Positions 1-64,000 of a DNA stretch of 64,000 nt are shown here, piece after piece (position 1 is the first letter of the stretch; each line of letters begins with the position of its first letter). A program made the translations under genes and the position numbers. Below the pieces are notes generated by a model. The model searched no databases and was not told where the DNA came from. It saw only the letters and a list, made by a program, of their open reading frames with translations. Source of the DNA: Mytilus edulis (taxonomy: Eukaryota); NCBI RefSeq assembly GCF_963676685.1, contig NC_092350.1:3658001-3722000 (forward strand), written 5' to 3'.

Positions 1-3000
1 TGATTGATTGTGTTATAGTTACCATTAAAGTATCGTACTGTATCGCCAAGTTTTGTTTTCTCTTTCTAAATATCGTAAACATGAATGTTTGAGCCTTGAT
101 TAGTTGTGTTATAGTGACCATTAAAGTATGGTACTGTATTGCCGATTTTAGATTTCTCTTTCTATATATCGTGATCATGAATGTTTGAGCCTTGATTAAT
201 TGTGTTATAGTTACCATTAAAGTATCGTACTGTATCACCAAGTTTTGTTTTCTCTTTCTAAATATCGTAAACATGAATGTTTGAGCCTTGATTAATTGTG
301 TTATAGTTACCATTAAAGTATCGTACTGTATTGCCGATTTTAGTTTTCTCTTTCTAAATATCGTGATCATGAATGTTTGAGCCTTGATTGATTGTGTTAT
401 AGTTACCATTAAAGTATCGTACTGTATTGCCGATTTTAGATTTCTCTTTATGATATATCGTGATCATGAATGTTTGAGCCTTGATTAATTGTGTTATAGT
501 GACCATTAAAGTATGGTACTGTATTGCCGATTTTAGTTTTCTCTTTCTATATATCGTGATCATGAATGTTTGAGCCTTGATTAATTGTGTTATAGTGACC
601 ATTAAAGTATGGTACTGCATTGCCGATTTTAGTTTTCTGCTTATGATATATCGTGATCATGAATGTTTGAGTCTTGATTGATTGTGTTATAGTGACCATT
701 AAAGTATGGTACTGTATTGCCGATTTTAGTTTTCTGCTTATGATATATCGTGATCATGAATGTTTGAGTCTTGATTGATTGTGTTATAGTGACCATTAAA
801 GTATCGTACTGTATTGCCGATTTTAGTTTTCTCCTTATGATATATCGTGATCATGAATGTTTGAGTCTTGATTGATTGTGTTATAGTTACCATTAAAGTA
901 TCGTACTGTATCGCCAAGTTTTGTTTTCTCTTTCTAAATATCGTAAACATGAATGTTTGAGCCTTGATTAGTTGTGTTATAGTGACCATTAAAGTATGGT
1001 ACTGTATTGCCGATTTTAGATTTCTCTTTCTATATATCGTGATCATGAATGTTTGAGCAAACCTTGATTGATTGTGTTATAGTGACCATTAAAGTATCGT
1101 ACTGTATTGCCGATTTTAGTTTTCTGCTTATGATATATCGTGATCATGAATGTTTGAGTCTTGATTGATTGTGTTATAGTGACCATTAAAGTATGGTACT
1201 GTATTGCCGATTTTAGTTTTCTGCTTATGATATATCGTGATCATGAATGTTTGAGTCTTGATTGATTGTGTTATAGTGACCATTAAAGTATCGTACTGTA
1301 TTGCCGATTTTAGTTTTCTCCTTATGATATATCGTGATCATGAATGTTTGAGTCTTGATTGATTGTGTTATAGTGACCATTAAAGTATGGTACTGTATCG
1401 CAAAGTTTTGTTTTCTCTTTATGATATATCGTGATCATGAATGTTTGAGTCTTGATTAATTGTGTTATAGTGACCATTAAAGAATGGTACTGTATTGCCG
1501 ATTTTTGTTTTCTCTTTATGATATATCGTGATCATGAATGTTTGAGCCTTGATTGATTGTGTTACAGTGACCATTAAAGTATGGTACTGTATTGCCGATT
1601 TTAGATTTCTCTTTCTATATATCGTGATCATGAATGTTTGAGCCTTGATTGATTGTGTTATAGTTACCATTAAAGAATGGTACTGTATTGCCGATTTTAG
1701 ATTTCTCTTTCTATATATCGTGATCATGAATGTTTGAGCCTTGATTGATTGTGTTATAGTGATCATTAAAGAATGGTACTGTATTGCCGATTTTAGATTT
1801 CTCTTTCTATATATCGTCATCATGAATGTTTGAGCCTTGATTGATTGTGTTATAGTTACCATTAAAGTATCGTACTGTATCGCCAAGTTTTGTTTTTTTT
1901 TTCTATATATCGTCATCATGAATGTTTGAGCCTTGATTAATTGTGTTATAGTGACCATTAAAGTATCGTACTGTATTGCCGATTTTTGTTTTCTCTTTCT
2001 ATATATCGTGATCATGAATGTTTGAGCCTTGATTGATTGTGTAATAGTGACCATTAAAGAATGGTACTGCATTGCCGATTTTTGTTTTTTCTTTCTATAT
2101 ATCGTGATTATGAATGATTGAGCCTTGATTGATTGTGTTATAGTGACCATTAAAGTATCGTACTGTATTGCCGATTTTTGTTTTCTCTTTATGATATATC
2201 GTGATCATGAATGTTTGAGCCTTGATTGATTGTGTTATAGTTACCATTAAAGTATCGTACTGTATCGCCAAGTTTTGTTTTCTCTTTCTATATATCGTGA
2301 TCATGAATGTTTGAGCCTTGATTAATTGTGTTATAGTTACCATTAAAGTATCGTACTGTATTGCCGATTTTTGATTTCTCTTTCTATATATCGTGATTAT
2401 GAATGTTTGAGCCTTGATTAATTGTGTTATAGTGACCATTAAAGAATGATACTGTATTGCCGATTTTTGTTTTCTCTTTCTATATATCGTGATTATGAAT
2501 GTTTGAGCCTTGATTAATTGTGTTATAGTTACCATTAAAGTATCGTACTGTATTGCCGATTTTAGTTTTCTCTTTCTATATATCGTGATTATAAATGTTT
2601 GAGCCTTGATTAATTGTGTTATAGTTACCATTAAAGAATGGTACTGTATTGCCGATTTTTGTTTTCTTTTTCTATATATCGTGATTATGAATGTTTGAGC
2701 CTTGATTAATTGTGTTATAGTTACCATTAAAGTATCGTACTGTATCACCAAGTTTTGTTTTCTCTTTCTATATATCGTGATTATGAATGTTTGAGCCTTG
2801 ATTGATTGTGTTATAGTTACCATTAAAGTATCGTACTGTATTGCCGATTTTAGATTTCTCTTTATGATATATCGTGATTATGAATGTTTGAGCCTTGATT
2901 AATTGTGTTATAGTGACCATTAAAGTATCGTACTGTATTGCCGATTTTAGATTTCTCTTTCTATATATCGTGATTATGAATGTTTGAGCAAACCTTGATT

Positions 3001-4660
3001 GATTGTGTTATAGTTACCATTAAAGTATCGTACTGTATTGCCGATTTTAGATTTCTCTTTATGATATATCGTGATTATGAATGTTTGAGCCTTGATTAAT
3101 TGTGTTACAGTGACCATTAAAGTATGGTACTGTATTGCCGATTTTAGTTTTCTCTTTCTATATATCGTGATCATGAATGTTTGAGCCTTGATTGATTGTG
3201 TTATAGTTACCATTAAAGTATCGTACTGTATTGCCGATTTTAGATTTCTCTTTATGATATATCGTGATTATGAATGTTTGAGCCTTGATTAATTGTGTTA
3301 TAGTGACCATTAAAGTATGGTACTGTATTGCCGATTTTAGATTTCTCTTTCTATATATCGTGATCATGAATGTTTGAGCCTTGATTGATTGTGTTATAGT
3401 TACCATTAAAGTATGGTACTGTATTGCCGATTTTAGTTTTCTCTTTCTATATATCATGATTATGAATGTTTGAGCCTTGATTAATTGTGTTATAGTTACC
3501 ATTAAAGTATCGTACTGTATCGCCAAGTTTTGTTTTCTCTTTCTAAATATCGTAAACATGAATGTTTGAGCCTTGATTGATTGTGTTATAGTTACCATTA
3601 AAGTATGGTACTGCATTGCCGATTTTTGTTTTCTCTTTCTATATATCGTGATTATGAATGTTCGAGCCTAGATTGATTGTGTTATAGTTACCATTAAAGA
3701 ATGGTACTGTATTGCCGATTTTAGTTTTCTCTTTCTATATATCGTGATCATGAATGTTTGAGCCTTGATTGATTGTGTTATAGTTACCATTAAAGTATCG
3801 TACTGTATTGCCGATTTTAGATTTCTCTTTATGATATATCGTGATTATGAATGTTTGAGCCTTGATTAATTGTGTTATAGTTACCATTAAAGAATGGTAC
3901 TGTATTGCCGATTTTAGATTTCTCTTTATGATATATCGTGATTATGAATGTTTGAGCCTTGATTGATTGTGTTATAGTGACCATTAAAGTATCGTACTGT
4001 ATTGCCGATTTTAGATTTCTCTTTCTATATATCGTGATCATGAATGTTTGAGCCTTGATTGATTGTGTTATAGTGACCATTAAAGTATGGTACTGCATTG
4101 CCGATTTTTGTTTTCTCTTTCTATATATCGTGATCATGAATGTTTGAGCCTTGATTGATTGTGTTATAATGACCATTAAAGAATGGTACTGCATTGCCGA
4201 TTTTTGTTTTCTCTTTCTATATATCGTGATTATGAATGTTTGAGCCTTGATTGATTGTGTTATAGTTACCATTAAAGTATCGTACTGTATTGCCGATTTT
4301 AGTTTTCTCTTTCTAAATATCGTCATCATGAATGTTTGAGCAAACCTTGATTGATTGTGTTATAGTGAACATTAAAGTATCGTACTGTATTGCCGATTTT
4401 AGTTTTCTCCTTATGATATATCATGATCATGAATGTTTGAGCCTTGATTGATTGTGTTATAGTGACCATTAAAGTATGGTACTGTATTGCCGAGTTTTGT
4501 TTTCTCTTTATGATATATCGTGATCATGAATGTTTGAGCAAACCTTGATTGATTGTGTTATAGTTACCATTTAAGTATCGTACTGTATTGCCGATTTTAG
4601 TTTTCTCTTTATGATATATCGTGATCATGAATGTTTGAACAAACCTTGATTGATTGTGTT
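1..4660. repeat. Tandem satellite, 96-bp monomer (~48 copies; a few 99-bp variants), runs off the left window edge
   Basis: tgattgattgtgttatagttaccattaaagtat... recurs at 1, 97, 193, etc. The variant gagcaaacc (+3 bp) occurs at ~1057, 2988, 4340, 4538 and 4638. The 32-aa periodic ORFs in the track follow from 96 bp = 32 codons. Confidence 0.98.
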
Positions 4661-4814
4661 TTTATTGATACTTGTGTTTTTATTGATACTTGAAAACAGT
4701 ATTGAAACTACTTGAAGCTTATCTTTGTCTAATAAAGTGCAATACACAGTACGAATAACTTAATGGACATATAGCACTTTCAGAACGGTATTTATATATT
4801 CATATCACATTAGA

Positions 4815-7316
4815 ATGAGGAGTATAATTTATTCAGTATTTTCTATTATCATTTACTGTTATGATTTTGTACAGGCATCAGACTGTGATATCAAATATGA
4901 TTTTAAGGAGAAGGAGGAAGTAAAAATAGCAGATTGTAAAAACAAAGGACTGAATTTTATACCTCAGGATTTACCGGGAGATATAGAAGTTTTAGATATG
5001 AGTTTTAATCGATTGCAAATTATTGGGAACAATTCTTTCGTTAATTATAGAGATCTGCAAGAAATTTACCTGAGTCGCAACCAACTACGTTATTTATCTA
5101 ACAAATCATTTCAAGGATTACATAAACTTACAATACTCGACATGTCTGGAAATATCCTTAATTTATCTAAAGTGTATTCAACAGATCTATTTCATCAAAT
5201 TAAAAACTTAACAAAATTGGATATCAGGAGAAATATGCCTCAACCAATAGGATTTGTTACGGATTATAATTATCCCGATCATGCATTCGGTATTCTGACG
5301 GAGTTGTCGTTCCTAGGAATCGATATGAAGCCTTTGCCACACTTTGGAAGTGGATTCGGTCACATGACCACTCTTAAAGAATTACACTTTGAATCATGTT
5401 ATTTAGTTCACTTGTCAAATAAAACCTTTGAGAGATTTTCATCCTCTGTAGAACAGCTGTCTATCAGAAATTGTCGGTTACACTTTGTTGTCACAGAATA
5501 TAACGCATTGTTACCGTTTCCAAATCTTCATGTGATAGATTTTTCTGGAACGTTCATGCATTTGAAGCACGCATTGCAGCTGTTACACCCATATCGTAAT
5601 GCCAATATATCGACAATAAACTTCGGTCATGTGAGTGACATTAGTATTGACAGTGCCGATATCCCGTATGTTACGACAATTACAGTTGACATAATGAAGC
5701 ACCTGAAAACTATTTGTGTAGAAAATTTAGATTTATCACAGAATGGTATAATAGATTACGAGCCTGGATCTTTGTTCTCATTTGATCACCTTGAATGTTT
5801 ACAACATATTTCTTTTAAAGAAAACAGGTTTTTGCTTGCAAGCGAGAAAAATCTAAATGAGATAAAACATTTCTTTTATAGAACTGTTAGATTAAAATCG
5901 TTCGACTATTCATATAATACTGTCAACTATTTTAAACATAATTCAGTTTCTTCAAATTCAGATTTAAATTGTTCATTTCACAGTTGTGTGATATTACCAA
6001 AGTCACTTGAAAAAATAGATGTCAGTTACACCATAGCAAATACTTTCCCTGAAATAATTCTTATAGTACCTAAAAATAACAGTCTTACATATCTAGATGT
6101 ATCGTATTCAAGATCAAATATTGCCATAATCATTCTTCAAATTCGATTGGAAACATTTATTGCTGATGGTGTAGACTATATATTTGCATGGAATCAATTA
6201 CAACGTTCTTCTTATAACACCGTAAAAACAATTATATGGAAAAACGCCGAACTGGATAATGCATTTAGACTATTCGGTAATCGGTTTTTCAAAAGTACTA
6301 GATCTGTCGAGTCAATAGATATATCTGGAAATAGCATTTGGTATATCCCGGACGACCTATTTAAGCCAATGCCAAACTTGACAAATCTGTCTTTAAGTAA
6401 AAATTCACTTCAGGCTATTCCGGTACAACTGAGTGATCATGCTAAAGTACAAACGCTGGACGTAAGGAAGAATAGATTAACAAGTGTGAGCTCAGCTATC
6501 AGAGGCTGGGCAGATAAAATGCAAGAACTGCATGGAATGACTTTACATCTCACTGATAATGCATTTGAGTGCAATTGTGACAATATAGACTTTATAAGGT
6601 GGATTCAGACTACAAAGGTTAATCTGGACAGCCGATCATATAAATGTAAATTATCTAACGGAACAGTTATCGATACACTTATTGCGTACAACTCTTTATA
6701 TGACTTATTTGCAGACTGTAAGAATACTATGTGGTTAACGTTTGCATCAACATTATTATCGACATTCATAACGATCTCAATGCTACTTATAGCCTATAGC
6801 AAGAGATGGAAAATCATCTTCTCTATCTATGGAGTAATTCGCCGTGTTGTTGAGCGTAAAGTCAGGAAGTGCTTCCAATATGACGTGTATATATCATATG
6901 AAGGAGATATTGTCATTTGGATTAAAAATGTATTAATACCAAAACTTGAGACCGAGTGGGGACTGACGATGTGTATAAAAGATCGAGATTTTTTAAGTGG
7001 ACCGAGCCAAGCGGACAATGAGGCAGAAAGCATCCAAAACAGCAGGTCTATTATATTTCTCATCACGCCTGAATTCATATCGTCACCTGATTGTAAGTTT
7101 GAACTTGACCGGGCAAAATATGAGAGAATTACAAAAAATCTGGAGCGTATCATTATCATTACAAAAGATGTAGCAATTACTGATATTCCTGTAGAGTTTT
7201 CGTACATTTGGAATTATGCATTTATTATACAATGGCCGAACAATCTAGAGGACTTGAATGATACTTGGAGGAAACTGAGGATGTTTCTTACAGATGGCTT
7301 AATTACTGAGAAGTAA
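4815..7316 (+). CDS. Toll-like receptor, intact, 833 aa, single coding exon (TLR-A)
   Basis: Signal peptide; LRRNT (CDI..ADCKNKGLNFIPQDLP); LxxLxLxxNxL repeats; LRRCT (NAFECNCDNIDFIRW..YKC..C); TM (WLTFASTLLSTFITISMLLIAY); TIR (YDVYISY, CIKDRDF, CKFEL, WRKL). Confidence 0.97.
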   Translation: MRSIIYSVFSIIIYCYDFVQASDCDIKYDFKEKEEVKIADCKNKGLNFIPQDLPGDIEVLDMSFNRLQIIGNNSFVNYRDLQEIYLSRNQLRYLSNKSFQGLHKLTILDMSGNILNLSKVYSTDLFHQIKNLTKLDIRRNMPQPIGFVTDYNYPDHAFGILTELSFLGIDMKPLPHFGSGFGHMTTLKELHFESCYLVHLSNKTFERFSSSVEQLSIRNCRLHFVVTEYNALLPFPNLHVIDFSGTFMHLKHALQLLHPYRNANISTINFGHVSDISIDSADIPYVTTITVDIMKHLKTICVENLDLSQNGIIDYEPGSLFSFDHLECLQHISFKENRFLLASEKNLNEIKHFFYRTVRLKSFDYSYNTVNYFKHNSVSSNSDLNCSFHSCVILPKSLEKIDVSYTIANTFPEIILIVPKNNSLTYLDVSYSRSNIAIIILQIRLETFIADGVDYIFAWNQLQRSSYNTVKTIIWKNAELDNAFRLFGNRFFKSTRSVESIDISGNSIWYIPDDLFKPMPNLTNLSLSKNSLQAIPVQLSDHAKVQTLDVRKNRLTSVSSAIRGWADKMQELHGMTLHLTDNAFECNCDNIDFIRWIQTTKVNLDSRSYKCKLSNGTVIDTLIAYNSLYDLFADCKNTMWLTFASTLLSTFITISMLLIAYSKRWKIIFSIYGVIRRVVERKVRKCFQYDVYISYEGDIVIWIKNVLIPKLETEWGLTMCIKDRDFLSGPSQADNEAESIQNSRSIIFLITPEFISSPDCKFELDRAKYERITKNLERIIIITKDVAITDIPVEFSYIWNYAFIIQWPNNLEDLNDTWRKLRMFLTDGLITEK

Positions 7317-7435
7317 ACAAATTGATAGAAATTAATAAGACAATGTTTACGTACATACCATTAAAGTTCACTTTGATATTGTTTCAGAATTGTATTATCA
7401 TTATTTGGAATTTAGTTATAAGTAATACCACTAAC

Positions 7436-7650
7436 ATATTGAACTCCGAGGAAAATTCAAAACTGAAAGTTCCCAATCAAATGGCAAAATTAAAAGCTCA
7501 AACATATCAAACGAATGGATAACAACTATACATTCCTGACATGGTACAGGCATTTTCAATGGTAGATTGAACCGGGTTTTATAGCTAGCGAAGCCTTTTA
7601 CTTCTTTGACAGTCGCATCAAATTCCATTATATTGACAACAATGCGTGAT
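7436..7650 (+). repeat. Interspersed repeat family (gaactccgaggaaaattcaaa...cctgacttggtacagg...gacagtcgcatcaaattcc)
   Basis: Related copies at ~27132-27268, ~39714-39930 and ~62281-62407, and reversed at ~49395-49486 plus 60929-61215 (split by the Gypsy element). Confidence 0.8.
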
Positions 7651-9284
7651 ATATCATCAAAGTTGGGTCTGTATCATTTGTTTTAATAATACTCTAGTAT
7701 CAGCCCAAATCCTTTCCTAAATTATATAATGTAATGTTGTCATTGTAATGTTATGATTAACATTGCAAGTAAAGCGGGAGGTTTGGTATGCCACAAAACA
7801 AGGTTCAACCCACCATTTATTTTCTTAAAATGCCCTGTACCAAGTCAGGAAAATGGCCATTGTTATATAATATTTCGTTTCTGTGTTTGTTACATTTTAA
7901 AGTTGTGTTTCTGTTGTGTTGTAGTTCTCTCATATTTGATACGTTTCCCTCAGTTTTAGTTTGTTACCCGGATTTGTGTTTTCTCTATCGATTTATGAAT
8001 TTGGAACAGCGGTATACTACTATTGTCTTTATATATATTAAATATATTTCATATATGTATACATAAACATGATAAAGTTTCATTTTTTTGAATATAAATA
8101 ATTCATTTCAAGCAATTTTTGTTGTTGTTTGAATAACCCATGCAAAATAACATTGTAGTCTTGCATTCATATATTATTAAAGTTCAGGGAAACTCATCCA
8201 ATTCAAAGAATATGATTAAGTTATAATCCATGTATACATAAAGATCACCGATACTGCTTTCCATACTTTATTGAGATTATATGATGATGGTTTAACCCAA
8301 ATAATCCAGTCGTGATATTTCGATCACTACGATCGCTCCTCGAGAAAAGTAGTGGACAGAGAGCGCTGAATTATTTACGTTAACGATGCATATGGTTAAG
8401 CAGTGTAATAAAGATTACTGATACTGCCTTATTCTGTCATACCACATCTTCTTTTTTGTATATTGAGATTATATGGTGATGGTTAAGCAGTGTAATAACT
8501 ATTAGGAAGTAGAAAAACAAATATTGTCACTCCGCACGTATAAATCATTGTGTCACTGCGAACGTATAAATCATTGAACATGTGGGTTTATCTTGCAGAC
8601 AGTTTATCCTAGGTGTTCAAACGGAACAATCATTAAAAACCTGTTTTGTAATGAGATTTATCTAAATTTCAGTGAATCAAACTTTATTAATTAAGACTTA
8701 TAACAAAAAGTTCTGAAAGTTCAACGAGAACATGGAATACATCTAGGCAACAATTGTTACAATCACTTTGATTATGCATAATATGATAAAAATAATATTA
8801 AGCAGATTTCTGACGTCCGATGCACTTTTATAAATTTACTTTCATCAGGAAATCACGCAACAACCGTTTGAAAGCAAAGGATGTATAGATACATAGAAAC
8901 TAAGATGGACATAATAAAGTATATATCAAAATGAGTAAAATGCCTTAAGTTTTAAAAATCAGAAATATGTTTGCATAGATTTTCATTGAAAGTCATTGCT
9001 CAGTATAATAAGTTCAGTAAACTCTGTTGAAATATCAAGAAACATGACAATTATTCTGTATGTCTTAAAATTTTGTAAAATTATTTTTTAATCAATAAAA
9101 GGTAATATTTACCTCACATATTAATTGTCCAGATTTGGCTTTGATTGTTTGATCTTATTTGGTTTTTTTTCAGCTCTTCTACGTCCGTATTAACATTTCA
9201 GGTTTTCTAACAACAGTCACAGTAACGCATACAACACTTACACATCTTACTTGACCTCAATTAACAGCGGTAACTGTAAATAAA

Positions 9285-9550
9285 CTCATCATAGATATTA
9301 GGATTAAATTTGTTATTACGCCAGACGCGCGTTTCGTCTACAAAAGACTCATCAGTGACGCTCGAATCTGAAAAAGTTAAAAAGGCCAAATAAAGTTAAA
9401 AAAAAAGGTTGATGAGCATTGAAGACCTAAAAGGTTTTACAAAATACAGCTACGGTAATCTATTCCTGAGGTAGTATTAGTATTTCAAAAATTCAAAAGT
9501 TTTGTAAACAGTTAATTTATAAATATGACCATATCAATGATAATTCGTAA
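9285..9550 (-). mobile_element. Retrozyme-like short repeat carrying a type I hammerhead ribozyme
   Basis: Flanks are shared with copies at ~37510-37690 and ~49010-49370; it contains the hammerhead at 9318-9361. Confidence 0.75.
9318..9361 (-). ncRNA. Type I hammerhead ribozyme, canonical core
   Basis: Minus strand reads gcgtca-CTGATGA-gtct tttgt agac-GAAA-cgcgcg-TC-tggcgt: stems I and II pair, stem III is palindromic, GUC cleavage triplet. Confidence 0.9.
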
Positions 9551-9554
9551 CGTA

Positions 9555-10910
9555 AACAACACTGACACAGCTATCTTGACATTTGTTACCATATACAACA
9601 CTGACACATCTTACTTGACATTTGTAACCATATACAACACTGACACATCTTACTTGACATTTGTTACCATATTCAACACTGACACATCTTACTGGACAGT
9701 TGGGACAACATCCCTAATGCGCCTCGAAATGAGGAACTCAAAAGTCACGTGTAAAGAAAAAATCTCTGTGTAGTGATATTGGACATGTTTCTATTTTTAA
9801 CAAATGACTAAACTTAATCATTTGTGGTGATTAGGAAAGTAGAGGAACATAGAATAAATGTGTAAAAATATGGAGCTATTGAATGTGTTCAAAGTATTAA
9901 ATTTTCAAAGAACTTATTGTGTTAAAAAGGGGATATTTTACCACAAGGAGCCGCATCACAAAAGGATGTTCGGGGTTTGCTAATTTACGGAAAAAGTAAT
10001 CTCACTTTGTACCCCGAAAATTTAACCACATATGTGAAAATGTCACAGCTTCGAAACGAGCTATCATACATATCCAAGTTTACGATATGGACTGAGCTAC
10101 AGGAAAAAACGTTACCATTACCGCCTATGTAAAAACAATTAAAGATATTGAGCCATTTGTTACGACGGTTCTGGTAACGCATATAACACTTTCACTGTTA
10201 ACTTGACAGATGAAATGACACATCTTACATGACAGTTGTAACGGCGGTAACAGTATCGCATACAACACTTTCAAAGCTAACTTGTCATTTGAAACAGCGA
10301 TTACAATAACGCATACAACACTGACAATGTTTTATTTGACATTTGATTGCGATTGTTGTAGCACATACAACACTAACAATGTTTTATTTGACATTTGATT
10401 GCGATTGTTGTAGCACATACAACACTGACAATGTTTTATTTGACATTTGATTGCGATTGTTGTAGCACATACAACACTGGCAATGTTTTATTTGACATTT
10501 GATTGCGATTGTTGTAGCACATACAACACTGACAATGTTTTATTTGACATTTGATTGCGATTGTTGTAGCACATACAACACTGGCAATGTTTTATTTGAC
10601 ATTTGAAATAGCGATTGTTGTAGCACATACAACACTTACACTGTCTTACTTGACATTAAATAGTTATGCATACATCATTGACACATCTTACTTGACATCT
10701 GTAAGATCGGTTGCAGTAACGAATGCAACACTGACATCTAACTTGACATTTGAAACAGCGATTGCTGTAACGCATATAACACTGACACATCTTACATGAC
10801 ACTTGTAACGGCGTAACAGTATCGCATTCAACACTTACACAGCTAACTTGTCATTTGTAACGGCGGTTACAGTAGCGCATTCAACATTAACACATCTTAC
10901 GTGACATTAT
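9555..10910. repeat. Diverged minisatellite family (acaacactgacacatcttacttgacatttg), with a homogeneous ~52-bp sub-array at ~10310-10630; non-repeat DNA at ~9710-10180
   Basis: Repeated acaacactgaca...ttgacattt motif; 42-bp units at ~9560-9700 and 52-54-bp units at ~10180-10910. Confidence 0.85.
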
Positions 10911-11024
10911 TGTAATGAATGAGTTAAACGAACATAATTTTCTTCAATTTAAAAACTAAGCATGCTAAATAATGCATGGAATTCAAACGTTGTTTTAAAA
11001 ATGTATATTTTATAAATTAGGTAT

Positions 11025-11146
11025 AAAAGAGGGACGAAAGATACCAAAGGGACAGTCAAACTCATAAATCGAAAATAAACTGACAACGCCATGGCTAAAA
11101 ATGAAAAAGACAAACAGACAAACAATAGTACACATGACACAACATA
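11025..11146 (-). mobile_element. 3' terminal fragment of the Naiad-type Penelope family seen at 44870-47893
   Basis: Reverse complement of ...tgtgtcatgtgtactattg...tttggtatctttcgtccctcttt (47775-47893). Confidence 0.85.
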
Positions 11147-11454
11147 TAAGATAATACATTTTATACCATTGGATCGAGAACTAATGGATCTTAATTTCAG
11201 AGATTTATTATACCAAAATGCCTTACTTGACAAATATCTACTAGGATCAGGCACAATTTCAAAAATGGCTTGACCATATGAATACCTTTACCATATAGGT
11301 ATTTCATCATTTATCAACTTCAAGTCAGATTTTGAACGCATTAAGCATATGCTTAAATTCAATTAATTTCACCTTGATTCTGCGCCATACAATACAGTAT
11401 GACAAATTTGACCAAACTTATCTAAAATCATCTTTAGGTTGAAAAAATGTGACC

Positions 11455-11593
11455 TGATTTCCGTTATAGCACATTCCCAATGACCATCAAACAAAAAGGA
11501 TTTTAGTAAATCAATCACAAACTGTCCTGCATGATTATCCAAATGCGTTGTTATCGAATCCCAGCAGTATAGATGAATGTAGAAATTATCCAT
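11455..11593 (-). pseudogene. Polinton penton/minor-capsid-like protein, N-terminal fragment
   Basis: MDNFYIHLYCWDSITTHLDNHAGQFVIDLLKSFLFDGHWECAITEI fits the F-Y-x-x-L-x-S...N...F...L...G-x-W-E-x-A-L-x-E-I start of Polinton pentons; it lies immediately downstream of the integrase. Confidence 0.7.
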
Positions 11594-11629
11594 AGTAGTC
11601 GTCTTACACTCTTTTTTGTTTGTTTTCAA

Positions 11630-12715
11630 GGGCTCTTATAGTTTTTCAGCATAGTTTGAGGTATCCATTAATTAAACTTGCTTGGCCAGCCCATCCATTT
11701 CACATACACCTTTCCTCTTCTCTTACGTAATACTTTTTCTATACGATAAACGGTATCATCAGTTATGGTCACTTTGCTGAGTTCTCCACTTTGAAATGTC
11801 CCCTGAATAACAAAACCTTTCGTATCTTTCAGAACGAAATAGGGGAGTCCTTGTCTTTTTCCTCTGTCAGCAACTATAAAATACTCCATCGTCAAACGCT
11901 CGTCATACTCACGGTCAAACACGTAACGTAATTTTGAAATTCTGACTGTTTCACCCAGACGAAAGGCATACCGAGGTGTTGTTTTCTTTTTCTTTCTTTG
12001 AGTTTTTAGATTGCATTTTCCATAACCTAATTTCATCCTTTTGATTCACATTTTTTGGAGCTATCTTTATTGATCGATGAACCGTAGCATTATAACTTTG
12101 TGTCACTGATGCCAAAACATCAATTCATCGATGCAACTGATGTCTAGTCATATATCGACTGAGTCTAAACTTTATCTTTTTAATCCCTCGTTCAGCGTAG
12201 GATGCTTTTAATTCATTGTCAGTGAAAAACTGGTCTATAATTCTTTCCTGGAGTAGTTTTGCCACCTCCCGGTTTTTATATTTAACTCCTTTGTCAGAGC
12301 GAAATTTAGTTGGCTTTCTACCCTCTCTAAAAATTGATTCTCATGTATCTCACATCTCCACTCCTTTGGCGGATCTGAGAACCTTTGTCCATATGAATCG
12401 AGAGAAGATATCAATCGCTAGTACGAAGTAGGCATATCCATCATTGTCTTTAGTGTACGTTGTTAACACAGCAGTGTCAACATCCCATCGGTAGTCGATA
12501 TATGGTGAGATTACTTGAGCACGAGGAAATGTTCTATTCACTTGGCGATGAAGGCCAAACGTCTATTGAGTTACCAACCATTTTCTAATTTTCGTTTTTC
12601 CTAGTACATACTTTCATTCTTTCCGCACTGCTTTATATAGTTCATTCACACCTGACAAAGATCCGGGGTGTTGTGGGTTGTAATATATCTTCTCCGAATA
12701 ATCTTTATATTTCAT
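11630..12715 (-). pseudogene. Polinton retroviral-like (c-)integrase with C-terminal chromodomain, disrupted
   Basis: YYNPQHPGSLSGV...RWDVD...AIDIFSRF...FRSDKG...YAERGIK (DDE)...FRLGETVRISK...YRIEKVLRKRRGKVYVKWMGWPSKFN. Confidence 0.92.
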
Positions 12716-12925
12716 CGTTATTATGTTCTTGCTTGAAACTCCCTCTTAATAATCTTTTTCACAAAACCATGAAATCATCTCGTGTTTCCATGTATCAAGC
12801 TCTTTATTATCCATATAACATCACAATCGGGTGTTATCATTTCGAATGCACAACAGAATAGACAAAAAACTCGCAACGTTTATTGCCAACAACAAACGTC
12901 AAAATGTTCTATCTATATCCATCGC

Positions 12926-13313
12926 TTAACATGAATTAGCCTCTCTTAAACGTTCAATTTCCCTAATCACTGAATATACTGTTTCAAAGTCCTGTTCATT
13001 GTAAATTATATCATCAATATCCCTGATAAACGACATAGATAATGAATACCTTGTCGATGAAGCATGATTGCAGGAAAAGTTCGTGTTCATAGCTAAATTC
13101 TCGAGGTAAATGAAGTGGATTAATGGGTCCGTCTATTTTATGAAAAGCCGATGCAGTGAACGTTCTTCAATTTTTTTCTCGTTACCTAATTTCTGTAACA
13201 CTCGCACATATTGCCGGAGTCTACGGCGTCCTTATCATAAAGAAGAACTTTTCCCATTACAGTTTGATAGAACAATTCAACTCGCCTTGTACCACCACGT
13301 TAGTTAGTTGCAT
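12926..13313 (-). pseudogene. TATA-box-binding-protein-like gene, frameshifted and internally deleted
   Basis: Hand translation across frames: MQLTNVVVQGELNCSI / NCNGKSSSL**GRRRLRQYVRVLQKLG / ASAFHKIDGPINPLHLPREFSYEHELF / PAIMLHRQGIHYLCRLSGILMI / QDFETVYSVIREIERL. These blocks are collinear with the TBP core [77 protein letters not shown]. Confidence 0.85.
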
Positions 13314-14209
13314 CTTAAATGGTCTCTTGTTTACTTATTCGATGTGTTCGTGAAGAAACTCTAAACAAGAATGAATGAACCAACCCGTTTCGTATCTTTA
13401 TATAGAAAAGGTCAAGGGTATCATTGGATAGTTTCTGGGAAAGAGTCACTATAAACTAATGACATTGACTTTCAACACCCTAAAAACAATGATTCGAAAA
13501 GGTATGCACTAGAAACATTTGAATGGCTAGAAAAAGTAATATCAATAATAGAGACCAAGACGTTTTTCTCTGATGTATTGAATTTTACGTCATTTAAAAC
13601 TGTAATGAATATAAATTATGTAGCCCTAAAAAACAAATGTATAAAACTACAGCTCAAGGAAAATGCACGGGATTCATTTTTCTTTCTCGTACAGGGTATT
13701 TCTCATTGAAAATTAAACACCCTTCAAATTCACCAATTTGGAATCATTTTCCAGTGTGCTACACATTTGGATTTATCTAATTTATGATTCACATGACTAA
13801 ATATACATGTCTGTGATGATGGTCTACTTATTCTTTACTAAGCTCCTCTCCTCCTTCGCAGGCTTGAGACTGTCTAACATAAAGATATTAGGTGGAGTTA
13901 GAGCTTGAAATTGAGGTCAAGGTCATAGGTTAATTTGACGTTCTATATTTTGACCGTTGCTTTAAATTTATATCTTTACACCATAAAGCCATATGAACTG
14001 ACATTTTATACGGATTTTTAATATCTTAATATCAAAATAGATATTAACTGGTGGTAAGACCTTCAATTGTTCTCTGAACAATTGGTTTTTAATTTCTTTT
14101 TTTATTTCTTTTTATTTCTTCTTTTTTTTCCCTTCTTTTTTCTTCTTTTATAAGCCTGTTTTTTCCTTTTTTCTCTTCTTTTATGATTCTTTTTCTTTTG
14201 TTTTTTTTT

Positions 14210-17200
14210 CTCAATTTGTAGTGTATGCTTGCTTGACCAGAGGTAATCAGATAATTAATCCAGTGATAAGCCATCATATAGTGATCTCTACATGTACATT
14301 CAGGACTAAAGTTTTTCTCCCTCCTCCGTCTACTAAAAGGACCAACAGGCATTGGTTTTCCAATGGCTTCTAAATACTAGACATTTGCATCCAATCCAAT
14401 CACTTTTTGACAGATCTGGTCTCCCCAACGAATACGTGTTTCACCGGCCTTGTGATATTGAGTAAAAATGATGCTCGACCCGCCAATGATATTGTCTTTA
14501 AAAACTTTAAGATCTTTGTTTTGCCTATCAAATAAGGCAAAATTGGCTCCCACTTTCTTAGCTTGAAAGAGCATGCGTCTGGCGATTCCAGGGACGCATA
14601 TAACAATCTGAAAATGTCTATGTTTTTCTTGAAATAGAATGTTTGAAGACGTTCTACTGCCGTTACGAAGGATCCGACGTCACGATTGTTGTACCATACT
14701 AAAAAAATCTTCGAATGTTGACATATTATTCTTTCGCCAAACGTTGACACACAATTGGTAATCTTCAGGTGAAATGTTAGATTGTTTCAGGGAACTGTAA
14801 AAAGTTTCATGCGGTGGTAATTCGAGATGATATAATTTTTCGGGGTCATCAAACCATTCATATTGGAAAAATCCTTTTTGCTCCTCCACCTGGTATGCTT
14901 TTAAGAATTCAGCGTATGATGTTCCTGGTGCTAAAAATTGCACCACGTCCAGAAATTTGTAATATTTGAAGGATAACAGGCATACGTGCTGTTGTTTTTT
15001 ACCGACAAACGGACGATCTTCTTCCACGTGCGTATCTAGAAACATAGCGAGTTTTTGTTTGATGAGATTTATGTCGTATTTACCCGAATTAAATCCAAAT
15101 ACTGGAATCTGCGTCATATATTCCTCTAACTGTCCATATAGGGATTTCAATTAATTTTCCATGATTTTTTCTCCATTGAGAATGCTTTGATCGCCCTCTG
15201 GTGGTTGATTGTCTTCATCGTCTTTATCAATGCATGCATCTTCGTCCTGGTTAAAATCCCCTTCTTCACTCCAGCGCTGTATGGTTTTATTCAGTTCCTG
15301 TTTGACCCAACCCCATTTGATTTGAGACAGTTCAATAACATTTTCATACATTTCAAACATGGCATTAAACATGGAGTTTTAACGTAACGAGGTTTGAGTC
15401 AACGAAACACATCGGATCGGTATGAACTGGTACGTTGCTGCAGAGAGAGACGGTTATTGGTACTTGTTTAGTCGTATACTGTAGTTTGCCGGAAGTCGTA
15501 TCGTGTAGTTTTTGTAGTATATCCTCGAAATCAAAGACAATGAACCACGGAAATATTTGATCTTTCGCGGGAACCTGAATGTCACATTCTTCCAATTTGT
15601 CGAAAATGGTTTGTTGGGCTTTACAAAATTCACCAGGGTAAATATACTTCCTTTGGCTGGTATACATGTGCTGATGTCATTGAAGATGACCGTGATGATT
15701 AAAGTGACGTTCACATGTTTGGCATTGATATTTTTTAGCGTAATTCTTAAACTCTTTAATGTACGAGAGGCGATGTTCGTACATAATAAATACATTGTCT
15801 CTTTAAAACGACAGAGAGACTTGTACACACAAAAAGCCGTATCGTCTTCCTTCAATTCATAGACGTTTATATTCAATTGAAAACAGGATTAAAATTCTGG
15901 AATTTCTTTTAACTGTAATCCGGGAAACAGCTTTGCTTCGTATGTACTTTCATTTCGTCGTTTCTGATAGCCATTCCATTGTTGAAAAAAATGCTGCAGA
16001 CTACGTTCTAAGTTAGTGATGGGTGGTCCTCTGTGTAACGCCAAGCACAGGAAATCATAGAGTTTATCCATAAATGGCTTAGCATTTTTATTGTCTTTTA
16101 CGAGAGCGTGTATGCTTGTCTTATCTTTAATGTAGTCTCGCAGAGCCGTTTCTCCTTTTCCTAGCGTATACTGTGTAGTGTCGATTACAAATAGCTCATT
16201 GGTCACTAGGAAAAGTTTCCATTTGGTGTCGGTCTTTGTTTCATCAGGTATTCCCGCAGATTTAAGTCCGTGAGTTTCCACCGTAGTTTCTAGAGATCAC
16301 TTCTCTTTGAAATAAACAGGGGTTCATGAAAAAACGGAATCGTTTGCGTAAAGTTTGAAAAACCTGTATCGTTTTTCTTCTATGTGAATTAGAATGACGC
16401 CAAAAGTCATGGTAAGCTTGAAGGCGTGTTGTTGACGCTTGTATATATTCTCGGCAGCTAGCATGAGTTGGTGCATGTCGACGTCATATTTTAGTGGTAT
16501 GTTACATACGGAATGAATGGGACCTTCTCGATGATTTTCAAGATAAAAGGAGCGTTGGCCTCGTACATTTCTTTTAAAGCCAGGTCGTTTTAGCCTCCTT
16601 CTATCTCCCAAGGATATGGACCCTGTCCATAAGGGGACACTTGCAATTGTGTCACTGGCCGACCTGATAGTGTCGTTGCATATCGCGAAGGTATAAGTCC
16701 AGTTTGTTGGTGAAAGACTCATTACATAGTTGACAATAAACACGCTGAACGACTGTCTTCGAGGGATTGGTGCGTGGTTTCTTGATGGCTGGTACCTCTA
16801 TAGATACTTGTGCCGGTCTTTTTAGTGATTGTCTGTTAGGACTGTGACTGTATTGTTGATGTTTTCGTAATCCGTTAGCCGTCACACAACGCTTGGCACT
16901 AATCATACATTCGTATTTCGGCAACACAGTGGGGCTACCTGAGCACTGATTTTCGTGTTTGCGTTTTTCATAGCTCTGAAGTAACATTTTATGACAATTT
17001 GTATATGGATACCGTATACCTTGATGTTTGGTTTGTTTAAGAGCTAAAAGTTTTGCTGGTCGGTTGTAGTTTTTGTCGCATAGACCGCATGTTAAACGAA
17101 GTCGTTCAGATATTAAGGGATGGGACGACAGATGGTGTTGTTTGGCCCATACACGTATTTGCGATGGCAAATGTAACGTCTCCAATTCTCTTCTGATAAA

Positions 17201-17251
17201 ATCGTCTTCAGCATAGTATATATCTGTTTCCATGTTCCACAATTGTTTCAT
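14210..17251 (-). pseudogene. Protein-primed family B DNA polymerase with N-terminal C2H2-like zinc fingers, fragmented and 3'-truncated
   Basis: ExoI (WFIVFDFE), ExoII (PVFGFNSGKYDINLIK), KFLD..FLAPGTSY..KGFF.YEWFD, ExoIII (YNNRDV), GGSSIIF, motif A (KVIGLDAN..MPVG). About four degenerate CxxC..H fingers lie in 16652-17251. Confidence 0.9.
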
Positions 17252-17504
17252 GCTGAATTAAATGCAGAACATAATTAATCCCGCAAACGTTAATTCTATC
17301 GAAAAACATCCTGCGTGACTGGTAATTGTTTTAGATTTTCTATAGTCAAGTATTAATTTAAAGCTTTCTGATTGGCTCTTTTATGGATTGAATGAAAGAT
17401 AAGCTATAATTCAACACACTCTATATCAATTTAGATTCATCAAACACCTTCCCCGTGCATTTTTGAAGATATAAATCAATTAAAATGAACGACATCGGGC
17501 TTGT

Positions 17505-19250
17505 CAAATATATATATATAAAAGTCTATAAAAAACGACCAACCAGCAAATTTACTATGAACCGGATCGTCTAGAATAGGCGATACTATGCAGATAAGGA
17601 AAAAATTATATCAGTCTAAAGATTTGCACAACGGTACTGATATAAGATGTTATAATACGAAAATGTTGTTATTAAATCGTGCTGACAAATATTTCGGCTC
17701 AACAAATGGCCTTCTTCAAGTGTCACAAGTTTTAACAATACTCATATATATATAGAGTCTATAAGAATCTACCAACCAGTAAACTTAATAGGTATTGGAT
17801 CATCAAAATTGACAATACTACACAAACAGGAAAAAATTATATGAGTCTGAAAGATTGTGTAACAATACCGATAAATAGATGGAAAACAAAACACTAAAAA
17901 GTGTTGAATATCATTGCACAAAGATAAAAAAAACTGAACAGATGATATAAATTATACAATAATTGCAAATATTTCGGCTCAACAAATGGCCTTCTTCGGT
18001 GCCAAACGTTTTAACAATAATGATATATAATGTATAAGGTGTAAACATAGATCACTAATAATACAGGTAAGTTTTGGTCGATTGATTTTAACCCAAAATC
18101 CTGAATATAATAATATAAACAATAGACTGTAAATTTAATTATTTCTTTCTATTGATTCCATCTGGATGGAGGACACCCAGTGTTTTTATCCAAAACTTCT
18201 CCCGATTTTCTCTTTGCCTATTTTGCCATGTACAATCCTGTTCGTTCACAAGGATCTTCATGTGATCAAAATCTTTCAGATTGTGATCTGGTAACCTGAA
18301 ATGTTGGCTGACAGGAATATACGGTTTTTTTGTGAGGTCACTCCTGTGGCCATTGAGGCGTTTGTGAAATGGCTGCATAGATTCACCAACATATTGGAGA
18401 CCACATCTAGGACACTCAAGAACGTAAATCACGTTTGAGCTTTTGCAGTTGACATTGCAGAAGATCTTGTATGTCTTTTCTGTGGTCTTACTGTGAAATG
18501 TTGATGAATGCTGCATTTGGTTGCAACATTTGCAGCGCTTATCCCCACAATGCTGACAATTACCTACAGTATGGTTAGGTTTGGAAAGGTCAGCACGGAC
18601 AAGTATATTTCTCAGGCTGTTGGGTTGTTTGAAGGCAATCATGGGAGGCTCAGGAAAGATTTTGGATAACTTCGAATGTTTCTCGATTGCTGTCCAATGA
18701 TTACGAATGGTCTTGAAACTATTTCTCAGGCATGGATGGTAGGTGAGCACACATGGGATTCTTTTACTTTTCTGTTTATCTTTGTAAGTTAGCAGACTGC
18801 TTCACGGGATGGATTCCGCTTTTCGAAAACTAATTTTGATGTTTTTGTGTTTATATACCCTTCTTTTCAAATGTCCTTTGAGCTGCCCCAGACGTTGTTT
18901 TGCAGTGTCTTCAGAGGAGCAGATTCGCCTTATTCTGAGAGCTTGGCTGTATGGAATACTCTTCGTGCAGTGTGGAGGATGGCAACTTTCAGGCGACAAG
19001 TATTGATGAATATCTGTAGGTTTAGAGTATATATCTGTGTTTATTATACCTACAGAGAGGGTGCTAGATGTATCCAGGAAGTTTATGGTGGAATAAGAAT
19101 TATACATCTAGCCCGAAATATTTGCAATTATTGTATAATTTATATCATCTGCAGCTGTTCAGTGTTTTTTTTATCTTTGTGCAATGATATTCAACACTTT
19201 TTTGTGTTTTGTTTTCCATCTATTTATCGGTATTGTTACACAATCTTTCA
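17505..19250 (-). mobile_element. Penelope-like element, 5'-truncated, C-terminal GIY-YIG, tandem 3' repeats and inverted 5' pLTR
   Basis: RT thumb ([36 protein letters not shown], 18790-19095) and GIY-YIG (VIYVLECPRCGLQYVGES, 18139-18750). 19112-19250 is the reverse complement of ~17848-17977. It ends in (TA)n at ~17509. Degenerate hammerhead-like motifs at ~17683-17726 and ~17963-18003. Confidence 0.92.
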
Positions 19251-19901
19251 GTCACAGAAAATAATTATATTTATAAGTACGTCTGAGTCAGTGACAACTG
19301 TGTGGTCGTGTGGTGGTCGTTTGGTCTAGCGGGACGGCTGCAGTGCAGGCGATTTGGTGTCACGATATCACAGTAGCATGGGTTCGAATCCCGGCGAGGG
19401 AAGAACCAAAAATTTGCGAAAGCAAATTTACAGATCTAACATTGTTGGGTTGATGTTTAGACGAGTTGTATATACATTATGTACACAGCCATGTATCACC
19501 ATCATTGATGGCGATCCGATGGATACATCTGTTGTAGAGTTGTCACTGACTCAGACGTACTTATAAATATAATTATTTTCTGTGACTGTATATTACATTA
19601 ATTTGTAGGATCCTTTACTATAGATAATTTAGCTGATCTGTAACATCTTCATGCCTTATATATCATGTACTGTAGTACGCCGCTAGATTAAAACTGACGA
19701 GGAAAGGTAACACACGGCCAGCGAAAGCTCTTTTTTTGAGAGCCCAGGTGGTCGTGTGGTCTAGCGGGACGGCTGCAGTGCAGGCGATTTGGTGTCACGA
19801 TATCACAGTAGCATGGGTTCGAATCCCGGCGAGGGAAGAACCAAAAATTTGCGAAAGCAAATTTACAGATCTAACATTGTTGGGTTGATGTTTAGACGAG
19901 T

Positions 19902-19931
<30 letters not shown>
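19249..19931 (+). mobile_element. Non-autonomous element with tRNA-like Pol III boxes, arranged as inverted fragment + ~1.4 tandem units + (TA)n
   Basis: Direct repeat 19312-19473 / 19747-19908 with A-box-like TGGTCGTGTGG and B-box GGTTCGAATCC; 51-bp inverted repeat 19249-19299 / 19538-19588. Confidence 0.75.
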
Positions 19932-19932
<1 letters not shown>

Positions 19933-20016
19933 CAAAAGTAAATAAACACGGTGTACAGAATGTATATAATAATATTTTTAAATTTGCAAACTACATTTCA
20001 CATCAAATAATAACAG

Positions 20017-20081
20017 TTCGTTAAAATATTGTCACTAGCGCTTTCATGCCTTCTGGCAATCTTCAGGCGACGTTTTAACAA
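20017..20081 (-). ncRNA. Minimal type I hammerhead ribozyme in the 3' pLTR
   Basis: Reverse complement of the motif at 22346-22410. Confidence 0.8.
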
Positions 20082-20154
20082 TGTCCTTGACGACACTGCC
20101 GTTGGTAACGTTTATTACGTTCAATAACGATAAGGGGAGATAAATCAAACGTGT

Positions 20155-21987
20155 TTAAGTAGATCCGTTTAATTTTGGCTGAAAGTCCTTTATAAAGTGT
20201 GCTTCCTTTGCCAGTCTTTTATATTTGTTCGATTCGTTCATTTTATAGAACGGATATACGGTAAATTTTCCACTACTGCACGTTTCGAAATGTTCGCTCA
20301 CATCTTGCATTCGAGTGGATGGATCTCGTATCTGTTGTCTGTGAACACGAACTCTTTGACAAATTGAGTTACCAGTCTGTCCGATGTACCATTCCTTGCA
20401 AGTGCTGCATACAATACAGTAAATAAGGTTTACCGTTTTGCAATTCATGTCTGCATTTGGAATAATGGTTTGGCCGTTTTTCAATGTTATTTGCGGGCCG
20501 GTTGCCATGTATTCACAAAGACCACATCTAGGGTCATTACATTTTGAAACGTTGTATTGTATTCCATTTGGGTCATAAAACTTAGCCCTTGTTAAAATCT
20601 TTTTAAGATTTAAAGGCTGTCTTTTACTTTTCAGGAATTTTTCTGTAGGGAAAAGCTTTTTTAATTTTTTCGTTTTTTGTAAAACTGGCAAATTTGCTTT
20701 TATGACGTTGAATATGTCAGGATTGTACGGGTTATGAGTGCTAACAAACGGGATAAGTTCTGTATTACTCTCTTTGCGTGCTGTGGACCTGAGTTCCGTC
20801 ATTGGTATAGCTTTTGCCTTTTCTATTCCCTTTTCTATTAGTGGGTTTGGATAGTTTTGTTCTTTCAAAAACACCTTCAGTTCATTCAAACGTAATTCCT
20901 TCGTAAAATCATCACTCACAATTGTACATACACGTCGTGCTAGACAAAACGGGATGTTTCTTTTCGTATGTGAAGGATGGCATGAATGAAAATTCAGGTA
21001 TTGGTGGGTGTCCGTCTTCTTATAATATATATCTGTGGTTAAGGTTGTTCCATTCTTTAATATTAAAATATCTAGAAATGGCAGTCTTTGTTCGCTAGAT
21101 TCGATGGTAAATTTAATCGAAGGATGTAATGTGTTTATCAGACTATGAAACTTCTCTAAATTGTGACTTTTGTTTAAAATGATAAAACAGTCGTCTAAGA
21201 ATCGCTTCCATTCCGATTTTACGTACACTTTAAAAGCTGTATCAAATTCACTTTCAACTTGTTGATACATTTTATCCTCCAGAAATCCCATCACGAGAGT
21301 TGCGTATGTGGGAGCAACTTTTGTTCCCATAGCTGTACCAGAGATCTGTAGATAATATTTTCCATCAAAGAAAAAGGTGTTATTATCTAGTATGATTTTC
21401 AATCCCTCCAACAAAAAATTATTCGAAAATCTTTGGTCGATAATGTGCCTATATGACTCTAGCCAAAATTTTACAGCATCTAATCCTAGTTTGTGTGGTA
21501 TATTGGTGTAAAGACTTGTTACGTCGAAGCTTACCAATATTGCATCTTCTTTGACTTCGGCTGGTAAATGATTTAAAAAATCAAAATTATCACGGATAAA
21601 ACTAGGTACATATTGGCATAAAGGTTTCAAAATTAGGTCAATGAAATGGCTCAATCTATGAGTTGGACACTGCGGTCCAGCAACAATAGGCCGAAATTTT
21701 AAATCTTTTGGTGAATTTATTTCGATATATGCGCAATTTTGTTGTTGAACTGCTGTTTCTACTTCCTTACTTTTGTGGATTTTAGGTAGTCCATAAAAGT
21801 TGCTTGTCTTTACCTCAAATTTTGTAAGATAGTCAACTTCCTTTTCAGTAGTACAATGAGGAAATTTTGAAATAAGTTTGTTTATATTTCTCTTAGTTTT
21901 CTTTTCCATATTGTCGTTGAGTTCCCGATAATATTGTTTATCATTGAGCTGTTCCTGAATTTTGTCTCGGTAATATATTCTGTCCAT
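20155..21987 (-). CDS. Penelope RT + GIY-YIG endonuclease (open frame continues upstream through KEADKGG to the truncation at ~22278)
   Basis: FYGLPKIHK, RPIV, FDVTSLYTNIP, GTAMG, RFLDD, LPFLD, NLIYCIVCSTCKEWYIGQT. Confidence 0.93.
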   Translation of the reverse strand: MDRIYYRDKIQEQLNDKQYYRELNDNMEKKTKRNINKLISKFPHCTTEKEVDYLTKFEVKTSNFYGLPKIHKSKEVETAVQQQNCAYIEINSPKDLKFRPIVAGPQCPTHRLSHFIDLILKPLCQYVPSFIRDNFDFLNHLPAEVKEDAILVSFDVTSLYTNIPHKLGLDAVKFWLESYRHIIDQRFSNNFLLEGLKIILDNNTFFFDGKYYLQISGTAMGTKVAPTYATLVMGFLEDKMYQQVESEFDTAFKVYVKSEWKRFLDDCFIILNKSHNLEKFHSLINTLHPSIKFTIESSEQRLPFLDILILKNGTTLTTDIYYKKTDTHQYLNFHSCHPSHTKRNIPFCLARRVCTIVSDDFTKELRLNELKVFLKEQNYPNPLIEKGIEKAKAIPMTELRSTARKESNTELIPFVSTHNPYNPDIFNVIKANLPVLQKTKKLKKLFPTEKFLKSKRQPLNLKKILTRAKFYDPNGIQYNVSKCNDPRCGLCEYMATGPQITLKNGQTIIPNADMNCKTVNLIYCIVCSTCKEWYIGQTGNSICQRVRVHRQQIRDPSTRMQDVSEHFETCSSGKFTVYPFYKMNESNKYKRLAKEAHFIKDFQPKLNGST

Positions 21988-22345
21988 TATTACTAATGCA
22001 CCACCCTTGTCAGCTTCTTTTATAATTATCGATTCATCTTTTTGTAATCTGTATAAAGCTTGCGGTTGTTTAAATGGTAAATTATTTTTTACTTTGTCCT
22101 GTGGCTTCGGTATTAATGGAAAGTTTGACAGATGATTAATGTATAAGTCTAAATCTTTATTTTTTCCTTTTTCCGGTGTAAATGTAGATTTATTTCTTAC
22201 AATTGATTCGTCAGCTGTCTTTGATTCTTTATCCCCAAAATGATTTTTTAGTCTTAATTTTCGGCAAAATTCTTTGATTTATCACAGACTGATTATCGTT
22301 ATTGTAACGTAATAAACGTTACCAACGGCAGTGTCGTCAAGGACA

Positions 22346-22410
22346 TTGTTAAAACGTCGCCTGAAGATTGCCAGAAGGCATGAAAGCGCTAGTGACAATA
22401 TTTTAACGAA
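22346..22410 (+). ncRNA. Minimal type I hammerhead ribozyme in the inverted pLTR
   Basis: tgttaaaac-gtcgc-CTGAAGA-ttgcc agaa ggcat-GAAA-gcgc-TA-gtgac-aata-ttttaacg; palindromic stem III (AGCGCT) and extended stem I. Confidence 0.82.
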
Positions 22411-23788
22411 CTGTTATTATTTGATGTGAAATGTAGTTTGCAAATTTAAAAATATTATTATATATATATATATACATATATGATAAATAAGATACACGTC
22501 GTATTTCACTGATAAGTACATAAATGTAAAGATAAACCCGAACATATAATTGATACAAAGTATGTAATGCCGGAGAACAATATTGATAGCGCCAGGTGGG
22601 GATACACACATCCTTTTTTTATTCATATTACTATTATGTATCTTTTTTATCCTTTCATACAAAGTTTGTTACCTTTAACATGTTTAACAAATTTTCAGTC
22701 ATTTGTTTCCCCTACCCCCTTCCCATGAAATATATAGAAACTAATTCTCTTTAGTGCCTTTCTAACGCATTTTTCTTTCACATCGACGCGTTTGGGTCAA
22801 GTATTAATCTCTTGTGACTATTAAAATATCATTTGAAAGAAAGCGTATAAAGATACTAATTTTTAATCACCAGATATGCTTTATCTCTTAATCTAATTAT
22901 TAGAGGTGTTATTTTAATCAGGACTATATGATATTAATAAAGTGGCTCAGTAAGTCGAAAAGCAATACTACTGAATGTTTCACAATTGTCATGTTAATAA
23001 GAAATCCAAAAAATAAAAATGAAAAGATAAATATTTTATTTACTGATATCAAACATTTTAATCCAATTATCTTAACACGTGCATCTATTCATAGTACCGC
23101 CTACTGGATTGAGTGACATTTTATCTGATTATATAATTACTGATTAATATAAATAGTATATCTTGGAGAATTCTTACAGTTGTTATAAGCATGTATAGGC
23201 AGTTACTTATTTAAGAGGTAGAGTACTCTTTTCAGAATTATCACAGACTGATTATCTAGGGGTTTGGAACTTTATTGGACAAGTACCACTTTGTAAGGAT
23301 TTCAACAATAAGACTCTTAGTTGAGTGAAAAAGATTTCATAAAACGTTTATATGGACGAACGGACGGACAGACTTCCAACCACTAAATACGAGCTAAAAA
23401 GGCCCAATAAATTTTAAATGCTACACGATACGGTTTATCCGCGCTCTAATTTCCTTTCCTATCGACTAAATTATAATAGTCTCTTTTTTTAATTGATCAT
23501 TGTTAATGGGCAGGGATAATTTATTCACTTAAACAAATAATCTTTTAACTTTTCAAGAGGAATTAAAAAGCTGATCCGAAAACAATTTCTTTTACCAGAG
23601 GAATTGATACGAAGTGAAATCTTTCCAAATAAGTTACAGAAAGCACATAGAGGGAACAAAGTTCAAACGTTTCTTATAAAACCATTACATCTCCTATTTC
23701 AATCTCATTGAAGTTATATGTAATTGAAACAACATTATCGTATAAATGATACACAAACATGATATGGTTAACGTGACAGTTAAAGTTT

Positions 23789-26311
23789 CTAAAGAGTAAC
23801 TTGTCTGTTAGATGCTGACCAATCTGTGACTAACATTCTCAGTCGTCTCCAGGTATCATCTAAATCTTTTTGATCACTCGGCCATTGCACAAAGTATGCA
23901 TAATTGCAAATAAACGAAAACTCAAGGGGAATGTCGGTAATTCTAATATCTTTTGTAATTACAATTATTTTGTCCAGATTTCTCGTTACTTTTTCGTATT
24001 TTGCTCTGTCGAGTTCAAACAAGCAATCGTTTGACGATTTGAACTCGGGTGTGATGAGAAAAATGATGTACCTACTATTTTCAATACTTTCCGCCTCAGT
24101 GTCAAGAAGACTCTTACCAGCTAAAAAATCGCGATCTCTTATACACATAGTCAGTCCCCATTCGGCCTCAACTCTTGGTATTAATACATCCTTTATCCAT
24201 ATTATAATGTCTCCTGCATAAGACAAATAAACGTCGTACGTGTATCTTTTCCGAACTTTTTTCTCAATAAAACGCTGAAATACTCCATAAATGGAGAAGG
24301 CAATCTTCCATCTCTTACTATATAAAACTAGTAGTAATAATACTGTAGCACATGTAGATAAAAATGTTGAAGCAAAGGTTAACCACATAGCACTCTTACA
24401 GTCCGCAAACAAGTGCGAGAAGGAGTTGTAGACAGTAAGTGAGTCAGTAATGGTTCCATTCGATAATTGACATTTATAAGACCGACTGTCAAGATTAACT
24501 TTAGTAGTGTTAATCCATCGTATTAAGTCTAAATTATCACAGTTGCACATAAATGCATTGCCATCGAGAAACAAAGACATTCCATGCCGTGCTTGCATCT
24601 TGTCTGCCCAATTTCTTATGACAGAACTCACAGTTGTTAAGAGATTGTTTCTCATATCAAGCACCTTTATTTTAGTATGATCAGTCAGTTGTTCCGGAAT
24701 TGACGGAAGTAAATTTTTACCTAAATTTAAATTGGATAAATTAGGCATTGGTTTTAAAAGTTCGTTTGGAAAATACCAAATATTATTTCGAGATATATCC
24801 AACGACTCTACAGATGCTAATACCCCGAACAACTGGTTTCCCTTTTCTTCTATCCCTTCATTAAGATAAGCCTCATTCCATACAACTGTTTTCAAGTTGT
24901 GGTCAGGAAAACGCATTATTTCACTCCAAGGAGTTTCGTAGGAACCAGTAGATATAAATGTTTCAACTCGAATTTCCCGAAATACTAATGGCATATTTGT
25001 ACTTGAATAAGATATATCTAAATATTTGAGGTTGTTGTTTAGAGGAATTATAATCAATATTGCAGGGTATGTTGTGAGTATAGTGTTACTCATATTTAGT
25101 ATTTCTAGTGATTTTGGTAATGTCACATAACTGCCATGAAAACTCCCTTTCTCTAAAATAGAATTCACAGAATTGTCCATGAAATAGTTGACAGCATTAT
25201 ATGAATAATCTATCGATTTTAGTTGAACAGATTTTCCACAAAAAGAATTAAAATCGCTGATCGTTTTCGTAGTAACAATAACAAACCTGTTTCTGTTTAA
25301 AGAAAGATGACGTTAACATTCAGGGCGATCAAAGGTGAATAAAGACCCAGGTTCATAATCAACTATACCATTATTTGATAAATCTAAATTCTCTACGCAG
25401 ATTGTTTTCAGATATTTCATCATGTCGGGTGTAATTGTCGTAACAAAAGGTAGTTCACTGCTATCAATACTAGCGTCACTTACATGACCAAAGTTAATTG
25501 TACTGAGATTTGAATACATGAATGGGTGTAATAAATACAATGCTCGTCTTAGATGTATAAATGTCCCATGAAAGTCTATTACACGGAGATTTGGAAACGG
25601 AAGCAAAACATCAGCATCCGTCCTTACGGCTTTTATTCGGCAGTTCGTAAGACTAAGCTCCTGTACGAAATATGAAAACGCTTGGAATGTTGTATTAGAC
25701 AGGCTTACTAGATAGCATGATTGGAAGTGTAATTCTCGAAGGTTGGTAATATGACTGAATCCCCTTCCAAATTGTGGCACAGGCATCATATCAATACCTA
25801 AAAACGACAACTCACTTAAAACACCAAATACATGGTCGGGATAAATAAAATCCTTATCAAAATCTATTGGTTGGCGCATATTACTTCTGATATCCAATTT
25901 TGTTAAGTTTTTAATTGGAACAAATATTTCCGCTGAATATGCTTTTGATAAATCAAGCATGTTATGAGACATGTCAAGCGTATCAAGAATATATAATCCT
26001 TTAAATGCCCCACTAGATAAATATTCAACTTGGTTGTTTCCCAAAATCAGTTCCTGTAAGTACTTATAATTAACGAAAGAGTCGTTGTCAATAGCTGTTA
26101 ATTGGTTCGAACTAAGATCTAGAACATTGATATCTCCTGGTAAATTCTGAGGTATAAAATTCAATCCCCTGTTTTTACAATCTGCTAGTTTAACTTCCTG
26201 TGTTTTTTTGATAACGTATTTAATATCACAGTCCGATAAATGTAAGATTTTTTTACACTCATGTATCTTAAGAATGTATACAATAGCTAAATAAATCGAA
26301 ATCCTCGTCAT
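23789..26311 (-). pseudogene. Toll-like receptor (TLR-B), full length but interrupted by one in-frame TAA at 25313-25315
   Basis: ORFs 25313-26362 and 23789-25180 are in the same frame. The bridge reads C*RHLSLNRNRF...YSYNAVNYF, where paralogs have CL(Q/R/K)H. Likely start is the ATG at 26311 (MTRISIYL). LRRCT, TM and TIR are intact. Confidence 0.92.
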
Positions 26312-27324
26312 TTTGTGAACTGTATATTCTCGAAAGAATTTCAAATAGTGCCTTGAAAACAAACAGCTTCAAACGCGAACAACACTTTATTTCGAACGAA
26401 TAAACACATTGAAATATATATAAGTCTCCATGCTTCATTAATGTTGCATGGATGGATGAAATACAAAAGTTTTTTTTTAACTTATTAAGTTTACATAAGG
26501 AATAGTTTTTTTCTTTACATACGACATACCTGAATTGTGTGTTCTCCTAAATTTACAAGAGCTAAAAAATAACACAAGATCACTGTCTGACATTGATCTT
26601 TAAAATACAGGAAAATTATAAACAACCAAACAATGATTTGACCATGTGTGCCATTTATAACTTTTAATGCAATTTACGTATGCAATTTTTACATTTATTA
26701 AATATACCTTCGAAAACAAGTAAATAATTTCCAACAAAATGTTAGAGAAGCTATCTGTATACAATTGAGTCTGGCGTAATCTTTCAAGAAATAACTACGA
26801 TGGTATGATAAGAGCAGTGTCCGGTACCTAGATGTTTGGTACTGTCATGTGGGAGTTATATATACATTTATATATTTGATTGTTTCATGAGTTTATTTTA
26901 GATTAACAATTTATCAATAAAAATACAGCGTATTTTTCGTATGTTTTGGTGAAGTTGATTGTATGTTTCACTGGTACCAGTAGTTATATGTTTGAGCGAA
27001 ATTTACATACATATACGATAGTTAGGAGTGTATAGTTAAATAACAGTAATTTACAGGTTATTTTATTTACATACGTATACGCAAGATATGTGGTATCGTA
27101 TCAACATAAAAGTGTAAGCAGGTCTTGATGGAAAAGTAAAATCACAAAAATACTGAACTCAGAGGAAAATCAATTCGGAAAGTCCATAATCACATGGCAA
27201 AATCAAATAACAGAACGCATCAAAAACGAATGGACAAGAACTGTCATATTCCTGACTTGGTACAGGCTGCTAAAGAAATGTGACAAATTACATTGCAAAG
27301 CTAAAATCAACTTTGTGGTGAATA

Positions 27325-27695
27325 TAAAAAAGAAGATGTGGTATGATTGCCAATTAGACATCTGTCCACAAGAGACAAAAATGACACAGAAATAAACAAC
27401 TATAGGTCACCGTACCAGCTTCAACAATGAACAAAGCCCAAACTGCGTAGTCAGCTATAAAAGGCCCTGCAATTACAATGTAAAACAATTCAAACAAGAA
27501 AACTAACGGCCTCATTTACATAAAAAACATATATAACACATAAACAAACGACAACCACTGAATTTCAGACTCCTTACTTGGGATAGGTACATACATACAT
27601 AATGTGGCGGGGTTAAACAAGTTAGTGGGATCCCAACCCTCCTCCTAACCGGGGACAGTGGTATAACAATACAACATTAGAACAAACTATAAACA
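27325..27695 (-). mobile_element. SINE-like interspersed repeat (…ttgtctcattggcaatcataccacatcttc tail family)
   Basis: Related copies at ~29945-30128 (+), ~41345-41485 (-) and ~8435-8460 (+). The family name was not verified. Confidence 0.6.
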
Positions 27696-30129
27696 TGATG
27701 TTTATTCTTCATTAAACTGAGAATGGAATTGGGGAATGTGTCAAAAGCACACCAACCCTCCAATTGAGCAGAACACAGACCAAGGCCACTAATGGTCTTC
27801 AAAAGGGCGAGAAATCCTGCACCAGTAGACGGAATTTAGCCGACAAAAAGGGAAACAGAATTTCTGAGAAATGGACGTCACAATAAACTCCGAAACATAT
27901 AAACGTCTGAAATTTAAAAAAGAAACCACACAAGTCTAACAAAATCCATAAGCCTTTGACCTTGAACAGGTACAAAAACTATGGCGTGGATAAACCTTGT
28001 TTGTGAGATCTCAACTCATCTATTCATCTAACTAAAGCAGATTAAACAAACACACGGCAATACACAAGGTTAACCCAGCTTTAAAGAAATCCGACTCCGA
28101 TGTCAAAAAAGGTAACAGAAGAAATTAAGCAGATTGACAATGAAACATAAATTACCAAACTAGCAGTAACTGACATGCCAGCTCCAGACCTCAATTAAAC
28201 TGATTGAAATATTGTGTCTTAATCATCTGCAAAATCAAGCACAATCTCTCCCGTTAGGGGTTTAGTATAATAAGAGATGCAATGACAATATACGGTGATG
28301 ACACAGCAATGAATTTTGATATTAGGACGTGAAAGAGAACTATTTCCTCAGATTACTTTGAATTGACATTGTTCATATTCTTTGTTAGATTTTTTTCTTT
28401 CTAATGAAAAAATGGGGATAACGCCATAATACATTTAAAATAGTCCATGATTGTCAATTTCTAGCACTGTCTCTATACTTAATATATATTTTTATACCTT
28501 TGCATACTAAACGACTGAATTATTTGATTATTGTCTTGTGTATATGTTTATTATAATTTGCTGTCTCATTGACACATACGGGTATTCCCAATTTATTCAG
28601 GAGAGGGAAAGAAATCACACAAACAATTTAGAGTAATACGAGGAAATATTTGACTTTCACCTCCTGGTGTATAAATATATTGCTATGTCATCACCGTTTA
28701 TTGTCAATTTATTCTGCAGATGAAGTAACCGTAACCGTCACTTTCAAATATGGGGAAACTCCAAAATTAATTGTAAAGTTGGTTGAATTTGACGTTAAAT
28801 AAATGATTATAGTAGAATTCCTGTACGAAATGTTCCATATGCAATGTACACGGAATATAGTAGGAATATTGCTGTGAATTCCTACCAGAAAAGAGCGATA
28901 TTCTAGTCAGACAGTAGTAGGAATCCACACGGAAATTAGCCGAAAAATTTAAATTAGCAGGAATTATGCAAATTAGCAGGAATAATTTGGTAGGAAAATG
29001 AAATTCTACTTGAAAACCTGGTGGGAATTTTTCAAAATTCAACCCAGAAAAAAAATTAAAATATACAAAATGTAAGTGTATATTCACAAATACACAACTA
29101 GCCATGAGTCAATGATTTAATATTTAATGAATCTCAACAGCAAAGAACAAAGGAAATTCATAGAATACATTCATTTTTAAGAAAATGGATTTTTGAAATG
29201 TATAAGGAAACTGCAATATATGTAAGCAAGACATTGTGTTATATATAAACATGAAGATTATCCAAAAATATGCCTAAATGAAATTAAGAGTGAATAAATA
29301 AGTGAAATTATACACTATTGTTGAATTAATTGATTACTAAATATTTTTAGCAGGCATATACAAAAATCATTTTAAATGAATAAGAATTACTTTCAGTCTT
29401 CATAAGTCATATGTTCTTACATTTCTATAATGTAGCTGTGTGACCCTAGCTTGCAGCATTGTGTTCCAACATAACTTTTCATTCTTTTCACCTCCAACTT
29501 TTGAATTTGTGAACTGGAACTTGCTTGCATTAAACACTGCAAAATGTGTGTCATTAGCAAACAAGAATCCAGTTCAAGATAACTAAAAGATTCCAGATAG
29601 AAAGATTTTATGGTAGGAATCTTGTACATGTAGTAGAAAAATGTATAATCAAATCAGATTTTGAAATAAGAAATAAACCCATACAGACTTTTAAAATCCC
29701 ACCTAGGTAGTAGGATTTTAGTAGTAGGAAAATAAAAATTTCCAGTCAGAATTTTGTTCATTTTCCATGTCCGCCTACTTTCTATATGGAATCTTTGATT
29801 CTAGGTAGATTCCTACTTCATTCCTACTAGTGTCTAGATGGATTCCTGCTAACTATTTCGTTATTCATATTACAACTGCTTTCTATCAGATTTTCAATTT
29901 TAATCGGCATTACTAACGTAAATCATTGACACATTCATAGTCTTTATATAAATTAGACCGTTGGTTTTCCCGTTTGAATGGTTTTACACTTGTAATTGTT
30001 TCTGGGGCCCTTTGTAGCTTACTGTTCGGTGTGAGCCAAGGCTCCGTGTTGAAGACCGTACCTTGACCTATAGTGGTTTACTTTTATAATTGTGATTTGG
30101 ACGAAGAGTTGTCTCATTGGTACTCATTG

Positions 30130-32800
30130 TGCATAAATCAGACTCGTATAAAATGGTTGATAAGAGATTGATAACAAGTTCAGACTCTAAAGTTTGGTTC
30201 GGACTACAGTTGATCCTTTCAGACAAAGTTTCCAGTTCTGGTTCGTCTGGTTCGTGCTTCACTAATTTTCTACCATAGTCGTCAACTTCTTCTTTCAGTT
30301 ACTTGAAGTTCTTCTTCCAGTTGATGGGCTGGGAAATTCTATATGTTGTTGATTTTGCTATCAATTTTCTTGTTATGTCATCGGTAACTATGAAATTGTT
30401 GTCAGTAATAATGATGACTAGCCTGACTATAGTATTTTAACGATGCATATTAACCATTCGGAGGATAGGATTGCACATCTCTAAGGTTAAAGGCCTCTAA
30501 AACCTTTTTATGGCTGAACATTTTGGATGCATGATACTTTGTGTAAGTATATGAAACTACAGGTATAGCTTGAATTTTTGATGTAATCATGTAAAGTTTT
30601 GTGAGCAGATTTCTGGTTGTTGGTAATATTGAAAGCAGCTTAACCTTAAGTGGCGGATTCTACTTTAGAAAAAAATACGTTTATCCTCATTTAAGGAAGT
30701 AATTGTAATGGATTGTAATAGTCTATTGTTAGCAATGTCCATTGACTATTACAATTAACCTACACAAAACAGAATAAGAATCAACAACAGAAGTATTTTT
30801 GGCCACTTATAACAGTAAATAAAGTTAAGATAATTGACTGAAGTATAATTTAGGACTGATTTGGTGAATTAATGAGTTTAATTTTAACCAGACGATAACA
30901 AACTATCAATGATCACGGTTAAAAAGCAGGTGGTGGATTACATCTGTGACACTGACTTATATTTCATCGAGTAAAAGTGTAAAAATAACTGAATTTATTG
31001 ACTGTACTACATCTTGGACTAGCAAAATTAACTACATCATAAATTTTGTCATTGCATCCATTATAATGTTATCACCTAATGATGAAATCTCGATCTAGCT
31101 ACTTGTTTGTTTTGAACTTGGCCATCTGTCTTAAAATGTTTTCACCTAATGATGAAATGTCTATTAGTAATTGTAATGAATTGTAATAGTCTATTGTTAG
31201 CAATTTCCATTGACTATTACAATGAACCTATACAAAACAGAATTAGAATCAACAACGGAAGTATTTTGGGCCACTTAGAACAGTAAATAAAGTTAAGATA
31301 ATTGACTGAAGTATAATTTAGGACTGATTTGGTGAATTAATGAGTTTAATTTTAAACAGACGATAACAAACTATCAATTGTCACGGTTAAAAGGCAGGTG
31401 GTGAATAACATCTGTGACACTGACATATATGTGACCAGCCACGACATATCCAGGCTTATGGAGGTAGAACGTCATTGTGAGAAAAACGCCGTTAACTATA
31501 TGTGAATAGCCATTTCCAGTCTTAGGAGGGTACATTGTCTAAAATTTGATTTTTGTATATTTATCTAGAATATTCCGAAACAAAACTCTCTGTCATGTTA
31601 TTATGACATATTTGTTGTAATAGCAACGAAACGAGACATTTCGAATACCGGTATGAAAATGAGACTGTTCTATGACGACTTTTACTTATCGAAGGCACTA
31701 ATTTATAAAACACAAAATTATTGTATTTATTGGCTCTTAGTGATGTTTAATAGCGTTTTTGAATAAAATTTCAAAGACTTAAATTTACTGCAATGCAAAC
31801 AATTCTTATCTCTATTTTAGAACATGTAATTTAAACTTGTTGAAATAAAATTAGTTTAAAATTTGTCAAAGTAAGCTTTAAGAATTCCTTTTTTTAATTT
31901 AGATTTATTATGCATGTCTCTAAACATAGTATGCGACGCGTAACAGTTTATAAGTAAGTGTTCTCATATATTAATTTGATACGGTGCATTTATTATAAAT
32001 ATATTTCAGACTTCATTTATGAAAGAAAATATATACAGCAGAGCATTATTTGTTTGTTTGTAGCTCTATTTTAGAACATGTAATTTAAACTTGTTGAAAT
32101 AAAATTAGTTTAAAATTTGTCAAAGTAAGCTTTAAGAATTCTTTTTTTTTAATTTAAATTTATTATGCAAAAGATGTCTTTATACATAGTATGCGACGCG
32201 TAACAGTTTATAAGTAGGTGTTCTCTTATATGCATTTGATACGGTACATTTATTATGGATATATTTCAGACTTCATTTATGAAAGGAAATCTATAGAGCA
32301 GAAATTTGATTTTTTTTTGTATCAGTTTAAAATGTAGATTCAAATATTTTTCACTTCAAACGTTAAAGTAAAACTTCTTAAAAACTTATGTATGATGTAT
32401 ATTTCGGCGTCCGCAAAAGAGAAGCAAGGGAAAGTGTTTATCTCTTCTTCACAAATACGTATTTCATTGAATCTCGATATTTATCATGTTTATAATTTTT
32501 CTAACAATGACATTCTACCTCCATAAGCCTGCAAATGTCATGGCGGGTCACATATTTCATCGAGTAAAAGTGTTGAAAGAACTGTAATTTATTGACTGTA
32601 CCACATCTTGGACTAGAAAAATTAACTACATCATCAATTTTGTCATTGCATCCATAGTGAATGGCTGTTCCCAACTCTCTTATTCAAAAGTCTTCTCTAT
32701 GTAGACGATATGATGAATTCAATATAAGGTCATTTGTTTTCTCTATGATCCGCACGTTCATTGAAACAAATGAATGACCAGGCTGATTAAAATGCTTACC
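30130..32800 (-). mobile_element. Old, degraded Naiad-type Penelope element, interrupted by a duplication, a minisatellite patch and a MITE
   Basis: Minus-strand remnants KHFNQPGHSFVSMNVRIIEK..REDF*IRELGTAIHYGCNDKIDD, PVVSYTYTK..SKMF.HKKVL, INWKKNFK and VDDYGRK..ETLSE align by eye with the protein at 44870-46400. Confidence 0.75.
31431..32551. mobile_element. Non-autonomous DNA transposon (MITE), ~48-bp imperfect TIRs, ATAT target duplication, internal ~250-bp tandem duplication
   Basis: gtgaccagccacgacatatccaggcttatggaggtagaacgtcattgt ... acaatgacattctacctccataagcctgcaaatgtcatggcgggtcac. The empty site is visible in the paralogous copy at ~30952-30970. Confidence 0.88.
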
Positions 32801-33776
32801 TGTTGGTGACCTTCTGCTGTTGTTTTTTTCTATGGTCGGGTTGTTGTCTCTTTGACACATTCCCCATTTCATTCTCAATTTTATTATAGATTAATTGACT
32901 GTTATTGGGATCATTACCATTAGATCGATGGTTATTAATTCAAAAAATGAGTCTTTGTAGAGTTTCCTCGATGTATATAGCTCATACAAAATCATACACA
33001 CTATTTGAAGCAGAACAATTTAAATCCTCATAACTATGTGAATTTTACCTTGCAATGGTCAACTTTCTTTGAAAGTGGGTATTACATATAAGTACATCAC
33101 ATGGTCTAAAACATTTATGGTTACATTAAGAAAAAGAGCAACAGTGTAAGCTATTATTGTAATCTTAGATATCTGAAAGTTACAGAATACTGTACCAAGT
33201 ATAAAAAAACTTCTCTGAATTTGTATAGTATAATGAGGAATCAGAAGACTGTACATCATGTGTCATTTTCATTACATCCTTTAAGATAATCGTAGGGAGA
33301 CCTGATAAAAAGGTTGTTTTGTGTCCTTGACAACATCAAATTGACAGCTTTGTATCCTGAGCGACGTGTTATTCGGTATGATAATATGTATGTCAATTTA
33401 CCTGTGTTGTGTGCAATATCTAATGGAATCATTGTGTTTCAATAACACAGTATTTATGGAAATAATAATAGTTTCGACACAGAAAAATTAAAGTCAGATT
33501 ACATGTAGTATATTTAGCTATTCTACATGTTCTACAGAATTTGGTAAAATGTTGCATACAACATTGACTGGTTGATCTATCACTAAAAATCGAACAGTTT
33601 GATATGAATATGAATGATTGATTTAAAAAAAAGTGAACATTTGTTGAGAAAGCATATAAACTCGACAAAAATATTCCTGACGTCATAAAATCTTCAAATA
33701 TTCAATTTCAGATTCATTGACTAATTATAATTCCCTGACGTTTATACAAACATTTCCGTTTGAATGATAATAAATC

Positions 33777-34965
33777 ATAATGTTGGCACCTGTCCTGAAA
33801 TGTCTATTGAGCTACGTGTTTCTTTGGAACTTGGCAATCCGTCTTATAATGTTGTCACCTAATGTTGAAATGTCCATTGAGCTACTTGTTTGTTTGGAAC
33901 TTGGCAATCCCTCTTATAATATTGTCACCTAATGATGAATTCTCTATTGAGCTACTTGTTTGTTTGGAACTTGGCAATCCGTCTTATAATATTGTCACCT
34001 AATGATGAAATCTCTATTGAGCTACTTGTTTGTTTGGAACTTGGCAATCCGTCTTAAAATGTTGTCACCTAATGATGAAATCTCTATTGAGCTACTTGTT
34101 TGTTTGGAACTTGGCAATCCGTCTTATAATATTATCACCTAATGACTAAATCTCTATTGAGCTACTTGTCTGTTTTGAACTTGGCAATCCCTCTTATAAT
34201 GTTGTCACCTAATGATGAAATCTCTATTGAGCTACTTGTTTGTTTGGAACTTGGCAATCCGTCTTAAAATGTTGTCACCTAATGATGAAATGTCTATTGA
34301 GCTACTTGTTTATTTTGAACTTGGCAATCCGTCTTAAAATGTTGTCACCTAATGATGATATGTCTATTGAGCTACTTGTTTGTTTTGAACTTGGCAATCC
34401 GTCTTATAATGTTGTCACCTAATGATGAAATCTCTTTTGGGCTACTTGTTTGTTTTGAACTTGGCAATCCGTCTTATAATGTTGTCACCTAATGATGAAA
34501 TCTCTATTGAGCTACTTGTTTGTTTTGAACTTGTCAATTCGTCTTATAATGTTGTCACCTAATGATGAAATGTCTATTGAGCTACTTGTTTATTTTGAAC
34601 ATGGCAATCCGTCTTATAATGTTGTCACCTAATGATGAAATGTCTATTGAGCTACTTGTTTGTTTTGAACTTGGCCATCCGTCTTATAATGTTGTCACCT
34701 AATGATGAAATCTCTATTGAGCTACTTGTTTGTTTTGAACTTGGCCATCCGTCTTATAATGCTGACACCTAATGATGAAATCTCTATTGAGGTACTTGTT
34801 TGTTTTGAACTTGGCCATCCGTCTTATAATGCTGACACCTAATGATGAAATCTCTATTGAGCTACTTGTTTGTTTTGAACTTGGCCATCCGTCTTATAAT
34901 GTTGTCACCTAATGATGAAATGTCTATTGAGCTACTTGATTGTTTTGAACTTGACAATCTGTTAT
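33777..34965. repeat. 60-bp minisatellite, ~19-20 copies
   Basis: aatgatgaaatctctattgagctacttgtttgttttgaacttggcaatccgtcttataatgttgtcacct in exact 60-bp register. Confidence 0.97.
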
Positions 34966-36397
34966 CAACATCTTCAATCGTCTCCATGTATCAATTAAAT
35001 CTTCTTTCTTGGTCTCTTGAAAACGGTCCATTTCCATCCAACCAAAACTGTATCTTGTTCCAGCAGAAATGAATGTCTCTAACCGTAGTTCAACAAAAAG
35101 CACGGTAACAGTTGTATTTGCATAAGATATATCTAAATAAGTAAGCTTATTATTTTTTCGGAACTATAAATAGAAAGCGTAAAGTATTAACTATTGTGAA
35201 ACTGATATCAAATTTTGTTAATGAAGCTGGTAACATAACGTAACTGCCACCAGAACTTTTAAAATTAGAGTCTGAGGTCATTGAATTTTCTATGAAGAAG
35301 TTGACAAAATTATATGAATAATCTAAAGATTGTAATCGCAAAGCTTTTCTAAAAAAAGAGTCAATTTCTCCGTGATTTTTTATATGAGCTAGTAAAAGCC
35401 TGTTTTCTTTCAATGAAAGATGTTTTAGGCACTCTGGGTAATCAAAGGAAAATAAAGAGCCATGTGTGTAATCAACTATTCTATTCTGGGATAAATCTAG
35501 ATTTTCTATGCAAATTGTTTTCAGGTTTTTCATTATATCGGATGTTATTGTCAGAGCAAACGGAAGGTCGTCACTATCAATGATTAGGTCGCTGACATGG
35601 CCTAAGTTGATCGTGGTCATATTTCTATAACGGTATGGATGCAAAAGAAGTAAGGCACGCGATAGGTGCATAAATGTTCCAAACAAATCTAGTACACATA
35701 GATGTGGAAACGGACCCAAAGCGTCATATTCTGTTTTAACAAAGTTTAATCGACAATTTCTGAGATAAAGCTCTTCTACAGACGATGAAAACTTCAGGAA
35801 TGTTTCATTTGATAGACGCACTAAATAAATAGTTTGAAAGTATAACTTTCGAAGTTTCTTCATTTGACTGAATCCGCTTCCGAAGATTGGCACAGGCATC
35901 ATATTAATCCCTAAGAAAGTTAATTATCTCAAAACATGGAACGCATAATCGGGATAGTCGAATTCCTTATCATAATTCTGAGGTTGAGGCATATTACTTC
36001 TGATATCCAATTTCGTTAAGTGTTGTATATGTATAAGATAGATCAAGCAGATTATGAGACATATCAAGCACGACAAGATTGTGTAATCCCTGCAATGACT
36101 CCTTATATAAATGTTTCAGCTTATTTTTTCTCACATTAAGTTCGTGTAAATGTATATAAGTAATCAGCGAACTGTTTTCAATACTCCTTAAATAATTTGA
36201 AGATACATCCGAATGGTTAACTTATATCCCGGGGGTAAATCTTGAGGAACAGACTGTAGTCCTCTGTTTTTACAATCAGCTATTTTACCTCCAAGTTTTC
36301 CGTTAAATACATATTTGATATCACAGTCTGATGATCGAGAGATTACATCACACTGAACTACAGTACAAAGTACTGCATAAATAATAATCCTCACCAT
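34924..36397 (-). pseudogene. TLR pseudogene (TLR-C): frameshifts plus ~1-kb internal deletion removing LRRCT, TM and most of TIR
   Basis: MVRIIIYAV..SDCDIKY..ADCKNRGL; LRR block 35150-35902; +1 A at ~35155; then LTYLDISY..RLETFIS..RFQE joined at ~35012 to KKEDLIDTWRRLKMLITDCQVQNNQVAQ*. Confidence 0.9.
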
Positions 36398-37000
36398 TTT
36401 GTGACATGGATATCAAAAACTTTCACATGGTTTCTAACAATTGCTTTGCAAGTCAACACCACTTTATGTAGGACACAAAGGTAAAAAAATGGAATTTAAT
36501 CATCTCAAATTGTTATCAATTTAAAGGACAACTGTATTTATTTTTTTTACTTTATGTAAGATAGTATATTGATTCTAAACATGAAGAGACTTCCTGTATG
36601 TTCTTGGTAACAAATTTATTAACCGTTTACTCTATCAAATGACAAAATATTTGAAATTTCTATGGGGAAATAGCCGTGTAATTTTTAATGGGGACATGCA
36701 TGCTAATATAGTATTCTGATTCTTAATTTTGCAGAAAAACTATGAAATTTCATACACAAGAGACAAAGCAAGTATTCAAAATAGTTAAATAAATTATCAA
36801 CCTTTTAATGGTCCTTAAACAAAGCAAAATATATATAGTATCTCTTTTGATGAAATTGATGTAATGAATAACTTACACGTGACTTTTATAATCTCTATAT
36901 CGTACCTATTCATTATTTCTTTCTTCATACTCAATTTCAATTGTATTTTGTTATTTTGGACAGTTATTTAAAGTTTAATATATAGTCAATTACTAAGGTA

Positions 37001-37353
37001 CATCTTACCATGTTGATAGAGCTTTCGTACATCTTACCATGTTGATAGAACTTTCTTACGTCTTACCGTGTTGATAGATCTTTCTTAAATCTTACCGTGT
37101 CGATAGAACTTTCTCACATCTTACCATGTTGATAGAACTTTCTTACATCTTACAATTTTGATAGAGCTTTCTTACATCTTACCGTGTTGATAGAGCTTTT
37201 TTTTACATCTTACCGTGTTGATAGAACTTTCTTACATCTTACCGTGTTGATAGAGCTTTCTTACATCTTACCGTGTTGATAGAACTTTCTTACATCTAAC
37301 CGTGTTGATAGAGCTTTCTTACATCTTACCATGTTGATAGAACTTTCTTACAT
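37001..37353. repeat. 29-bp minisatellite, ~12 copies
   Basis: catcttaccgtgttgatagaactttctta repeated. Confidence 0.93.
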
Positions 37354-37613
37354 TTTGACGAAACGAACGAACGAACGCAAAGGGAGCACGTATTACATTT
37401 CCACAATATTACGAGCATTTGTTTTATCTTGTAAAACAGCATTCTTTTTTAAAATAAACGTATTGCAAACAATACACGCTTTTTATATCAGAAAATCAAG
37501 AAAAATAGTGTCTTATCCCAGGCATAGATTACCTTAGCCGTATTTGGCACAACTTTTTGGAATTTTGGATCCTAACTTTGTACTAGTTTGGATTTATAAA
37601 TATTTTGATATGA

Positions 37614-37657
37614 GCGTCACTGATGAGTCTTATGAAGACGAAACGCGCGTCTGGCGT
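37614..37657 (+). ncRNA. Type I hammerhead ribozyme within a retrozyme-like repeat (~37510-37690)
   Basis: gcgtca-CTGATGA-gtctt atg aagac-GAAA-cgcgcg-TC-tggcgt. Confidence 0.9.
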
Positions 37658-37894
37658 ACTAAATTATAATCCTGGTACCTTTGATAACTAACTAAATACA
37701 CGTACGTCCGATACGTTACTTACGTAAACCAAGATAACTCACATTTCCGAGGGAATTGTGCAAGCACGAGTTTCACGCTTAATATTTTAATGGCAATTTT
37801 GAAGTACGTTAATCTAAACTTAACAACAAGATTCACATTTATTTGTATATACGTTGTATGAGTTCACTATCAGCAAATTGTCAATTGGTTGCCA

Positions 37895-38420
37895 ATCCTA
37901 ACAAATTGTGGCACAGGTATCATATCAATTTCTAAGAATGACAACTCTCTCAGAACAATAAATACATGGTCGGGATAAATAAAATCCTTATCAAAGTCTA
38001 TTGGATGGAGCATATTACTTCTGATATCCAATTTTGTTAAGTTTTTTACTGTAAGAAATATTTCTGCGGGATAAACATTATAATATATACATGTCAAGAG
38101 AAGCAATATTATATTACCACGTAAATGACTCACTAGATAAATATTCAATTTTTTCTCCAAAATTCAGTTCCTGTAAGTACTTATAATTACCGACAGAATC
38201 ATTTTCAGTAGCAGATAATTGGTTCGAACTAAGATCTAAATCATTGATATCTCTCATTGATATATCTTATGAGGTATAAAATTCAGTCCTTTGTTTTTTA
38301 CAATCTGTTGATGTCACTTCCTGGATTTTTTAAGTAACATATTTGATATCACAGTCTGATAATGGTAAGATTTTGTTACACTTGATAATCGTAAGAATGT
38401 AAAGAAAAAATAGCTGAATA
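37895..38420 (-). pseudogene. TLR 5' fragment (TLR-D), paralog of TLR-B, multiple lesions
   Basis: LSDCDIKYV, DLSSNQL, YKYLQEL and KNLTKLDIRSNMLHPIDFDKDFIYPDHVF..DMIPVPQF nearly match 25770-26280. Confidence 0.88.
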
Positions 38421-39599
38421 ACTGATAACACAATTATGTAATAAAGTAAATATCTCTGTTCTGTACAAATAACTACCTTTACACATATTAGGTGGTACCC
38501 ATATATGTGGTATTGTTGGAACAGAATATATGTGCTATTTTAAACACATAACATACATCAACATTTATTATTGAGAAAGAGTGAGACATTACAAAAACAA
38601 TGTCTATTCAAATCAATCTCAGGATTTGAATTTTACTCCCTATCATATCAAAATCCATTACTGTGTCATCACCGCAAATTATCAATCTATTATGCACATG
38701 AAGTAGCTTCAACGGTCACTTTTAACTGTAGAGGAAAAACCCAAAACAAATAGGTCAGTTGTGTTGATTTAAATAACTTTTAGTGAATAATTACTAGTAA
38801 AACAGATTTATAAAAGAAATAATTCTAGAATAAGATACAGATATTGAGCTGTCCAAACGTTATTCATATATCATAACCTTTATTTATCATACATATTTTT
38901 ATTTTATTTGGCCATAAGTAAATAAAATCATTGATACACTCATTTGATTTATTGTATGTTCAATGTGCGCAATGAATATACATCTACATATTTGTTTTGT
39001 TTGATTTCAAGTAGGAATTATGTAAACAACAAACAACAAGTAAATTTGAAATTTGGCTGATTATTTGTCAAGGCATTTATTCAACACCATTCAGCAATAT
39101 AAACCAACAAACAACTGACGTCAACAAACTTCCTAACAAGTTAAAGCTTAATGACAATTGGTCACTGAAGGGAAACAACTGTGAATGCAAAACAATGTCT
39201 AGCTGCTAGACAAATCCATAACAGTTTAATGAACGAAATTTGAATAAATCACTGCAAGTTGAATCATGCTGATGATGACATCCAACACACTTTCTATATA
39301 GAACGGAACGTCATGACGATAGACATTTTTTTGTTAAAGCATCTGACATATTTGATGATACATAACAATATAATTGTAACATTCAATACATATGAAACAA
39401 TTCACCATGTAATCTGTAAAATAAACTAAAAACAGCAGCAATTGTGTATGTTAAAGGGAAGAAGGATGGGTTGTGCAATCTTGTTGAAAAATAACCATGG
39501 AATAAATATTGAACGGGAACACGTGTTTAAATATGACCAAAGTCTACGAGGCGGATCAAAGCATATTATTTCGTATGTTGGAATACTGGTATATAGTTG

Positions 39600-40607
39600 C
39601 ATGGATATATAGATGATGTTCTCTCACTAAATAGTTAAAACTTCGTTGACCATGATGAACGCATCTATCCCATCGAACTAGAGATAAGGGACACAACAGA
39701 TACAGTTACATGTAAAAAGTAAAATCGCGAAAATACTGTACTCCGAGGAAAATACAAAACGGAAAAGTCACTAATCAAAAAGGCAAAATCTAATGAAAAA
39801 ACACATCAAACGAATGGACAACATCTGTCATATTTCTGACTTGGTACAGGCACTTTCAAATGTAGAAAATGGGGGATTGAACCTGGTTTTATAGCGCTAA
39901 ATATCCCACTTGTATGACAGTCGCACCAATCGCAATCATACGGATGCTTCATATCTTGACTTACTTCTAGAAATTAGCAATGATGGTCGGTTGAAAACAT
40001 TTACGACAAAAGAGATCATTTCAGTTTCCTAATTGTGAACTTTCCATTTCTATGTAGCAACATTCAGCTGCGCCTGCATACAGAGTATATATATCCCAAT
40101 TGATACGGTATTCCAGGGCTTTTAATTCATATCATGATATCCTTGATAGATGGTTGCTGCTCACAAGGAAACTATTAAAGAGTTCCAAATTGTGAAGTAG
40201 ACATCATCCCTGTGTAAATTTTACAGACGCCACCATGAATTGGGGGACCGTTATGGAATTACCGTTTCACAGATGATATTGGATATGTTCCTTATGTCGT
40301 AACTACAATCCACCTCCCTTTTCACCACGAATGTGACTTACCGAATTAGAATATTTATCGGGTTTGTATTAACATGAGCATTACGACGGTTACCATACGT
40401 GGAGCTGGATCTACCAACCCCGACGGAGCACCTGAGATCACTCCCAATTTTTAATGGGGTAAGGGTTGCTTTGTTTTTTGTTTTCTATGTTGTGTCTTGT
40501 GTACTTTTTTTCGTCTGTTTGTCTTTTAATTTTTTAGCTATGGCGTTGTCAGTTTATTTTCGATCAATGAGTGTGACTGTCCCTATGGTATCTTTTGCCC
40601 ATCTTTT
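39600..40607 (+). mobile_element. Degraded 3' part of the Naiad-type Penelope family, with another repeat nested at ~39714-39940
   Basis: YIDDVLSLN remnant and 3' UTR collinear with 47120-47893. Confidence 0.88.
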
Positions 40608-41946
40608 AATTAACGAACCGTAAATAATGAACTGAAGAACATTTTAGACACACTAAACAAATAAATGTATTTTTGATGCAATAAATCAATAAGATAATTA
40701 GCTCATTCAATTCTATTAATTTCGTTGTTTGAATATGGATAAGCGTTATTGGCCGGAGATGAATTTTTCTAATGTTAGAACGCATCTATTTGTAATATAT
40801 ATAAAACACCACCATGCAGTTATAAACATCACATTTATTTATCAAATGAAATGCATTCGGTACGAGTTTTGACAATAAACTACTGTCCAATGATGATTGG
40901 GGCTGAAATATTTAAAAAACAAAATCTAAATACAAAGGTAAAAAGAGCTGGTTCAATCAAATGAGATGATGAATAGAGCCAAATCTGGACAATTAATTTA
41001 TGCCAAACTTCATCCTTTAATTCAAAAACATTTAACACATTTGAGACATATGAATCATATTTCCGATTCTTAAACAGAATGCATGCTCCTCATTTTGACA
41101 TACTGATAGCTCGACGAATGCATGAGCATTGGTAATAAATAAAGATTAAAAAATCTTACCTATTATGAAGTTGAATGCATACTGAAATTTCTAATTTAAA
41201 CATTTGATCTGTACAGTCGGTTTGCATTTGAGAATCATTATGTAGAAAATTACGTTCTAACTTGGTAAGGCTGAGTTTGCCTCAGATACATTAGACTATT
41301 TTAAAGTTCTGTTTAAGTTGTATTGACAAGTATTGCTACTTTTCTATATAGATATAGGAAGATGTAGTATGAGTGTCAATGAAACAAATCTCGACCCAAG
41401 GCACAATTTATAAAATTAAACCACTGTAGGCCTAAGTACGGTCGTCAATACGGAGCCTTGGCTGACACCGAACTGCAAGCTTTAAAGCAGATCTGCAAGA
41501 CAAATATCATATACTCAATAATTTATATGTTAGCAGTGACAATGTGTTGCCTTTCTACTTCCTGATATTTATAACATTGCTTTGCATGTATTATCATTGC
41601 AGTGTGGACATGCAGTACCAGTGATATATTACATTGTTTTGTCATCACCATGTATTATCATTGCAGTATGGACATGCAGTACCAGTGATTTTTATTTATA
41701 CCTGTGCTATTGTTGTATGCATCCCTTTACTTTGAAAATACATGAATGTATAAAATACAATGGTAATTTGCACGAGTTTATCAACTAACAAAATTATTGT
41801 TAAAATTAATTACTTTTGTGAAAAAGAAAAACAAAACAAAAAACGTTCTGTGTACTTTTTTTTTGAAGTGCATAATTTCAGCATCATTATGTGTTTCAAT
41901 GAACTTTTATGGTATATGCATTGTCTTAATAATTTTTATAACGATA

Positions 41947-44451
41947 TTATGTGTTTGTAATCAACCCATCAGTGAGCAGCATCCTCAGTTTCCTCCAAGT
42001 ATCATCCAAATCCTCTAGATTTTTCGGCCATTGTACAATAAATGCATAATTCCAAATGTACGAAAACTCTACAGGAATATCAGTAATTGTTATATCTTTT
42101 GTAATGATAATAATACGCTCCAGATTCTTTGTAATTCTTTCATATTTTGCCCTGTCAAGTTCGAACATGCAATCATGTGACGATAGGAATTCGGGCGTGA
42201 TCAGAAATATAATGGACCTGCTGTTTTGAATGCTCTCTGCCTCGTTGTCCGCTTGACTCGGTCCAACTAAAAAATCTCGATCTTTAATACACATCGTCAG
42301 TCCCCACTCGATCTCAAGTTTAGGTATTAATACATTTTTAATCCAAATGACAATATCCCCTTCATATGATATATACACGTCATATTGGTAAATCCTCCAG
42401 ACTTTGCGCTCAACAACACGGCGAATAACTCCATAGATAGAGAAGATGATTTTCCATCTCCTGTTATAGGCAAAAAGTAACAGTGAGATCGTTATGAATG
42501 TCGATAATAATGTTGATGCAAAAGTTAACCACATAGTATTCTTACAGTCAGCAAACAACTCATATAAAGAGTTGTACGCAATAAATGTATCAATTACTGT
42601 GCCGTTGGACAATTTACATCTATACGATCGGCTGTCTAGATAAACCTTTGTAGTCTGTATCCACCTTATAAAGTCTATATTGTCACAATTGCACTCAAAT
42701 GCATTATCAGTGAGATGTAAAGTCATTCCATGGAGTTCTTGCATCTTATCTGCCCAGTCTCTGATAGCTGAACTTACACTTGTTAATCGATTCTTCCTTA
42801 CGTCCAGCATTTGTACTTTAGTATGATCACTCAGTTGTATCGGAATAGACTGAAATGAATTTTTACTTAAATAAAGATATGTCAAGTTTGGCATTGGATT
42901 TAATAAGTCGTCTGGAAAAAACCAAATATCATTTTCAGATATATCCATTGACTCGATAGATCTTATACTGTTAAAGAATTGATTTCCGTATAGTCTAATT
43001 GCAGTATCTAGGTCGGCGTTTTTCCATACAATCGTTTTCAGAGTGTGATAGGGAGAACGTTTTGCTTGATTCCATGCAAATATATAATCTCCACCATTAG
43101 AAATAAATGTTTCCAGTCGAATTTGAAAATCAATCATAGGAGCAATTATGTTTGAATAAGATACATCCAGATATGTAAGGCTGTTATTTTTAGGAACTAA
43201 TAAATAAATTACAGGGAAAGTATTTGCTATTGTGTAACTGACATCTAATTTTTCAAGTGACCTTGGTACTATCACACAACTGTGAAATGAACAATTAAAA
43301 TCTGAATTTGAAGTATCTGAATATTTTATACCATAGTTGACAGCATTATATGAATAGTCGAACGATTTTAATCTAACAGTTTTACGGAAAAAATATTGTA
43401 TCTCATTTAGATTCTTCTCGCTAAAAAGCAAAAACCTGTTCCCTTTAAAGGAAATATGTCGTAAACAGTTCGGGTGATCAAGGGAAAACAAAGATCCAGG
43501 CTCATAATCAACTATTCCATTTTCTGATAAATCTAGATTTTCTACACAAATTGTTTTCAGGTTCTTCATTATGTCCACTGTAATTGTCAGAACATACGGG
43601 ATATCAACCCTGTCAATACTAACGTCACTCACATGACCGAAGTTTATTGTCGTAATACTTTTATTACGGTATGGTTGTAACAGCTGCAATGCATGCTTCA
43701 AATGCATGAATGTTCCAGAAAAATCTATAACATGAAGATTTTGAAACTGCAGCAATGCGTTATCGTCTGTGACAACAAAGTGCAACCGACAATTTCTGAT
43801 AGTCAGCTGTTCTACAGAGGATGAAAACCTCTGAAAGATTTCATTCGACAAGCGAACCAAATAACATGATTCGAAGTGTAATTCTTTAAGAGTGGTCATG
43901 TGACCGAATCCACTTCCAAAGTGTGGCAAAGGCATCATATCGATTCCTAAGAACGACAACTCCGTGAGAATACCGAATGCATGATCGGGATAATTATAAT
44001 CAGCAACAAAGTCTATCGGTTGAGGCATATTTCTCCTGATATCCAATTTCGTTAAGTTTTTAATTGGATGAAATAGTTCTGCGGAATAAACGTTAGATAG
44101 ATTAAGTATATTTTCAGACATGTCCAGTATTGTAAGTTTGTGTAGTCCTTGAAATGAGTTGTTAGATAAATAATCAAGTTGATTTTGTCTCAAGAAAATT
44201 TTTTGCAAGTATTTATAATTAACAAAAGAATTGTTCCCAATCATTCGTAGCAGATTAAAACTCATATCTAAAACTTTGATATCTCCCGGTAAATTCTGAG
44301 GTATAAAAGTCAGTCCTTTGTTTTTACAATCTGCTATTTTTACTTCCTCATTTTCCTTCAATTCATATTTGATATCGCAGACTGATGCATGTACGAATTC
44401 ATTACAGATGATGATAATAGATAATACTGAATACAGTATAATCCCCTCCAT
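41947..44451 (-). CDS. Toll-like receptor, intact, ~834 aa from ATG 44451 (TLR-E), close paralog of TLR-A
   Basis: Same architecture as TLR-A with long identical stretches. MEGIILYSVLSII aligns with the TLR-A start; the track start at 44478 is a GTG. Confidence 0.97.
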   Translation of the reverse strand: MEGIILYSVLSIIIICNEFVHASVCDIKYELKENEEVKIADCKNKGLTFIPQNLPGDIKVLDMSFNLLRMIGNNSFVNYKYLQKIFLRQNQLDYLSNNSFQGLHKLTILDMSENILNLSNVYSAELFHPIKNLTKLDIRRNMPQPIDFVADYNYPDHAFGILTELSFLGIDMMPLPHFGSGFGHMTTLKELHFESCYLVRLSNEIFQRFSSSVEQLTIRNCRLHFVVTDDNALLQFQNLHVIDFSGTFMHLKHALQLLQPYRNKSITTINFGHVSDVSIDRVDIPYVLTITVDIMKNLKTICVENLDLSENGIVDYEPGSLFSLDHPNCLRHISFKGNRFLLFSEKNLNEIQYFFRKTVRLKSFDYSYNAVNYGIKYSDTSNSDFNCSFHSCVIVPRSLEKLDVSYTIANTFPVIYLLVPKNNSLTYLDVSYSNIIAPMIDFQIRLETFISNGGDYIFAWNQAKRSPYHTLKTIVWKNADLDTAIRLYGNQFFNSIRSIESMDISENDIWFFPDDLLNPMPNLTYLYLSKNSFQSIPIQLSDHTKVQMLDVRKNRLTSVSSAIRDWADKMQELHGMTLHLTDNAFECNCDNIDFIRWIQTTKVYLDSRSYRCKLSNGTVIDTFIAYNSLYELFADCKNTMWLTFASTLLSTFITISLLLFAYNRRWKIIFSIYGVIRRVVERKVWRIYQYDVYISYEGDIVIWIKNVLIPKLEIEWGLTMCIKDRDFLVGPSQADNEAESIQNSRSIIFLITPEFLSSHDCMFELDRAKYERITKNLERIIIITKDITITDIPVEFSYIWNYAFIVQWPKNLEDLDDTWRKLRMLLTDGLITNT

Positions 44452-44869
44452 ATTGAGACCTGAATATCTGAAATACACTTCGTGAAGTACTAGATGTTAA
44501 GTAATCCCCTCCATATTGTGACCTGAATATCTGAAATACACTTCTTAAAGAATTAGATGTTAAGTAATTCTCCGTAGTTTACATCGTATTCTATCATACA
44601 CAGATATGTTTTAAGTAACACATTTAAACACAGTCATGTAATGACAGTACTTTTGCACGCATCAATAAGACACATTATCTACTTTGTAAATTCTTTTCTT
44701 TGCCTTTTTGTGTTTCTTTGTTACATATTTGTTTATTATTAAGATGAATAAGATAATCACACAATGTTGACTGCTATACCTCTTTTTTGACATTTGTACC
44801 TATTACGTCTATTTTTTTGTTCACTCATCGTTGTCAATGTAATGGAATTGAATTTGACAGTAATACAAA

Positions 44870-47800
44870 TTTGCCCTAAAAAGAAATATTCAGTCAGAAG
44901 TTACGATGATCTGAATTGTAAATCGATAAATGTCGTCTACGGATTAGAGTGCAACCTTTGCGGATTGGTATACGTCGGTGAAACGAAAGGAAGGCTAAAC
45001 AAACGTATGTGCGGTCATAGATCAGACATTAACCTCAATGCTAACGACATTCTATACCATCATTCCATCGTTTCTATGACAGTTCGCATTTTCGAAAAGA
45101 TATACCATAGCTCTAACAATCCTAATCTTTCAACGACTCTCCGTAGACAAAAAGAAGACTACTGGATTAGACTATTGGTAACTGCAACACCGTATGGCTG
45201 CAATGACAAAATTGATGGTATAATCTAGTCCTTCGTGTAACTCGGTGAATGTGATGAATATTTTCAACTCGACTCCTCGACGTAGACGCAGTCATGGTCA
45301 TCGTCATTATACATCACCTTCTCTGCATGATGTCTCTATTAATGACTTGTTGCCATTTATACAAAAGCCGTTAGGTATTCATCACATTCGCACGAAACTT
45401 TATTCATTACCCCTTTCAAAACTTCATTCTCTGTTCAATTTATGTTTGGAATCCACTGTTACAAACCCTCATTCAAACCTATACAAAATTACAGCTATAA
45501 TTTCGGATATTGCAAGTCACAGACTTTTCAAGCCAGTCCGCATTGGCAAAGATGAAAAAGAGAAAAGATCTTTCCTTAATCTTTCCTTTGCCAACAAAGG
45601 TATCGATGGCGTCAACTTAGGCAATATCCTTCATCATAAATTAGTTCAATCGAAAATACCTCCTTATTTCAAAGACCAGTCTGTACCAATCATTTCTTAT
45701 ACCTATACTAAACCTATTGCAACTAAAATTTTCAATAACAAACACGTTTTGCAGGATCTCGATATTGACGACTTCAAGTCTAAACCTCCCGATTGCACTT
45801 GTGCTAGTTCCCAATTCACATATAATCCCGCTGGCCACGTTATTACCGGTGACCTCAACATTGTTAATAACACTTCTCTACGAAATGTGTTATCGAAAGG
45901 TCCGAAATATCGTGAGCCTAAATCCATCAATTGGAAATTCAACTTTAAAATTTTGATGGATTCAGTTGAGGATTATGCCAGGCAATGGGCTAAGCGCGAG
46001 AAGGAAGACGTAGACACTCTTTCCGAATGGATTAAGGCAGTGAGGTCGTTGATACAAATCAGAATTATGAAACTGAATGGGTCTATCAATGCCCATGCTA
46101 CGTCAATCTTTAAAGACCCAAATGTTGCAAAACACCTATCCTACCTCCATGACAAATATGTTGTTGTCCCCGCAGATAAAGCCCCAAACAACATCGTTTT
46201 TGTATGTAAAACTCATTACATTAACTGCTTGATAAACGAATTAGGTATTGACAATTCACTTGGAAACTCAACATATACACTCACGACGCTTACCAAAGAG
46301 GAAATCCTGGATAATCATAGGTCTGTTCTGTGTTCCTTTGGAATTTCAACCAAAGATGAAGAACTGGATCTGCCATCACTGTTTTGGATACCTAAAATTG
46401 AGAAAGGAAATGGTGAATATGTCAAAGCGACAACCACCCGACCATAGAGCAAACAACAGCCGAAGGCAACCAATGGGTCTAAACTACATAAGTGTCCTTA
46501 CAAACAACGGTATATTGCTGGGTCTTCCAAGTGCTCCACGAAACCTCTTTCTAAATTATTAACATCTATTTTATCAGCAATCAAAGACGGGCTTCAAAGT
46601 TATTATGAAACTGCCTATTCTAGAGGGGGCGTGAATCAGATGTGGATACTTAAAAATTCCAAAGATCTTTACGAGTACATATAATCTAACTCTCTTTCAT
46701 CTTGTAACAGTATTAAAACATTTGACTTTTCTACTCTGTACACTAGTATTCCACATTCCAAACTAAAAGACAAATTGAAAGAGTTGGCATTGCTTTGCTT
46801 CGTAAAAAAGAATGGCCAACGTAGATACAAGTATGTTGTCTTAGGGACAGATAGATCCTACTTTGTAAAGGATCACTCTGATTCGAACAAAAAATTCTCT
46901 GAAACTGATATTATCAAGATGCTTGATTTCTTGATTGACAACATATTTGTTACGTTCGGAGGACGTGTTTTTCAACAGACTGTCGGCATTCCAATGGGAA
47001 CAAACTGTGCCCCTCTACTTGCCGACTTGTTTCTTTATTATTATGAGGCTGACTTCATGCAGGAACTTCTTAGGAAGAAAGATAAGAAGTTAGCACTATC
47101 CTTTAACTCTACGTTTCGCTATATAGATGATGTTCTTTCACTAAATAATTCAAAATTTGGTGACTATGTGGAACGCATCTATCCAATCGAGCTAGAGATA
47201 AAGGATACTACAGATACAGTTAAGTCGGCCTCATATCTTGACTTACATCTAGAAATTGACAATGAGGGTCGGTTGAAAACAAAACTTTACGACAAAAGAG
47301 ATGATTTCAGCTTTCCAATTGTGAACTTTCCATTTCTAAGTAGCAACATTCCAGGAGCACCTGCATACGGGGTATATATCTCCCAATTGATACGATATTC
47401 CCGTGCTTGCATTTCCTATCATGATTTTCTTGATAGAGGGTTGCTGCTCACAAGGAAGCTATTAAACCAAGAGTTCCAAATGGTGAAGTTGAAATCATCC
47501 CTTCGTAAATTTTACGGACGCCATCACGAGTTGGTTGACCGTTATGGAATAACCGTATCACAAATGATATCGGATATGTTCCTTACATCGTAACTACAAT
47601 CCCCTTCCCTTTCCTGAATGTGACTTACCGAATTAGACTATTTACCGGATTTGTTATCACATAAGCAACACGACGGGTGCCGCATGTGGAGCAGGATCTG
47701 CTTACCCTTCCGGAGCACCTGAGATCACCCCTAGTTTTTGGTGGGGTTCGTGTTGTTTATTCTTTAGTTTTCTATGTTGTGTCATGTGTACTATTGTTTT

Positions 47801-47893
47801 TCTGTTTGTCCTTTTCATTTTTAGCCATGGCGTTGTCGGTTTGTTTTAGATTTATGAGTTTGACTGTCCCTTTGGTATCTTTCGTCCCTCTTT
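44870..47893 (+). mobile_element. Penelope-like element with N-terminal GIY-YIG (Naiad/Chlamys-type domain order), disrupted
   Basis: VVYGLECNLCGLVYVGET precedes PADKA, WIPKLHK, TFDFSTLYTSIPH, GIPMG, RYIDD and ASYLD. Lesions: frameshift ~45225, ~85-bp insertion 46396-46480, TAA ~46682. Confidence 0.9.
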
Positions 47894-48129
47894 CAATATA
47901 AACAGATGACAAAAATAAAACAGTCGTGATCCGGAGTTGCAACACACAGCCACATCATTAAGGTATAACAATGCATCAATTCTTCTGTATGTTAAATAGA
48001 TTTTGGATTGACTGAATTGTCTATTTGTAGAATAGGTACACATTTATGTTGCAGTCTCAGACTTCAGTCGGTGGTTTTAAGTCAAATATTGTTTTATATG
48101 TAGTGTATATGTTAGTGGCAATAAGTGAA

Positions 48130-48280
48130 ATTAGGCATTAAGCTTAAATCCTAGGCAATAAGCAAATGCCTAGGCAGTAAGTCTATTGCCTATATGATGT
48201 TAGGCATTAGTCTTAAATCCTAGGATTTAAGCTTAATTCCTGAAAAATGTGTGCAGGCAATAAGCTTAATGCCTAAAATA
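48130..48280. repeat. Cluster of short direct/inverted taggcattaagcttaaatccta-type motifs
   Basis: taggca.taag and cttaatgccta motifs repeated in both orientations. Confidence 0.55.
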
Positions 48281-49282
48281 TAAATGCGACATTTATTCAT
48301 TTTTATTTAAAACATTGTTACATAACAACCTTATGAAAACTAGGGCCTGTTTATCGAAACGGTCCTAAAATTGGTCCTATAAGGTATTCTTAGGACAGTC
48401 ATTATCATAAAGTTAGGACCGACTTACGACATGTCTCAGCATGCAAATCTAAGCTATTTTCGGATTATCTTAGATAGGATATCAATGATAACAGTTGTAC
48501 CATTTGATTATTTTCTTTCACATACGAAAGGCAACTATTCAATAGTTTGCAACTTCAATGAAAACATAATATGTTCGTTTTGTCTGTATGACACGTGTCG
48601 TTGGTGTAAACAGTATTTTATTATGCATTATAAAAGTACATTTTATATTCACATTCACAAAATGGATTCAGAAACAAGCAACAAGTGTTTATATTAATCT
48701 GTTTCCGTGTTAAATTAAATACATTAAAGAAATAAAAAAAGCATGCTCTGTTTTATTAGCGCGCGGTTCTACATTAGAATCAATATTAGTCTGGCCATTC
48801 GATCCCAGTGCTAAAGGTCTTTCGGTCATTTATGAGTGAAATTGGCATGCATAAATACAAATTCAAAAATAAGAAAGCAATGAATGAGGTTGTTGAATTT
48901 GATATATGACTTTTTGTGCCCGTGCTTCTTGTTAAATATTTGTATGTTTTTATTGTGATTTAGATACTTGTGGTACATGTACTTGTAAATCCTGTCATTA
49001 TTGTTTATGATGCTTTGTAACATATATGACGTGGCCCTGTATTTATATATCCCGTTATTTTGTTATTGTACTATGGTAAATGTGTGTATTCTTGTCTTTA
49101 ATGTGTGCTAATACAATGTATGATTGGTCTATTTGCCATTTTGTTCCTATTTGCTACTATGGCTTTTCTACCTCAGGAATATAATACCTTAGCTATATTT
49201 GACAAAACTATTATGACTTTTGGTCCTTTAATGCTCTTCAACTTCGTACTTTATTTGGGCTTTGTATATTTTTGGGATTCGA

Positions 49283-49326
49283 GCGTCCCTAATGGGTCTT
49301 TTGTAGACGAAACGCGCGTCTAGCGT
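49283..49326 (+). ncRNA. Inactivated hammerhead copy (core CUGAUGA mutated to CUAAUGG) within a retrozyme-like repeat (~49010-49370)
   Basis: gcgtcc-CTAATGG-gtcttttgtagac-GAAA-cgcgcg-TC-tagcgt. Confidence 0.75.
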
Positions 49327-49486
49327 AAATACAAAACTTAATCCTGGTATCTATGATGAGTTAATTTACATATTTGTTTGTGTTTTAGTGAGTAAGATTT
49401 TTTCACAATGTTGACTGCTGTATTTTTTAAACTTTTTTTTTTATCTATAATGTCTGTTTGTTTTGTTCACGCATTGTTGTCAATAT

Positions 49487-50879
49487 TGTAACAACTGGAC
49501 AATTATAACATTTAATAATTTTTACAAACTGGAATTTACTATGCTAACAGAAGAAATAAGTCAACTACAGATGGATGAAAACTTTATTGGATGATGGCCT
49601 GCAACAGAAATATTATTGACTTATGAACATTTATTTGAATTGGACATACTGTTATATTTGCAACTTTTTAACTTTATGCATTTTGTTTGGCAAGTGCCCC
49701 TTCCACTTGTTTACCAAACTCGTTTTACTGTATAACATATTTTTCATAGATTGTAAGGTGTCTGGCACAAATATGCATATACCTGAGATTATATTTCAAC
49801 CCATTATAAGTCCTGAAAGTGTCTCAGTAAGGAAATATTTAAGTTTTACTATCGGTCCAAAGCATTTTTGTTGTTTCTCCGCGAAGAGCCATTTTACAGG
49901 TCATGTGACCGCAGTAGGAAATATTTTTGTCGTTGTCATTATATATCTTAAATCTCTTAAGGATTCTATAAGAGTAAGAAAAAAGTCATTACATTAATAG
50001 TTTTATTAAGGCTCCATTATTTATATCTGTTAAAGATTAGTTTCTTAGGGATTATATTGTAACCAGTTTACTGCTGGAATTTAGAATCAGTACTCCCGGC
50101 GTCTGCTCTAGTCCTACGCACGGCTAGAAATTGGAAACAAGTAGTAACGAAGTTTTAAGCTTCTTTTGCTAAATTTAAATAAAGGAAAAGTTAGGACTTT
50201 GGCCCATTTGTATAATAATTAAAGAACAGGCATTTTACTGTCAATTTTACATGTGATTTTTAAATGTGCAGGTTTTCCTGTCAAGCCCTTATTTTATCGG
50301 ACATTTTCCTGTCAGCCCAGACAGAGTTCTCATTGGCCCTCAGGGATCCCTGGCTAGATCCCTTATTTTCTATTGGCTTTCAGGGATCTCAAAAGTATAT
50401 AAATAAGGTTCAACTCAGTGAAATGGCGGATAACTTGTTAGCTCAAGCCTAACTAGTAGCTAAGCCTTAACAACCTGAAAGTTTATCTTTACCAGACCTA
50501 GCCCAACAGAAAAGCCAAGCAGGTTAATATGCTTTAATAATATAAGATGAAGTATTTTTAAGGAAATGTAAATATAAAGGCAGTTATCCCCCACCACACT
50601 GAGTGACCTAAATGACCCGAAAACTGATTACTGATTAAGCGTCTGCATGTCTGCATTTGTCTGTGTACTATATACCATGAACATGTAAAAATAAATATAA
50701 TATACGTTCGAACCTATAGTTTATGGACTGAGAAATATGAGTGCATTGCCTGACATCCATTCGTCTTTAGAGGTAGAAGAAGGAAAAACCCCAAGATGCA
50801 GAATATTCCTGACGAGAGCCCCAAAACTTGTCAACAGACCCTTCCACAATTAATCGGCCTGTGGCGGCGGTTTGTTACA
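49487..50879 (+). repeat. 5' LTR (1393 bp)
   Basis: tgtaacaa...ttgttaca inverted ends; ~99% identical by eye to 59534-60928. Confidence 0.97.
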
Positions 50880-50880
50880 C

Positions 50881-50898
50881 TGGTGTCAGAAGTGGGAT
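50881..50898 (+). promoter_or_regulatory. Primer-binding site, tRNA-Leu type
   Basis: TGGTGTCAGAAGTGGGAT, complementary to the tRNA-Leu 3' end ATCCCACTTCTGACACCA, 1 nt after the LTR. Confidence 0.88.
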
Positions 50899-51170
50899 GT
50901 CAACTCTTCCAGACATCCCGTGATCGTACCCATAGCCAATTCGGGATTATTTTAGCTTCGACGAGTGGTGGAATATGCAAATAATAAATTGTAAATAACG
51001 TTTCCAGTTACTGTTTTTATCGTATTTTGCGTTGTTCCGTTACCGTTGTATTTATGAATTAAAATTTAGATGAACGTTTAAACGACAGTATTTTAACCCT
51101 GTATGTAATCAGTTTTATAAAACAAACACAAAATAATGTTTGTTATCTTTTTAATAAAGCAGCAGCAGAA

Positions 51171-52833
51171 ATGTCAGACTTTGAATGTGATGATAATGAG
51201 ACGCCCCAATTATTAAAACCTCGAGATGAATCTCCCGACCGAGAAATCATGTTCAGACGGAACATAGGGCCGAGTGGCAGCGGTACCGCCGGGGACGACG
51301 ACGAAGCGGGTCAAGGTGACGTATAAACTGGACCCCTGTTGTGTTCACTTATCGCTACACTGACAACAGGTATGGCCTAAATCCCGTGGTCAGAATTCTG
51401 ACCACGGGATTTAATAATCAGGGCTATGTTTAATTATTTATTATACTGATAGCAAATCAAAGAAAAATTAGCACATTTATTACCCTACTGAGTTCTTAAG
51501 GGAACAAAAGATACCGGCTCAGTTTGTCAAGAACATGTTAACACGCTCGTTGGTCATTTATCTGTGCTACTGCCATGGGGTTAATTAACAGATACTTGTT
51601 TATTTTGCGGCATCGCAGTATTAACATTTGAGGTCAATTTCCTATCACTTTAATTGGCCAATTTTATTAGCGAATCGTTGAGTTTGTAAGACTCGTCCAA
51701 TTAATGCCAATGTGACAATAGCACCAACCCGTTCCTTCGGTGCAAAACTATAGATAGAACGGCGGACCAGTTTAGGTGACGTACCGATCAGAGACGAATA
51801 CCGAGGCGTAGGCGAGAATTTTTACCGTAAAGAATACCAACTTGGACCAAACCAGAGAGATTTACCAGACAGAAACCAAAATATCCGTGGCAACAATCCA
51901 GATTTTGACAACCAGATACCGACAGGATTTCCAAGAGGAAATACAAGTGGAACTACCATTAAACCAGAGCCCTACAATGGAAAGGACAGTTGGGAAGAAT
52001 ATATTTCTCACTTTGAAAACTGTGCAGACCTTGGAAGATGGAAAGAATCTGAAAAAGTTCTTTTGCTTGCTGCTAGCCTATGGGGACCAGCTAGGACGTT
52101 CTATATAAGCCTTACCAGTACTGAGAAAAAATCCTACTGTTTATTAGTCAGAACCCTTGAGCAGAGATTTGGAAATGCCAGACATCAGAATAGATGGCTT
52201 TCAAGATTTGAAACAAGAACCAGACAACCTCAAGAGCCCATTGCAAATTTTGGAGATGACTTACGCCAAATGGCCCAAAAAGCATACAGTAACATAGACA
52301 CAAGAGCCCAAGAAGTCCTTGCCCTTAACCAATTGTATAAAAATATTTCCCTTGAAATGAAGTGTCGTTGCATAGATAAAGATTGTCGTTCAGTTACTGA
52401 AGCAGTAGACCTAATAGAGAGATATGAGGCTCTCTTGGGGGATCCTAATGATAGAAAAAGGGGGAATATAAGACAAGTTTCAGATACTAAGACCTACCGA
52501 AACACCCAAGATACTGACATACCAGTCCAAACCAAAGAAAATGAATCAATCCTACAGCAACTTATTAACAGAATAGATCGACTAGAACATGGTTCAAATA
52601 GTAGCCAGACCACTCAAAGAGGCCCAAGAACTTGTTTTACCTGTAACTCTCCTGACCACTTTTACAGGAATTGCCCTTTGTACAAGAGACCAGCAGGACC
52701 AAATCAAGCTTCCCCACCAAACTCAAATTGGTCGAAAAACAGTCCTAATTACCAAGGACAAAGTGGAAATAACCAACAGAACCAGGGAAACGGTTACCCG
52801 TCAGCTCACCAGACCGGAGCCAGACGGAGTTAA
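51171..52833 (+). pseudogene. gag: Gag, 5' part disrupted; open from ~51754
   Basis: IKPEPYNGKDSWEEYISHFENCADLGRW, R.RQPQEPIANF and CCHC knuckle CFTCNSPDHFYRNC. The probable original start is MSDFEC at 51171. Confidence 0.85.
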
Positions 52834-52844
52834 AAGGGTCTGAC

Positions 52845-55800
52845 ATGGATATAGAGAGTAATGCTGAATTTAATGACAGAATAATACAAGTAGGAAAACA
52901 TTTAGACCAATGGGACAATGGATTGTATACCAATGGTACAATTTCTGGATACAAGCTAGATTTTCTGATAGATACTGGTTCTACAGTATCTCTTATATCA
53001 AACCAAGTTCATAAAGATATTTTCCGGTCCAGTCCAGATGTAAATCAGGAATACCTATCAAATGGTATCCAAACCAATAGTTTTAATTACCCCAATATTG
53101 AAAGTCCACAGGATGAATACAGTCTTCAGAACGTAAATGGGACCAATTTAACTACATATGGAATGGTAACTCTTGAGTTTTCCTTAAGAAGCGCCATCTT
53201 TTGTCACCAATTTATTGTATGTGATATCACACCTGATGCCATTTTAGGACAAGATTTCCTACTTAAGCATGTGAAAAAGATTGACTACAGATCTCATATA
53301 CTCCAAACATAAAATTTAGATATTAAATGTTGGGTGGGGGGAGAATTTAGAATGACCTGTCGTGTGTTAGCCAAAGATACTGTTGTTGTACCATCAAACT
53401 CTAGTATGACCTTACCTGTTAATGTACCAAACAAGGAGCATGTTACTAGCATAGCTATAATAGAACCCTGCAATCTTTTATACGAAGAAAAAAATATCTC
53501 TGTAGTTAGTGGTATAATAAATTCTGATGACGAATACCCGTTCGTCCAAGTGGTTAATTACAGTGACTCAGATGTTAAGCTTTATCCTAACACCATGCTT
53601 GGTACTTGTGAATCTGTAGCAGCCTTCCCGGAGTTAAGACAAGACAGATGTGCAGGCGTCAACATTATTCAAAGCAGGCAAGTAGAACCTGATGAAAACG
53701 GAGTACCAGAGCACCTCCAAGACCTTTTGGCAAGAAGTTGCACACATTTGACGCCCAAAGAAAAGATGACCCTTGCAGAACTCCTGAATAAATTCCAAGA
53801 TGTATTCTCAAGGTCCCCAGAAGACATCGGAAGAACTAATAAAATCAAACACAGCATTGATACTGGAGATGCTCGTCCAGTTAGAGTACCACCCAGGAGA
53901 CTACCAATTGGTAAGAGAGAAATAGAAAGGACAGAAGTTTCAAAAATGTTAGAACGTGGCATTATTGAGCCTTCAAACAGCCCCTGGAGTGCACCTTTAG
54001 TCTTAATAACCAAACCAGATCTAACTACCAGAGTATGTGTGGACTTCAGATCGTTAAACCAGCTGTCCAGAGTCGATTCGTACCCCGTTGGGCGAGTAGA
54101 TGACTGTTTAGAGGCTTTATCTAACTCTAAATTGTATAATTTAATGGACTTAAATTCAGGGTTTTGGCAAGTGGAGCTTTTGGAATCTGACAGAGAGAAA
54201 ACAGCTTTTTCCACCAGTCAGGGCCTGTACCAATTCACTGTAATGCCATTTGGATTGTGTAACAGCCCAAGTACCTTTCAGCGTTTAATGGAAGATGTCC
54301 TCAGGGATCTACAATGGAGGGAATGTTTAGTTTATATGGATGACATCATAGTACCTGGATCAACATTTGAAGAATGTGCCAAGCGACTGGAACATATTTT
54401 TGAACGCCTTTTAGAAGCTAATCTAAAACTCAGGCCTCAAAATGTAGTTTTTTCCAAAAGAAAGCAAAATTCCTAGGTCACATTGTTTCAGAAGAAGGTA
54501 TAAGCACTGATCCAGGAAAAGTAGAATCTGTTAAAAACTGGCCAGTTCCCAAAACTATCAAGCAAGTTCGCAGTTTCCTAGGCCTAGCCTCGTATTACAG
54601 ACGATTTTCGGAGGATTTGCCAAAATAGCCCGCCCATGAAACAAATTATGTGAAAAAGGGGTAAAATTGACCTGGACTGACGAGTGTAATGACTCATTTA
54701 AGACCCCGAAAGTGGCACTTACAACGTCACCCATTCTTGCTTATCCTGTACCGGGCCAAACTTTTATTTTGGATACGGATGCCAGTCAACAAGCTGTTGG
54801 TGCTGTACTTTCACAAGAACAGGAAGGAAAGGAGCATGTGATAGCTTACATGAGTAAAGCTTTATCAAGGCCTGAACAATCTTACTGTGTAACAAGAAAA
54901 GAACTCCTAGCAGTTGTAGCAGCTTTAAAACATTTTCATTCATATCTATACGGTCAAAATGTACTTTTAAGAACAGACAATGCTGCAGTCAGTTGGATGA
55001 AAAATTTAAAGAAACCTACAGGTCAGACTGCAAGATGGCTCCAGGAGCTAGGTACCTATGATCTGAACGTCATTCACCGCCCTGGCCTGAAACATACCAA
55101 TGCAGATGCCCTATCCAGAGTGCCCTGTACGTCCTGTCTAAACCAGCAGACACAGAATGATGTGCAAAATATTGAAGAAGACAGCAAAGAGACAGCAATT
55201 CCCCAATGCACCCCACTTAATCAAATCAGAGCTGTAACCAGATCCAGACAGGTTATTCCAAGTGCAGGATTAACGAAAATTAAAGACCTAGTGATAGATG
55301 GTTGGGGCCAAATCTCACTAAGAAAATCACAATTGGATGAACATGAGATATCTGAAATTCTAATGAGAATAGAAGACAAAAAGCGCCCAGAGTGGAACGA
55401 AATCTCCAATCAATCTGCAGTTATAAAAACCTTATGGAGACAATGGGACCGACTGGAAATACACCAAGGTCTTCTTTACAGGAAATGGATCGAAAATGAG
55501 ACAGAAGAATTTCTGCAACTAATCGTACCAACATCAAAAAGACAGGAAGCTATCAGATATTTTCATGATATCCCAACAGGAGGTCATTTAGGCATAGATA
55601 AAACCTTAGATAGAATGAAGAAAACCTTTTATTGGCCCTCAATGAAAAACACCATTGTCGAATACATAAAACGATGTGACAGTTGTGCAGCCCAAAAGCA
55701 ACTACAGGCAAGAAAGGCCCCTATGGGAAAATTCCTCACTGGTGAACCTATGGAGCGAGTCGACATGGATATACTTGGTCCTTTCCCAATGTCTAAAAAC

Positions 55801-56650
55801 AACAATAGATTTGTACTAGTTCTATCAGATCTGTTCACTAAGTGGACAGAAGCATATCCTCTACCAGACCAAGAAGCAAAAACAGTGGCCCAGGCCCTAA
55901 CCAATGAATTTATAAGCAGATTTGGAACACCTCTCCAACTATACTCAAACCAAGGTCGGAATTTCGAGTCAACACTTTTAAAAGAAGTATGCCACCTGTT
56001 ACAAATAGAAAAAACGAGAGCGACCAGTATGAGGCCACAAGCAAATGGCTCTGTTGAAAGATTTAATCGCACATTAGTATCCATGGTTAAAATGTATTGC
56101 CAAGACAATCAAGACTGTTGGGATGAGTTTATACCCCAGTTACTGATGGCATACCGGTCATCAAAACATGCGAGCACCGGTGTAACACCAAATAAAATGA
56201 TGTTAGGAAGGGAGATAACTCTTCCAATCCAAGACTTTATCCCAGAACCAGAAATAGAATATGAAAACAAGGTTAAACCCCATGAATATGTAGAATTACT
56301 CCAAAGTTCCCTTATCAAAGCCCATGCCCATGCAAGAAAACACCTTAAAGGAAGTCAAGAATATCAGAAAAAATATTATGACCAAAGTGCCAAGAAGAGA
56401 TAATTAATTGCAGGACAACCAGTATGGCTACATGACCCAACCAGGAAACCAGGCGTTTGTTCAAAATTGTTGCCTAAATGGAAAGGAACCTTCATAGTTT
56501 TGAAGAAAATTGATGATCTTACATATATGGTGAAAAAGTCACCACGGCAGCCAGCAAAAATTACCACATAGACCGGCTAATACCATACAAGGGCAGAAAC
56601 CCACCAACCTGGTACAAGGATAAAGTAGAAAAAAACAATGAGAAATAAAA
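52845..56650 (+). pseudogene. pol: Pol polyprotein (protease, dUTPase-like linker, RT, RNase H, integrase), several stops and frameshifts
   Basis: FLIDTGS; SPWSAP, YMDD; LDTDAS, TDN; H..GGH..C..C, DILGP, YSNQG (second catalytic D to N), VERFNR; KLLPKWKGTF. Lesions at ~53310, ~54440, ~54610-54640 and 56401. Confidence 0.95.
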
Positions 56651-57658
56651 GTTGTAGTGATTGGCAGAAGATTTGACACATATGTATATACTGTTTATTG
56701 TTAATTTTGTATTGTGAAGAGAGACAGGAGGAGTTATACTGGTGACGATGCGCACTTTCCAGTAAATGTTTTTGTTATAGATCCTGTGACGTCTAGACTC
56801 ATTGGATACTTGAAGATAATCCTTTATTTTTAGAGTGGAATTATGGGATTGGCCATCCTAGGAATTCCGCTAAATATTTTATGTTAAATTTTTGTACTCC
56901 TGAAGGTAGGAGATAGATGAAGAAGAGAAGTCCTGTACAGTCAGCGAAGAGACTGCTGATGATGTATATAATCAGTTTACCGTGCATATATGTAAAGATA
57001 GCCATATTGTAATCCTTGTACCAGTGTTGAAATGTGACAAAAGAAATAAAGTTATTTCCCTTGTAATTGAATTAGTTTTGTGTGTATAAAAGACCTGTCC
57101 TGTCCAAGCCTCCCTTGTAGCCAGGTACTCAGTGTGGATATATTGCCAGTATCCTTTACTATAGTAATACCTTAGTGTAGGAATATTTAGATGTATAATA
57201 TACACCTGTATCATTTACCATACAGCCAGTTCCCAATGAGAAGTAGCTGATGGGCTATATTGTATTAAACAAAACCAAAACCAGATGCTAAGCCATCATA
57301 TTACCAGGATTCCAGTTGTTCCAGCTATTTAATTTCCATGAGTTATGTTATAATGAATATTCCAGAAAAAAAGTATACAGTTAAGGGAAGATAATTGAAA
57401 AGAAAATATTACTTAACCGCTTTCAAACCAGCCACAGAAATAACTAAGGGAGACTAGTTCCAAAATAACAAACCACGATTGCTTACCTAAAGAAAAATAC
57501 CCAGAACTACATGTAGCCATAAGAGAGACAGAATAGGAAGATATTTATGTATACCGATAACCAAGAAATAGATATCACACTGTTCAATGCTTAAATAAAA
57601 TACCATGTCACTGTTAACACCCTAACTTACCATCCGGTTCAAATTGATATCTTTCAGA

Positions 57659-59378
57659 ATGAGACCACTGAACTTAGATGAGTGCTGGATTTGTCAACAG
57701 CAATTCCCTGACCAGAAGACATTAAAGAGACATCTAGCCAGTAAGGGAACGCATTGAGGCCGACTATCTGTTGTTTGTCTGTGGTGTTTCTCCAATGAGA
57801 AGAGGTTCTCCAGGATCAGTGACCTGAAGTGCCACCTGGACGAGAAACACCCAGATATAGCACCAAAATTAGAAAAAACCTTCATGTCTGAGGCCAATGG
57901 ATACTGGTTTAGCGTTTTTCCTGAGGACTATAGGAAAATTGTCACCAAAGTCACTCCAAAGGGAAGTCCTTCTGCCGTCCAGGCAAGGAGCCATGTCACC
58001 AGTTGGTTGGGGAAGTGCAAGTCCATACGAAGATGTCGAAGATTAAGACAGAGCTGGGTGAATGATTGGGCAAACCATCCCAGAGATACAGATGTGGTTG
58101 GAACACCTAGACAGGGGATCAGGGAACCATCTGTGGAGTCGGCAGTGAGTGAGTGGGAGCAAGACGTGCCCACTATCACCTTGGAAGAGGACGCACCAAT
58201 GGAGGAGTATGACCCCCTGTTGCCATCAGTGCTCACACTCCACAGCATTCAGATGACCACAGATGGACCTCTGATTGCCCTCTTCACCCTAACAGTTAAG
58301 GAGATGATCTGGTACAGGGTCGAGATTGACCGAGATTGACCAAGTGATAAGAATGGTGGAGAAGTTTAAGGCAGCATTAGAGAGGAAAGCCAATATCATC
58401 AGGCCAACTGACATTTCCACAATGTCCCATAACGGATCACCAGTTTACGGGGAGGAATTTTATCACAAACATCAGATGTGTGCTGACACCCTTAACATCT
58501 CTCCTGCCTTAATAACCAGGATAGAAAGACGACCAGACATCTTCTCCTCAGTCTCCAAGACCAAACCCATCGTGGCTCCAACCAAATCTCCACTTGCTCC
58601 AACCAACCAGTCTCCATCTGCAACATCATCTGCACCCAAGTCTTCACCATCTATACCCAAGCCTCCATCATCAGCATCCAAGCCTCCATCATCTGTACCC
58701 AAGCCTCCATCATCTGTACCCAAGTCTCCATCATCTGTACCAAAGCCTCCATCATCTGTACCCAAGTCTCCATCACCTGCATCCAAGCCTCCAACATCTG
58801 CATCCAAATCTCCATCTTCTTTGATAGCCAGCCGTCCAGTGGTCCAACCCCCTTCAAGTTCAACAGATTTGACCCTCGCAGAGGAAACCCCCATCCAGAA
58901 AAAAGCCAGGGAGATCTTAACCCTGGGTTCCATGCCAGCAATACCACCTGCCAGAAGGGACTGGAAAACCAAATCTATTAAGATCCCAACTGGATCCACA
59001 TTCTTGCAGTGGCCACCTAGGGAGTGGGAAACCCTAACACCAGACAGCAAGTTGTTGGCCTGGGAATTCGCCGCTTCCCAGTTGGAGTATCACTCCACTG
59101 GGAAATTTCCCAAACTGGATAGAGTTGATTTGTTGGACAAGTACAATTTCCTGGCCCTTCCTGGCACAAAAGAACAGAAGATCAAAGGCAAGGAAAACCT
59201 AGTTAGGAAATGTAGGTATTACAACTACGAAATCCTTAGGACCACCATCAACAATGACAACCCGGACTTCAAAATAATAGTTAACCAGTTGTATATAACA
59301 AGGGATTTGAGGGACACTTCAACCGACAAAATAATTGATCTGTGCAACCATAGCAAAATACCTTTGCGTTTATTGTGA
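57659..59378 (+). pseudogene. Extra ORF3 of the Gypsy element: two C2H2 zinc fingers, acidic region, Pro/Ser repeat, WPPxxW C-terminal domain
   Basis: ATG 57659: CWICQQQFPDQKTLKRHLASKGTH*GRLSVVCLWCFSNEKRFSRISDLKCHLDEKH, in frame with ORF 57884. The 10-bp duplication cgagattgac at 58321-58340 causes the shift into ORF 58326-59378. Confidence 0.85.
58655..58815 (+). repeat. 21-bp coding tandem repeat (KPPSSVP-type, ~7 copies)
   Basis: ccaagcctccatcatctgtac repeated in frame. Confidence 0.9.
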
Positions 59379-59520
59379 ATTAACATACCATGTACTAACT
59401 TTACCATATATAGCAGATATAATTTTAATCACAGTGGAAGTAATATGTCTTTTTGCGTTCTAAATAATGTTTCATACATTAACTATATTATATCTAAAAT
59501 TCAGGAGAATTTCCGTTTCT

Positions 59521-59533
59521 AAGGAGGGGATAG
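59521..59533 (+). promoter_or_regulatory. Polypurine tract
   Basis: aaggaggggatag directly before the 3' LTR. Confidence 0.85.
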
Positions 59534-60928
59534 TGTAACAACTGGACAATTATAACATTTAATAATTTTTACAACCTGGAATTTACTATGCTAACAGAAG
59601 AAATAAGTCAACTACAGATGGATGAAAACTTTATTGGATGATGGCCTGCAACAGAAATATTATTGACTTTATGAACATTTATTTGAATTGGACATACTGT
59701 TTTATTTGCAACTTTTTAACTTTATGCATTTTGTTTAGCAAGTGCCCCTTCCACTTGGTTACCAAACTCGTTTTACTGTATAACATATTTTTCATAGATT
59801 GTAAGGTGTCTGGCACAAATATGCATATACCTGAGATTATATTTCAACCCATTATAAGTCCTGAAAGTGTCTAAGTAAGGAAATATTTAAGTTTTACTAT
59901 CGGTCCAAAGCATTTTTGGTTTTTTCTCCGTGAAGAGTCATTTTACAGGTCATGTGACCGCAGTAGGAAATATTTTTGTCGTTGTCATTATATATCTTAA
60001 ATCTCTTAAGGATTCTATAAGAGTAAGAAATAAGTCATTACATTAATAGTTTTATTAAGGCTCCATTATTTATATCTGTTAAAGATTAGTTTCTTAGGGA
60101 TTATATTGTAACCAGTTTACTGCTGGAATTTAGTATCAGTACTCCCGGCGTCTGCTCTAGTCCTACGCACGGCTAGAAATTGGAAACAAGTAGTAACGAA
60201 GTTTTAAGCTTCTTTTGCTAAATTTAAATAAAGGAAAAGTTAGGACTTTGGCCCATTTGTATAATAATTAAAGAACAGGCATTTTACTGTCAATTTTACA
60301 TGTGATTTTTAAATGTGCAGGTTTTCCTGTCAAGCCCTTATTTTATCGGATATTTTCCTGTCAGCCCAGACAGAGTTCTCATTGGCCCTCAGGGATCCCT
60401 GGCTAGATCCCTTATTTTCTATTGGCTTTCAGGGATCTCAAAAGTATATAAATAAGGTTCCACTCAGTGAAATGGCGGATAACTTGTTAGCTCAAGCCTA
60501 ACTAGTAGCTAAGCCTTAACAACCTGAAAGTTTATCTTTACCAGACCTAGCCCAACAGAAAAGCCAAGCAGGTTAATATGCTTTAATAATATAAGATGAA
60601 GTATTTTTAAGGAAATGTAAATATAAAGGCAGTTATCCCCCACCACACTGAGTGACCTAAATGACCCGAAAACTGATTACTGATTAAGCGTCTGCATGTC
60701 TGCATTTGTCTGTGTACTATATACCATGAACATGTAAAAATAAATATAATATACGTTCGAACCTATAGTTTATGGACTGAGAAATATGAGTGCATTGCCT
60801 GGCATCCATTCGTCTTTAGAGGTAGAAGAAGGAAAAACCCCAAGATGCAGAATATTCCTGACGAGAGCCCCAAAACTTGTCAACAGACCCTTCCACAATT
60901 ACTCGGCCTGTGGCGGCGGTTTGTTACA
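59534..60928 (+). repeat. 3' LTR (1395 bp)
   Basis: Direct repeat of 49487-50879. Confidence 0.97.
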
Positions 60929-62789
60929 ATATAATGGAATTTGATGCGACTGTCATACAATTGAGAGGTTAAGCTAGCTATAAAACAATGCTCAATTCAA
61001 CATTTTTTACACTTTTACCGACGGTACAAGGGTTGTATAGCCAGGCAATGTCGTTAATACCTTCCATCTGTTGTATTGTGTACACCAGAAAAAGCCAGTA
61101 CCAAGTCAGGAATATGACAGTTGTTATCCATTTGTTTGGTGTGTTTGAGCTTTTGATTTTGCCATTTGATTAGGGATTTTCCGTAGTTCAATATTTTTGT
61201 GATTTTACATTTTACATTCTGCAAATATTGATAATGGCAGTGGAGTTGCGTAATAAACTGGAAACAATGCAACTTATATGAAGAAATGCTTACAGGTTTA
61301 TTGTGTGAATAATAAGTTTATAAACCTTTAGATTTAATAATGAACCTTTGTACCATGAGTTCATTTGAAAACATATTTGAGCCATGCAGTAGTTATTCGG
61401 GGTCTCTTGGTATCGTTAATTCTAGGATTCCAAAGGCTATTATCATGTTTTGTCTTATGTCAGAATATAATGAGCAAACTGTTAAAAAATGTGTATTGGA
61501 AAGAAGTGACAGTTTAAAATACACTATTCAATCTTAGTCATGCGTGATGAATTTGACCTTTTCGTCATCCAGCAGAAATGTATAAATGGACTAAATCATA
61601 TGATTCTTAACTACAGATAGATATTTACAATTTCTTTCATTTAATGGTAAATAATTTCCTAATTTGATGGCGTCAACCTTATAACAAAAAAAGGAAACAT
61701 ACTATAATTGTTTTCGGACACGTCATTTGAACTATTAGTACTTGCATTGACTTATAGGATCATTAAATGCGATATATATTTCCCGAGTACTAGTAATCCA
61801 TATCAATAACAGTATTTAAAAATGACATCCATTGTATCATATACACTTCCTGCTAGAAATATGGTTGGAATGTTGAGATACAGATAAATGCTAAAAAAAT
61901 AGACATAGTTGTGAAATTATAAAAAAAAGGGAATAATAAAATTAAAATAGAACGAGTGATTAATAGCAATAGAAGAAACAACTGCTAGAAAATAAAATGA
62001 AGAAAAAAATGAAGAAAAAACAAACGTGAAATGAAACTGCTAGTTCACATTGTTCATGCGTTGTTTCCTATATAAAGAAGAGGTGTAGTATGAATGCTAT
62101 ACCTGTACTTATAATTAGTTAATCTTTTTTTGAAAAAATAGGCATACGGTTTCAAATATATAAATTTCGCAATATGAAATTAATCTTGAATTTCCCCCAG
62201 TCGGTAAATCCAAGGTTAACGGTTATTCCATGTACATAACAAAATGAACTATACAGTGTGACCCAGCAACTAAATGAACAAAAAAGTAAAATCACAAAAA
62301 TACTGAACTCAGAGGAAAATCCAATCGAAAAGTCCATAACCACATGGCAAAATCAAATGACAAAACACATAAAAAACGAATGGACAAGAACTGTCATATT
62401 CCTGACTAAAAGAAGTTGAAAGTGAAATATTTCCTTTTTATTAACCGATATGTGTATCACATGTCGCTCGTATGAATAAAAAGAATTAAAGTTCTGATAT
62501 CTTACCTTTGTGCTTGAGCTTTTGATTTTTCCATTTTACAAAAAACAATTTCCGTTTCGAATTTCCCTTGCAGTTTTTGTTATTTCATCTTTTGACACAA
62601 AACTGTTTGCCTATATCGGCAAAAATTGCCAAAGAATCATAAAACGTATTTTTTATTCCCCCTAATAAAAACCTCTTTAAGACGCTAGTAATGGCAACAG
62701 TACTATAATATAAGACAAAACCTCATCATACATAATAACAGATTGCAACACGTTTCCGAGTGTAGATATGTTAACTCATCGAAACCACA

Positions 62790-63260
62790 CTCACTTATCC
62801 AAGTCAACTGTAATCCTGAACCAGCTCAATGAAGTGGCACGCAACATTGACTCTTTAGGTAAATTTAAAACCGAACTATGAAATCTTAAATTGAATTCAA
62901 AAGCCCAAGTACCAAAACATTATGACTTTAGCAATCGTACACTCAACATTATTTTGACACAACTTAGGTGCTCAGCTTCATTTTTGAATTATGATCTTAA
63001 CAGTGTCAACATTATTTCAGATCCGTCTTGTAGTTGTGGTGCTAAGTGCGAAGATTCACGTCACTTCTTTTTTTATTGTCCTAAATATGCGAATATAAAA
63101 AACCAAATTATTAAGTAATCTACATTGGTAACCAGATAACTCTATACTAAACATCTTAACCTCCGGCGATATGTCTTTCACTAATGTTGAAAATGAAAAA
63201 AATAGAAAAGAATGTATTTGAATTTATTAAAGAGTCTAAGAGGTTTCCAATTGTGTAATA
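62790..63260 (+). mobile_element. Degraded LINE 3' end (CR1/L2-like, C-terminal zinc-binding region)
   Basis: IILTQLRCSASFLNYDL...CSCGAKCEDSRHFFFYCPKY. Confidence 0.7.
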
Positions 63261-63278
63261 TAGCACATTATCAAGTGC

Positions 63279-64000
63279 GAGGGTAAATCAAAATTTCAAT
63301 TAAAAAACTGGAGACCTATCACTTTATTAAATGTTGATACAAAAATTGCATCAGCTGCATTAGCAAATAGAATAAAACCTTTTCTTGGGGATATAATTAG
63401 TGAAACACAGCAAGGTTTCATAAAGGGGAGGTATATTGGAGAATGTACCAGGCTTATTTTTGACATTATGGAAAAGGCAGAAGATGATAATCTACCAGGT
63501 CTTTTACTTTTATTAGACTTTGAGAAAGCTTTTGATACTCCTGAGTGGTCTTTTATAGACTTGGCTTTGTCTTTTCTAGGATTCGGTCCTATTTTCTGTA
63601 GATGGGTCAAGACCTTATATTCAGAATCTCAGAGCTGTATTATAAATAATGGACATTGCTCTCAATTTTTTAATATTGGTCGGGGTGTTAGACAAGGTGA
63701 TCCTCTATCTCCATATCTCTTCATATTATCTTTAGAGCTTATGAGTGCTGCACTTAAAAATAACCCAGATATAAATGGTATGAAAATAAATGATTCTGAG
63801 TATCTACTAAGCAAGTATGCAGATGACTCATGTCTATTATTAGACGAGGATGAGAAATCTTTAGATAAATGTTTATATACTTTAGAAAAATTTTCTGAGT
63901 GTGCGGGACTTAGGGCTAATTTTGATAAAACAGAAGCCATATGGATTGGGTCAAAGATTCACTCAAGGGATAAACTAACAACTACAAGAAATTTGAACTG
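63279..64000 (+). mobile_element. L1/Tx1-clade LINE reverse transcriptase, 5'-truncated, frame open to the window edge
   Basis: LKNWRPITLLNVDTKI, QQGFIKGRYIGE, LDFEKAFD, GVRQGDPLSPYLF, YADD. Confidence 0.93.

Follow-up and report, generated by a model that had tools for sequence, protein, structure and literature searches.

One lineage of Polintons in the genome of Mytilus edulis carries an intact, intronless gene for a compact protein resembling the TATA-binding protein (TBP), and the late-type genes of these elements are frequently preceded by a TATA-like motif, YRTAAGAR. We propose, with a probability of about 0.65, that this protein is a viral TBP that reads the motif as a late promoter, bringing in host RNA polymerase II for transcription of the genes for capsid, integrase and packaging. 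The presence of a matching TATA-like motif on the late genes suggests that the elements likely bring their own promoter-reading factor. The original prediction, that a TBP homologue is carried inside a Polinton next to its integrase, was made on a decayed copy of the gene in a stretch of 64,000 nucleotides (hereafter the window). It had offered two functions: directing host polymerase to the promoters of the element, which gains support from the motif described here, and interference with host TFIID, which remains a rival.

In the window, the five TBP peptide blocks that had been reported on the minus strand were all recovered between 13313 and 12926, distributed over three frames (table 1). 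As had been described, the gene is intronless and has no N-terminal extension, starting at the core ATG (13313); its stop (12926) and the ATG of the co-oriented integrase (12715) are separated by 211 nt, close to the ~210 bp originally given. The reported absence of the middle of repeat 1 is real for this copy and does not extend to the family, in which intact members have both full repeats. Alignment with a sister copy placed a 122-nt deletion at 13264/13265; further lesions are a tandem of stops (13237-13232) and short indels close to 13177, 13160, 13079 and 13009. We concluded that the window copy is a dead pseudogene, a fossil, and not a naturally shortened TBP. Its single frames, with stops read as X, gave no Pfam match. 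Two further copies of the same TBP family occur in the genome. The sister copy, which belongs to a local duplication on the same contig (C7), is >98% alike over the aligned parts and reaches 50 bits against PF00352, where the cut-off is 22.9. The other, on C2, matches the window copy at 88-92% and retains an open frame, minus 30 nt of repeat 1 (Pfam TBP, E 3.9e-14). Since both of these copies score on the profile, the homology seen in the window is not due to chance.

The remnant around the pseudogene matches the C2 copy at 88% over 14211-17408, and ~3.6 kb present in the C2 copy, including a PC4 gene, are absent between the protein-primed DNA polymerase (pPolB) and the TBP-like gene of the window. 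Terminal repeats or a target duplication were not found for the window remnant. The TATA-type and initiator-like elements upstream of its TBP-like gene point to an early-type promoter, and a similar arrangement was observed upstream of the TBP genes of the relatives. On either side of the remnant, at 4764-7316 (+) and 23789-26368 (-), lie two Toll-like receptor-type genes, recognized in translation by leucine-rich repeats plus a TIR-like C terminus, and the block is duplicated ~166 kb away on the same contig. Pieces of a Penelope-like RT/GIY-YIG retroelement with inverted repeats adjoin the remnant (18139-22278, -), and a tandem satellite array with a ~97-bp unit occupies positions 1-4360.

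Table 1. Features of the Polinton remnant, in window coordinates.
Feature	Position	Strand	Basis
Truncated Polinton remnant, full extent	11455..17408	-	Comparison with the C2 copy
Minor capsid gene, 5' part; the match to the C2 copy stops here	11456..11596	-	Comparison with the C2 copy
Polinton rve integrase with chromodomain, broken	11629..12715	-	60% to the C6 integrase, 5 stops
TATAAGA, late-type motif before the minor capsid gene	11634..11640	-	Motif scan
CGTAAGA, second motif copy	11721..11727	-	Motif scan
Polinton TBP-like pseudogene, decayed, with a 122-nt deletion, stops and frameshifts	12926..13313	-	Alignment to copies and intact relatives
Initiator-like TCATTC run ~25-30 nt behind the TATA element (putative)	13369..13379	-	Sequence
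Canonical TATA-type element upstream of the TBP-like gene; putative early-type promoter	13395..13404	-	Sequence
Protein-primed DNA polymerase B, in pieces	14248..16783	-	PF03175, E 0.004

Apart from the host TBP (C3) and TRF2 (C1) genes, which are separate loci and both contain introns, searches with PF00352 and with protein queries located nine loci in the genome with an intronless TBP-like gene. Polinton core genes adjoin seven of the nine; at the locus on C9, PC4 and CARD are the only neighbours, and no core neighbour was detected at the C2263 locus, which lies at a contig end. Four of the TBP-bearing elements (C6, C10, C11 and C12) have terminal inverted repeats starting with AGTAGT and 6-bp target duplications, and those on C6 and C10 are 18.6 kb long and 99.4% alike. 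Both pPolB and the rve integrase are present in the window remnant, C6, C12 and C2. The capsid module (the major and minor capsid proteins, MCP and mCP, the ATPase and the protease) is present in C6, C12 and C2, with MCP and mCP assigned by gene order and size and without a Pfam match; the window keeps only part of mCP. The linkage to Polinton genes that had been predicted was also borne out in metagenomes, where 34 loci comprised 27 strong and 7 weak matches. A Polinton core gene was found at 22 of the 27 strong loci and PC4 at 13; the other five had PC4 only (three), CARD only (one) or nothing in 1.1 kb (one). No Polinton genes were found at the seven weak loci.

The TBP-like gene is present in only a minority of the Polintons of this genome. 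The genome contains 116 integrase and 101 capsid matches in total; a TBP-like neighbour was located within 1.5 kb at 4 of 30 fetched integrase loci, and the gene was absent from all ten of the larger elements of the same genome that were checked (the TBP-less set). One TBP-less family, with ~21 near-identical copies (G000:C1:72447959-72451287 and ~20 other places), represents a recent burst. Many loci (L098-L121) combine an ATPase with an integrase but lack a capsid gene within 1.5 kb, with inverted pairs among them (C4:79127615/79132364 and C1:18801008/18805718); these are possibly a separate element type. Among the TBP-bearing loci, one subfamily (L024:4660-5982, L030:4595-5502, L060 and L048) has a CARD-domain gene that abuts or overlaps the start of TBP, and a macro-like gene also lies upstream of TBP in C6; TBP and the adjoining CARD or macro-like gene may share a transcript. 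A second PC4-like domain, behind a hydrophobic segment, was observed among the late genes at L078:4682-5140.

The intact TBP-like proteins are 168-175 aa long and match the Pfam TBP profile PF00352, which the original prediction had named as its own test, at E 3e-22 to 7e-26; in the C6, C11 and C12 proteins, two stretches match at 78-90 bits, against the cut-off of 22.9. They also match solved TBPs at E 5e-22. In the AF2 model (pLDDT 97), the intact protein aligns to TBP(-DNA) structures with a TM score of 0.83 and an rmsd of 2.5 A. These results indicate that the protein, as modelled, has the TBP saddle fold, at ~31% identity to cellular TBP.

We addressed the origin of the family with 69 close homologues, 197 found by profile search and >100 compact representatives at the 50% level; the only named hosts among the homologues were M. 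edulis, M. galloprovincialis and Pinctada imbricata. The Polinton-linked proteins formed one branch together with 80 compact relatives that come without DNA context and are assumed to be Polinton-borne, two of which (P0070 and P0119) are fused to integrase-like starts. This branch was separate from cellular TBP, TRF2, archaeal and giant-virus TBPs in three trees, with SH-aLRT 80 in a large quick tree without a completed careful search, 92/88 in a careful 42-row tree, in which some host rows are incomplete and one of these contains a few residues from intron sequence, and 83 in the third. TRF2/TBPL1, represented in the 42-row tree by one full and one partial row, and Polinton TBP were on separate branches there. 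Grouping with animal TBP was rejected (AU p=0.018), with the proviso that the viral clade may be drawn towards the base by long-branch effects. The earlier view that the gene is too divergent for a recent host retrocopy thus agrees with the trees, and the separate branch together with the AU result argues for an old capture. Values of dN/dS were 0.10-0.23 for within-clade pairs and 0.23-0.45 for cross-clade pairs, the latter near saturation, which shows purifying selection on the family. Scans of IMG/VR with Polinton TBP or capsid protein returned only giant-virus TBPs, or nothing, and an Atlas search returned TBP clusters only. The IMG/VR loci L175-L187 and L093 are giant-virus contigs whose TBPs are very near cellular TBP and keep all key residues, and a clade of 13 giant-virus TBPs was sister to cellular TBP in the tree. 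An archaeal-type TBP match (L130) on a contig of a genome labelled Hyphomicrobiaceae bacterium is likely the result of mis-binning.

Two classes of upstream region were observed in the TBP-plus elements. Early-type genes (PC4, TBP, macro-like and polymerase) often have TATAWAW, found before 12 of 36, together with an initiator-like TCAKTY. Late-type genes (integrase, capsid, ATPase and small structural genes) have YRTAAGA before 46 of 69, with 23 of 69 lacking it within 140 nt; the motif preceded 1 of 36 early-type genes. In the ten TBP-less elements of the same genome, YRTAAGA was found before 2 of 56 late-type genes and TATAWAW before 19 of 56. On the sense strand, the motif occurred 100 times in TBP-plus elements against 25 expected (13 on the antisense strand), and 13 times in TBP-less elements against 20 expected. 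An unguided 6-mer ranking placed TTATAA, TAAGAG, ATAAGA and TATAAG among the top five. For 61 sites with an assigned ATG, the spacing was 30-44 nt in 27 and 5-19 nt in 10, with none at 20-29 nt; more generally, an ATG was found at +31 to +44 for 41 of 102 sites, against a mean of 21 and a maximum of 37 at random, where both motif and spacing window were defined on the TBP-plus set itself. A spacing of 30-44 nt fits TATA geometry with very short leaders; no clear initiator peak was seen ~30 nt behind the motif. Apart from TBP, no sizeable family of genes was found to be present in most of the TBP-plus elements (26) and absent from all ten TBP-less ones, and the other clusters present only in TBP-plus elements resemble antisense frames of core genes. 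The TBP-plus elements form one capsid clade (support 100; integrase support 74), and the association of TBP with the motif is therefore a single phylogenetic contrast.

Among the residues of the protein (yeast numbering), those facing other proteins are better kept than those facing DNA. The stirrup YEPE, a basic helix 2 with arginines, N69, F99, F116 and mostly F190 are kept. E186 is retained in 14 of 18 Polinton-linked and 61 of 80 other compact proteins, and E188 in 17 of 18 and 75 of 80; in TBP, this stirrup binds TFIIB. On the DNA face, N159 is replaced by T in all 18 Polinton-linked and 70 of 80 other compact proteins, V161 by S, and V122 and T124 often by N (T124 mostly so); replacement of I194, V203 and L205 is invariable or almost so. 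The intercalating F207 is H or R in the C6/C11/C2 subfamily, to which the window copy belongs, and F190 is replaced in the N191 clade. The canonical set of four intercalating phenylalanines and central Asn/Thr pairs is accordingly incomplete in Polinton TBP. Judged from the alignment, Polinton TBP appears to keep a TFIIB-type stirrup and to have a DNA face remodelled in a fixed way.

Three of the remodelled positions have been linked to altered specificity in yeast. According to PMC1636458, the substitutions I194F, V203T and L205V enable yeast TBPm3 to bind TGTA, a site that is closed to wild-type TBP; A-to-G at position 2 of the TATA box abolishes wild-type binding, and P191 constrains position 1. 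In the Polinton elements, position 2 of the motif was G in 46 of 55 sites for proteins with T203 and S/C205 (mostly CGTAAGA) and in 17 of 67 for those with H/R203 (mostly TATAAGA), and the motif was CATAAGA in 7 of 8 sites for those with N191, sums that leave out L060, L079, L082, L083 and L084, whose residues are unreadable. The loci L059 and L063 have an integrase sister to that of C6, yet carry the TBP and the CGTAAGA motif of the CG clade. Because the comparison involves three clades and related sites, the link between residues and motif is suggestive and not statistical.

Taken together, these observations are consistent with a two-step programme. The early genes (PC4, TBP-like, macro-like and polymerase) would be transcribed from canonical TATA and initiator promoters read by host TBP/TFIID. 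The viral TBP would then bind YRTAAGAR through its remodelled concave face, and E186/E188 of the stirrup and the helix-2 arginines would engage host TFIIB and TFIIA, perhaps aided by the PC4 of the element. Transcription would start ~30 nt downstream of the motif and yield very short leaders. When a TFIIB carried by the elements was sought, the matches were all host genes, and a host exon used in that search as a candidate TFIIB proved to be Brf1. RNA-type runs contain parts of the C6 element, and four of 24 were examined, on C6: two raw-read runs had no reads on the C6 TBP gene, one had contigs of a related copy with flat depth across genes and spacers, which makes them indistinguishable from DNA, and the fourth covered little of the C6 TBP gene. 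No transcription start sites were seen in these four runs. In a bolder form of this proposal, to which we would give even odds, one Polinton lineage has a one-protein late-gene switch, in which a minimal viral TBP reads an orthogonal TATA code that has been rewritten at least twice (TATAAGA, CGTAAGA, CATAAGA) with the TBPm3 pocket.

Among the other readings, the protein might act as a decoy, sequestering host TFIIB/TFIIA or further partners of TBP and so shutting off the host, the motif being read by host TBP as a weak TATA box. The better conservation of the protein-facing surface and the loss of one intercalating phenylalanine in some subfamilies agree with this reading. G at position 6 can be accommodated by wild-type TBP (PMC1636458), and host TBP might therefore read TATAAGAG without a special factor. 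The motif of one clade is, however, mostly CGTAAGA, whose position-2 G kills wild-type binding, and the matching pocket is changed in that clade. Moreover, the changes of the DNA face are fixed to specific residues (T159 and S161) and not random, and the motif is rare in the TBP-less Polintons of the same host. A decoy appears unlikely.

We regard as rather improbable that the motif is a late start of baculovirus or nudivirus type, used by the RNA polymerase of a helper virus, with the TBP-like protein doing something else. Virophages share promoters with giant viruses, and the motif core, RTAAG, equals the baculovirus late initiator. TAAG also appears as a late motif in the literature; some motif copies lie directly before the ATG (the 10 of 61 sites at 5-19 nt), and no initiator signal was found 30 nt downstream. 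This does not explain why conservation extends over eight positions, like TATAWAWR, why the spacing in the assigned-gene set peaks at 30-44 nt with a gap at 20-29 nt, or why the TBP clades differ in the first two letters of the motif.

That the protein is a general enhancer of element transcription, from any TATA-like promoter or possibly through RNA polymerase III, with the motif, a trait of the lineage, being read by some other factor of virus or host, seems quite improbable. TBP and motif are confounded with one lineage, and PC4 and zinc-finger genes also occur in these elements; but no other sizeable family shares the distribution of TBP, and the motif variant tracks the TBP clade against the integrase tree, as in L059 and L063. 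Finally, the view of the gene as a processed pseudogene derived from host TBP, or as its passive passenger, can be dismissed for the family, despite the lack of introns, by its low identity to cellular TBP, separate clade, dN/dS, intact copies in many elements and the separate, intron-bearing host TBP and TRF2 loci, and it holds only in that the window copy is non-functional.

If our proposal of a viral late-promoter TBP is correct, TBP and the late motif would be the first concrete transcription mechanism for the capsid genes of animal Polintons, which bears on the timing of capsid-gene expression and on whether these elements still act as viruses; these "transposons" would keep an early/late viral programme. 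The family would be a natural library of altered-specificity TBPs, and its natural protein/motif pairs would probe how the minor-groove code of TBP can change. One small protein and one 8-bp site would offer a direct assay. The strategy would also be an independent invention, in a much smaller element, of the late TBP of herpesviruses.

The elements share with Polintons, Mavericks and adintoviruses (Polintoviricetes, group 1-type) pPolB, the chromodomain rve integrase, the major and minor capsid proteins, the A32-like ATPase and the adenain-like protease. The AGTAGT ends of C6 and C10, with their 6-bp target duplications, have the end motif given in the available text of PMC8097293. To the standard set, they add a TBP-like gene and a dedicated upstream motif. 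Like cellular TBP and TRF2/TBPL1, Polinton TBP has a two-repeat saddle, a YEPE stirrup and a basic helix 2; it differs from them in having no N-terminal tail and no introns, in forming its own clade, and in the replacement of N159, V161, T124, V122, I194, V203 and L205. The TBPs of giant viruses (Nucleocytoviricota) are likewise viral and often compact TBP folds, but the best BFVD matches were only 9-20% identical; the cellular-like ones keep N159 and branch with cellular TBP, and Polinton genes were found at 0 of 71 of their loci.

The closest functional parallel is provided by the beta- and gammaherpesviruses, whose viral TBPs (KSHV ORF24, HCMV UL87 and EBV BcRF1) act at TATT late promoters, according to the accessible portion of PMC12529657. 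Both systems would pair a viral TBP fold with a TATA variant that differs by one letter and precedes structural genes, and both would use host RNA polymerase II, which we infer for the Polintons. According to the same portion of PMC12529657, the herpesvirus proteins are large, belong to a six-protein complex, bind RNA polymerase II directly and are predicted to be incompatible with TFIIB. Polinton TBP, in contrast, consists of a 170-aa core that stands alone, is clearly similar to TBP in sequence and retains the TFIIB stirrup. Neither a partner complex nor another TBP-linked gene family was found among the TBP-plus elements; the large ORF24-type protein, the five partner genes and TATT of the herpesvirus pre-initiation complex are absent, and the motif is YRTAAGAR. 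By analogy, Polinton TBP may work like ORF24, UL87 and BcRF1 while standing outside that system. Full-text literature on Polintons or Mavericks with TBP or promoter terms, to the extent accessible, contained no description of the gene family or of the motif, and the main text available for PMC8097293 and for a 2026 preprint did not mention TBP. The label "TBP" appears in the legend of figure 5 of Starrett et al. (2021; PMC8502044, available in part); the accessible supplement of that paper gave no TBP match, and the text of its figure S2 has no such label. Thus, Polinton TBP with its own promoter-like motif, represented in the accessible literature only by a figure-legend label, appears from sequence comparison to be a new version of the viral-TBP strategy.

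What the first reader, a model, noticed from the sequence alone, without database searches (positions are those of the whole stretch)
57620..59378. Gypsy element with a spliced-looking zinc-finger ORF in the env position
Seen: undoing one TGA (57755) and one 10-bp duplication (58321-58340) gives a single ~570-aa protein between integrase and PPT. It has two C2H2 fingers, an acidic stretch, a (KPPSSVP)n linker and a C-terminal block (MPAIPPARRDW..WPPREWETL..KYNFLALPGT) that I cannot assign. No signal peptide or TM segment is evident, so it is not Env. The ATG is preceded by branch-point CTAAC (~57622) and acceptor ctttcAG (57657). Known: errantivirus env is made from a spliced subgenomic RNA at this position. 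Inference: an element-encoded nucleic-acid-binding regulator (LTR transactivator or anti-silencing factor) made from a spliced RNA. A candidate donor AG/GTATGG lies at 51370.
Basis: partly seen in the sequence, partly recalled or inferred. Interest (0 to 1): 0.82.

Follow-up and report, generated by a model that had tools for sequence, protein, structure and literature searches.

The report
Bivalve retrotransposon zinc-finger accessory gene
A clade of Gypsy jumping genes in mussels carries, where retroviruses keep their envelope gene, a conserved third gene for a two-zinc-finger protein with a domain of no known fold; it is likely made from a spliced RNA and likely regulates the element's own expression, and the copy in this window is a decayed one.

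Summary
The window has a decayed Gypsy copy (LTRs 49487-50879 and 59534-60928, 1.0% apart; tRNA-Leu primer site; ATAT target duplication), probably from a Mytilus mussel. Its third ORF is broken at 57755 and near 58321. A natural sibling carries it unbroken (566 aa). All six families of one pol clade keep it at 33-51% domain identity, under purifying selection (shared-variant dN/dS 0.05-0.14). There are 190 clusters at E≤1e-30, with named hits in mussels, Mercenaria and Sinanodonta. It is not Env. It has a C2H2 pair with a helical extension, a middle domain, a variable linker and a confidently modelled C-terminal domain (pLDDT 95) without a structural match. An acceptor-like site precedes 24 of 25 ORF3 starts (controls 20 of 264), but no spliced read was seen. 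Sister clades fill the same slot with zinc fingers plus BTB, TatD or coiled coils. Function is untested; an LTR-binding self-regulator is the best guess, a CERV/Rev-like exporter the main rival. This scan earlier noted zinc-finger and TatD third genes on other DNA, but not this protein.

The parts
49483..49486 (+). Target-site duplication ATAT (again at 60929-60932)
   Evidence: ATAT at 5 of 7 full elements read, CTAT at 1, unclear at 1
49487..50879 (+). 5' LTR (TG...CA), TATA-like box near 50396, AATAAA near 50690
   Evidence: 14 mismatches in 1393 to the 3' LTR
50881..50898 (+). Primer-binding site complementary to the 3' end of tRNA-Leu(CAG)
   Evidence: the pattern hit a 57-copy array, in which ARAGORN called 4 tRNA-Leu(cag) genes on one of two loci scanned; same PBS in families A-D
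51171..52833 (+). gag (PNMA-like capsid, CCHC knuckle), interrupted by the nested insertion
51324..51774 (.).
   Evidence: (40 of 431 candidates scored; all 40 match, 38 over almost the full length, the other copies at 88-93%); loose read ends at both edges
52773..56648 (+). pol (PR-RT-RH-IN), decayed: in-frame stops at 53310, 54637, 56401 and small indels near 52823, 54432, 54608, 56560
56649..57658 (+). About 1-kb non-coding spacer ending in a pyrimidine tract and CAG acceptor (AG ends 57657; CTAAC at 57622)
   Evidence: spacers of six families (390-1007 nt) share no alignable sequence apart from one 16-nt match between D and E
57659..58078 (+). ORF3 N-terminal module: two C2H2-type fingers plus a conserved helical extension (residues 1-137); stop codon at 57755 in this copy
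58200..58530 (+). ORF3 middle globular domain (3-strand sheet plus helices, about residues 185-290); frame change at the duplication 58321-58340
58582..58841 (+). Ser/Pro-rich linker with a 21-nt tandem repeat; family-specific, replaced by other low-complexity linkers in other families
58875..59378 (+). ORF3 C-terminal domain, about 165 aa, mostly helical, no family or fold match
59521..59533 (+). Polypurine tract
   Evidence: sequence
59534..60928 (+). 3' LTR

Best explanation
ORF3 is a conserved, non-envelope accessory gene of a bivalve Gypsy clade, likely translated from a spliced subgenomic RNA, whose zinc-finger pair is predicted to bind the element's own LTR or leader DNA so that its C-terminal domain would recruit host machinery and raise or protect the element's transcription. 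Shown: gene position between integrase and polypurine tract, inheritance with pol, purifying selection, two C2H2-type fingers, and absence of membrane segments. Inferred by comparison: splicing to the acceptor just before the ATG. Inferred only: nuclear location, DNA target, and the activating or anti-silencing effect. The window's copy is a decayed member.
For: Gag/pol lie upstream of ORF3 in 10 of 10 sibling stretches first examined, with LTR pairs 98.9-100% identical in 9 of 10. All ORF3-of-this-type elements form one pol clade (11 of 47 rows, SH-aLRT 100, quick tree), with pol 54-58% and ORF3 domains 33-51% identical between six families. Variants shared by two or more copies give dN/dS 0.14, 0.05 and 0.09 in three families (P 1e-10, 3e-6, 8e-21); pol pairs give 0.20-0.55. 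A YAG with a pyrimidine tract lies within 12 nt of 24 of 25 ORF3 ATGs versus 20 of 264 spacer ATGs. The fingers have the usual 7-residue His-to-Cys linker, and finger 2 keeps Arg at -1 (82%) and Asp at +3 (80%) among 98 aligned sequences; these are base-reading positions in the C2H2 code (recalled). The best structural matches of residues 4-68 are DNA-bound zinc-finger arrays (Z up to 4.2, rmsd 4.2, 59 aligned; weak). Basic NLS-like motifs occur in 5 of 6 proteins. Sister clades join a similar finger pair to BTB, TatD or coiled coils, a 'targeting module plus effector' design.
Against: No function was tested. No spliced junction was seen: two raw RNA runs had no reads on ORF3, and contigs of two runs guessed to be RNA cross the acceptor unspliced. 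No donor is conserved in place among four families. The LTRs of five families share no exact 7- to 10-mers above shuffles, though a site of 3-6 bases would be missed. Two fingers give little specificity. Finger 1 has a long His-His spacing and scores best with zf-met (21.4 bits versus cut-off 21.2), a matrin/U1-like type more often tied to RNA (recalled). The best-studied Gypsy precedent, CERV, acts on RNA export and is not needed for transcription (PMC10309623, section 9). The Atlas leads for the finger region were unnamed or generic C2H2 clusters.
Confidence: 0.4

Rival explanations
1. Rev/CERV-like export factor: the spliced ORF3 product binds the unspliced genomic RNA in the nucleus and lets it out for Gag-Pol synthesis and packaging.
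For: An element with a strong internal acceptor must export unspliced RNA. CERV of the LTR retrotransposon Cer1 is a 517-aa, three-domain nuclear protein from a spliced mRNA with a possible zinc finger that does this (PMC10309623 sections 9, 15). Finger 1 resembles zf-met/jaz types. The finger pair is the part most widely shared among sister ORF3s.
Against: No positionally shared stable RNA structure in the spacers (4 of 64 windows at z ≤ -2, scattered) and no Rfam match. No G-protein-like fold as in CERV among the fold-search rows. Finger 2 keeps DNA-reading-type residues.
Confidence: 0.27
2. Counter-defence adaptor: ORF3 does not act on the element's nucleic acid but binds and disables a host silencing or restriction protein.
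For: Sister clades carry BTB_2 (E 2e-19, 2e-16) or TatD nuclease domains (E 1e-30 to 1e-39) in the same slot, and the slot's content turns over between clades. The middle domain evolves fastest (pairwise dN/dS up to 0.7-0.8).
Against: The N and C domains are under strong purifying selection with no ratio above 1. Conserved fingers point to nucleic-acid binding.
Confidence: 0.15
3. Particle or integration cofactor: ORF3 rides with the integration complex and guides it to chromatin, or aids envelope-free transfer between cells.
For: The elements prefer ATAT targets (5 of 7). An earlier scan note describes a two-finger module fused to integrase in another genome (unchecked). Env-free transmission by a small accessory protein is known (Voichek et al., bioRxiv 2025.03.14.642691, abstract).
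Against: ORF3 is separated from pol by stops and a 0.4-1 kb spacer in all six families. There is no transmembrane segment, unlike sORF2. A 4-bp target preference can be intrinsic to integrase (recalled).
Confidence: 0.1
4. A captured host gene fragment carried passively, or a decayed env.
For: The window copy is broken, and many copies have stops. Five of 15 further ORF3 hits have no gag/pol within 9 kb.
Against: dN/dS of 0.05-0.14; co-descent with pol; unbroken frames in five genome loci of four families and in three metagenome contigs. The five lone hits are partial or carry stops and resemble element copies. No Env hallmark.
Confidence: 0.03

Closest known systems
CERV of Cer1, C. elegans LTR retrotransposon (PMC10309623; abstract and sections 6, 9, 15 read)
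   Same: Accessory protein of about 500-600 aa with three predicted folded domains joined by flexible linkers, a zinc-binding element, and a spliced mRNA (shown for CERV, inferred here).
   Different: CERV shares exons with gag, has a C4-type loop and a G-protein-like domain. This ORF3 is one exon after integrase with its own ATG, two C2H2-type fingers and an unmatched C-terminal fold. No homology seen; CERV was not aligned directly.
Errantivirus env-F (gypsy, ZAM, Idefix; PMC12992720, passages read; PMC13524379, passages read)
   Same: Third ORF between pol and the 3' LTR, expressed through a splice acceptor; tRNA-Leu primer sites also occur in errantiviruses.
   Different: No signal peptide-like or transmembrane stretch and no furin site; zinc fingers instead; no envelope family match.
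Non-env ORF3s of bdelloid Juno/Vesta elements (Rodriguez et al. 2017, PMC5408684; parts 1-2 of 5 read)
   Same: Same principle: family-specific, non-envelope cargo in the ORF3 slot, said to be expressed from spliced messages.
   Different: Their cargo is GDSL esterase, DEDDy exonuclease, coiled-coil or TM proteins; 'zinc finger' had 0 occurrences in that paper's search count. Here the cargo is a C2H2 pair with a new domain, and sister clades carry BTB or TatD.
Regulatory genes of complex retroviruses (Tat, Rev, Tax, foamy-virus Tas; recalled, search listing only)
   Same: Trans-acting regulator from a spliced RNA, encoded near the 3' end.
   Different: No sequence or fold likeness found; those proteins are not tandem C2H2 proteins (recalled).
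sORF2 of MDG1-group elements (bioRxiv 10.1101/2025.03.14.642691; abstract and outline read)
   Same: Accessory ORF after pol in env-less Gypsy elements.
   Different: sORF2 is a short transmembrane fusogen-like protein; this ORF3 is 430-820 aa and has no membrane segment.

Membership tests
Ty3/Gypsy (Metaviridae) LTR retrotransposon | LTRs with TG...CA, PBS, PPT, short target duplication | tested here: met
Ty3/Gypsy (Metaviridae) LTR retrotransposon | gag, then pol in the order PR-RT-RH-IN | tested here: met
   Pfam on window frames; layout in siblings
Named Gypsy clade (MolGy1-16, CsRN1, C-clade, errantivirus and others) | RT/RH phylogeny with reference elements | not tested
   No reference sequences were on hand; the tree has no named outgroup. 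PMC6238403 defines mollusc clades, with 0 occurrences of 'ORF' or 'zinc' in its main text (supplements not read).
Errantivirus env (Env-F or gB type) | Signal peptide and C-terminal transmembrane anchor | tested here: not met
   Highest 19-residue hydropathy 0.66-1.29 in 6 of 6 proteins, none at the N-terminus (simple hydropathy scan, not SignalP/TMHMM)
Errantivirus env (Env-F or gB type) | Furin site R-x-K/R-R | tested here: not met
   0 sites in 6 of 6 proteins
Errantivirus env (Env-F or gB type) | Expression from a spliced subgenomic RNA | tested here: inconclusive
   Acceptor conserved; no junction in 4 runs, of which the two true RNA runs did not cover the gene
C2H2 zinc-finger protein | C-x2-C ... 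H-x3-6-H with beta-beta-alpha fold | tested here: met
   His 99-100% and finger-2 Cys 91-93% conserved; model pLDDT 95-98 over residues 11-70; zf-met just above cut-off on the isolated finger, below cut-offs on the whole protein
C2H2 zinc-finger protein | Sequence-specific DNA binding | not testable with these tools
   Only indirect: conserved -1/+3 residues; no shared LTR k-mers
CERV-like export factor | Homology or shared H/M/G domains | tested here: inconclusive
   No G-protein fold among listed matches; CERV itself was not compared
CERV-like export factor | Required for export of unspliced RNA | not testable with these tools
   Needs knock-down and RNA localisation
Known protein family for the C-terminal domain | Sequence or fold match | tested here: inconclusive
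   No Pfam family, no PDB sequence match, Foldseek best E 1.2 and 1.3, VIA best Z 2.9 (rmsd 4.0, 66 aligned); AlphaFold DB not searched

The most novel reading that the evidence does not exclude
A large, old lineage of marine-invertebrate Gypsy elements are 'complex' retrotransposons. A spliced third-gene slot holds a two-finger nucleic-acid reader joined to interchangeable effectors (a new fold here; BTB, TatD nuclease or coiled coil in sister clades). This gives each clade its own self-regulator or counter-silencing device, the mirror image of host zinc-finger repressors of transposons.
Probability: 0.35. Interest if true: 0.82.

Novelty: new variant of a known kind. Interest (0 to 1): 0.62.

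Why it matters
Trans-acting regulators are a hallmark of complex retroviruses and are barely known in animal LTR retrotransposons, CERV being the worked example found here. This family offers hundreds of natural sequences, young insertions and a well-modelled domain with no structural match, so the question of whether Gypsy elements encode their own transcription or export regulators becomes directly testable. It also shows that some RefSeq 'uncharacterized' bivalve genes (LOC134716828, LOC143073103, probably LOC128556870) match this retrotransposon cargo. The C-terminal domain is a candidate new fold.

Tried and rejected
RNA evidence: no listed holder was on record as RNA. The 'GT..AG' joint 51313-51774 in X2 is the empty site of the nested element, not an intron. 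Donor search with a recalled generic weight matrix gave no site conserved in position among four families; the top site in family A is at 51315, inside gag. Internal promoter in the spacer: a TATA-like word in 3 of 6 families at unrelated positions; not supported. Shared LTR k-mers: none above shuffles. Homodimer prediction of the C-terminal domain: no verdict, score 0.00, alignment not used, fold uncertain; no evidence either way. Fold searches: nothing at E ≤ 0.001 for either model; residues 70-137 were barely tested and the middle domain gave only generic sheet matches (Z ≤ 3.9). Atlas search of the C-domain: best 0.79, lead level only. C-domain versus the sister clade's helical domain: probability 0.2%, unrelated. 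GTDB genomes: 0 of 115 pattern hits confirmed. The tool for gene context of database proteins was closed, so exon structures of RefSeq models could not be seen. The careful tree did not finish; the quick tree is reported. Paper searches with no report of this ORF: 0 papers; 0 papers; Repbase entries and most subscription papers are outside the library, and supplements of PMC6238403 and PMC13524379 were not read, so an earlier database annotation cannot be excluded.

Full report
The element. The window holds a complete but decayed Gypsy copy. Its LTRs lie at 49487-50879 and 59534-60928 and differ at 14 of 1393 sites, with an ATAT target duplication. The primer site at 50881 matches tRNA-Leu(CAG) genes of the same genome. 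[quoted passage not shown] Against a sibling, pol has three in-frame stops and several small indels. Close protein homologues (92-100%) are named Mytilus edulis, M. trossulus and M. galloprovincialis, so the host is probably a Mytilus mussel.

The third ORF is real. It starts at 57659 and ends at 59378. This copy has a stop at 57755, a 9-nt extra near 58028 and a frame change at a 10-nt duplication at 58321. A natural sibling carries an unbroken 566-aa frame. The C-terminal block gave 41 matches among 51 candidates in the genome, and the N-terminal part 36 among 78. In 10 of 10 sibling stretches examined first, gag/pol lie upstream; 9 of 10 have LTR pairs 98.9-100% identical. Of 15 further hits, 8 have gag/pol upstream in order, 2 nearby but rearranged, and 5 none within 9 kb; those 5 are partial or broken. 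Five families in this genome, and a sixth on a public contig (L052), share the layout, with pol 54-58% and the ORF3 end domains 33-51% identical.

It is under selection. Codon counts on natural copies, over the three folded domains, give dN/dS 0.14, 0.05 and 0.09 for variants shared by two or more copies in families A, B and D (P ≤ 3e-6). Private variants give 0.30-0.38, and pol pairs 0.20-0.55. Linkers were left out, copies are related, and the middle domain is looser (up to 0.7-0.8 in some pairs).

It is widespread. A profile of 11 sequences found 1316 representatives at E ≤ 0.001, 469 at 1e-10 and 190 at 1e-30; the weaker ones may include generic zinc-finger or low-complexity hits. Of 160 proteins held, 58 have both end domains. 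Of 30 clusters looked up, 4 name an organism: Mytilus edulis, Mercenaria mercenaria, Sinanodonta woodiana and a Ca. Thiodiazotropha bin, the last probably host DNA (inference). The range beyond bivalves is unknown, and element context outside Mytilus was seen only for L052.

Anatomy. AlphaFold2 with 98 sequences models residues 1-137 as two C2H2-type fingers plus a helical extension, and 185-290 as a small sheet-and-helix domain (mean pLDDT 86). With 104 sequences the C-terminal 167 residues give pLDDT 95 and pTM 0.88. This domain has no Pfam, PDB-sequence or Foldseek match; the best VIA Z is 2.9, against a typical best of 7-8 for unmatched models. That suggests a new fold but does not show it. 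There is no membrane segment or furin site in 6 of 6 proteins, so it is not Env. The KPPSSVP repeat is peculiar to family A; other families have acidic, Ser/Thr-rich or Glu/Lys/Gln-rich linkers.

Splicing. In all six families a pyrimidine tract and CAG lie 1-4 nt before the ATG, although the spacers cannot be aligned. Across 25 ORF3 starts of this and sister clades, 24 have such a site, versus 20 of 264 spacer ATGs and 298 of 2905 ATGs overall. The rule was set after viewing, starts were picked by eye, and some rows are kin. Direct proof is missing: no joint ends at the acceptor, two raw RNA runs did not cover the gene, and contigs from two runs only guessed to be RNA cross it unspliced. It lies within a 451-nt nested element with terminal inverted repeats and 9-bp direct repeats, absent from 4 of 4 readable siblings and repeated across the genome. 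No replacement donor is conserved.

The slot is lineage-wide. I took 40 loci from the 150 scored integrase hits (of 1919 candidates), chosen to avoid near-duplicates. Four belong to this clade (three with ORF3, one truncated) and one was dropped for a strand error. Of the other 35, 32 have a different long frame after pol. Most begin with a finger pair; effector parts include BTB_2 (2 of 2 scanned), TatD (3 of 3 scanned) and coiled-coil-like or unknown tails. On a quick pol tree of 47 rows, ORF3 types largely follow clades, and this type is one clade with SH-aLRT 100 (midpoint root, careful search unfinished). One sister ORF3 tested shares only the finger pair (probability 78%).

Mechanism. 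The most likely reading (0.40) is a nuclear regulator that binds the element's own LTR or leader DNA and recruits host machinery through the C-terminal domain. Finger spacing is canonical, and finger 2 keeps Arg(-1) and Asp(+3) in 82% and 80% of sequences. Against it, the LTRs share no long words, and finger 1 looks matrin-like. The main rival (0.27) is a CERV/Rev-like exporter of unspliced RNA (PMC10309623, sections read). A counter-defence adaptor (0.15) and a particle or integration cofactor (0.10) follow. None was tested.

Novelty. Non-env third genes are known (PMC5408684, parts 1-2 read; CERV; sORF2, abstract). Nine of my ten paper searches looked for such an ORF and found no report of this family; Repbase and unread supplements may hold annotations. 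Look-ups by sequence found no earlier scan note on this protein. Notes on other genomes describe a two-finger cassette fused to integrase and a TatD third gene in sea urchins (unchecked). Verdict: a real, conserved, unassigned accessory protein family with a likely new fold, a new variant of a known kind; interest 0.62.

Noticed in passing
L069, L070, L085, L089, L092 (G000): Sister Gypsy clade whose third ORF ends in a TatD DNase domain (Pfam E 1e-30 to 1e-39 in the 3 scanned); relatives L076, L077, L081 and L086 keep the upstream zinc-like and helical part without TatD in the frame read.
   Followed up: partly
L083, L090 (G000): Third ORF with two zinc fingers and a C-terminal BTB_2 (KCTD-type) domain.
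   Followed up: partly
L058-L064, L067, L068, L091, L093; L066, L079, L080; L072, L073, L078, L082, L084; L075: Further third-ORF types: finger pair plus coiled-coil-like tail, plus short C-terminal tail, or plus an unknown C-terminal block; each follows a pol clade except L093.
   Followed up: partly
window 51324-51774: Non-autonomous DNA element with 9-bp target duplications (Mutator-like by that trait, recalled), 431 candidates genome-wide; most RNA reads laid fell on it.
   Followed up: yes
window 50922-50929 and matching place in families B, C, D: A CG-containing motif 41-46 nt after the start of the primer site in 10 of 10 leaders; it resembles the complement of the tRNA T-loop (recalled), so it may be a second primer-pairing site rather than an ORF3 site.
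   Followed up: partly
window 50300-51123, runs X2 and X3: One LTR-plus-leader contig has depth 322 and 185 against about 1-13 over pol and ORF3, ending at 51102 and 51123. It may be an abundant deleted derivative or read-through transcript; unexplained.
   Followed up: partly
L053: Metagenome contig in the order ORF3 - LTR-sized gap - gag: a one-LTR circle, tandem copy or collapsed assembly of family D.
   Followed up: no
L052:59-77: The sixth family has a different primer-site-like sequence from families A-D.
   Followed up: no
L045-L046 (G000:C4:77528000-77547999): A family D element nested inside a family A element, in the spacer region between pol and ORF3.
   Followed up: no
G000:C7:21401335-21449306: Tandem array of 57 matches, mostly at about 409-bp spacing, with tRNA-Leu(CAG) genes called in one of two loci scanned.
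   Followed up: partly
P0058, P0061 (proteins only): Some homologues seem to have no Met between the acceptor-like region and the first Cys, which would require a start codon from an upstream exon; DNA not seen.
   Followed up: no
window 61104-62407: Long imperfect inverted repeats flanking about 1.1-1.2 kb, probably another non-autonomous DNA element.
   Followed up: no
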